A stretch of DNA of 57,078 bases, filler included, from Bipalium vagum (GCA_037834085.1; 3 parts of 3 records of this genome joined end to end with filler, not necessarily neighbours in it), one strand, 5' to 3'. Shown: positions 1 through 57,078, counted from the whole stretch's first letter. The notes: generated by a model not told the origin, from the letters alone. A program made the numbers and translations.

Positions 1-119
1 TAAAATAAAATTCAAATAAATTTGATTTTTAAATTAAAAGTTTTATCATAAAAATTATATTCAAATATTCAAATTATTAAGCCATTATTTAAACAAACAT
101 TTTTTTAATTAGTCAAAAA

Positions 120-267
120 TATGTACTTCTTACTGGTGTACTTATTATAGAAGTTTATATGAGTAGTAAAATACGTAATTATAGTCAAATCTATACAAAT
201 TTTAAAAGTCGTACTTAATACAGAATTGTACTTCGTATAGAGTATACTTAATATGGAGGTTTGACTG
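120..267. mobile_element. Terminus of a pogo/Tigger-like DNA transposon or MITE
   Basis: Ends ...TACTTAATATGGAGGTTTGACTG|TA (reverse complement CAGTCAAACCTCC, Tigger-like TIR, TA flank) with repeated subterminal GTACTTA(A/T)TA(T/C)AGA-like motifs. Confidence 0.55.
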
Positions 268-599
268 TAATGGTTTCTGATTGTCTTTACAAAATTTTAT
301 TTTATGGCAGTTTAAATATAAAAATTTTGAAATTTTTAAGGTATTAACTTTTCTACGAACCATTGGGTATAGCTAAAGAACATATTAGCTATAAAGATAA
401 ACAACATATTTTATAGTAGAAACAATAAAAAGATAAAAACATTTGAATAAAATAATTTAAATAGTCTATATATGACGTTAATCTTGATTTTTCATGTTTT
501 AGTTAAGGTTTTCCAAACTTTTGTCCAGTAGTGTATACATATACATTCAAAATACATCAATTGATTAAAATCAGACTCCGTAACCTTATTTGGATCAGT

Positions 600-1530
600 G
601 TTGTCTTGTCTTTAAAATCTAGATAGTACCTTTGGAAATAGAACGTATTTAAAATTATTGAACATTTGCAGTTATCAGAAAGTCGACTGTTTTGATCACT
701 ATAATTTTTCTAAGGTTAAATTCGTCGTCACGAAATATCAAAAGATTATAATCGTATTACAAAAACGGATGCTTTAACTTTGTTCATTCATCGCATAATA
801 TAATTAATTTTTAAATAAATCGTAGGGAAAAGAATCTATACAAAAATTTGGTTCAAAATATTTTAAAACTTCCCCATGGATTACAGACAAGGTTCAGGAA
901 AAGATTGATCAGGTCGTAGAAACATGTCTTCGAGAACAATAGTTGAAAGAAATTTGAAAGAATATCACTCAAGGCTGATTTACAACTGATTGAAGGACAT
1001 CAATCAATCGTTATAAAGATTGGAGTTCAGTCAAGTTGGAAGAAGTATAAACCTCGATTGATATTCGTTTCAATGGGTGTCAATATATTTTACAAGTTGA
1101 GGTGGTAATATTTTGATAAAAATTCTTTTCTCGTTAACAGTTTAAATCATTATTGGTGCGAATCAAGTACTTAAATTTCTTAGTATAATAATATAATTTC
1201 TTAATAATATATAATAATATATATAATTTCTTATAATATATAATAATTTCTTAGTATAAGAATTACTTCCTTGTATTTTACTAGTTTAAAATACTGTTTC
1301 GGGCTTGAAAGATGAGTTTTACTTTCCCGAATAGTCAAACTCTATTGAAATGATTTTTAACTATAATAACGTTGTATTTCTCAACAATCTATCTATTTAG
1401 GGATTTTTCAGAACATGAACATGAACATATTTATTGAATTGGAAAGATGAATGGAAAACTGTGTTCCTTGTAAAGCTCCAAATAAAGAATCTATATCATT
1501 AATCTGTCTTTATGGAGAAAAAACCTACAT
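600..1530 (+). mobile_element. Highly degenerate Gypsy-like pol (RNase H/integrase) remnant
   Basis: Scattered translated motifs KTDALT (cf. ADALS), DQVVETC, SIDIRFNGCQYILQV and LYGEK in the expected order; many stops and frameshifts. Confidence 0.3.
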
Positions 1531-1746
1531 TATTTTTAAATAGAAAATATTATTAATTGGTAATTTTTTGAGATTAAAAAATGGACCTGATAAAGAACCA
1601 TTTTCAAAACTGACTCCTATTTTATTTTACGTTTACCACCAATAAGAATCAGCTCGATTCTCTGATGAAAAGAAATGAGTATCCTACTTTTTTTAATCAG
1701 ATAATAAGGGAGATTGAGAAATGAATTCTGTTAGTTAAAAATTAAT

Positions 1747-1818
1747 CGGAGATACTGGAATTCGAACCCGGGACCTTCACATGCGCATGGACTGCTCTGA
1801 CCGCTGAGCTACATCCCC
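1747..1818 (-). pseudogene. tRNA-Ala(CGC)-derived sequence within the 3' LTR
   Basis: GGGGATGTAGCTCAGCGGTCAGAGCAGTCCATGCGCATGTGAAGGTCCCGGGTTCGAATTCCAGTATCTCCG; A box and B box (GGTTCGAATTCC) recognisable, anticodon stem poorly paired. Confidence 0.8.
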
Positions 1819-1956
1819 CAACTAATTTTCAATTTATCTCACATCCCCCTCCTTTAAAACTCACACCCATACCCTTAATCGCCCCGAGTCTCTTTACTTC
1901 CATTTCTATTCAATTCCTTTACATTTTTACTTCCGTGACCTCGTCCGCTGGTTGGT

Positions 1957-1974
1957 GTCCTGGCGTGGTCGCCA
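1957..1974 (-). other. Primer binding site complementary to a tRNA 3' end (Arg-TCG type)
   Basis: Plus strand reads GTCCTGGCGTGGTCGCCA, an 18-nt tRNA-like 3' end including CCA, directly abutting the LTR end. Confidence 0.8.
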
Positions 1975-2789
1975 TATTAGTTGAAAATTAACGGAGATAC
2001 CGGGACTCGAACCGAGACCTTCAAATGCGCATGAATTACTCTGACCGCTGAGCTACATAGAAAAATAAAGGTAAAATCAATTATAAGTAGGTTTAAAAGA
2101 AAAACGGAATTGAAAATTAAATTGCACCATGGGTATCTTTAATGAAAGATGAAATACACAAATACTAAACATTTTGATTTTTCGACTGCTTTTCAGAGGC
2201 TTCTTTCAAAGCTTTCTATGATATCTATATTTATATATCAAGAAATATAAAAAATATTCTATAAGATTTGTACAAATTATATTCGTTGTCGGATACATGA
2301 TTTTACTATATTATATTATTATTTCATTATATTATTATATATTATATTTTTTTTTATTTTATATATATAATTTATAATAAGGATATTTTATTTTATTCTG
2401 CTCATTTCGACAATGTTTTCATATTTTAATTATTTATTAATCAAAAGAATTTCTCATTTATAAATATCAAGCTGAATGTCTCAGTTCAATTTCTATAAAT
2501 ATAAATTAATTTCATTTTGAAACAATGATATTAATGATGGAGAGATTCAGTTATTATACCCCAGCCGTTCCCATTGAAATATCCTTTTTATACAAGTCTT
2601 CATCAAGTCGTTTGTGTCTGCTTCTAAAACAAAAACAAAACAACAAAATATCGGATACTTAGGCTATAAATAATTTTATACATTCAAATCTCATATATTA
2701 TTTTATAAACCTCTTTTAAAAAAATATTAAATAATTCCATTATTATAAAGAGTCATCCAAAAATAAAATATTTCTGTATTGATTTAATA

Positions 2790-3763
2790 TAATGGATGAT
2801 CTAAGAAGTTTCTACGGTATTTTAAAATAAAAACAAATTTTTTTTTCACATAACAAAAGAACTTTATTAAATCAAATATGTCATCTTTCTCAATTTATCT
2901 AATAAAATCATAATTCCATTATTCTAAAATTTCGGAGATTTCTGATTGAAAAAGTGCACAATGTACTTTTAGCAGTCTTCTATTGAAGCCAATGTTACTC
3001 TATTAAGAAAATTCAGTAGAGAGCGGAACAAATGATAGTCCGATGGCAGGAGGTTTGGACTATATAGTGGGTACATCATAACTTACGAATTTTTTCTGAT
3101 TAATGAGAGATTTATGGGCTCGTGCGTTGTCATTATGGAACACAATGCCTTTTCTGTTGAACAATTCTAGCTGCTTTTTAAAATTGATTTAATCTTGTTA
3201 ATTGCGATCCGTAGAATTCGGAATCAATTGTTTGGCCAAGTTCTATGAGCTCATAATGTACCATTCCTTTTCATCCCCACCATACGGATATCATTAACTT
3301 TCTTGGAGTTAACCTTGGCTTTGCAATCGTTTGTAGAGTTTCACCGCTTTTGACCATTTTTTATTGTCATACTTTATTTATTTTTTATCACCGCTTAAAG
3401 TTTTTCCGATAAATTATGAGCCATCAAAATATCGAGCTTCTTTTTCGATTTTTATCGAACCATTCACGGGCTGCTGTCTCTGATACAGTACTAGCTCCAT
3501 AATCATCATGTATCTTTTTGGCATTTTTTCCTTTCATGGAATAAAATTTAAGTTTGCACCTAGTTTCTTCCTTGTTTTGAATTTTTGTGACATTTATTTA
3601 GTTTATTAAAACAATTGATATTACCGATTTTTTTGAATAATTAAAATTAGATAATTGATTTCTAATTAGAAGTAATAATTTTGCATTTAGAACTTACAGA
3701 TTTGCTATTCAACTTAAAACAGTCCATGACAAAAACGGCGGGAACTTTTTAGGTCACCCAATA
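2790..3763 (-). mobile_element. Degenerate mariner element
   Basis: Imperfect TIRs (TAATGGATGATCTAAGAAGTTTC vs TATTGGGTGACCTAAAAAGTTCC); minus-strand motifs HNDNARAH and YPLYSPNLLPSDYHLFRSL. Confidence 0.85.
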
Positions 3764-5939
3764 TTACCAATGTTCCAAATTACTTATTCCTTAAAAAAAG
3801 TTCTTACTGGTTTAAAAATTCATTAAAATTAAAACAAACAAATAGTGATAATTAAATAGAAAGATAACTCTAAAAGACTTCATAAGAGAAAGAAAAAACT
3901 GAAAAAAAAATTCATCTTGAAAATTTAAAATGTTCTAAAAATTCAATTATAATCATTATAATTATGAAAGAAATAATTTTATCCAAGTTTGATTCTTGTA
4001 AATCTCAATTTCAAAAAGGTATATTTTATTTCACATTTCTAAGGTTTAATGATATTTATTATAGTTAAACATATTCAAATAATATATGTAATATTTTATT
4101 TAAAATAAATAATATTTTAATATAATATAATTTAAATTATACATAAGAAATATATAAATATAAATAAATAAATAAATATATATATATATATTAAAATAGT
4201 TAAATAATTGTGATAAAAAAATTCTTACGTCAATATTCATTTGTAATATATTTAACGTTATTTAATATAATAAAACTTTTAATTAAGAACATTATCAAAA
4301 TTGGAATTGGCTGATGTCTTTCGTTTCCTTTTGCAAAAAATGGATGTCTTAAACTATTTACTTAAAATATCAAGATGAGTTTGAAAAAAGTTTTACAAAA
4401 TATGATAAAATATTTTTAAAAAGTATGTAATTTATATTTATCAAATGCGAATATTATTCGTTTATATTAATTATTTTATATTTTGATTGATTTCTTTGGT
4501 TTTTCAATAATAAAACAATTGATATTTCAATTTACTCGTTTCAAATAATCTCGAATATATTTGTGAAACTGGACGTGCTCATATTTTTAGGTAAACATCT
4601 TCCGCTTTGTCTAAAAATGTAGAGAACTAAACTTAAAAGGCCTAGGGACGACCCAATATATAACCTTATCAATATTAAGCTAGGGACCTTATTTGTATAA
4701 CAGATATAAGTTTCATTATGGATTAGAGATTTTCGGATAATAAGATTTGAGTATTGTGGATAGGGCTTACAATTTTCACTCTGAAAAATTAGATTAGTAA
4801 CTATTCTTTAAGGTTAAAACCCTGAAGAAAAGAACTTATATATCCCATCTAATATTTCAACAGACTTTGTGAATATATTTGAAAATATTTTAACAACTGC
4901 CGGTCGACTTATATACAAATACTCTTTCTCTTTAATTATATCCATCCGAACTAGAAATACCCTCGATTAGTTCAGGTTTTAACGGCATTCTCTGATTGAA
5001 AGAAAGGGCCTATAACCATTGGTCTGTATGCCTAAGCTTTTAAGATTTTATCTATAAAATAAAATTTTACTTGAAAAAAATCACTGCCTTTTTTTCAATA
5101 TTTGATTCATTTATAAGTTTTTTTATTCTATTATTTTGATTTATTTTTCCTTTAATCTATATTATTTGTCGTTTGCATCAGCCGACTTGTTATAGCAACT
5201 CCAACCCTAGCCCGAATATAGATTTTTATATATAATATTTTTATATTTATGTATAAATTATTCTTCAGCAGCAATTAATTTTTTGTATTAATGATTATAT
5301 TATTATTATGTATTATATGTAATATATTTTATAATTTTTCATTGACATAAATGATTACATTTTCCTTTAAAAAAATATAAAAAATCTGCCATCATCCTGA
5401 GAATTATAATTTCATTTAAAAAGGAAGTCGAAACATCATAAACAAAAATGCCGTATAAATTTACTTTGATGTAATTAGTCTTAAAGTGCAAAAAATGCTT
5501 TTGTTTTAATCGATCTCAATACTTCTGAAGTAAATAAAACAAAAGAGGTTTGTGAGAACTGTCTTCTTATGTCAAAATAAAAATTTTATGAGATATATAA
5601 TATTTGGATATTAATAGTATGGTTAATTTATTTTTAATATTATTTTAATATTTTATTTTTAAAAATTTATTTTAAATTTATTATCTAAAAAATAGAGTTT
5701 TAATATTTCATTTATATTATGTATAAGGTTTTTTTTACTATGAAATATATTTTTTATATAATTTATGATTAAAAATTAAAAATTATATTAATAAATATAA
5801 AATTAAAATCACAATTTCATTATATATTGTTGGAATCAGCTAATCTGAAAGACAAATGCCAACATGTAAACTTCACTATTATACAGAACAACACTCGACC
5901 TCATGTAGCAAATTTTATCAATTATTTCTCAGAGCAAAT

Positions 5940-6550
5940 TGTAATCAAGCCTGTCAAACCATAGTCGTCATGCCAGCGTAATTAATTGTAATGTTGAATC
6001 AACCCTTTCACATTTATGATTTCTTGAAAAAACAATAGATTTTTCCATCCATGGTCGCGTCAAATTTACGCGAGTTCTAATTTGTCATAATGTTGAGAAT
6101 AATTTACTTTCTGCCAGTGGTTGTAGTTCCATACTTCTATGGTTACAAATAAATCTTCACAGGTAGATTTATATCAGCAGATCACATCTGAAATCATAGA
6201 GTCCAACAGTTTTTTTAACGACTTTTGATCATGGTAAAAAAGTTTAGTTCTAATGTCCCAAATTTGAGAAATCTGTCTTTAAATTCATTTGCTTCTCAAC
6301 ATATTATTGGGTTGAAAAAGGATTTCATATGCTTTATAATTTTAAAAAAGATAGATTTTGCTTGATTATGAATTCGAGACAAAATAAAACATTCGCAACT
6401 GGAGGAAAGGATGTCTTTTATTTAGAGATTTTCATTTCTGAATTTATCAAACCATATTTGGTATGCGCGTTTGATAAGGAACCTATTCCATATAAATGAC
6501 ATTTGTTTCATTTTGGTTTCCTTACCCTTCCCAAAGTAATGATATAATTA
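5940..6550 (-). mobile_element. Possible LINE reverse transcriptase remnant
   Basis: Minus-strand fragments ISLLWEG*GKP, SLSNAHTKY and FDA..HGW resemble decayed RT motifs (ITLLxKGKG..WRPISLLNxDYK, AFDSVDH). Confidence 0.3.
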
Positions 6551-6784
6551 TAAATATTACAATTATCTTTTTTAACCTAATACAAAAAATGGTGAAAATT
6601 TACATTTTGTGTTTCATATTTTTCGCACAAAACTAAATTATTTTAGAAATTGAAAAATATCCTGTTTATTATTACAGGCCCACTAATTTCTCAACTCTAT
6701 TTCTGTGAAATAACAATATTCTCAAAAAATACTTTGATTTTGAAAATAATTAAATTATTAAAATAAAAAATATAATTATTTTCA

Positions 6785-8006
6785 TTTGGGTTGGCAAGAA
6801 AGTAATTGTCGATTTGATACATAGACATTTAACTTCAACTTAAATATATTTTAAATAAAATAATCATTGTTTAAATAATATTAAAATATATCGAGGGATT
6901 CAAATTTGAATCGATTTGAATCGAGGGATTCAAATTTCAGTCAGTAAAGTAATTTCATAGATACTTTATTTTGGTTTTTATGCCCGCTATAGTATGGAAG
7001 ATCGAAACAAGCATTTGAGACAGTTTACTTTTCTATTCTCGGGAAGAAAAAATGCATTTAAAGCCTGCAAAAAAGACGTGAAGTGTATAGCGGGATACAT
7101 TAACGGAACGTCATTGTCGGAATTGGTTGAGAAATTCCGAAATAGAGAGATAATTTAGAGATAAGAAACAATCTGGTCGTCCACCACTAAATGTCAATGA
7201 CCACGAAATCAAAGATCGTCACAAAATACAGATTCAAGCTGCAAGGAAGCTCAGCGTACTCATAACTCATATCAAACATTGGTTTCGGGAAAACACAGGA
7301 ATTATGGATTCCTTATCAATTTAAGGAAATTCATATTAGATAATGCTTTGAGATCTAGGATCTACTTATCAAAAGCAACATAGTAATCCATTTTTGAAGC
7401 ATTTTGTTATGTGCGATGAAAAATTTTTTTGATAAAATAATGTTCTTAGGAAAAGATCATGGTACAAGTTAAAGGGAGCAGCACAGTCCATTGCTTATAA
7501 TCATCAAAATAAAGCTTATCTATGCGTTTGGTTGATTATCTAGGAATCAAATACTTAGACATTTTGTTAAGCAGGCAAAAGATTAATTCTGATATTTACA
7601 ATCATCAGCTGACAAAATTGAACATTTTAATCAAATTATAACTCCAAAAAATTGGCAAACCATAAAAACATTGATTTTCATCCTGATAATACAAAACCAC
7701 ACACTTTATTGGTCACTCGGTAAAAAATATTTAACATTGATTAGGGCGTATTGCTCTGATTCACATTATGATCCAGACTTTTGTGATTACCAACTGTTTC
7801 TCTCTAAGTAAAACTACTTGAATAGTCAGACAAATCAGACCTGCAGCAGTTTTTTCAGATAAACCCAAGAGGTTTTTTATACCCCTTGAAAGATAACAAC
7901 TAGCCCTTGGTTATAATGAAAATTTCATACTTTAATAAAAATATACTGTTTCATGTCATTTGTTTCTTCAAAAAAAACCGGCAATTGCATTTTTGCCAAC
8001 CCAATA
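6785..8006 (+). mobile_element. Degenerate near-full-length mariner element
   Basis: TIRs TTTGGGTTGGCAAGAAAGTAATTGTCG and CGGCAATTGCATTTTTGCCAACCCAATA; transposase motifs FVMCDEK and FHPDNTKPHT; many stops. Confidence 0.9.
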
Positions 8007-10534
8007 TAATTGTTATTCATCATTGTTCAGTTTATAAGTTTATATTCAAAATCAATAAGATTTACCTAATCCATATAAGAATTTTCGTACGAAACGAAAT
8101 TAGAACTGTTAATGCAGTTACAATTACCATCAGTAGAGCGCTAGGAAGCACCAGTTTGATAATTAACTAAATTTATTAAGTTTTATTAATTTCGTGTTCA
8201 ATCGTAATAAATTGTAATAATAATCATTAAGAAATTTATCTTTTCAAATCTTTATTATTCTTTTTAATATTTATTTTAATCAGGATGACTTTAGCTTTCT
8301 TAATATTTTGAAATCTTTATTATTATTATTATTATTATTATATACTTTAATAATTTTTAGGGTTAGTCTTTTTTTGCATTTCAAAGGGCAGGTCCATCCT
8401 CTTATATTTTTATACTTAAATTTTCTCTGATAATTATAAGGAGTAGTTCGACCAATTAGTTTGTTTGAATTTTTTTTAAAAAAGAACCTCGCGTCTAAAT
8501 TACCCATTATTAAATGTTTTTAATTTAAAGTTTTTAAAAATTATAATGTTACGGTTTTTAAATATTTGAATAAATATTGGTAAATGCTTATAATTTAATT
8601 TTTAAAAAAGATGAGGTCCACGTTTGAAAAGTTTGTTTAAGTAATCGAATTTAATGAAATGTATTATTATTAAAAATGAATACATAAGAATATAACTATA
8701 ATGAAAACTAAGATATAATTTAAAGTAAAAATTTTTTTATAAAAAACAAAATTAGTTCGTTAGTTTTACAAATTCAGAGCAGAACTTTTTAAATTTCTTG
8801 TGGTATTTTTACCAATAAGAAATTTATCATTTTAAACAATTTTCTATATTTAAAAATATTTCTTCGTTCGATATTTATTGTAAGACTTCAAAACCATTTA
8901 TCTAAACCCCTAAACATTGTAGATTTTATTCAAAGAAAAAAGAATGAACAAAACCATATAAATATCAATAAAAATTATATCAACCATTGAAAAAGAATAA
9001 TGTACTCTCTGACTACCAATTATAATATTTCATATTTAAATAAATGAAATATTTTTAAATATGAAAAAATTATAATAATTTATGAATTTAAATGAACTCA
9101 TTTGTTTCATAATGAGTTCATTTAATATTAATTAGTAAAATAACAATAAATTAAGTAAAAATTAATTAATAATAGTTAAAAATGTATGAATATTGAATGA
9201 CTAATAAAAACAAAATAATCAGAAAATAATTTTGGATAATATAAAATAAAAGAAAGTATCTCGACACAAAAATTCATGGAAGAAAAGTGGTAGAAATAAT
9301 AGTTGAGACTAATATGTATCAATTAAAACAATTTCTAGAAAAGAGAAGAAAAAATAGAATATTAGAAGTCAACAAAAATTCAAATTTCAGTTTAGAGATT
9401 GAATTTTTAAAATATTATTTTTAGAAAAAATAATTAAATTTTACTAAATGAGAAGGTACAACACAGTAGTAAGAGATACCCATTGAAAATATAAAGAAAT
9501 ATTTCAAAAATGTTCAATTTTTATGTTTGTATAATTGACTTGTAGAATTTATTAATATGGCTTTAATCGTGCTACGTATTTTCCATTCACAGGCACAAAT
9601 AACTTATGTTTAAATATCCTTTTAATCAATGTAATCCAAATTATATAGATTCATCTTATTTCTTGCATGGTAATTCACGGGTTTTAGAGGATATAACCAA
9701 CAGTATTTTTTTCGCTGCTCACCTCTACAAAAAAGACAAACTAAATGGTACATATCGTAGCGGTTATAGCTTGTCTAGCTCATAAAAATTGCTGAAGAAA
9801 TAACCTTATAAATTTGATAGTTTTACTTTAATTAATATTGTGATAAAAATCTTAAGAACTTGATAATATGATTTCAACTAGGATTAAAATAAAACTCTTC
9901 ATAATCAATCGATCTGATTATAGAAAGTTCCAATAATTTAAAAAGTAAATGAAAACCAACGATTGTTATTTATTTGAACGTTACCCTTATTCAGAAATTA
10001 TTAATAATCAACATGTCATCATCTGTCAATAAGCAGAATCATTTTGACATCAAGCTGCGAGCTAGTGACTTTTCTCTAAACATCAAAAGATCCAGAATTT
10101 TCTGTTCACCCAATCAAATTTATAATTAAAAATAATCAATAATTTTTTGTCCGTTCAACAAATTAATTCAATAAAAATTTTGAATAATATAAGAGGAGAA
10201 AATGCTTTATCGATTTAGATAAAGTTTTAAAAAATAATTTCATCTTAGCCGAAATTTCTCACAACCTTAAAATAAACTCTTACTTTATAATTGTGTACTG
10301 GTCTCTCGGGATTTCTGTAGAAAGAAACTGAATAGAAATTATATATTATGTTATGTTATATTAAAAAAGTTTTAAAAAGATGTTGTAACCCAAATATCCT
10401 TTTGTATAAGTTATAAAATTAAATTTTATTAGTTTTTAAAGTAAAAATATTAGAAAAATCTCCAGTCCAATATTTATTATTTCCCTGAAAACCTTTGTCC
10501 GAAAAAACGAATCTAATGTATTATATTCATAAAC

Positions 10535-10997
10535 TAGTGATATTCAGGTGCTCGGCGCATGAGAGTTTCACTGACTTTTAATATGATCGATATTTTTGCG
10601 ACAAATATCCCCGGATCGTTGGTGATTAAGTTTTCGGGTCTTTGGATAATGTTTATGGCCCTTACCTTCTTCTCTTTTGCTTGAATCTTACTTGCTGGAT
10701 TATCAGGATCTTCTCCGGACATATCCAAAGCAGAATACTTTTTTGTAATGCCATATACGGTAGACCTTAGATACCGAAAAAATTAATAATTTCCGTAGGA
10801 TACCTTCCAGTTGGGAGCCTTTCCATTTATTGCCAATCTTCGAATAATTCGGATGTCTTTTTTCTATTATTATTTTTTTTTTAAAATAACGTGGGTTTAT
10901 AAACGTTAAAACAAATATCTTAAATTCAGATAAATTATATTTAATGCTTCTCAATATCACAACAAACTTTGTCCGGATATTGCTGGCGAACCCTGTA
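10535..10997 (-). mobile_element. 5' fragment of Tc1/mariner-superfamily (maT-like) element
   Basis: Terminus TA|CAGGGTTCGCCAGCAATATCC; HTH-like translation LITNDPGIFVAKISIILKVSETLMRR. Confidence 0.6.
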
Positions 10998-11524
10998 TTT
11001 AAAGATAATTATTATCCGATAGATACATTAATAAAAAAAGAATTTTAGAATTTTCATGATACACAAGGTAAAAAATTGACAAAATCTGAAATTAATTGAA
11101 ATATATTAATTGGACATAATAATTTTAATTGTGACAGCAGCAAGAGATAAAATATTGATGTTTTAGAATTATCATTAAAAATCTCTGATTAAAAATTTTT
11201 AATTTAATAAAATAAAAATTCAGATTTGTCTTTTTATTCCTTAAAATTTTTACAATCATTGAATAATTAAATTAATTATTCTAATGGCCAACTAATATAA
11301 TTATAAAAATTAAAAATCCTAGCTAAAATATTTCTGTTTGAAAAAATTTCTAATTAAAATTATTCTTAAATATGTATATTATTTATATTATTACTATAAA
11401 TAACTTTGGTTATTGAAATATAAATAATTTTATATTTTATATATCTGAATTAAATAATAAATAATGAATAAGAGATATTATCCATATCTTTTATCCTACA
11501 ACAATATCATAATTTATAAATTTC

Positions 11525-14076
11525 TCAGATATTTCTGTCAAGTATGATTTCGTCGTTAAATTCGCTATAGTAAGCCAGAGCCCGTGGGACCAATAGAGGA
11601 AAACCTGATATTCTACTTAAAGCATCATATTGGAAAAATTATCATAATTCGAAGAAAGATTTAAATTAGGTTTTTATATGGAAAATATCTCACTTGAACT
11701 ATTTGAGATATTAATTTCCGTTTTTTCCACAGCACCAATACTTGTAAAAATGTTTTTATCAGCCAAACTACCAGAGATCAACCCTTGTGTATAACTAAAG
11801 GGTTGGAGCTTCTTCATCTTTGTAGTAAGATAGTTGAGAGTCGTCGTACTGAATTTACAAATGCAAGAACAATTACTGAAACTGAAATATCTTTCAATCG
11901 TTTTATTTATTTCTCAGACCAAAACATACTATCCGTTGCAATAGTTTCCATTGCAAATTTTATTACATACTTTTCCACCGCTTGCTGGGTCACAGTAATA
12001 TAGATCTGTAATGGCCTTGCAATATTTTTGACAATTTTCACCATAATAAAAACGATCACATACAATGGAAATTTCATAACATATTCTAGAACAAACAAAC
12101 CAGTTTTAATTTTCTTTTCAATTTTTAATAATTTAAAATAGACAATATCAGTATGAATCTCATAAAGAGCGAACAATTACTTTGAAAAGTTTAATAATGA
12201 TAGCCACATAATGAAATTCTTATTAAGAGGTATCACCTATAATGTTTTATATTTAGCACCAATCGCCTTTCCCATTGGTGGATACATTATAAATAGGTAG
12301 TAAACTGAAATTAAGTTTATTTCTCATGTTAACATTAATAAAAGTTATTAAAAATGAAACTTCATCATGGAAAATTGTATTGATTTGATGACTTTTTCAA
12401 TGAATTAATACTTTCGGTAAAATCTGAAAGTATAAAGAGTAATGAAATTCCCAAACAATAAAGTTTTACAAATAGACTAAGCATATTATTACAGAAGACC
12501 CAAGCTTTGCTTTTAAAGAATTCAATATAAAACTTTTGAAATAAATAATAAATATTAATATGAAAAAATATAATATAAAATAAAATATATTCATTAAAAT
12601 ATTCATTTAATATATTATGTAAAAATAATTAAAATTTATAAATTAACGGTTATACAGTTCTTTTAAATGAGAAAAATTAAAATTTTAATGCAAGGGATCA
12701 GATTAAAACACAAATTCGAAACTTACATGTAATTTATCAGTTAATCAACAATTAAAACAATTAATTCATTTTTTACTGCCTGGTTTTTAATTTTATATCA
12801 ATAACAAATTTATTACCAAAAATGAAGAAAAGCTATTTTATTTATCAAAGTAAATTTATTTATTTATTATTTTATTTACTTTTTAAAAAATCCTAAAAAA
12901 TTGGTTTTACTTTTCATTTGGTTTTTTTAAACAATTCTATATTCAGAAAGAAATGACCGGGTGAAAAATAAAAGAACAATTGAAAAAGTAAAAAAATGTA
13001 ACCATCTTTATTTTTTATTTTTTATATTTTCATATCTTATTTGAAATATTATCGTAATTAAAATAATATTTTTAATAAAAATTTATATTATAGAAAATAA
13101 CAGCAAAAAATATATATATAATCGTTATCAGTGGAATTTGGGAAGATTCGTGAAATCTTCTTTATAATTAATTATCACAAAAATATAATAAAATTATCTT
13201 CAAGAAACTTTAATAAATAAAATAACTCTGAGGAAAAGACTCTTTCACAAATGCGATGGTTCCTTTTTTCGATCTGAAAGTACCTGTGATACTTAAAGAT
13301 AACATCTTTAGAAAGCACGTCTCTATCATATGCGACTATCCACAAATGAAGGCTTTTCTAAATGATGATGATATCATTTCATTTATAACGGCAAAATTAC
13401 CGGGAAAGCATCAGTTCGGATAGAAATATTAATGATATCATGTATGGTACTTCTATCGAAGTAAACTTTGGTCCGGTTGAAAGCAACAAATTGATCTCTA
13501 CAAATTTAATAAAACAACATCAAAATCTATTTACAATATTCTTTATATCAAAGAATATTATATGAAATTCTGAGAGAAATTTTCTTTATTTTTTTGTTTA
13601 AATCGGGAAGAAATTTTAAGAAAAACCTTTTTCATCTTTTTTTTAATATTAACCTACATTGTTTGTTTTATGCTTTCTAAAAAAAATCAAAGTGATATGT
13701 TTTGAAATTAGAGAACTTGATCTTAGTCTTTAACAAATGACATACAATGTTCATACTTGATGGTCATGAAACCTTTAATGGTTAAGTTGATATTAAATGA
13801 GAAAAATCATGAAATATAGAAAATGGAAAATGGTTACTGTTGTATTTTTATGTCGAAAAGCACATCACATTGCTGATTGATTTTCAAGAAACTAATATCA
13901 CAGGGATTTCCATACATATCCTTGTTGGGAAAATTTGCATATTTCATAAAATGGAAATTCATCATTATCCCCACGGAATCCTGAAACAAAAACCATTGTA
14001 AATGGAAAGCAATATTCACAAAATAAATACCAACATTTATTACAATTATAAAGAAAAATATTATACTCCTTTTCAT
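11525..14076 (-). CDS. Notch-ligand-like protein: signal peptide + C2/MNNL-like domain + DSL domain, no evident transmembrane helix (spliced)
   Basis: Phase-compatible GT-AG exons: 14076-14035, 13980-13838, 13497-13401, 13357-13227, 12085-11930, 11881-11694, tentative last exon 11604-11525. Translation includes MKRSIIFFFIIVIN, KYANFPNKDMYGNPCD..CDVLFDIKI, LWIVAYDRD and DSL motif CDRFYYGENCQKYCKAITDLYYCDPASGGKVC. The donor at 13226 and the 3' end are less certain. Confidence 0.82.
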
Positions 14077-14475
14077 TCTTGAAATATTAAATAATGGTTC
14101 TTTTGTAAAATAACCCTCGAGTATTAAACTGGTAATATTAAATATAACAATCGAATGTAAATATAAAATAACGATAAATGATACTGAAAAAACAGAAAAT
14201 GCTGAGAAAATATCATATTTTTTTCGTTTTACATCGTCTCGCTATCGATTGCGATGTCAACTTTGGTATTTCATAAAAATAATATTTTATTATCAATATT
14301 TTAGAAAACTCCATATTGCAACATTAATTTTATTTATATTATCTTTATTTATTTATATTAACTAAATTTGTCAGATTTATTTTATTAATTAAAATTTGTT
14401 ACTGTAAACGTGTTTTAACATTTTTCTAATAATCGAAAAAATTTTGGAATTGAAATAAAAAATATAATAATAATG

Positions 14476-14506
<31 letters not shown>

Positions 14507-17500
14507 AAATAAATAAATTAGATACAGAAACGTGACATGGGAAAAATATATATTAAACATATAATATATTAAATTTAAATTTTAAATTTATTAAACTTAT
14601 TTCAGATAATGAAAATTTAAAGTATTAGATTCTAAACCAACTTATGATAAATCGAAAATCTTTAGAGCTATTAAGCCTAATAGCAATTCATATGAAAAGC
14701 GAAAATAAAATTCGATAATTTAATTATATAGGATTTTTTATATTAGAATATCCAAAATTAATAATGTATAAATTTATTTATGATGATTTAGTACCGATCT
14801 TAAATGAAAATAAGGTTGATTATAACATACATTATATACATTTTTATAAAATTTCTATCAAATAATTATCAAGATTTTGAAATTGATGAAATGATTAAAA
14901 TAAATCATTTATTACATGTACATTTAAAGATTAAAAACCTGGTGATATATTTAATACAATTAAATTTTATAAAATCAAAATCATGTAGATATAATATTTA
15001 AGTAAAAACAAAAGAATATAAATTTGATTAAAAATTATAGGGATAAATAAAATATCAGAATAAAAAATGAAGAATTTCTTAGTTTTAAATAAAAATGAAA
15101 TAAATTAAGTCAAAAACAATATTTATTTATATTAACAAGAAATTTTTATTTTCCTTGAGCACATCCTTGCCCTCCACGTCTTAAATTTCTCGAGTTGCAG
15201 CTGTAGCTGATAGAGTTTTTTTCCAATAATGACGTAATATGATCCGAATTATTGTTTTTTCTTCAATCATTCTAATTGTAAGAATAAGTGAATGGAATTT
15301 TATAAATTTAAATTTTAAAATATAATTACATTCCCCCTTTCAAGAGCTTTTAAATGACACCAAATTTTCCATATAAATATTATTATTAAATGATATGGTA
15401 ACACGAGAACTTTAAATAACTAAAAACATGAATAACTTTTGAAACAACCTGATAACTGGTGATTTAAAGTTAATGTTAGAAGAAAAAGTTATCATAAATT
15501 AGAAGAAATAGCTAATTATTTAAAAATACTTCAGATTTCGAAAACTGATTTTATAGAAACTTGTATTGAAAATATTGAAAAGAAAATAAATGAATTATTA
15601 AAAATTAATTCAATCAATTTATTTTTACGAGAATAGCTCCTACCTTTGCCTCTCATTTCTGTTGAGGTTTTCTTGAGACCCAAGTCGTACTTTGTCTGTC
15701 AAATATTCAACGTTGATTCTTTACGCAATCCTTAGGAATACTGGTTTTAACCACCGAAAATATTAAAAATAAATAAACAATTCATTTAGGGTTGACCTTC
15801 TGATAATCTGAATCTGACTTAAAAAGATTTAGGTTCTTGAATCAATACATGTCTAACATAACAAACGCAATAACTAAAACAATTGTTTGCTAGAAAAATA
15901 TATTTGTAATATAAAAACTCACAGAAAAACACTTAATTAAAGTAAATAATACTCTCTCACTTAGATGAAGTGAAGATTTCGTCTGATAAGAGCTACGTGT
16001 TAACCAATTAGTTCAGTAGATCTGCAAAAAAAAATTGGAAACTTGAAAAAAAAGTTAAAAATAAAATTCTTATCGACTCTCGTTTATTTCTGACACAAGT
16101 GTCGCAGTAGCATTTAATGTAATTTATCGAGAAATATTTCCATCTTTATTTTTGATTTTAACTGATTTATAATTAGTATTTACACTATTTTTCAGTTAGT
16201 ACTTAATTCTCGAACAGTAACAACATTTCTTCTGACTTACGTCACCTTACATGAATAACGTTTTTCTCACTGATTATGTCAGATGCCGTAGATGAAATCA
16301 GTCAGGGTTCACTGAAATCAAGCTTCACTGTGCTTAAGATGATTCGTTTGAGCACTATTAACGATTGAATTAAATTCATTAATAATTATTGCTTATAATC
16401 AGAATCTAATTAATTAATAAATTTACTTATTATTTACAATTATTCTGACTCCATAAAACCCTTACTTAACCTATTATATTGAGTTCATCTCATAAAAATA
16501 TTTTATTTACAATTTAGTGAATTTTTTCTTTATTAAGTATCTTATTCTAGAAACTCTCAGGTCAAATTTAAGTATACAGTTATTTAAAATCTTCATATGC
16601 AGATAAATACCGAAAATTAAAATTAGAATTAGATTGCGAATAAATACTTGAAATTTGAGGTATCAAAATGATCAAGCAACATAAAATTCGAAATTAAATA
16701 AGATCAATCAAATAAATAACCTTAAAATATCAAAAGGCAATGTGAAACCAAAGTTTTATCTCAGGTTACACGAACGATTCATAGCTTCAGGAAGCTCCTC
16801 TTCGAGTTGCGTCTTGGCATGGTCTTCACATTTTAAAGTTTACAGAGGACCAATTAAAAATGATAAATCTTCTTATCGCGTTTTACATGAAATGATAATT
16901 TGAGAAAATTAAAAGTACTTAAGAAAAGATAAGCAGAATGAATCAATGGCCTGACAAATCATATTTAGTGGAATTTCATTAATTGTGTTTTTCCATTTTT
17001 CCTATTATTTCCGCAAGATTTCAGAACTTTTTTGTTTAGGTCTCTTCGCTACTTCATTTCAAAGGCATCGAATTGATTAGGAGAAACAAATAAAATACCA
17101 GCATTTTAGAATGCTTCAATTCTTTCTTTGCATCATCCTGTTGATAGACGGAATCGTTTTCCCGTAACTTTTGACATTTTTGAAAAATTGGAAATAGGTT
17201 TGATTTTACATAAAAATAAGAATCTGACTTTATTTTAAGCTAAAGATACTTAAAATCGAATAGTGAAAATTAAAACCAATTTGCAATGAAGTATTTTTTT
17301 CAAGGTTTAATTCTTTCTGAGGCTTTTGGGTTTATTAAAAAATAATAGATTATGTTTAAAGGTAAATAATAAATGAAAACTTATTTCCTTTTGAATCCGA
17401 GTGAAATTATTCAGATTAATTATTTGATTGTGAAGAAATTTGATACTCGATTTAAGAAGCAAAGTTTGGATTTTCATTTTTAAAAAATTTAGTTTTTAAG

Positions 17501-18012
17501 CGTCAGAAATTTGGTCAAATATCAGCAGATTCTTAATTTTGAAATTCAATTACTTGGTGAGTTTTCACGTGTCTATGGATCTCAATGAGTTCAGCCATCT
17601 TTAGATGACCGAACCAATGATCCTGAGATCCATTGATGCTCTTTCATTTAGTGAACATTCTATTGTTGCAATTTTTTCTTTTATTTCAAAAATTGCATTT
17701 CTCCTTTATATTTGATGTATTCATGAATATAATTATCTTATCGATTTCGTTATTTGATTTCATTTGACATCGATTATTCTTATTTTGCGTGAAATAATTA
17801 AGCTTCACTTGATAGTTGAACCAAATTTCCTGAAAAAAACAAAGGAGATAAAATAACCGAGAACACATGATATTCCAAGAAGGATATCATCATCGTTTTT
17901 TAAAAATTAAAATTATTTAGTTTTAAATTTAAGCATTTTCAGATTTATTATTATTTAATTTAACAAAAATAAAAGATAAGATTTATATATTAAGAACAAA
18001 ATAATTCTTCAT

Positions 18013-18540
18013 TTAAGCAAATTTATTTCGATATCGTTTCGATTGTTGTTCTTCATCTGAGCTATCATCAGCCCGATCTCTTTTACTGCTACTTTTGGAG
18101 AAGGTCGACTGACGACCATTAATAGTATTCTGACTTGATTTGGAACCAATTGCAACAATCTTAACCTGAATTTAATATCCATTGAAAAATAATTAAGAAA
18201 ATATTTTTAAAAAAAACCTTTTCAACTGCAGTTGTTGAGTGGCCATCTTTAAATTCGGCATTAGTTAAAATTAAGGTCCAAACGTTATCACAAAAACGAT
18301 ATGATAACAAGTTACCACTGATATTAAGCTTGCCTCTCACTTTACTGTTGAAAGCATCCTCAATTACCCTATCAAACTCATTTAAAGTCTAACATAAATG
18401 TTTAAAAATTTAATGAAATAAAAAATATATATTACTGAGTAACATAATTCATCTGGTAATTGATAACTATGTCTTATTTCATTAAGAGCTTCTTGCAAAC
18501 AAATACCAATTGTTGTGTTTCTATACAGTTGTAATGTCAT
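18013..18540 (-). CDS. GTF2A2: Transcription initiation factor IIA gamma subunit, 142 aa, 3 exons
   Basis: Exons 18540-18436, 18388-18218, 18165-18013; phase-0 introns of 47 and 52 nt; MTLQLYRNTTIGICLQEAL...YRFCDNVWTLIL...VEKVKIVA matches TFIIA-gamma signatures. Confidence 0.96.
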
Positions 18541-20680
18541 TTATAACTTAAAAAATAATTGCATTTAGGTAAATTGAAACTTAGCAATATTATTTAAACA
18601 AATACCATTATTAATAAATCAAAATTTAAATTAAATTTAAAATATGAAATGGTATGTGATTAAAATAATACTTTAATATCAATTTTCTTTCTGTTAATTT
18701 AATTATTTAATATGGAATATCATACTAATATATGAAAAAAAATTATTCACTTCTTTTTGTGAAGATTTTATGATTCAAAATTTAAAAACTTTAGAAATAT
18801 TGATTAATTTTAAAAAATATATTTAAAAATCAATTTTCAGTTAAATTTAAATAACTAATTACTTAAAAATTATAATAATTTCTCCAAATAAGAACCTAAA
18901 AATTATTTGAGATCATACCAAAAAGTAAAAAATTTATAAGAGAAAAAATCAATGAATAATTAAAATAAATATTTTTCAAAATGAATAAAGCCTAAAATCA
19001 AAGTCTAACACAAAACAGTGGAAACTAATATTCTGAAAAATAAACTTTCATATTATTTTGAAAGCAATGTTTAGGTGCAGAACAATTTAAAAACCACCAG
19101 GGAAACTTGTAACTTTCCAATTTTCATTTTTATTATATTATTAACTGTATGAGCTCAGTCCAAATTAATCAAATGAAAGTTTGCATGTGCCGCAAATAAA
19201 TTACAATTACAATTTTATTAAAACTCTTTAACCAAATTATAAGAATATGGAGTAAGTTAACGTTGTTCATAATAAAGAAACAAGTCATCTTTTAAAAATT
19301 TCTTTGATAACGCAAATATTATTGATTAGATATCATCCTAATCCTTACACCATTTTGTGTTAATCGTAAAAAATTATATAATTAAAATAAGTTATTATTT
19401 GTAGGTTACTTATGATAATACACGTGTAGATTAAATTTTTGTTGAACTCAGTAATCAGTCCTTTTTTGTACTTGGCTCATCATAGTACTTAGTCACTGGA
19501 TGACATAAACAACAAGGTGAATCTTCGGAAATTTTGAAATTTTGAAATATTTAATGTCCTTTAATTAAACAACTCTGTATTCGGAAAGGAACTTCCGGTG
19601 GAAACGACATTAAGTTTTCTCCATGGATTTTGAAAAGATGGCTACTAAGAAGCTGTTGCGGTTTTCCTTTTCTTGACCAATCAAATACAATATTCAATAA
19701 CTCATTTTATTTTAAAATTAAGATTTGACATTTATTGCTATTACAATTTCAGGCCTTAAATTAAAGATTTTATTAGAAGAATTAAAAATGTGAAAAATAA
19801 TGGATGATAAAGCAGAACACAATGGGTACAATAGTTTAATAGGTGTGAGAATAGTTATATACTGAAATCATTTTAAAAGGTAAAAAGTTCTTTGTCACAA
19901 TATGGTGTAAAAAGAGTGTGGTCCATTACTCTTTCTTGAATTTTGTTCAAACGTCAGGCCGCAATTAGGAATAGAAAAATAATTAATTTTATTTTTGAGC
20001 TGTTTGATTTTTCTGCGATATTTAAGGAAAAAGTCTTTCCGAGAGTAGAAATTGGCGTTCATCTGTCAATCTTTACATCTATATAATGCAGAATTTTGTT
20101 TTAGTGACTGTCAAAGAAAAAACAGTGTCTATTGTAAAAAGAATTATAAGTGGAAAAATTATGCCTTCTGAAGAATTTACCGAAAATATCTGGGAAAAAG
20201 AATTTTTGCAACTAATCTGTAAGTTTTCCAGCAAAATTATGTAATGGATTCCATAGAGTTTGGGAATCCTTGGGTGACCGTTTAGAACCTAGTAAACGAC
20301 CCTAAGACCCATTGATCACTCTGGTAAGGATATTATTCATTGTTTATTAATCAACTAATATTCTTGTTTATCATTTAACGACTAATTCAGTTTTTTTTCC
20401 ATTGATCATTGATCGTTACTTCATAACATTAATTATTTTTTATATTTTGATCTTAGACATTGATTATGATTTTGTGTTTCAGACATTATTTTATAGTGGT
20501 CGAAAGGTATTGTATTCTTGTTTATTACAATTACGTTCTTTTGTGTTTTATTGTGTAAATAAAGGTTATTGTGATTTTTTTGATTCTTACAGTAAAGGTT
20601 ATTTTAGGTATTTTAATAACGGTAATAACTAAATGAGTGGTCAGTAAAACTTTGAGCATAAAGTTACACTTCTAGTATAA

Positions 20681-21800
20681 TATTAGGTTGGTGCATAAAT
20701 TTGTCCTGTATTTTAGACAAAAATTAAGCAAAAATTTTCTTCATTAAAAATCACATTTAATCATTGAAGCATTTTCAGTTTTGTTGTATAGTAACAATAG
20801 TAAGAATAGATCTTGAAAACTAAGACTTGGATTACGAGATACTAAGACATACTTTTTTTACTTAATCTCTTGATATTCCCCCACTAAGTATATTTACAGG
20901 ATACACTTTCTAAATATTACTGTCTATTTTGACCATTCTATAATTTTATCTCAGAAAAATCTTCAATACCCATGACAATGTATAAAATGTGTTTGTGAAA
21001 TTCGTCTTCTCTCGCAGACAATATTTTTATTATACTGGTGAAAAAATAATATAGAGTTTTGACTATGAAAGTAAAACGTTATAACGAAGGGAAAATTAAA
21101 CTTTATTAATCAAAATAGAATCAGTAAGATGAAATGCATTTCAGACAACAATTAAAAACCTTTTTGATACTAGTTAAATAAAGTCTTTGCTACAGTAAGC
21201 CACAAACTTTTAGTATTGATGAGGCTTTTAAAACACTTGTTGAGAAGAAAGTTGTTTAGATGCTATTAAAAACAAAAATATGTTATGTTAGGTCTAGTAA
21301 ATATGGAAAACGGTGGAAATTTTCGTAAGCCAAATCATTAAATTTTTGAAATATTTTTTGTGGCACGTGTGCGTACATTACGTAATAAATAAATTGCTAA
21401 ATAATTAGACTTTCTATTGATCAACAATAGGGTGAAAAGTTTCAGCCTTTCATTTATTTCTTGAATATCTTATCAATCTATCTCAGTCGTAAATTTTTCG
21501 CTTGGGCTTAGAAAGTTGTGATGAATCAAGTTTGTCATGAACCACAAGCTAGTCAGCATAATTGTGTTTGTTGAAATATTGGTTTTTGGAAGTGCTCATG
21601 ATCTTCATTAAGCAGAACGTTGTCTGTTGTTCTTTAGAATTCATTTCTCATCACTTCACAATTCGATGAAGAAATGGGTTACTGTTGTTCCTAAAGAGAA
21701 ATAAAGATACCACTTTAAAATTGTGATTTCTTTGTTTTTCACTCAACTGGTGTTGCACCCATGTATCCATCTTTTTAATAATTTCAATTTGACTGCATTG
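20681..21800 (-). mobile_element. Fragmented mariner remnant(s) flanking the piggyBac-like piece
   Basis: TIR-like TATTAGGTTGGTGCATAAAT at 20681; decayed mariner-like coding sequence on minus strand about 21490-21800. Confidence 0.5.
20880..21310 (+). mobile_element. piggyBac-like transposase remnant
   Basis: Translation CYSKPQTFSIDEAFKTL..FRCY resembles YxPgxxlsIDExlvxfrGRxxFRqY; heavily decayed. Confidence 0.45.
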
Positions 21801-22787
21801 ATGAACTCAAAATTCATTCGAAAGAAGAACTTTTAAAAATATTCGTAACAATATTAAATTTTAATATTAATATCAAATGAAGAGTGTGAAACAGGATATC
21901 AAATATTCAAGAAAAGGTTTTAAGATTAGTAAACTACCCCTCTGATTGTTAGACTACGGTATGCATTTGGTGTGATGAAATAGAAAAAGTAATAGAATAG
22001 AATGTAATAAAATAATAAGAATAATCTCTTTTAAGCAATCCTTGCTTTGGACAGTGTCTAATAATGGTGCTTTAATCATTCTAACCTTTTAATGTAATCT
22101 TATTGTTCCTGCTTATAAGGTAAAATTGTGAAATTTATGGGTCTCTTATTAGACAACGATACGAGGAGGATATACAATTTTCTCCAGCGAAAGGTATAAA
22201 TTATAAATAAAAATAAAAAGGATACCACATGTATTTTATTAAACCTATAGCCTGAGTTTTATACAACTTGATATTTCTCATTTTATTTATTTTTAAAAGT
22301 TCATTTAGTTAAAACAAAATAATATTTTCTGATTTCTGATATTTTCAAGAAAACATTCGAATAGGATCTAAACTTGGTCAATAAATGAGAAAATTTCTGA
22401 AAAGTCCTCATTAAAACAAAACACAATTTCATTCCGGTCCTACAATTGCCCATTCAAAACTTAAGTATATTTCCTCTTTTCCCATAACTTATAAAGAGCA
22501 ACAGATCTCTGCCGTGTCACTCTACACAAGCGAAAATAGATTAATCTTAATGTAAAATTTCATTAATAATTATAAAAAAAGAATAAAGAAAATATTCACA
22601 AACTTTTATTAAATATTTTAAATTCTTCGCTCAAATTTATCATAATTATTATGAGAAGATTTTCGGGGAGAATTATTTTATTTTATATTATTATATTATT
22701 AAATTATATATATTTAGTTTTTATATCTTGTTAAATAAACAAATAGAAAATTTAGTGAAAAATATTTATTAAATAAAATAAAAATCT

Positions 22788-23234
22788 TTAAAAACTCTTA
22801 ATTATTCTGGTATTTTTAATGTGTCTGTATTTACAAGATTCTCCAATTTCTTCATGGAACTCTTCATTATATAAATACTGGTGATCGGTTCTTACGGCCA
22901 ACGTTTTGAACGTAACATTTTTCCGGATCAATTCACAATAGCCACTTCCTGCCTTTATCTGGAGAATACAACGATCAATATTAATGTACACCGGCTTGTT
23001 CAGACAAGGACGAATGTGAAGAAAATATATCGGTTGACAGGGTTGATTTGTGATCTCTTTCGGTGTCAGCTCAATTTTCTGTTCTGCTTCGGTCATCCGC
23101 ACAGTGAGTGGAATGAACCGATTAAATTGATCATTAACTTCCATCCATATCCTTACCCAATTTTTGAAGGGCAGGCAATCTTTGGACAGACAAAGAGAAA
23201 TGCTGAGGAGCAAGGTAAAAGCTGAGAAAAACAT
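22788..23234 (-). CDS. Single-exon secreted protein, 148 aa, possible divergent cystine-knot growth factor (noggin/trunk/PTTH/IL-17-like fold)
   Basis: Longest ORF in the window, visibly higher GC than flanks; ATG at 23234 opens signal-peptide-like MFFSAFTLLLSISLCLS; six Cys in the mature part; CQPIYFLHIRPCLNKPVYINIDRC...GYCE...IGESCKY. Confidence 0.72.
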   Translation of the reverse strand: MFFSAFTLLLSISLCLSKDCLPFKNWVRIWMEVNDQFNRFIPLTVRMTEAEQKIELTPKEITNQPCQPIYFLHIRPCLNKPVYINIDRCILQIKAGSGYCELIRKNVTFKTLAVRTDHQYLYNEEFHEEIGESCKYRHIKNTRIIKSF

Positions 23235-23532
23235 GAAAGTTGAAGGTAGATATTTATTTGAAAGTATTCTATCGCGATTTACACCTGTATTTATAGCTGA
23301 ATGGATTGCCAACGTAATTGGCTGCGATAGTACGAAACTTCAGTTATTACACAAATTTCGATGTATGATCGCTTCGAAGGCGTGCTTTTATCGCTTTTGT
23401 TATTTATAAAAATCGGACCTCAAATATAATATAAAGAAAATTATAAATATAATATTTATTTATATATTTTAGATTTCTATGTATCCATGTAATAATAATA
23501 ATATTATTTTTATTATATTATTATTATTATTA

Positions 23533-23632
23533 NNNNNNNNNNNNNNNNNNNNNNNNNNNNNNNNNNNNNNNNNNNNTTAATTAATTAANNNNNNNNNNNN
23601 NNNNNNNNNNNNNNNNNNNNNNNNNNNNNNNN
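23533..23632. other. Artificial contig spacer N44-TTAATTAATTAA-N44
   Basis: Exactly 100 bp; palindromic 12-mer gives stops in all six frames; identical to 39955-40054. Confidence 0.95.
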
Positions 23633-23889
23633 AAATTTCAAAAATATATATTAATTCATCTTTTATCACAAAAATTACAAGTGTCAGAAAAAATTTTTCC
23701 ACCAGTATATCACCAACTTTTGTAGAAATTCTTATTTTTAATAAAAATATAATTTTGAAAATTTAAATTAGTTGCCGTTGCTTTAAGTCCTAATCATTTT
23801 TAGCTCCACAACTTGATTTATTAGGAACTTAACAAAATTAAGTTTGTCCGTATTTTTCTTGTACTAAGCATATTTTAATTATAAAAATA

Positions 23890-24680
23890 TCTGCAGAACC
23901 CAAATTAAAATATTGTAAATTAAATAAAATTTCTGCAATCCTGCAAATTCGATTCGCTGGCGTTACAAGAACGGCATATTTCGTTACATCGAATTTTAAG
24001 TGAAGATCTACATATACATACTTACAAGATCCGCATATAAGCTTAGTAAGGGCGGTCCTATGCCTCATATTGCTTTTCATACATAAATCGGAGATGTTCC
24101 TGTTTATGCTTATGTAAAAATATATTTGTTTTTATGGATTTTTGACTTATTAATTAACTTTTTAAAATTCGGCGTTACTTATGGAACACCCTATATAAAA
24201 AAATACCAAGTCTTAGTCCGACTTTGGCCAACAGAAAGTGTCCAATTCTTCAAGATAATGTGCATCCACATATTGCACAAATGACGTTACAAGAATTTCA
24301 AACAATGAACTACAAATTTTTGTCTCATTCTCCATAATCTCTGTATTTTTTGCATTTGTTTGACATTTTGAGCTCTTCACCAAAAATAAAATCTTCCATA
24401 ACAAAGACACTGCGAAAATGTTTTCCTTCAATTTTTCGAAACCAGAACACCAGAAGCTTTCCCATTGGCAAGCATTTTTAGACTAGAGGTTGTATTTTGA
24501 GCAACAAAATTTATTTAATCTTGACTTATCTAAGTTTACAGTTGAAAGGTAAAATCGGAAATTATTTTACAAATCTATTATTATGACCTGACTTTTATTA
24601 TTAATAATATTATTTTACTTATTATTTTTTTCATTATTTTTTATTCAAAACGCTCATTTTTTATGGGACACCTTAATAAT
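23890..24680. mobile_element. Cluster of Tc1/mariner fragments
   Basis: Plus-strand SLHRILSEDLHIHTYKI and LQDNVHPHIAQMT; TIR-like ends TTATGGAACACCCTATA (~24195) and TTATGGGACACCTTA (~24675). Confidence 0.65.
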
Positions 24681-26099
24681 ATTAGTTTTTAAATAATTCA
24701 ACTAAAAGTTTGACTAAATTATTGAGAAAGCCAAGAATCCACAAACAATCTTAATATGAATTTAAATTTTTAGAATTAAAGAATGCTTATTATATCGATT
24801 AAGGTTTTCTGCTGAAAATTTACATGAGGATGAAAATTTTAAATACCACACAGTAGTTTAATTATGATTTAACACGTTTCATCCATTGTTCCTGCTACGA
24901 GTAATGCAGACAACTCAAAGAGCCATGCAGCCAGTTAAATGAAGTTACTTTCTGCCATCAAATAAAACAATATACCTTAACACACTTCCCAGAGCAAAAG
25001 ATTTCCCAAATCTAATTGTCTTTTAACTTGCTTCTTTCTATATCGACTGTATATTTAATACACGAGTGCAGGCAAAAATGCTAGTTTACCATGATGAATT
25101 GATTACCATTGTTGTAACCCTGACAACGATACTTTATGCTTTTTAATATATTGGAAATTTTAGACAATAGAATTTATGGTACTCTCGATAATTCCAAATA
25201 TTGTATATATCTCATTCATTACTTGAAATTTCTTTCTACGTTTTATTTCTCTTGACAAGTATTTCATAAATATAAAATAAAACAATTTTTTTAGTAAAAA
25301 AATATAGTCAAATATATATTTTTATTTATTAATATTGTATGAGTGACATTTTACTAGATTAAAAAAAAAACTGAAACATGAGCAATTAGTAATTATTAAA
25401 ATTAATTTTATATCAGAATCTTTAATATTATATTTAACCGAACTAATTTATTAGAGAAGATTCGAAATTAGAGTTCTTGATTTTTTAATTTAATATTATA
25501 TCTTTATTTTGATAATATTATTACAAGTTAAAAGATTATATTTTATAATAATTATTATATGAATATTAAATTGAATTGAAGTGAAAAATTAAATTTTTAT
25601 TTGCCCAACAGACTATTTTCTATTTATTATTATTATTATTACTGAATATTGTGTTTTGTTTTAAAGAACACTAATCAACAATTGCCTTAAACAATAATTT
25701 TTGAAAAAAGCAAAGGATGTTCTGATTCGGTTGGGCTGGTAAACTGAAACAAAATTTATTTGTGAAAATACAGATTTACTTTCCCTATACATTCTCCGTC
25801 ACAATTGCATTTCTGCAATTTATATAATATGCAATTATTTTGCAAATTACGAGATGAATGGAAAAAGTAAAAGAAAATATAAATATTCTTGTTTTATAAT
25901 TTTAATATTTTATAAGTGTAAAAACCGATTAAAAATAATTTCAAAATTTTATTGCTAAGAGACAAAGTATAAAACATTAACTTTATATTTACTATCACTT
26001 AGAAAATTCATAATAAAATATTCGTTATAAATAAAATATAACTAAAATATTTATCAGAACTTATTTTTTATTAATTATTCCAGGTTGCTCAATGAGGCG

Positions 26100-27200
26100 A
26101 TTCTTTTTAACTTAGTTGGAATTTATGATTTCACATTATTATAAGAAAGATTTTCCGTCTTATTTTAAGTTATTCCTATTCTGAAATACTTAGATACTTT
26201 GGTAAATCTAGTACCAAACCAAATCAGAAATGCATTTATCTTTTCTCAAAGTAACTGCACTTAAAAACAACAAACGTCTATATGCAATGGAACCAATTTT
26301 AGGAGCATTTTTTCCATGCTAAAGTTTTCCATGACACGAAAATATCAATAGATCGAATGTTGCAATGGCTACTTCAGGAGATCAAAAGCGTTTACCATTT
26401 TGGATTGTTAAGAACAGAAGGAAGTCACAAGATGATAAGTCTCTAAATATGGGCTATATGCCATTTGTTCTACATTTGTAGTCATTGCGAAATATATGGT
26501 TTGGTGCATCTTAAGAGAGCTGGTGTTGTCATGATACAGAATATTTTTTTGATTTTGATTGTTTTTCCTACTTTGCAAATCACCGATGATAAGTAAATTG
26601 TTATATACCATTCACATTGGCAGTTCTTTGATTCTCTAAAGCAATGGCCTTCAACCTTTTTTTAGCCTAACGCCAAATTTTGCTACATTCCCATCTATAA
26701 AAAATCTATCGCCCATCCAAACTTTGAAAAACTTATTAAAATCCAAATAATGTTTACTGACAAAAGAGAATGCAATATCTACAACTAGTATAGTAGTTGA
26801 AAGAGTTAATGAGACCCCTGTGCTTGATGTTTCGATGCCAAGGACTTCTTCCTAACGTCCACCCAATATTTCAAAATGCCCACTAGTGGGTGATATCGCC
26901 CAGGTTGAAGGCCACTGCTCTAAAGTTATCATTGTCACATGTGCTTTTAAACCGATAAGACAGACAATCATTTCTTAGTAGAACTGCAGAACCGAACAAC
27001 TTTTTATTGGTTTGGATTTAAAAGTTCAGATGATCTTGCAATATGTTTTCAATTTTTTTCATGCCAATATCAATTGATGTCTCAATTTCACTGAATGTAA
27101 AATGTTTTCAATCACTTCATGAATATTGGTGACAGGAACTGACAACCCTTACGAAATTCGTCATCTAGGCTTGTAAAGTAATTGCTGATTTCTTTGAAGA
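26100..27200 (-). mobile_element. Degenerate LINE endonuclease-region remnant interrupted by a hAT MITE
   Basis: NLLIIGDLQS resembles the APE-endonuclease IIxGDFN motif; otherwise decayed. Confidence 0.4.
26642..26917. mobile_element. hAT (Charlie-like) MITE, 276 bp
   Basis: TIR CA(A/G)TGGCCTTCAACCT at both ends; perfect 8-bp TSD CTCTAAAG at 26634-26641 and 26918-26925. Confidence 0.92.
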
Positions 27201-27229
27201 AACAAAAGGTATAAAACTATATGAAACAA

Positions 27230-27461
27230 TACATTTTCATTAAATTACGAAATGTTCATTTTTATCTTCAAGGAAGCATAAAATCTCATCTTTCATAAAA
27301 TATCTTGATAGTTAACTGCAAAAAACTGCAACAAGTCGGATTTGACATAATCTTTAGTACAAATTTCACCATTCAAGAAGTTTTGCATAGAGAGTAACAA
27401 ATGGTATTCGGAAGAGACTAGATCTGGGCTATAATTGTGAATAATTTGACTATTGGCCAAC
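27230..27461 (-). mobile_element. Mariner 3' fragment
   Basis: YSPDLVSSEYHLLLSMQNFLNG corresponds to the YSPDLAPSDYHLF motif region. Confidence 0.8.
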
Positions 27462-27466
27462 GTGTT

Positions 27467-27544
27467 TGTTAGTTGAAAATTATTCGGAGATACTGGGATT
27501 CGAACCCAGCTACATCCCCCTAACAATTTTCAATATATCTCACA
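27467..27544 (-). mobile_element. Solo tRNA-Ala-containing LTR with internal deletion
   Basis: TGTGAGATATATTGAAAATTG...TTTTCAACTAACA on minus strand; flanks GTGTT / GTGTG (4/5 match). Confidence 0.8.
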
Positions 27545-28353
27545 GTGTGTAAAAAATTGTTGAAAACTAATGACTTAACATTTTCCCAACCGGTGATTTC
27601 TAAAACGGAACCGGCTTTCAAAGAAACCTAAACAGCATGTCGCATTTTTTTGAGTGATTTGATTTATTTTTATTAATTTATTAAAACAAATCTCATGTGA
27701 ATATTTAGGAAATAATATAAAAAATTAATATTAAACTTATGTCCTCAAATACCTTACACATCCTGTAATTTTTAGTTTGGTTCACGATACAAATGTTCTG
27801 GGTTATAAGACCACTGGTTATAATTAAGAACATTTCCAGAATATCTTTTTCTATTCTTTTTCCTTTTTGAAAAGTATTCTTTTGATTTTCTACTTTTTTT
27901 AGGCTGACAAAATTTTTATTTCCATGTACTGGATTTAGAACATCAAATCTATCGGTTAGGACACAATTCAAAACTTTAAAATCTGAATTTTCCTTTGTTA
28001 CTATTAAAATTCCTAAATTAATATGTATTTAAATCAAAATAAAACTTTCTTTTTTTTCCCGGCTTCTGTTTTAAATTACGATTACATTCTTTTTCTTACT
28101 ATTAGATCTAAACTGTTGCTGTACTTTACAAAATAAGAGTAAAATACTGAACATTCGTTAACTTGAATGGTTATATAACAATATTAGAAGTAAGAAAAAT
28201 TTAATTTTAATATTTTCAAGACTGAAAATTTAGTAAAATCGGAAGTAGTTAAATCTTATAGGTGTTGAATACGTTAGATTATTTATATTATACTTTTTAT
28301 ATATGTAAAAGAAAGTTGGAAGCGCAGTGATAAATTATAGAATTAACATACAA

Positions 28354-28356
<3 letters not shown>

Positions 28357-28403
<47 letters not shown>
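28357..28403. repeat. (AAT)n microsatellite
   Basis: About 15 uninterrupted AAT units. Confidence 0.9.
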
Positions 28404-28404
<1 letters not shown>

Positions 28405-29974
28405 TTTTCATTTATGATAATATTTCTCATCAATAACTTAACAGGTTTTCTATTATTGCTAAATATTTTTCATTAATCTCAGTCCTAATTCAATCTTATA
28501 TTTTATGATTTGGGATATTCTAGGTAAATTAATTCAATTTCTTAAAACATCTATCAATGAAAATTTTAAACTGTTAAGGATAACATGTAGTAACAAAAAA
28601 GCTGTGTATTAATGAAAGTTTATAACAATTTATAAACACTTTATAAACATTTTAAATTATTTATCTTTAAAGTTCAAGATTGATAAAACAAAGAACACCT
28701 GGATTTCACTCATTAGAAATTAGAAATTTAGGTGATCAGATGAATTTTAAATACAAAATAATTGTCAATAGGAGGGTTTTCGATTAAAGATTGACAGTTT
28801 TCAATTGTTACTGGTAATTCATTGTTATATGAAAAATGAATTATTAAAGCTCATAATTAAAGACTACGAATTTTTTATGTCAAATTTTTGACAGCATTTT
28901 GTTACATTGATAAATAAACTTCCTGGTGGTTATTTAGAATTTGTCCATTTATTTTATCACAAAGGAAAGTTTCCGGGACGGTTGAAAACACATGGTAATT
29001 TTTCTTCAGGACAAAAATGTTATCTACAAACTTCATTTCCGAAAAACCCAATACCGAAATATATAAATAAAAAATAAATATTTAAGCTTTCAGAACCTCA
29101 ACAAGTTTGAAAGAAATTAATACATTATTTATATTATCAAAAATAATATTCATTCCACTTCCATAATAGTATTTCTCAGATAGCAAAAGTTTTTATTCAT
29201 GCAAATCCGCCAGTCCTGGCTAATTAATGCCTGGGTAGTTGTAAAACGTTCTTGAATAATTGATCAATTTTTTCCTATATATATTTATATTTAAAAATAA
29301 AAAGAGTACACCATTTACTAAATAGTTCAATCAATAAAGTTCTTTTTACTTTGAATGAAAGGAGTAGAATTTTCTGGAAATTCTTTAAGTTTGATTATTG
29401 TTATATACCAAATTATAACATTATAAATTGTTACAAAATATTGCAATCAATGCAACCTAGATAGCATTCAGGTTATCATGTTTAAATGGTATCTTGACTT
29501 AGTCTGCCACTGGATTTTGGCATTACAAAAGACAGGTTTTGAAGCTGGGAGAAAAAATGAATAAACAAACAACCTCTCTCTAAGTCAAGCGTCTTGTTAT
29601 TATTATTGCTATTGTGTAGAAGGGTGACAAAATATTATTTGTAACTTATGGAAATGAAAAGAATGTAAACGGTTACATAAATTGCTTACTTGATCAATTA
29701 TTGAAGAAAAATATAAAATTTTTGTATATATTTTAATAATTTATTTAATGAGAATTGCAAAAAAATACTTTAAGCAGCTGAAAATAGTGAAAATTAATAA
29801 TTATAATAAAAATATAATTGATAAGATATCGAAGATAAATAAAAGGTATATAAAAAAGGGATAAATTATTAAAGGGTGATGCAACCAATGAGAGCTCAAC
29901 AATTTGTATTAGATAAAATCTATGCAGATGTAAAATGAAATTATTTAAAGGAAGAAAATCTATAATACTCCATA

Positions 29975-30013
29975 ATGGACGCTAATTCCAAAGTGATTCA
30001 AAATCCGAACCGG
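29975..30013 (+). CDS. Candidate first coding exon of the Cys-less pLGIC gene (MDANSKVIQNPNR)
   Basis: ATG after an in-frame stop, phase-0 donor CGG|GTAATA compatible with exon 34545; no homology support. Confidence 0.4.
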
Positions 30014-31880
30014 GTAATAATATTTTATTATATTTATATTATATTTAATTTTTGGTTTTCCATTTATAACCTGTAAAATGACTACACGTTTTTAATGAGA
30101 ATTATGATTCTCTAATTTTTTTCAATCAAAGACTTCTCAAACAATGTTCTTCCCATTTTAAAATAAATAAATCTGATTTTACAATAATGCAATCTTTGCC
30201 TTTTATTTCCAATTTATTTATTTGTCACTGATTATGCTTGAACATGAGTAAATTTTGGTGTAAAAAATTAAATATATTTATCAATCTACGTTACAGAAGA
30301 TGTTAATATTGTGTTTTAAATTAATAATCTATAATAATAATATAATATAATATGAAATAATAATAATAATATGAAATAAATAAATTAATAATCAAAAAAA
30401 CATTTTTATCTAATTTAATATTTTAGATAGACTTTAAATATGAGGTATCATTTATCAAATTGAAACCAGTAAAGTAAAACAATTAATGTTTGGGACATTA
30501 ATGTATTGGTATTTTATTCTTCAGAATTTAATGAATATTATTAAAAAAAATTATTACAATTTTTTCCATTGAAATGTAAAATTTTGCGGTTTTAAATAGT
30601 TAATTTTAAACAAATATTAGGTGTTCAAAAAGAAGATGAAATAATTAAAAATATTATTTTTCAACAAAATTTATAAATTACATCTTCATAAAGAACCAGG
30701 AGAAATTATTTTATTCTTAAACAAAACAAAATTATTTTCAATGCTATAAAATAATTTTTTTTGTTAAGAAATTAAAATGTCCATCCACTTTATTTAGCCT
30801 CCATATAGTTGTTTCATTTAATTCCATTACTATTATTTTCTTAATTATTTTTTTATTAAAAATTATAGTGTAAATCTCAAGTAACAGTTTAAATAACTTT
30901 TAGAGAATTTGAACTTTTTTTAGAGAGATTGGATAATTATCAATAGATGTCTGTTTGACAATAAGATTTCGGAATGTTTATAACAAGCAGAAAATTCAAA
31001 TGCAAAAAATTAATTAATAGCGGAATCAAGTTTCATATTGGCACCTATTTTAATTCATTTTGTAACTAATTTACATTGATTTTTACAAAAAAAATCAGAG
31101 GATTTCTACAATTTCTAAGTTTAATGTACCTTTTAAAAAGTACCTTTATTTTTCTTTGATAATTCGATAGATTTTTCATACAGTAAAGATAACATAAATA
31201 TTTTAATATAATTAATAAAACCTAAAAATTCAATTATTAATTAACTCTATCTCTAAAGATAAAGTAATTCGAAAATCAAAATGAACTCAAATTCTGTGTA
31301 ATAACATCCTATCTTCCTTAATATTTAATAAATAAAAATAAAAATTGTTTTACAATTGCGAATCACAGTGTATATCAAAACGTTTGTCTTGGATATAGTC
31401 ATGTTAAATTCATTTAAAGTCCACTGGAGCAAACCCTTTTGAGTTTTCGTTGATTTCTTGATAAAATTAATTAATTGTATGCGAATTTATTATAAGTAAT
31501 TTTTCTTTTGAATACATATTTGAAAGAAAATGTCGAAAAAACTGTAAATTTAAAAAACACTGAAATTTGAATTTCAAAAATCGTTCTAAATCATATCTAA
31601 ATAAATCAGTGAGACTTGAAAAATTATTAAATTAACATGTACTGATGTTGATGGTTATTTTTTAGTTGAATATATGTATTGTCAATAAAATGTATTTCTC
31701 TGACAAACTCAGTCATTATTAAGTATGAAACGATAATTTTATAAAAATGTTTTTTTAGAAAGAATATATTCTAAAGTTTGTGACATTTTTAAATATACGA
31801 AGTGTCTGATATTTACATTGTTACCTTTTGGTTTCTTAAATTAAATAATTTATTAATTTGTATTTTATAATTATAATTAT

Positions 31881-32333
31881 TATTAGGTTGATATAAAAAT
31901 GTCTTTTTAGTAATTCGATTAATTAATAGATTTTAATTCATAACTTGTTTTAATATTCAACATATATCAATATGATTCGCAAGCTAACATTTTATGAAGT
32001 ATTTTCTGTATGAATTAATAGTATTAATTATTATTATTTCTAGAATACTTAATCAAACATGTAAAAATATAAAATGAGAACAATTTTTTGTATGAATACA
32101 AGTTATGCACAAAAGCCAGTGAAACTGTTCTGAAAATAAATAATGCATTTGGCCCTGCAAATCGTTGGTTTGAACGGTTTCCGTCGTGGGAATGAGACCC
32201 TTGAAAGGTTTTCAGGCATCTAAACTAATATAATAAATCCGTTTCTTAAAAATAAGTTATTTTAATGCATATCCTCTAAATGTTCATATTTTGGTAAATT
32301 TAAAAGTTCACCATTATTTGTTTGTTTCCTAAT
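31881..32333 (+). mobile_element. Internally deleted mariner
   Basis: TIR-like TATTAGGTTGATA; N-terminal translation FLYEYKLCTKASETVLKINNAFGP. Confidence 0.7.
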
Positions 32334-33817
32334 GTAATATGATTAATAAAAGACCATTTTCTTGATTACTTAACTCAGAATGGAAAAGAAAATTCGAATA
32401 ATTATTTTGTACGAGTCCAAAGGTCTCGGGAATTGATTTAAAAATTAATCACATTTCTTAAAAAATTAATCACACATACATTGATAAAAAATTAGTTGAT
32501 ATTCAATAGTTTTTAAGTTAATTAAAATCCTCATATTATTACTGTTATTATTATTTGTTGAATTTACGGATATCTTTATTGAAGAATTATGATTTAATAA
32601 AATAATAATTATACTTGGTGCAAAAATTAAGTTGCTTATAATAATATATCAAAACCTTTTCCCGACACATGTTTTATATTTATTTATTATATAATAATTA
32701 TTTTACATTATTAATTTTAATAATGAGATAATTTAAAACTTTTGTATATCTTAATGTGGTCATACTGAGTATTATAGATTAATAATTAACCAATGCCGTA
32801 TCCGGTAATAGCAAATATAATAATAGAATAATTTCTCTTCGCTATTATGTAAAATCATTAAAAATAATAATTGGAATCTGAATATAATAATAATAAAATG
32901 AATTAGGTATTCATAAAGCGCTTTGAACAATATAACATTTTTTAGGTTTATACAAAAGATTCCATTTAAATTGAAAGATCAATAATAAAAATGAGAAATA
33001 GTATATATTTTACTATTTATTGAACCTTTGTTCATTAAATTACCGTTTTCATTTTTATCATTGTCATTCATTCTTGGAGGAAGCATTAAATATCAAAAAA
33101 TATTGATGAATTAATATCCTAAAACCCAATATAACTTCAATTTTCCATATATTGCTGTATTGTGGGCGTGGTTAACAATTGACAACTTCAATTTATAAAA
33201 TAAAAATTTTTTCTCCAAAAATTTCTATGCAAAGAAATATTTGATAGAAATTTCAGAATCGAAAAAAGTACCTCTTACAAAAATATTATTGTATAATTTC
33301 GTATTAATCTTAACAATGTCGCAAATCCTAATCCTGAATAAGACCATAATATAAAAGATTTATGATATTAAAAGGAAATAAATATCTTAAAGAAAATCAG
33401 TCAAATAACAAATAATAAACTAGACTTTCGATATCAGCGATCTCAGCTGAATAAATTTTTCTCAAAAAGTAGCTTATAGAAAATAGGTTGCTTAAAACGA
33501 AAAACTTTTATGCGTTTTGTATTACTGACTTTTTTCTTACCTAAACGTCTAGACTAATAAAATCAAACCAATTTCGAATCTTATTTTTTGTATTTTTACT
33601 AAAAACTTGACACTATTGTAACTATATTAATAAACTGTATAATAAAATTTTAAAATTAAGTTCGTAAAAAAATTATTATTATTTAAAAAATTTAATTCTG
33701 AAACTGGAGACCAATGATTTCTTGTAAACCAGAGATAAATGTAACTTTCAATTATGCAATATAACACAATATTTAAGATCTGAAGTTTTATAGTTTTTAT
33801 TTTTTTACATTCAAGTA

Positions 33818-33990
33818 TATACGAGGATGGTTTGAAAAGTTCCCGAAAAGAAAAAGAAAAACAAATTTTATTTTAACAAAAATCAAATTATTTTTCAACA
33901 TAATCTTCTTTAAGATTAATGCACTTCTGTCAATAATGTTCTAAGGATCCATCTTGAAAGTGGTGAAAATAATTCTTCAAAATAATTATT
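33818..33990 (-). mobile_element. Mariner 3' end fragment
   Basis: TIR-like TACGAGGATGGTTTGAAAAGTTCCCG followed by decayed C-terminal coding sequence. Confidence 0.6.
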
Positions 33991-34089
33991 ACGATTTGTT
34001 TAAATGTTATATTTTTAAATAATAAAAAAAAATTCAGCTAAACAATGTACCGTAATTGACTATATTAAGCGGACACATAAGCCCCAAAT

Positions 34090-34280
34090 AAATTTCAACA
34101 GATTTTCATCCATGGGTTCCATGATCTTATTTCTGGTTTGAATTTGTTGTTTGAGGCCTGCCCAGGTGCCGTCTGCAGTGTTCGTGTGGAAATATGTTAC
34201 TGAATCTGTTTAGAATGGTTTACAATTTCATGGAAAAACTTTTTTGTAATTAGATCCATCGTATCACGAAATACAACCAA
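34090..34280 (-). mobile_element. Merlin/IS1595-family transposase fragment
   Basis: HEIVNHSK..DSVTYFHTNTADGTWAGLKQ matches HxxVNHS..D..TG.HTNTIEGxWxxLK. Confidence 0.7.
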
Positions 34281-34544
34281 GATAAATATAATAATACAGA
34301 ACTACAGATAAAATAATTTAAAGAAAAATTATTATTTAATTTATTATTTACATTTAATTATGTATTAACTAATATTTTTATTGTTATTATTAGTCTGATT
34401 ATCGACGAAAATATAAAAATGTGAAATATTATTGCAAATTGATATAATTATATAAAAAACTTTGTTTAAGAAAATTGAAATATAATTTGGTTTATTTAAT
34501 GTCTATAGTAACCTTTAGAATTATTATTTATAAAATTTTTTTAG

Positions 34545-37500
34545 CGAAATGTATATTTGCGCTGTGTGTTCGTGAAAATTTATAAGGTTGACACAGTGAA
34601 TGAATTTTATTCCGGAGAGATTTTTCTTCAATCCAAATGGAGGGAGCCTTTGCTAGACCACAGATCGGAATCGAAAGTAATACAAATAAATATTTAAAAA
34701 TTTTTCTTTTCTCTTTGGTGTAACAGTATTTTCTATCATGTGTTCTGTAATATTACATTCAAAATTTAAAGTGATAAAAACTACTACCTTATTTTACATG
34801 GAAATGTTTTAAGGAATATGAGATATATTGAAAATTAGTAGGGGGATGTAGCTCAGCGGTTAGAGCAGTGCATGCGCACGTGAAGGTCCCGGTATCTCCG
34901 ATTAATTTTCAACTAACAAGGAAAAACTCGGTTATTGAATAGAAATACTGTTTTATTATACACTTAACATTCTCTTCCAATTTATATATTTTTAGTCGTT
35001 CAAAGTATGTTACATTAACGGAAAATGCTAAAATCTAATGAAGCAATGTCTGGATAATGACTATGGATAAACGTCCCAGTCAAATTTCACTGATTTTTCT
35101 TAATAGTCATTAGGGCATGAAATCAGGTGTTATTATGTTGCAGAACACTGGCTTTTCTTACAGCGACTCCAGTATATTAATTTACAGCTCGTGCAATTTT
35201 GTGGCGTTCGCTACTTTGTGCAGCTTAATTGAATCATTTAGGTTGAAGTTGTCGAAGTCTAGTGTTTCTTTCTGGATTGTTCGTGGTGGACCACAAATGT
35301 GAACAACTCTCAAGATTTAACACTCTTAGATTTTTATGCTTGGAGATTCACTAAATCTAAGGTCTACTCTGGTTGGATAATTAAAAAGGTTACTGAACTT
35401 AAAAATCATATTACGGAGGCAGTTCAGCAGATAACACCATAAATGATAGAAAATGTGTTTCGTGAAGACAAATTTGAGCTATTTAAAAAAACTTATGGTC
35501 TCCATGCAGAGATATAATTATTTCTCTTATTTATTTTGAACAACGCATTTTCTGAAAACTTTTTTGTCAAAATTTTAAATAATTTTTGAAATAGATAGTG
35601 ACTTTTAAGACACTCTGTATTATCGAATTAAAAATCTTTAGATAGTAACAAAAAATAATTAAGTATTTTTCATAATTTCTTTATATTTTCAAAAATTTAT
35701 CAATTTAATTTTTTTCCTCCTTAATTAGAATTTTTTTGTTAAATTGTGTTTAAATCTTAAAATTTTTACAACTTTTCCATATATAATAAAGAAATTTTTT
35801 TTCTCACACATTGTTTTGTTCGCCAAAGGCACTAAATGAAAATATTATAAAAAGGGACCAGAAAGGGCCCGATTAATTATATTAATAATGATAATAATAA
35901 TTTTAAGAATAATAGGCTATTAACAATATAAAGAATAATTAGTTAATAATAACGACTAATTATTATCTTCGATAGATGCCTTAATAACCCCTGTGTAAAC
36001 ATTAGTTGGCTTCCCTGATCCTAAAACGTCAAAATTACCATCCCTAAATCGGGAAAACCATCTCTGACATTTTCTGATAGAAAGAGTATGGGGATAAATC
36101 TTGTTGATTGACCTAGTAGCCTCTGTTGCCGTTTAATCATGTCGAAATTCATAAAACATACAATGGCGTATATTATTTTCATTTGGTATTTCCTCTGCCA
36201 TTTCTACAGATTTAATGCATATAATTAAATTATTCAAAAAATATTAAAATATTAAACTTCGTAAATTCATCCAAAAAAATATTAATTTGATATATTTAAA
36301 CAAATTACTTATCGATAGAATATTAATTATTAAAAAAACGACATTATACTAATGTGTCGACCTAATAAGTGAAATTTCTTTTATGGAAATTAAAAGATGT
36401 TCACACATCATAAAAGCTTTTTGATTCAAAAAGAAGGAAAGAAAAATATTTTTAAAAATTATATTTTTTGTTGATTTATATTGTTATATGTTTATATTTA
36501 TATATGTTTTTGAATAACGATATTCTTATATGAATAATGTCTTAAAATCATTCATCTCTAATAATTTCAAAGGCAAAGAAATATTTTAGACAAAAGTAAG
36601 TTACAAACATCTCACAGTTACACTATTGTTAGAAAAATTTATAATGTTAAAATTATTACGATAAAGTATTATTATTTATAATTTAAGGACATAAATTTGG
36701 CAACTTTCTGGAATCCGAAGCTAACAATCGAGAATATTTTCACCGAGAATAAATCTTCAACTTCATTAGAAGTGTCTTACACGGGAAAAAATAATGAAGC
36801 ATACATATTAGAGAAAAGAAAAGTTAAAGCCAGTTTTCGGGAAACACTCGAATTGCAACATTTTCCCTTTGATTGTCAAGTTTGACTTGTTTTTAAATTA
36901 TCATAAAACTTTTGATTAATAATAAATATTTTTAATATTATTTTAAATAAATGGTATTTCACTAAGAGCTACCGAATTTTATTGTTAAAAAAACATCAAA
37001 AACATCTTTATTTAAAAGTTACTCATTACAATTAAAATGAAAGATAATTTCTTCCAAATGACTACCGAGACTTTTTTCACAAGATCTTATTCTTTCCTCA
37101 AAATTTTTGATCGTTTTCATACATAAATTTGATTTAATTTCGCTAGTCACTTCTTGAATATTATCTTTCAGCAGTTTAATGCTTCGTGGGTTGCTTTTGT
37201 AAACTTTTCAAAATAATCAAATGATGTCTTGGCGGCCAGTTGATATCACCGATAATTCTGCTAGCAAACTTTTTTTCAATCAAGATATTGTTGTTCTATC
37301 TGTGTGACATGTTGAACCATCTATTTGGAACCATTAGTTATTTAAATTCATGTTCTCCAAATGAGACCATTGAAATCTATTAGCATTTTGATATATTGCT
37401 CTCAACTCACCGTAAATGAATTCCTTTCTCCGATCACAACAAATAAGGACCAATCACGTCTTCAGATGAAAGGTCACATTTCTGCATCTCTACTATAAAA

Positions 37501-37782
37501 GATTGTAAAAATTTGTAAAATTTAAATGTTAAAATCGGACATTTCATATGACACAACCTAATAAACAATAAGGTAAGTAAGTAATTACAGAAATTAAAAG
37601 ATGTAGTTTTTTATATTTTTAATTTATGTTCACTTATGATTTTTCAGGATTTGTCAATATCTGTATCATCAGAATTTTCTTTATCAGACATAAATCTTGC
37701 AGAATGTCCTCATGATCTTAGTAAGCTGAATACTTTGGATGGAATCGAGTCTCAAGAATGGAATTTATATGAGCATGTAGAG
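34545..37782 (+). CDS. Pentameric ligand-gated ion channel subunit, Cys-less (Pro-loop) type; extracellular-domain exons, 3' part not found
   Basis: Three phase-0 GT-AG exons: 34545-34676 (RNVYLRCVFVKIYKVDTVNEFYSGEIFLQSKWREPLLD), 36688-36879 (FWNPKLTIEN...FRETLELQHFPFDCQ), 37648-37782 (DLSISVSS...SQEWNLYEHVE). Confidence 0.88.
34817..34918 (+). mobile_element. Solo tRNA-Ala-containing LTR in pLGIC intron
   Basis: TATGAGATATATTGAAAATTAGTAGGGGGATGTAGCTCAG...TTTTCAACTAACA; AGGAA on both sides (34812-34816, 34919-34923); T-loop/B box deleted. Confidence 0.85.
35285..35619 (+). mobile_element. Tc1/mariner-superfamily 3' fragment
   Basis: SQDLTLLDFYAWRFTKSKVY (cf. SPDLTPLDFFLWGYLKSKVY); terminus ACTTTTAAGACACTCTG|TA. 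Confidence 0.75.
35975..36365 (-). mobile_element. Mariner 5' fragment
   Basis: IRHCVFYEFRHD*TATEATRSINKIY...CQRWFSRFRDGNFD mariner N-terminal HTH. Confidence 0.8.
36950..37562 (-). mobile_element. Deleted Tc1/mariner-superfamily element in pLGIC intron
   Basis: Minus-strand WFQIDGSTCHT and DINWPPR motifs; TIR-like TATTAGGTTGTGTCATATG. Confidence 0.75.
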
Positions 37783-38049
37783 GTTGGTTATATGTTGAAA
37801 GCGTATATAATCAAATTATTGAGTATATGTCCTAATTTTAGTCAAAGTGTCAGTATAAGTTATCCAAAATCGTAAGGGTTATAAACAATATTAGTTTCAA
37901 AATATACGTAAAGTATCATGCGTGCCGAATTATTCATTTTAAAGTAAAATTAACCATTGTTGGTAATCGTCTGAAACTTTTATGTATTACATGTCTTTAA
38001 AATATAACACAATGTATAGACCATAAGCTTTTTACAATCATTCTTGATT

Positions 38050-38890
38050 TTTTCCGTAACGAGAAATAAATATCTTAATCAACGTTAACATACTTCAGTC
38101 ATACGATCTTAATGATGTTGTTAAGATCATTGTATTCAACTTCCTGGAGAATAATTGATGAACATAAAAAGTCATCAAAGACGAAAACCAGGACTTCACA
38201 TTGATAAAATCAAGGAGAGCTTAGAAAATGAGAGTTCATCATATTCCATGTCAAATCAATCAATAAATAACATTGTTAAGAAAATGATTACAACCATTAA
38301 AAAATCGCATAAGAAATGACATCGTGTAAACGAAGCTAAATACATTGATCTGTGAAGATGGTATGGTATATGGTTTAATAATAAGTTCGAACTCCATTTT
38401 TGTTAATGAATCTTGATTTAAATTGCATTTGCGAAGATCACAAGCTTGTTCAAAGTGTTGAATCAGGTCTAATATTCTTATTGTTGGAGAACAAAATGTA
38501 TCATTTAATAGATGGTATTTGATAATCAAAGATGGCACAATTACTGATAAAGATTTTTCCGGCTATATAAGAAAACTATGTACATCTCTTAGTCATGTTA
38601 AAAGAATAAACAATGCCTGCATAATATTGGATAACATTCAAAAAGCAAAATATTTCGAAGAAATTAGAAGCACATTTGATTTTAAGTTTAAGTTTTAATT
38701 GGCTTACTTATATATGCATAATCCCATGGAAATAGTATTTACTAAATTAAAGAATTTTGTAGGATAAATTTTTTCAAAAGTTGATGGAACATTGTATGCT
38801 TTTATACTTCAGGGACTTCAAGCAATAAAGCCTGAATATTGTACAACTTACTTTCGTCAAAGTTACAAGAAATATTATTAATGCAATCTT
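38050..38890 (+). mobile_element. IS630/Tc1-like transposase remnant
   Basis: IILDNIQK and HNPMEIVFTKLK resemble DNxxxH and LNPIExxFSKxK. Confidence 0.6.
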
Positions 38891-38910
38891 TATGTATATA
38901 TTAGTATAGT

Positions 38911-39580
38911 ACAGATGAAAGGTCTTTAGCATCAAAATGAAAGAAACAACTTTATTGAACTTTTTACAAAAAATCTTTAAAACTAATCATCCTGAGCGAC
39001 CTATCCTGTCCTCCCATTTACTGTAGACTTTGTGCCAGTCCTGAGAAGAAATTTTATAAAAGAAGGTATGAACAGCATTATCCAACTCTTCTGTCGCAAA
39101 TTTTTTGTCTCATAAATATGTTTCAAAATTTTTGAATAGTCAAAATTCACAGGAGCTAGTTCTGGATTGTACAGTGGATGTGGAACCAACTCAATACCCG
39201 TACCACTCAAGTATTCGATCGTAAGTTAAGCTAATGTGATCCAGTATTATCATGGTGTAAAATTATCCCCGTTACACCACATTTTGGATGTTTTTCGGAG
39301 ATGCCCAAGACGACTTCAGACAAACATATGTTCATATATCAGTCTCCCATGATTTTCTCTTTTCAAATCTGACTACTTTAATTATTCCGGTCGAACAGAA
39401 AAAGTCTGCGTACATCATCCATTTTGAATTTTTCTCAGCTTTCACCACTTTTGGAATTGAGTCTTCCTCAAGGATTCGTACTTTGGCCTCACACGGTACC
39501 AATCGATTTCTTTTTGCACATTTTCAACCGTACCTCCATTTTTTTGACAGTGAGAGTGTGGGTCATTCACGGAACACAAA
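38911..39580 (-). mobile_element. Mariner 3' part, degenerate
   Basis: GIILHHDNTGSH and PHPLYNPELAPVNF motifs. Confidence 0.85.
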
Positions 39581-39954
39581 TATCGGCGTACACGCTAATT
39601 CGTTCGTCAAAAACGTGTTTACAAATAAGATCCCCTTTGTGTGGCACAAAATTAAAATTTTTTTGTACACAAAATATACATAAAAATCAAAAAATAATAA
39701 AAAAATTAAAGCTAAAAAAATCAAACTTTTTCTTAAAAAATGGAAACCAAAAGAAACGATTTAAATAACCTATGCAATCTAGAATTAAATAAAATACAAA
39801 ATAAATTTCCACAAAGTAAATATTATGAAATATATTTACGAGTAAAAAATTTTAATTTACAAGAAAAAGATTTAAAATCTTATTCTAAAGATTTATTATG
39901 GTTAATAGATAATTGTACATTTGAACCATATAAAAATAAAATAAAAAAACAACA

Positions 39955-40054
39955 NNNNNNNNNNNNNNNNNNNNNNNNNNNNNNNNNNNNNNNNNNNNTT
40001 AATTAATTAANNNNNNNNNNNNNNNNNNNNNNNNNNNNNNNNNNNNNNNNNNNN
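39955..40054. other. Artificial contig spacer N44-TTAATTAATTAA-N44
   Basis: Identical 100-bp layout to 23533-23632. Confidence 0.95.
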
Positions 40055-41729
40055 TCATTTTCGGAATTCATTTCTAAAATTTGATTTATAATTTACAAGT
40101 TAATGATTAAATGATTAATTTAAACAATGCAAAAAATTAATTTTCTAATTTAAAATGTAAGATTTGTAACAATTATTATCTTCCCGATTTAAGTGGCGCA
40201 ACCTGTATATATGTATGATGTCTATTTTTAGATTTAAATTTGTTCCTATTTTACTTTTGTAATTAACCTTTTTTTATTAATATATTTTTTAAAATATATT
40301 TTATTATTATATTATTATTTATTTAATATATTTTTTATTAATATTAAATTTTTATATATTTTCTTTTTTTAGTAACCTATTTATTGCGATTTCAACATTT
40401 TAAATATTTTTTTGAAATATTTGATAATATTGCTAATTATAATATTAATAATAATAATAATTGTTAGGAATTTTTTATTTATATTTCAGAGTTTCCTAAT
40501 TTTACATAAACTAAAGTAAAACAAAATTACATAAAATGTTTTTTATTTTTTTTACAATAAAAAAAGTCAGGGATCAAGATTAGATTTGTCAAAATTATTA
40601 ATAACAATTGTTAATTCTTTTTGAGTCTCCACACTATATTTATATTTAAATAATCATTTTAAGCGACTATAATTGGTTCCGAATTATTTATTATAAAAAG
40701 CTATTTATGCTTGTAATATACACCTTAAGATCATTCAAATTAATTGTTTTTTCTTTCATTTTTTCAATAGGATGTCAATAATAATAAACAAGAAAATTGT
40801 TTTACTTTAGTAAATTATTATTATTATTATCATTATTTTTATTTTTTTAATATTAATATTATTATTACTATTAATATTTATATTATTATTATTATGTTAC
40901 CAGTGATATCCTTAGGTAAGTTAACTTTCAAATATTAAAAAACGTTTTCACAATTATAACATAAATGAAAACAATGTCGCTGCTTTATAAAAAAGAATAT
41001 CATTTTTAGTTTTATTATTATTTTTTTTAGAATGATAAATAATCATTATTATTTAATTGGTTTTTGACATCAATATCATCATAAACGAAATCAGTATTCA
41101 TGGATACCAGATTGAGAAAGTTTTATTGATAGAGAGTAAATAGTAAGTCGTAAACAGTGTCCGAGAGGCAGGATTAAAAATATCTTTCACTTCAACAAAA
41201 TAGTTGAAAAAACATGCATATGTTTCTCTAAAATAATTCTGTTTTTTAAACAAAATTTGCAATTTAATAAATTTATCACCAATGTAAATAAATCTAAAGG
41301 AAATGAGAAAATGAAATGACATTTTTAATTAATAAGTTTTCCAATTTAATTTGCTTACAAAAATATCACAGGATTAAATCAAATGCCAAAATTATTTTAT
41401 ATTTAGTGAATTTTTTCTTTAAAATTTTATTATTTTGAACTTCATTTTATTTGAAGTAAAAAAGGGTTTTATTATAAATAATTATTTATCAAAAATATTA
41501 TTATTTTCAGATACGGATTTGTTAAAGAAATTCAAATCAAATATAAAGTAATATTTTATTTATTTATTTTATTCTTTAACTAAATTTTGTTATTTTTTTG
41601 TAATATAGTGTTTTCCGATCTATTAAATAATTTTAAAAAAGATTAATTTTTTCAAAAGAAAAATGACTGGGTAAGATGTCAATCCACAAAAATGATGAAT
41701 TCTGGAATTATCTTTTATAATGACTGGAT

Positions 41730-42849
41730 TAATACCAACTGCAGTACATGCTGATTTTATTTCAATCAAAGCATCTTCTCATTGAATGCTCTTTCATTAA
41801 TCTTAACAAACATTCTCACCTCTTTCCACCGTTTTGACAGTTTGTCAATTCCATATTTGAAGAAGGTTCACGATTTTTAATCGAAAATTTCTTCAATCTA
41901 CGCTGTTATTATATTTATATATTAAGATTTCTTCTTCATTTGCAAAAGTGAGACCAGAAAGATGGTTCAACATGGAGCGGGAAAGTTGAAAATCTGTTGA
42001 GGCAAAATCTGGAGAATACGATGGATAGGGAAGAATTTCTCAGCCAAGCTTTTCAGTAGCCAACTTTGTAATTGTGGTGACATGAGGCCGAGTATTGTCA
42101 TACTGTAAAATTATGTACTTCTTATTGGTCCTCCTCGATTGGATTGCAGTGTTTACTCGCTTGAGTTGTTCACAATAAGTTCGGCATTGGTTGTTTTTTT
42201 CGCAAAATTTCGCACGTGATTGTGGTTGCTTTTGTTTGTATCTCAAATTCATACAAGCATCATTTCTCACCATCTGTTACAATCCTGGAAGGGAAAGATT
42301 CATGTTGGCGAACGAGTAAAAATCAAAAATCGAAACGTTAATTTTTTGTGATTGTCTTTGAAAACGTGAGGCAGCCATGTTCCAAGCTTTTGAACTCTTT
42401 CCATTTTCTGTAGATGTCGAGAAACAAGTATGATCATAATCCACGGCTTTTCCAAGTACTCATGTCGATTGACGCGGATCACCATAAATCAATTGGTTCA
42501 AACAATCTTCATTAAATTCACTAGGTCAGTCTGACCGAGGTGTACCGCTTAAATCAAAATTTCCATTGTTACATTTCTAAAAAAAACCTTTGTACTTTTT
42601 GTTCACTGACTGCCTTTTCTCCATAAACGCAAAAAATAAATCTGGTTGCTTCTGCAGTGGTTAAATGTTAATTAAAATAGAAAAGGAGTAGATGCCAGAA
42701 ATTTTGTATTTTATCTAATTGACACTCCAATATAATGAGGGTAATGAAAGTGAAAGTTAGTCTAAAATAATTTAAATAGATAACTCAAGAAATTGGTGGT
42801 TTTTCTTTGCAACAAAGAAAACCTCACGAACTCAAGCAACAATTTAATA
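41730..42849 (-). mobile_element. Degenerate mariner element
   Basis: QKLGTWLPH, LQYDNTRPHV and PYSPDF-like motifs in order; left boundary uncertain. Confidence 0.85.
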
Positions 42850-44621
42850 TATTTATTCATTGCAGCAACTATAGAAATATCACTGCTACGAGCTACTGAA
42901 GTATCCTAAATGCTGATTATACACTTTTACTTTTTCCTTTACTAGATCTAGCAAAAACACAATTCTACTTCATCTAAAAAAAGATTCTTATCTTCAATGC
43001 TGATCTTCATTTTCCTAAATAATTATTTAAAGTTTATTATATTTTAGCAGTTTTTTCTAATTAGAACCAACGTGATTCTTCAAAGAGTATGATGAAATTG
43101 ACGAAGAGGTCTGTCAATTGTATTCAATTGATACAATCTCTCCAACTTCTCTTAAACCCAGGCTGAAAGTTGTTTTAATGTCGTCGTTATTCTTTATCCA
43201 CATGAGACAACCACTCGTTTTGTATTTCCAAGCTTAACAGACAATAGTCTTCACAGAATAATCTTCCAATGTTTCAGCTACAATTCTCTCCCTGTCATTA
43301 TTTGAAACCTTTGGTCTTCTCTGTCTTGGGTGCTAATTTTCTTCAACTTGTTGCGTTTGAATATTCTCCTTAGGCAGATTGAACATATTTCAGGTATAAA
43401 AATACATAATTTAAAGAAGACTATAGTTTTTCAATCAATTACATAATTTATCTTGATAAATTTTTTTAATTGATTGACAAGATTATTTGAGAGATCGAAA
43501 AACCCTATATATAAGGTTTTTAAATATTATCAAATATTATCAACATTTTATTATTTAATTTTGTTTAAAGATTTTAAAGTTTAATTTCGGTTGTTATTTT
43601 GTCAAAAATTGATAACTTAAGTTTTTATGAAAAAAAATTGTTTAAATAAGGTTAAATAAATATTGAAGAAAGTCGAATAATTACCGGACCGATGTATATT
43701 TTAGGAAATAATGTAACTGTTGCGTCCGGAAATATAAAAGAAACGGATAAATTTATTGAGACAATTAAACTAATTAGATTTATACAATTCTCTACGTTTT
43801 GCAAATTACTGTCGATTTTACACAGAGGAATGATATTTTTTCAAACAAAAGTTATTTTTTCAAATATCATTTACTAAATAATTGTTTTAATTGTCATTTT
43901 AACTCTAAGCGCAATATTGAAACTTGAAATGATTTTCTTCATCAAATTGAAAATATGTTCCAAATAATAAAATCAATGAAACTCTGAGGCTCTCTGTGAA
44001 AATGTTTATTTATAAGAAATGTCACTGAATGTGGCTAATGAGACTCCCAGGAGAAATCATCCTGATGAACTAAATATGCAATAAAACGTTTCTCTCACTT
44101 TTGATTAACCTCAGCTTCAATTTCATTTTCGGTTATCGATTTTATCTTACATTTTATAATTATCTGCTTCTTTTGTCACATCAAAACTTTCTCTTCCTCG
44201 TCTTTGTGTCGCATTCTTCGGAATGAGGTATTAGAAATGTCTCAGAAAAATGAATATTTTTCAAGCTTGTTGTTGACTGAAAAGTCCTTGAAAATTTTGT
44301 TTTACGATTTCTTTGAAAAAATATTTCAATATCAAATACTAATATAGAGAAAATTATTTATTAAATAGTTAAATAATAGGCAAAATTTTACCATTCAAAT
44401 ATTTACAGAGTAAAATCGATTGCAAAAAAACATTCTGTTTGCAGAGATATAATTGAAAAATCTACGTAAATAATATTTTTACAAGAAAAAATGACTTACT
44501 AAATGAATGACGGCAGTGAGCAGTTTTCATCAATATTTACATTTTTGATTATTTTATAACATTTTTTACTAAAATTAAAAAATATGTAATAATATTTGAA
44601 ATTGATTAATAATAGATCAAA

Positions 44622-44665
<44 letters not shown>

Positions 44666-44818
44666 AATTGTTATTATTATTTTATATTGATTATTGTTTT
44701 TCTGTTACATTAGGTATATGTATAATATTTGATTCATTTATTGGACATTGTTTAAAAAATTCCAAATAATAATCTAACAACTACCTTAAAATTGTACTTC
44801 GATAATTTAGATATTTTT

Positions 44819-45260
44819 AGGTGTACAATTATGACTCCGGCTTTTTTTAAATAAGAAAACAAAGACATTATTACAAATTTTATTTAAAAACATTTATTGA
44901 AAATATGTTCCATTGAAAGCTAGAAACTTTGCCCACCTTTCAGGTTACGAATGAATTTCATGAAAGAAAAACTCTGGCTCTGTTGATCAAATCCAGCTGT
45001 CAATCCAATTTTGGAGGTCTTCAAAAGAACTGAACCGCTCTCCGGAAAGGGCTGATTGCAAAGAACGGAACAAATGGTAATCCAAAGGAGCGATGTCTTG
45101 TGAATAAGGTTGGTGAAGTAAGACTTCCCACTTTATACCTTCTAACTAATTATTTAGAACTGAATTAACTTGTGGTCTTGCGTTATCATGTTGTGAAATA
45201 ATCTTTTCGTGTGTAGTCACCCATTCCGGTCGTTTTTCATTCAAATAAATTTTATGAAGC
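44819..45260 (-). mobile_element. Mariner 3' fragment
   Basis: TIR-like TAGGTGTACAATTATG; ISQHDNARP and PYSQDIAPLDYHLFRS. Confidence 0.85.
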
Positions 45261-45319
45261 CTTTATGTTTCTAATTTAGTTTTTGGTATATTAAGCGTCG
45301 GGATAAAATAAAATATCAA

Positions 45320-45550
45320 AATAGTATTGAAAATCACTGATGAAAAAATATACATTCGACAGTACATCAAAAATGAGTTTATGCAAGGCAAAAATGTTAC
45401 TGAAGCATTTAAATCAATATTCTCTATTCTTGAGGAAAATGTAGTTTCCCAAAGCAAGTTTAAATTCTGGTTTGTTGATTCAAAGAAAGGAAATATGATG
45501 TCGTTGATTGAGCACGCTTAGGTGCTCTACGAAGGTTGAAATCTGAAAAC
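45320..45550 (+). mobile_element. Mariner N-terminal fragment
   Basis: IRQYIKNEFMQGKNVTEAFKSIFSILEENVVSQSKFKFWF mariner HTH. Confidence 0.7.
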
Positions 45551-46769
45551 ATAGATAATATAAGACACTACACAAATGTGATTTCAACTGTTTTTATCAA
45601 GTTCTAAGATCTGATAAATCTGCATCTCTTTTCATATTTTTCCTATCTTCCATTTTTAAAATATATTAGAAAGTATTCATACTATATTTAATATCATGAG
45701 TTACTTTTTCACTTTTACTAAATTGTTGAAACGAAAAATAAAAAAATAATTTTAACACATGCATTAGTTACATAAAATCTAAGGATTTTAAAGGTGTTTA
45801 CTTTTCATTGTCCACGACTGTATTCACTTTTTATAGTTAATTAACCAGTCATTCTAAATGGATCTGATTTCATTATTCCAAAATAGGAAATAGAAAAAAA
45901 GAATTCTAAAGAATTATTCAAAATCCTTCTTCTAGCTCAGAGAAATAGTCATCATTAGTTTTTATGAGATATTCCTTGTTTTATTAAAAATCTTTTATTA
46001 CAAAATTTTAACATTATGATATCAAATATTTACTGCCGATATAAATATTAAAACGTTCCTGTAAATGTGGTAATAGAAAGGTTATTGCTCACCGACATCA
46101 AACGTGATTGGAGGTAATGGGTAAAAATGTTAGAAATCATCATGAACTAAATTGTAAACGTTATTTGTACCATTTTCCTTGTGGTTCCTCTTTTTATTAA
46201 AATACGTTAATCATTATGAAGTAATAAAACTTAAAAGGAGAAACAAATAAAGGTACTATCTACTTTATTTTAATATTAAATACTCAAGATTAATAATAAC
46301 CGAAGTGTTTGAATAAAATATTAAAAGTCTCGTGTAAAGATAAAATGTAACAACATTTAAAATAAATCCAGGAATTTTATATCACTATCTTATTCATTTT
46401 ATATTTTATTTTGTACTATAATTTTCAATTTACTGTTAATTACGAATAAAAGATTGTAAGGACTTTTTTTAAAAAGAGATATCCTCAAAAACAGAGTGAA
46501 CATGTTATCTTTAAACAATAATCCCTTCTCTAATTTAATCCTTCATTTCTAAAATAAACAGGCTTCTTCATTTTTAACAAGTGCTAAACAACTGATTTTA
46601 CAATAATAAACATCCTTCATTTTTCAAAATGTATTGTTAAATAATATATTTATGTAATATACATATACATATGATATACGGAAATGGTAAGGAAATTGTA
46701 CATTGATAATTTGTTCCATATCTTTCTTCTAGGAGCATTATAATATTCAGTGGAAATTTTATTTTTTTA

Positions 46770-47511
46770 CCGTAGATACTCGAATATAAGTCGAGGTTTT
46801 TTCCATAAAATTTGATGAAAAAAAAGTGGTCGACTTATATAAGAGTCATAGCAGTTTTTATGGCTGTATTTATGCAATGTATCACGTTGTGTTCATAATT
46901 GAATACTGGTTATCATTTATGTTTCGTTTTTTTCCAGTTTTTCTCAGAATCACAGTGCTACGCATGATAGATTTATTTCAAATTTCTCACAGCTTTTTTT
47001 AGCACGTTGCACACAACTCGTCTATATATAACCCATGTCACAATTATGAAATTCAGTCATTCTACACCCACAAAATGCCAGAACAGAAACGAAAATGATG
47101 TGTGCATGATGCTTACTTTAAACTTAAAGAGAATAAGAACAACAACAGCAAAGCAGTAAGAGAATTTGACATCTCTGAAAAATTAGTCAGAGATTGGTGC
47201 AAATCAGCAGTTACAATTGCCGAGATGCCAAAAACAAATAAAGTCTGTAGAGGTCATAAATGTTACCTATGATGCCATGTTTTTCAATAAAAATATATAA
47301 ATATCATCACGAATATTTTGCAATAAAGTATCAAAAGATTGACATTTTTTCCTTGTTATTTTATGTTATTTTCCAAGTGTACGAAAGAGAAAACTACTCA
47401 GTCATATATTTTTACCTCGACTTATATAAGAGTCATACAGTTTTTCACAGAATTTCCCATTTTTCTTCCTCGACTTATACTCGAGGTCCACTTATATTCG
47501 AGTATCTACAG
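46770..47511 (+). mobile_element. Internally deleted pogo/Tc2-like element, 742 bp
   Basis: TIR C(C/T)GTAGATACTCGAATATAAGT flanked by TA; internal repeats TCGACTTATATAAGAGTCATA; remnant DAYFKLK...NNSKAVREFDISEKLVRDW (Brinker-like HTH). Confidence 0.9.
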
Positions 47512-47674
47512 TAATTTTTCGTAAAAATCTGATCTTTACATTTTGCAGATTCCTTCATTGACATCATTTTCGAAAAATTTCATGTGATAAAAATCAATTA
47601 ATTTAATTATTGAATTGTGATGGAACTCAAGTTGAATCTAAGTTAATTTAATATGTAATTTTCTGTTGTTAAAA

Positions 47675-48440
47675 AGGGTGTTCTAACTTAAGATTACATT
47701 TTAAATTTAATTCAATTGATTTCTATTTGTTTTTTTAAATCAATATTTGTTGAATATGCAATAATAATTCACGCGGATTTTAAAAATGAATCGTTTTCCA
47801 TTGAAAGAGTGTTTATAATAAAAAATTATTTTATATAATGAAAAGTTATGCCGAAGTTGGCAGAAAATTTAGGTCTGAATATGGAAAGGAAAGTTGTCCG
47901 TTACACGTGACAAATCAACAGGTATCAAACAATTTATAGAAAGTAGCAAGATAAAAGATGAACCGCGACAGAAGTATCTTAGACGTGGTCATTCGGAAAA
48001 AAATATTGCAACTGTAAGGTCTAGTGTGAATAAGAAACCGAAAACGTCAATCTCGGCGTTCACAATAACTATTCATTCCAAGAATGACATTATTCAGAAT
48101 TTTTCTTGAATTCAAATAAAACCAGCAGTCTTTGAATTACGCGTTAAATTCAATAAAAGGGCCTTTTAAAAAATGCATGAAAATTAAAAATTTTCCTAAA
48201 AGTTATCATAAGTAGAATATTTTGAATTAGACGGATATGTGAACACAGAATTATAGAATTTTAAGAAATGAAAACCCATAAGAAATACTTTGAACACAAT
48301 TCCAACCACCAAAAGTAAATGTATTGTGTGGCTTTTGGTTGGGTGATGTTACCGGTCCGTATATTTTTAGAAAAGAAAGCTGGGAAAGTCTGTAACAGTT
48401 ACCGAAGCTCGATATCGAAATATTTTAATAGAACTGTATA
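47675..48440 (+). mobile_element. Tc1/mariner-superfamily 5' remnant
   Basis: TIR-like AAGGGTGTTCT; SYAEVGRKFR, NIATVRSSVNKKPKTS, FELDGYVN, KVNVLCGFW. Confidence 0.75.
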
Positions 48441-49699
48441 TATATTGATTTCTTAGTATTTATTAGGTGAGATAAAAATATTGAATAACTCTATTATAAA
48501 AATTAATATGACATCAAAAGTAAATAATTTGGAATAAAATCTAGATAAATTAAAAATCGTAAAAATCACAAAATTTTTATAATTGTCAGAAAAGGTAAAG
48601 TGGAAATTATTAGATAATTTTTACAGAACTCTATCATTGAAGAAATTAAAGCAATAATTGATGATAATTCCGGATTCTGTACAGATAATCCTGTAGAAAA
48701 TGTTTCCTTTTCCAAAAACATAATATTACTTTATTTTTATTTATGCGTTATTTGATCATGATAAAATAAACACGTGGCATTAGATTTATATCTTAAGAAC
48801 TCTATTTTTCTATAATTGCATTCTACAAAAACACAGAGGTGTGCTGAAATAAAAGTCCTCTTCTTCCTGAAACTTATTATTTTTTAAAATTTTACTTTAA
48901 TAATTTCAGTCATATGCCAACAAGATTATCCGGTTTTTTGCTGATATATTCAGCTGGCTGCCTCTGTTGACAATAATTGATAATTCGATTCTGGTCTGTC
49001 ATGGAGGAATATCTGCAGTGCTTAATTTGGAAGTGATTGAACGACTCGATCGTCACAAAGTAATATTATACATGATTAAAGTGCTTTATTCGATTCAGAA
49101 TTTTGGTTTCATTATTTAAAACAAAATCTTATCCAGTAAAAATTTTTCCCAGAAAGTAATTTTCTATTGATTTGTTTTTCAAATTAAAAACAAAAATTAA
49201 AACAAAAAACATTATGGAGATTTTACCAAGGTCTTGGGAATTGTGGTTAAGTATTGTCTGATATTTATTTGTCCTGAATGAAAAAGGTTTCAGTTATGAA
49301 ATATAGTAAAAGAAAAATTTTTATACATTTCTTATATTACTGTATTGGTAATAAATTTTTCAAAAAAAAAGTATTTTTCAGTGTAATCTATGAAAAGATT
49401 TATATAAATATTTTTTAAAACATTATAACTAGCACAGATATTTTAAATTAGAATGAAAAATATTTGACATTTTATATTTAAAATATTCATTAAATGGACA
49501 TGGTTATCAGGAATTTACAGCTAACATATTATTTTGGACAATGTTTTTTGGATTTATTGCAATTTGTAGGTAAAATAAAACACATGGGTGTAATGGTAGG
49601 TAATTTTTCACACATTTCATAAATAAAACTTATGTAAGATTATTTTATACAATAATTATTGTATTGCACAAATAAAATCATAAATCAATATGTACAAAT

Positions 49700-50110
49700 A
49701 GTACGAAGAAGTTATAAACATAACGAGTGGAGATTAAATATGGTGTATTCAATAATGAAATTCATCTATGGGTTATCATAAAATATGCTGATATAAGAAA
49801 TTTGAACCAAAAATTATCTTTTCAATCATATACAGAATAGTTAGGCAAGTCAGCACAATATACACTGATGAGGCTAGAATATATCGTGACTTAAACAAAC
49901 ATGTATACATGAATCAGTTTGTCATAAATATCAGTTTGTTGATTATGACCGCAATATCAACACTCGGAACGTCGAAAGCTGCAACAATAAGATCAATGAA
50001 AGGCTGAAGCATATAATAATCTCAGAGTTGATTTTCTTCAAGAATTTATGTGGTTAAAATACCATAATACCTTTGAAGAAACTATGAATTTGTTAATAAA
50101 AATATAATTG
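49700..50110 (+). mobile_element. Merlin/IS1595-family transposase remnant
   Basis: STIYTDEARIYRDL...HESVCHKYQFVD...INTRNVES. Confidence 0.8.
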
Positions 50111-50998
50111 TTGGTTGTCAATTTTATCTTTCTTGTTATTATTATTGACATTGGTTTTTTATTGTAAGTAAAAAAAAAACATTGGTAATTTTGTAGGTCA
50201 GCAAAAATATGTGGGTTTTTCTGTAGTTCATAAAAAAACTTTTAGGTAAAAAACATTGTCCATTATTTTTCTATTATTTAAATATTTCATAAAAATATCA
50301 ATTTTACGCAAAACATGGTAGAAAATAACTACATTTTCTGGAATGATAATTTTTTGAGGGGGGTGAAAATATTATGTAATATCACATGTTTTGAGTTTCA
50401 GGTATCATTTTAAAGAAAGAAATTTAAAATGTTTTCTGGTGAATAATTAGAAGCAATACCCTTAAAATGATTTGAAAATTTATCAAAATTTTGTTGTTTA
50501 ACTGAAAACATGTTTGGAAATATTTAAACATTGCTTAAGTTTCCATATCCACCAATTTTATGCAGTGAGATTATTATAATAAAATTTTTTCCTAACGATA
50601 AAGCTTTGTCTCGAATAATATTCTCATTAAACAGGTCGCATTTGCATTTATAAATTGTCAGCCGTTGGTATAATTCTTCATGAAAACAAATCGGCTTTTA
50701 ACTATTTTTTATTCTTTGTCTAAGTTGATGCTTCTTTAATATTTTCTCATTTCGTTTGAAATCCAATGTATATTCAATTAGACTGAAGACATTTCAGCTA
50801 TTCCAGTATCAGTTACCTTACTTTGTTTTCAGCATACTTCAAATTTAATTCTTTGGTTAATAGACAATATTATCCTGTTCTTTATAATTCAAATCAGTAC
50901 AAACGATGTGTAATATTTAAACAAAATTTTTAATTTTTTAAAATTTACAATTTTTAATTATAATTAACAAATAATAATAAAAATTATTTCTTTCACCG

Positions 50999-51690
50999 TT
51001 GCCTTTTAAATTGGGTCTAGTGAGTTTGTTCGTGAAAGCTCTAAATATAGAAGGCTTGGCATTTGAGTACATTCAAAACTTACGAGCTGGAGTTTTCATT
51101 GGTCCTGAAATAAAACAGCTTATGATGGATGAAGAATTTATTTATAAAATGACGATATTAGAGAAGAATATATGGATTAGTATTGTGTCTGTCAAAGAGA
51201 ACTTCCTTGGTAAAAGTATATATCTGAAAAGTATATTGGAATATTGAAAATGGTAATTGAGTGTTACGAAAATTTGGACTATAGAATGAGTATTAAGCTT
51301 CATTTCTTGCATCCACACCTGATTTTTTTCCTAAACATCTTGGTGCATACAGTGAGGAACACTCAAAAATTTCACCAAGATATTACCAACAGGGAGATGC
51401 GAAATCAAGGCAGGCATAAAGTGAATATTTTGTCAGATTACTGTTGGAATTTGGATAGAACCACTGATAAGAAGGTCAATAACAGATAGTCCAATAAAAG
51501 AAGATTCAAAAGCAGTCAAATTTGCTAATTCCAGTGTCTCCCAACAGCATTATATAAATAAATTTTTAATGTAATACATCTTATTAAGTAACATTTTATA
51601 TATATTTCTAAAATACTTTTTGTGTTTTATCCTGATGTGTTACAGAAAAATTATTACCATTTTTTAAATCAGCGCATAAAATGTCAAAAC
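50999..51690 (+). mobile_element. CMC/Chapaev3-like transposase 3' remnant
   Basis: KLGLVSLFVKAL, GVFIGPEIKQLM, MSIKLHFLHPHL, FHQDI..EMRNQGR..LSDYCW; frameshifted. Superfamily assignment is from memory of this motif family. Confidence 0.7.
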
Positions 51691-52726
51691 CGTTTGTTCA
51701 TAAAAATTCTCCATATTTGTGTAATTGGAGTTATATGGAGAGGGAGATAAATAGAGGTCTTGTATACGAAACAAGTAGCATATTCGAAAATGTTGGAATT
51801 ATTTGCGCAAAGATATTAGAGGGTATATTATAATTAAAATAATTATCGATTTTAATAGAAATATAACATTAAATAAAATTTAAACCTGTTCAAAAATGTT
51901 GAACACATCCTCAGTAAATTTTAATTATGTTGAAAGAAGTCAAATAAAAATAACATTATCTTGCTTCGTGATTCCTCGAACAATTTGAATTGTGTACTTT
52001 GAATTTTGTTAGTTGTAACTAAACATTATAACGATTGAATATAAAAGAGCTAAATCAAGGATCCAATAAAATTTTTTTTTATCGGAAAAAATTTCTGGAA
52101 TATACATTGATCGAAAACTGCGTCCCATTTGGGAGTACTGTCACTTATGGTTGGCCCTTTTCTCATATCTTTCCAAAAATTTAGCTAATTTCTAGTGAAA
52201 CTTTTCACCCACTCACACTATATTGTAACTGCCGTCCCTTCTTACATAATTAACAACATATTTGTCACTTTTACGAAACACCATTAATGAAAATTTATTT
52301 AATATTTAAATGCAAAAGCAACTAAAGGGTTCCATAGTTGAATTACTGTGAAAACGTTAAACAAACTTTTTATATTAAAATAAATATGGAAAGAAATAAC
52401 AGAGAAAATTGATTTTAAGTAATATTTTTTAGAAATCTTGTCATTAAGAATTTCACGTATTTCATAAAATTATCTTTTAATAAAAGTTCTGAAGTTTCTT
52501 TGAAAAATCTGAAGCTAATATTAAGCTTCCAGGACTTCTAATAATCTCTCACAATATCACTAAAATACACCGAAACTTTTGTCATTATCAAAGATTCACC
52601 AAATTTGTATTAGGAAATCATACATTTAATCTAGACTTTTGTCAATATCAATTAAGAAATACCTACTTTATGTACTAGGGAAAATTCATTTTCTTAATTG
52701 CGTTAAAATGATAAAATGTATATTTT

Positions 52727-52728
<2 letters not shown>

Positions 52729-52794
<66 letters not shown>

Positions 52795-52795
52795 A
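52729..52795. repeat. (AAT)n switching to (ATT)n inverted microsatellite
   Basis: AATAAT...AATATTATTATT, self-complementary around ~52772. Confidence 0.85.
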
Positions 52796-53529
52796 TAAAA
52801 ATCCTAATGTAAGTATTATTAAATATTATAAATCCTGTTCATTTTAATAACATTAATTAACGTTTTATTTAATTATTTTATATTTCATTTTCGTAATTTA
52901 AATGCCGAGAAAGAAATTACAGGCCATGTCCATATATAAATTATTATCCACGAATGATAGGTCTAAAATATAAAGTATTCATTAAACCTAAGATAAATAA
53001 GAATAGCGATATGAATTTTTCCTAATTTTTTAATCCCACATTAAAATTATATATACATTTTGTGTTTACTTTGTATTTATCAAAACAAAAAATTCAAATT
53101 TCTAAAACAATTTAAGCATTGACCTGGTTACACAAATTTTTACAAACCAATGAAAACGTTTACGTTTCCCCGCGATTGGTCTAAGAAATGTGTATTCAAA
53201 TAAAATTTTGTGGTCTAGTTCGATAAAATTTTTCCTACGTCATTTTATGATCTTTTATTTCAAGATCGCTTTTGTCCAAAAGTATGTAAACGGTATTATC
53301 ATAATGAACTTAATCAAAATAATAATTAATTTTTCAAGATGCCTTGGTATCATTTCAAATTCCGGAAATTTTATATTTATGAAGAAACATGTCTTAAATT
53401 CTTATAAAATAGGAATATTTTGGAAAATGAAGTACCCTGCGAGTTATGTCAAAAGTCTCTATAGAATCGATTAATCCAAGTTTTACGGATATTTCTTAAT
53501 CGAACATGTGAATAAAAATCCTTTTCAGT

Positions 53530-53760
53530 TAAGAAAATTCTATTTTTTTGGACACACTCTCTTAGTCAAAAATTCCATATCTGTGGCTGACGAAAAGGAC
53601 TGCATCAAGCATTATTATAAATACTGGTTGCAGTTCAGATATCATTTTTAAATAAGTGAAATTATACTGAATACAATAGAACCCAATGATGAAAGGATAG
53701 GTGGAGATGACTTCATCGTTAACAAAGATGAAAGAAAGTATTAGAAAGCAAGATTAGAAA
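53530..53760 (+). mobile_element. Merlin-like N-terminal remnant
   Basis: ERIGGDDFIVNKDERK (cf. KIGGxGxIVEIDESK). Confidence 0.5.
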
Positions 53761-54169
53761 GTATTAAGAAAAGTTTTACTTTAATTCGTCAGGTACATTT
53801 TTATGCATTAGAAAGAACATAGGATATCATAAGACTACAGATTAAGTCACAATCGCATTTATGAGAACAATGCGATTATATGAATTTATAGTTAGATGAT
53901 TACACAAAAATAAAAAAAGGGAACTCTTTTTAATAAAAATAAACATGGACCAATTTGATAGAAGTAATATTTGAAATGAACATAATTATTGTTAGTTACA
54001 TTAACATTGGTTGACAAGTTATCAAGACTCATTCTCAAATTATTCATTTTAATAAAAAAATTATACAAACAACTAATTAATTAGTTTAAATAATAAATTA
54101 ATTAAACAAATTAAAATTATTTTAAACTTTCTAATCCTCATAATTATTTTTATAAATTATAATAAATTG

Positions 54170-54933
54170 CTATTTTTACCTTTTATTACTGTTGGCAGTT
54201 ATTGATTCTATATAAAATATTTCTGCAATTAAATTGACATAAAATCGATTTATTATCTTCTCTTCGCTTACTAAAATAATCGTGGGTAATAATTAGCAGT
54301 AACACTAAGCAAAACTGCTATCGTGACAATGAAGTTATTATCAGATGATGTAACTGCTATCGTGACAATGAAGTTATTATCAGATGATGTAAGTACTTTT
54401 AATACAAATGACTTGAACTTTAATTTTGAAATCAATATTAATATTGATCGAGCTATAGTGTAGGTGTAACCATTAGACTATGGAAATATTGTAGCACCTA
54501 TTCTAGAAAATAAGGTTAAGACTGCTAAAAATGTGTCTGATGACAATGATTCAGAATCAGAAACTTCTACAAAAATATCAGCAAACTAGTAGTTTTAGAA
54601 TCTTTAGAAAATATTCAAACATCTTTGTCAAAGAGTAAATTATCGGATTTAAAACACTTTAATCAAATAGAAAATAAAATTCGTCAAGCGATTTTGAAAA
54701 ATGCCACGAAAACGCACCAGTTAACATTTGATACGTAGTTTCAGGTGTCTTAATAAAATTTACTTTTATAATCTTTCTTCTGAGTATCAGTTAGTATCAA
54801 AAACATAACAATAACCTTATATCGGTTATTATTCCAAAACATGATATTAACTGTTGTCCTGTTAATATCATAACCCGCTTTTTATCATTGTTTTCTGTGA
54901 AACGAATGACATGATATTAAACGGGTTCCACTG
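54170..54933 (+). mobile_element. pogo/Tigger 3' fragment
   Basis: Acidic C-terminal translation (VSDDNDSESE...HQLTFDT); terminus GATATTAAACGGGTTCCACTG|TA. Confidence 0.7.
54313..54390. repeat. Perfect 39-bp tandem duplication
   Basis: AACTGCTATCGTGACAATGAAGTTATTATCAGATGATGT twice. Confidence 0.95.
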
Positions 54934-56272
54934 TATTATAATATTAATATAAATAGTATTATAAATAATAATATTATTATTACTTAGACTTTTTTATATC
55001 AATTTATAAAATAAATCGCTGATACTAATTCATTACCTATTAATAACTCATCGAAATAATACTTGAAAATAGTTTAATTGTGTACATTATCAAATTAGAT
55101 TTTAAAAAACATCGAATCTTAGCCTGAAACTTTTTCCACATCTGCTAATGTAATTTACGAAATAAAAATTTTACTTGATGAACAATGTTAAAAGCAGAAC
55201 CTGTGAGAATTATTTAAGTAAAGGAATTTTATCTCACGCGTGTTATATACATTAGAAGTTTCTTTTTCTCTCTATAAATGGTATACAAACTTCAAAAGTC
55301 ACTTTTTTTTATAAATTATTAATAAATATCCTAGTAATAAAATTGATAAAGTTTTAGAAAAAAAATTAATAATATTGTGCATATATTCAGAATTATATCT
55401 GTAAATCATTCGCTTCAATAAAACAAAAATTTGTTTTAACACTATTTTCAACCTATCACGTAATGATATTAACTTATTTATTCTTGTTTTAATGTCTATG
55501 TAAAAATAAAAAATAAAGTAAATATAAAGTCGGCAATTATCATTACTATCACTACTATCCTTAAAATAGTAGTAGAAAATAAATCCAATGTGACTTATTG
55601 GATTAGTGACTGCAATTATGAACAGTTAAAAGAAGATCCAACTTTATGATATTATTACTATTATTAAGAGAAATTCTAATTATCAATAATCACAGATTTT
55701 ATAATTAAATTTGATCATAAAACTCTGTCTTATTAGGGATTCTTTCTGTTGTCAGTACCTTTTAAATATTGTATGAAAATATTATTGAACCTTTTTGAAT
55801 TGTCCAAAAAAATTTATGCTTCAAAAGTTTTGCAACGCTTATTATTAATAAAGTTGTCTGATATTTCTATTTAATTACCGGATATCCGCGATTGATAACA
55901 AGCTCTCAATCTGTGAACCTTTGAAATCGGTTCCGAAACCGAACAGACAAGGGGGAAAAGTGACAAACTAAGAATCGGAAATGCCCAAAGTTTTCTCAAC
56001 GAGAAATGTCAAAAACTTTGGAATTAAGATTCCTATCTAATGATGATAGACATGTAAAAAACCCTTTGATTAAACATGTCGTGTATAGAATAGTGTTTAA
56101 AAGCTGTAGCCAATACTGATGAATGACAAACATTGTGATATGGTCAAAGTGGAAAAACATGAGTTTGGAATGCTGTTAAAACATTTATATTTTGAGATTT
56201 ACAATGATAACTGAAACAAAAGCAGAGCCTTATAAATATTATGAAAATTCTTCTGCTTCAATTATAATGATT

Positions 56273-57078
56273 TATAGGTTGCGTGAAAAGTTCTGAAAGC
56301 GAAAAAGAAAAAACGTAAATTTTTCATTTAAATTCATATTATTATATAACATAGTCTCCTAGCAATTTAACACATTTAGTCCAGTTGCTCTCCAACAATT
56401 CTATGCCATGTTTGAAGTGAGATTCCGGAAGGTTTGCAAAATACTGGTCTACGGATGCCATAGCTTCTTCATTTGATTTTAAATGCTTTCCACGGAGAAA
56501 TTTCTTTAGGTTTCTGAAAAGGTAGAAGTTGCTAGGAGCCAAATCTGGTGAATAAGGTGGTTGTTCAAGTAAATAATAAATTATTTCTTTGAATTTTTCC
56601 ATTGACATTACACTTGTGTGAGCACGTGCATTATCTTGATTAAAAATTATTTTTTTCTTCTGTAAACCAGGCCTTTTTTGGCGAATCTGTCAATCCAACT
56701 GGTCTAAAAGACATGTGCAGTATTCGGAATTAATAGTTTTGCCCTTTTCAAGGTAATCTATCAACAGAATACCCTTGGAATCCCAAAAAACTGATGTCAT
56801 TACCTTTTTGCCGTTTGTTCCCTTTTCAGTTGCTTTTGACATGAACAACCAGCTTCAACCCACCGCAGACGTTCTCGTTTCAACTTTGGATCATGGTGGT
56901 GTTCACAAGTTTGCTTCTTAAACAGCTTTTGTTGAACAGTTAACGAATGAGGCACCACTTTTCCAAATACTTTTTTCATATTCAATTTTTCTTTTAAAAT
57001 GTACCGAACTCGTTCATCTGAGATGCCCATGATTTCAGCAATTTCACGCGTACTAACACTTGCATCTTTATGTACCAT
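56273..57078 (-). mobile_element. Mariner element, least decayed in window, 5' part beyond window edge
   Basis: KKVFGKVVPH, VFWDSKGILLIDYL, NQDNARAH, PPYSPDLAPSNFYLF; has a frameshift, an in-frame TGA and lacks the first catalytic TGDE motif. Confidence 0.93.

What the first reader, a model, noticed from the sequence alone, without database searches (positions are those of the whole stretch)
1729..2058. Miniature LTR retroelement whose LTRs are built around a tRNA-Ala gene
Seen: what looks like two tandem tRNA-SINEs is LTR-PBS-interior-PPT-LTR on the minus strand. The complete LTR is 115 bp, starts TG and ends CA, and 72 nt of it is a tRNA-Ala(CGC)-like unit with A and B boxes. The 131-bp interior has no ORF, begins with an 18-nt PBS and ends with PPT AAAGGAGGGGGA abutting the LTR. 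Established: plant Cassandra TRIMs carry 5S rRNA in their LTRs; as I recall, tRNA-bearing TRIMs have also been reported (Helenus), so the class may be known while this family may not be. Inference: a Pol III-driven, roughly 360-bp hitchhiker mobilised by an autonomous LTR element's RT and integrase, easily mis-annotated as tRNA or SINE.
Basis: partly seen in the sequence, partly recalled or inferred. Interest (0 to 1): 0.85.

Follow-up and report, generated by a model that had tools for sequence, protein, structure and literature searches.

The report
Flatworm mini-retrotransposon with tRNA-like LTRs
The finding is real: it is one worn copy of a roughly 360-bp non-coding LTR retrotransposon whose terminal repeats carry a tRNA-Ala-like unit, a kind already described in 2024 as "Helenus", here seen in a flatworm genome and with 5-bp rather than 4-bp target duplications.

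Summary
On the minus strand, window 2058..1729 reads: truncated 5' LTR, 18-nt PBS, 131-nt ORF-less interior, PPT, complete 115-bp TG..CA 3' LTR. A 72-nt tRNA-like unit in the 3' LTR scores 34.1 bits against Rfam tRNA.

Intact copies elsewhere in the genome are 361-362 bp. Eleven of 17 have perfect 5-bp target-site duplications; the 4- and 6-bp registers give none. Diagnostic 17-mers occur 340 to 2,580 times, against 0-11 for reversed controls. The PBS is a perfect 18/18 complement of a tRNA-Arg(ACG) gene found in the same assembly.

The host is very probably a planarian-type flatworm, judged from mitochondrial code 9 and the order trnF-cox1-trnE-nad6-nad5.

The class is known: Helenus/TRIMp3 (Kojima 2024). 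That paper lists no flatworm and reports 4-bp duplications for all animal families. This is therefore a new member of a known kind.

A candidate helper is a Ty3/Gypsy clade with roughly 100-nt LTRs, the same tRNA-Arg PBS and a similar PPT/LTR-start junction.

Pol III transcription is consistent with the sequence: A and B boxes, T4 after the unit in 33 of 34 LTRs, and a sense strand almost free of T4. It remains untested because no RNA run exists. The window copy itself is old and dead.

The parts
1975..2058 (-). 5' LTR, truncated. It corresponds to LTR positions ~30-115, ends TA instead of CA, and is 87% identical to the 3' LTR.
1992..2058 (-). Partial tRNA-Ala-like unit of the 5' LTR, with about the first 5 nt missing.
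   Evidence: It does not reach the Rfam threshold.
1984..1987 (-). T4 run 8 nt after the tRNA-like unit in the 5' LTR. It looks like a Pol III terminator and would have to be read through.
   Evidence: T4 is present in 33 of 34 LTRs of other copies.
1957..1974 (-). Primer-binding site TGGCGACCACGCCAGGAC, an 18/18 complement of the 3' end (plus CCA) of tRNA-Arg(ACG).
   Evidence: The tRNA gene is in L055, 5-77 (-).
1844..1974 (-). Non-coding interior of 131 nt, including the PBS and PPT. It is purine-rich.
1844..1855 (-). Polypurine tract AAAGGAGGGGGA, abutting the 3' LTR.
1729..1843 (-). Complete 3' LTR of 115 nt (TGTGAG...CTAACA). Inferred layout: U3 about 24 nt, R = tRNA-like unit up to the T-run, U5 about 8 nt.
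   Evidence: The U3/R/U5 split is inference.
1747..1818 (-). tRNA-Ala-derived unit of 72 nt. Acceptor (with G3:U70), D and T arms are intact; the anticodon arm is collapsed.
   Evidence: Rfam RF00005, 34.1 bits; ARAGORN negative
1801..1811 (-). A box TAGCTCAGCGG.
   Evidence: read. Intact in 27 of 34 LTRs of other copies.
1758..1768 (-). B box GGTTCGAATTC. Most other copies have GGTTCGAATCC.
1737..1741 (-). T5 run after the tRNA-like unit in the 3' LTR, the presumed Pol III terminator and 3' end of R.

Best explanation
Window 1729-2058 (minus strand) is one old, 5'-truncated copy of a high-copy, non-autonomous LTR retrotransposon. It is a terminal-repeat retrotransposon in miniature (TRIM) of the Helenus/TRIMp3 type, and the genome is very probably that of a planarian-like flatworm.

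Shown:
- Intact copies are 361-362 bp: a 115-bp TG..CA LTR, a PBS, about 100 nt of purine-rich spacer, a PPT and a second LTR.
- Each LTR consists of 24 nt, then a 72-nt tRNA-Ala-derived unit with A and B boxes, then an 18-19-nt tail containing a T4 run.
- Minus-strand priming is specified by the 3' 18 nt of tRNA-Arg(ACG).
- Integration duplicates 5 bp of target.

Inferred:
- The element borrows reverse transcriptase and integrase from an autonomous element. The best candidate is a Ty3/Gypsy clade in the same genome with unusually short (~100 nt) LTRs, the same tRNA-Arg PBS and a near-identical PPT/LTR-start junction.
- Its RNA is made by RNA polymerase III from the internal A/B-box promoter. 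In that case R is the tRNA-like unit, U3 is only 24 nt and U5 about 8 nt. The T4 run would be read through in the 5' LTR and used as terminator in the 3' LTR.
For: Structure and coordinates.

Family:
- 3,463 candidates; 40 of 40 scored were 86-92% identical over the full length.
- A MAFFT alignment of 30 loci with flanks shows two full LTRs in most copies, with similarity ending exactly at TG and CA.

TSD:
- 11 of 17 are perfect at 5 bp and 2 more match 4/5.
- The 4-bp and 6-bp registers give 0 of 17 perfect.
- Shuffled pairings give a mean of 0.05 perfect, with a maximum of 1.

Copy numbers from 17-mers with at most 1 mismatch:
- LTR start: 2,580 (control 11).
- tRNA core: 1,492.
- LTR-end/PBS junction: 615.
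- PPT/LTR junction: 340.

PBS: a real tRNA-Arg(acg) gene lies in L055 (ARAGORN). Its 3' end is GTCCTGGCGTGGTCG.

tRNA-like unit: Rfam tRNA 34.1 bits.

LTR copying: the own 3' LTR is the best match of the 5' LTR in 5 of 17 copies, against about 1 expected by chance. Mean identity is 94.2% within elements and 92.5% between them.

Pol III compatibility:
- T4 after the unit in 33 of 34 LTRs, and no T4 earlier in any LTR.
- The interior has a T4 on the sense strand in 2 of 30 copies, but an A4+ run in 28 of 30. It is 69% purine and 17% T in a genome that is about 75% A+T.

Helper candidate:
- L063 encodes gag plus PR-RT-RNaseH-IN and is of Ty3/Gypsy type. Its contig is circularly permuted, with about 99 nt between the PPT and PBS TGGCGACCACGCC.
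- L068 has the same layout.
- TRIM GGAGGGGGATGTGAGATAAA matches L063 GGAGGGGGAAGTTAGATAAA at 18 of 20 positions, at the homologous junction.
- 115 non-TRIM sites read 'TAAC|TGGCGACCACACCGA'. They lie 0.9-1.2 kb upstream of L063-like pol in C197581, C227719 and C42797.

Class: Kojima 2024, PMC10886601.

Host: in cox1, AAA encodes Asn, AGA Ser and TGA Trp. The gene order is trnF-cox1-trnE-nad6-nad5, and this was compared with triclad mitogenomes.
Against: - No RNA run exists for this organism. Neither transcription nor the polymerase is shown.
- As a Pol III unit, each LTR carries its own terminator 8 nt after the tRNA-like part. A transcript starting in the 5' LTR would stop after about 85 nt unless the T4 is leaky.
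- The absence of T4 in the interior is really one ancestral sequence, not 30 independent observations.
- The Gypsy candidates do not show clean TG..CA termini. L063 reads ...GGGGGAAG|TTAGAT and ...TTTTAC|TGG.
- Similarity outside the PBS, PPT and LTR tips is nil.
- Most TRIM copies carry ACACC in the PBS, whereas all 7 tRNA-Arg-type 3' ends in the assembly carry the complement of ACGCC.
- Host identity rests on one mitochondrial contig in an assembly that holds three different cox1 sequences.
Confidence: 0.85

Rival explanations
1. It is a genuine TRIM, but the tRNA-like unit is a passenger: an old SINE or tRNA-pseudogene insertion into an LTR that was then copied to both LTRs. The template RNA would be made by Pol II, from the 24-nt U3 with its ATAAAT motif or by read-through from neighbouring genes, and not by Pol III.
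For: - The T4 terminator sits directly behind the unit in 33 of 34 LTRs. It would abort Pol III transcripts before the PBS.
- B boxes are intact in only 16 of 34 LTRs.
- There are no RNA data.
- Kojima also states that the Pol III promoter function of Helenus is unvalidated.
Against: - 24 nt is very short for a Pol II U3 promoter.
- The A and B boxes and the terminator are kept across subfamilies 80-90% apart.
- The interior avoids T4 on the sense strand only.
- According to Kojima, Cassandra, the 5S counterpart, produces transcripts from its Pol III promoter.
Confidence: 0.3
2. The helper is not the short-LTR Ty3/Gypsy clade (L063-like) but some other autonomous LTR element of this genome, for example Copia or BEL/Pao, that uses tRNA-Arg and makes 5-bp duplications.
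For: - In Kojima's survey, 5-bp TSDs go with Copia helpers and 4-bp TSDs with Gypsy helpers.
- The LTR tips of L063 and L068 are not TG..CA.
- Only 13 integrase-bearing contigs were inspected, out of 2,155 candidates.
Against: - Both contigs with an exact 13-nt tRNA-Arg PBS, among the 13 examined, are Gypsy.
- The abundant non-TRIM PBS family sits upstream of Gypsy pol in three contigs.
- The PPT/LTR-start junction matches at 18 of 20 positions.
- The TRIM and that Gypsy family share the same derived PBS variant, ACACC.
Confidence: 0.3
3. It is two tandem tRNA-derived SINE copies (or a SINE dimer) mobilised by a LINE, and not an LTR element.
For: At first sight there are two tRNA-like heads about 245 bp apart.
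Against: - The repeat extends 24 nt upstream and 19 nt downstream of the tRNA unit, to sharp TG and CA ends.
- A PBS and a PPT sit exactly at the inner LTR borders.
- The TSD is a fixed 5 bp.
- No copy has an A-rich or simple-repeat tail.
Confidence: 0.02
4. They are ordinary tRNA-Ala genes or pseudogenes duplicated locally.
For: The Rfam tRNA hit is above the gathering score.
Against: - ARAGORN finds no tRNA, and the anticodon arm is collapsed.
- There are thousands of dispersed copies, always in the same LTR context.
Confidence: 0.01

Closest known systems
Helenus (TRIMp3), Kojima 2024, Biology 13:119 (PMC10886601)
   Same: [quoted passage not shown]
- The PBS is complementary to a tRNA 3' end, and a PPT is present.
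- It has no coding capacity.
- Its length of 361 bp falls inside the reported range of 311-1263 bp.
- The tRNA-like part does not encode a working tRNA and is unrelated to the primer tRNA.
- The putative helper shares little beyond the PBS region.
- The copy number is in the thousands, as for LTR-11_DR.
   Different: - The host phylum, Platyhelminthes, is not among the six animal phyla listed. No flatworm name appears in the supplementary tables.
- The TSD is 5 bp, whereas all animal Helenus families are reported with 4 bp.
- The primer is tRNA-Arg(ACG). The paper's only Arg example is tRNA-Arg-TCT, in wasps.
- The candidate helper is Gypsy, as in other animals, but with ~100-nt LTRs.
Cassandra (plant TRIM with 5S rRNA in the LTRs; as described in PMC10886601)
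   Same: It is an LTR-PBS-PPT-LTR miniature element carrying a Pol III-type small-RNA gene in each LTR.
   Different: The captured gene is a 5S rRNA, not a tRNA. The hosts are plants. Cassandra is 565-860 bp long. Transcription from its Pol III promoter is reported, whereas here it is untested.
ta-TRIM of taeniid tapeworms (Koziol et al. 2015, PMC4558846)
   Same: It is a TRIM in a flatworm with TG..CA LTRs, a PBS and a PPT. A Gypsy-like candidate helper was identified by shared LTR tips and PBS.
   Different: ta-TRIM has ~198-bp LTRs without any small-RNA gene, a ~590-bp interior, a tRNA-Leu PBS set 4 nt from the LTR, and 4-bp TSDs.
tRNA-derived SINEs (SINE2)
   Same: Both have a tRNA-like head with A and B boxes, are short and non-coding, and reach high copy number. 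Both are easily mis-called as tRNA genes.
   Different: This element has no LINE-type or A-rich tail and no variable-length TSD. It has terminal direct repeats, a PBS and a PPT, so it uses the LTR-retrotransposon mechanism.

Membership tests
TRIM (terminal-repeat retrotransposon in miniature) | Two short direct terminal repeats bounded by TG...CA | tested here: met
   115-bp LTRs. All 34 LTRs of 17 full copies start TG and end CA. In the window copy the 3' LTR is complete and the 5' LTR is truncated.
TRIM (terminal-repeat retrotransposon in miniature) | PBS complementary to a tRNA 3' end next to the 5' LTR | tested here: met
   18/18 match to tRNA-Arg(ACG)+CCA from the same genome, 0 nt from the LTR.
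TRIM (terminal-repeat retrotransposon in miniature) | Polypurine tract next to the 3' LTR | tested here: met
   AAAGGAGGGGGA abuts TG in the window copy and in nearly all other copies. The junction occurs 340 times, with a control of 0.
TRIM (terminal-repeat retrotransposon in miniature) | No coding capacity, total length well under 1 kb | tested here: met
   361-362 bp. The longest ORF overlapping the element is 24 aa.
TRIM (terminal-repeat retrotransposon in miniature) | Fixed-length target-site duplication at dispersed insertions | tested here: met
   5 bp: 11 of 17 perfect and 2 at 4/5. The 4- and 6-bp registers give 0 of 17. The shuffled control gives 0.05.
Helenus / TRIMp3 | tRNA-derived sequence with A and B boxes inside the LTRs | tested here: met
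   Rfam tRNA 34.1 bits, above the gathering score of 29. A box TAGCTCAGCGG and B box GGTTCGAATCC are present.
Helenus / TRIMp3 | Transcription by RNA polymerase III from that promoter | not testable with these tools
   No RNA run exists for the organism. The only indirect signs are the T4 terminator and the T4-free sense interior.
Helenus, animal group as described in 2024 | 4-bp TSD. This is a reported regularity, not a definition. | tested here: not met
   The TSD is 5 bp. The paper reports 4 bp for all animal families.
tRNA-derived SINE (SINE2) | 3' tail that is A-rich, a simple repeat or LINE-derived, with variable TSDs | tested here: not met
   Copies end at CA, followed directly by the 5-bp TSD and unrelated flanks.
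Cassandra / Ajax | 5S rRNA-derived sequence in the LTR | tested here: not met
   The only Rfam match in the element is tRNA.
Functional tRNA-Ala gene | Complete cloverleaf with a 7-nt anticodon loop | tested here: not met
   ARAGORN finds none. The Rfam alignment skips the anticodon arm, 16 nt against 17 in the model.

The most novel reading that the evidence does not exclude
This would be the first TRIMp3/Helenus lineage in Platyhelminthes, and a minimal Pol III-driven LTR retroelement. Its R region would be the tRNA-like unit itself, bounded by that unit's own T4 terminator. U3 would be only 24 nt and U5 about 8 nt. Productive RNA would need read-through of the terminator in the 5' LTR. The element would have arisen from, and would still be mobilised by, a Ty3/Gypsy clade with ~100-nt LTRs and a tRNA-Arg PBS, giving 5-bp TSDs unlike all other animal Helenus families.
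Probability: 0.4. Interest if true: 0.6.

Novelty: new member of a known kind. Interest (0 to 1): 0.4.

Why it matters
- Annotation: at least 2,500 LTRs in this genome each carry a sequence that passes the Rfam tRNA threshold. tRNA and SINE annotation of flatworm genomes will be inflated unless the family is recognised.
- Range of the class: this extends Helenus/TRIMp3 to a seventh animal phylum. It also breaks the reported rule that animal families make 4-bp and fungal or plant families 5-bp duplications.
- Tractable pairing: the element comes with a concrete helper candidate, a compact Gypsy with ~100-nt LTRs and the same primer tRNA. For most TRIMs the helper is unknown, so this pair could be used to study how a Pol III transcript gets packaged and reverse-transcribed.
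- Experimental access: planarian-type flatworms are experimentally accessible and have abundant stem cells. The Pol III question is therefore directly testable there.

Tried and rejected
- ARAGORN on the window found no tRNA. The unit is tRNA-derived but not a tRNA gene.
- The look-up of sequencing runs returned one DNA-type run and no RNA. Expression could not be tested.
- Read laying on that run gave contigs only. Summed depths (about 250,000-300,000 over the tRNA core against about 19 on the flanks) are not copy numbers and were not used. The core 17-mer count (1,492) is in fact lower than the LTR-start count (2,580), so nothing points to a separate, larger SINE family with the same head.
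- Host identification by the insect odorant-receptor family gave nothing, and its control was also silent, so it is uninformative. The protein atlas on the Gypsy pol gave no useful taxon.
- Intra- versus inter-element LTR identity gave only a weak signal (94.2% against 92.5%; own partner best in 5 of 17). This is what a burst from near-identical masters would produce, and it is not strong evidence on its own.
- L046 and L054, which have PBS-like TGACGACCACACCAGGA in another context, were looked at as helper candidates. They have no long ORFs and were dropped.
- The other ten integrase-bearing contigs have no tRNA-Arg PBS, and L066 has only a degenerate PBS-like match. L060 and L064 have terminal repeats but no usable flanks.
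- A tRNA-Arg isodecoder matching the common PBS variant ACACC was sought and not found. All 7 hits carry the C variant.
I did not try to read flanks through N-padded patterns.
- No consensus of the element or of the Gypsy candidates was built, in line with the tool's notice on retroelement stretches.

Full report
**1. The observation**

On the minus strand the window reads, 5' to 3':
- An 84-nt repeat copy at 2058..1975.
- TGGCGACCACGCCAGGAC at 1974..1957.
- A purine-rich spacer.
- AAAGGAGGGGGA at 1855..1844.
- A 115-nt repeat copy at 1843..1729 that begins TGTGAG and ends CTAACA.

The repeat finder links the two copies with a 244-245 nt offset. blastn gives 87% identity over 84 nt, with the upstream copy lacking about the first 30 nt.

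Rfam's tRNA model matches 1818..1747 at 34.1 bits, above the gathering score of 29. The acceptor, D and T arms align, while the anticodon arm is skipped. ARAGORN calls nothing. The acceptor stem keeps the G3:U70 pair typical of tRNA-Ala, which I read from the sequence. The anticodon loop is collapsed into the palindrome CATGCGCATG.

No ORF longer than 24 aa overlaps the element. Only one copy of the element lies in the window.

**2. It is a family, and it behaves as an LTR retroelement**

A search of the window's own 440.8-Mb assembly gave 3,463 first-look candidates. All 40 scored were 86-92% identical across the whole 330 nt.

Aligning 30 loci with flanks shows the following:
- Most copies carry a full 115-nt LTR at both ends.
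- Similarity stops exactly at TG on the left and CA on the right.
- The PBS follows the 5' LTR with no spacer.
- The PPT abuts the 3' LTR.

Seventeen complete copies were analysed.
- Element length is 361-362 bp.
- All 34 LTRs start TG and end CA.
- The 5 nt before the element equal the 5 nt after it perfectly in 11 copies and at 4 of 5 positions in 2 more.
- The 4-bp and 6-bp registers give no perfect case.
- Shuffled pairings give a mean of 0.05 perfect cases.
- No copy has an A-rich or simple-repeat tail.

The SINE reading is therefore excluded.

The two LTRs of one element are each other's best match in 5 of 17 cases, against about 1 expected by chance. Mean identity is 94.2% within elements and 92.5% between them. 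This agrees with LTR copying, but it is weak evidence, as expected if many copies come from near-identical masters.

**3. Abundance**

Whole-genome counts of 17-mers with at most one mismatch, with reversed-pattern controls:

| 17-mer | Hits | Control |
|---|---|---|
| LTR start | 2,580 | 11 |
| tRNA core | 1,492 | 0 |
| LTR-end/PBS junction | 615 | 0 |
| PPT/LTR junction | 340 | 0 |

LTR starts outnumber interior junctions by about four to one or more. Many LTRs are therefore solo, truncated, or belong to sister subfamilies.

The sister subfamilies are real:
- L051 has 126-nt LTRs with 9-10 extra nt in the anticodon region.
- L038 has an interior of only about 42 nt.

**4. The primer**

A pattern search for the complement of the PBS, not followed by CCA, found a bona fide tRNA-Arg(ACG) gene: L055 5-77, confirmed by ARAGORN. 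Its 3' end plus CCA is the exact 18-nt complement of the window copy's PBS.

Most other copies read ACACC instead of ACGCC at PBS positions 9-13, which is one mismatch. All seven tRNA-Arg-type 3' ends in the assembly carry the C variant. The common PBS variant therefore does not come from the tRNA. This is unexplained.

**5. The host**

Organism names are coded. The window is about 25% G+C.

A mitochondrial contig of the assembly (L031) encodes cox1 with TGA at Trp positions. AAA falls at the conserved Asn residues of GGFGNW and PRxNNxSFW, and AGA at Ser. This is genetic code 9, shared by flatworms and echinoderms. The gene order is trnF-cox1-trnE-nad6-nad5 on one strand.

From my own knowledge, cox1-E-nad6-nad5 is the triclad order. 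The triclad mitogenome paper states that all genes are on one strand, that code 9 is used, and that trnF abuts nad4 in the land planarian Obama.

I therefore take the host to be a planarian-type flatworm. One caveat is that two further, different cox1 sequences are in the assembly.

**6. How it most likely works**

Shown: tRNA-Arg-specified priming, a PPT, TG..CA ends and a 5-bp staggered integration. This is the standard LTR-retrotransposon cycle, carried out in trans because the element encodes nothing.

*Helper (inferred).* Thirteen integrase-bearing contigs were fetched.
- Two have an exact 13-nt tRNA-Arg PBS.
- L063 is an intact, compact Ty3/Gypsy element. Its gag has Retrotrans_gag and zf-CCHC domains, and its pol has PR-RVT_1-RNaseH-Integrase_H2C2-rve.
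- The L063 contig is circularly permuted, with a 77-nt overlap. One LTR therefore lies between the PPT GGGAGGGGGAAG and the PBS, and it is only about 99 nt long.
- L068 has the same layout.
- The TRIM's PPT/LTR-start junction matches L063's at 18 of 20 positions, at the homologous place. Its LTR-end/PBS junction matches L068's at 18 of 22.
- A pattern designed to exclude the TRIM found 115 sites, nearly all 'TAAC|TGGCGACCACACCGA'. In C197581, C227719 and C42797 these lie 0.9-1.2 kb upstream of pol sequences 46-53% identical to L063's, on the same strand.
- That Gypsy family shares the TRIM's derived ACACC PBS variant.

Against the pairing: the Gypsy LTR tips are not clean TG..CA, their TSD length is unknown, and nothing else is similar.

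*Polymerase (inferred).*
- Each LTR has an A box (intact in 27 of 34), a B box (16 of 34) and a T4 run 8 nt after the unit (33 of 34). No T4 occurs earlier in any LTR.
- The interior has a sense-strand T4 in 2 of 30 copies and an A4+ run in 28 of 30. It is only 17% T.
- This fits a Pol III transcript that starts at tRNA +1. R would then be the tRNA-like unit, U3 24 nt and U5 about 8 nt.
- It also means the T4 of the 5' LTR must be read through.
- No RNA data exist to test this.

**7. Comparison with what is known**

Helenus was reported from:
- Pucciniales and some Agaricomycetes among fungi.
- Selaginella among plants.

All animal families were reported with 4-bp TSDs and Gypsy-like PBS regions. 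Fungal and plant families have 5-bp TSDs.

No flatworm name occurs in the paper's supplementary tables. No later paper in the library uses the term TRIMp3 for flatworms. The only flatworm TRIM I found in the literature, ta-TRIM of tapeworms, has 198-bp LTRs without a small-RNA gene, a tRNA-Leu PBS and 4-bp TSDs.

The present family meets every structural criterion of Helenus. It differs in host phylum, TSD length and primer tRNA.

**8. Verdict**

The family itself appears undescribed. It is a new member of a known kind, of moderate interest.

The window copy is an old, dead one: its 5' LTR is truncated, its LTRs have diverged by 13%, it has no recognisable TSD, and it has acquired a T4 in the interior.

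Noticed in passing
L031 (G000:C253947), L032 (C246471), L033 (C253320): The assembly holds three different cox1 sequences in which TGA is the only in-frame stop. L032 is 80% and L033 69% identical in amino acids to L031. They could come from a second flatworm, from prey or commensal DNA, or from recent nuclear copies.
   Followed up: partly
L063 (G000:C196613) 1-4469: This is an intact, very compact Ty3/Gypsy element with a unit length of 4,392 bp. Only about 99 nt lie between the PPT and PBS, an unusually short LTR for an autonomous element. The contig is circularly permuted with a 77-nt overlap. L066 and L068 show the same 77-nt overlap.
   Followed up: partly
L023, L027, L028 (alignment): Three loci carry the same 5'-truncated TRIM, starting at LTR position 77, and share the same upstream flank. 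That fragment is therefore part of a larger repeated unit.
   Followed up: no
L040, L043, L044, L056: These short contigs contain the 3' half of tRNA-Arg(ACG) followed by an identical flank (TATTTTTTGATAATTGAATTTTTCAA), but their 5' parts are unrelated. ARAGORN finds no tRNA in them. They may be split genes, intron-containing genes or pseudogene copies.
   Followed up: partly
L011, L019, L021 (5' LTR) and L026 (3' LTR): The same 13-nt deletion (TCCCGGGTTCGAA), lying between two TCCCGG direct repeats, removes the B box. It occurs in only one LTR of four independent insertions, which looks like recurrent slippage.
   Followed up: no
L051 1263-1643; L038 around 1404-1636: These are sister subfamilies. 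One has 126-nt LTRs with 9-10 extra nt in the anticodon region. The other is a derivative whose interior is only about 42 nt, consisting of the PBS, 10 nt and the PPT.
   Followed up: partly
PBS of most copies: About five in six TRIM copies, and nearly all copies of the Gypsy-type 'TAAC|TGGCGACCACACCGA' family, read ACACC in the PBS. All 7 tRNA-Arg-type 3' ends in the assembly would give ACGCC. The shared mismatch is unexplained.
   Followed up: partly
window 2230-2380: A very A+T-rich stretch with imperfect direct and inverted repeats lies just beside the element (families D3, I1 and I3).
   Followed up: no
window 22788-23312: The only ORFs of 90 aa or more in the 23.5-kb piece lie here, overlapping on opposite strands (174 aa and 114 aa). 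They were not examined.
   Followed up: no
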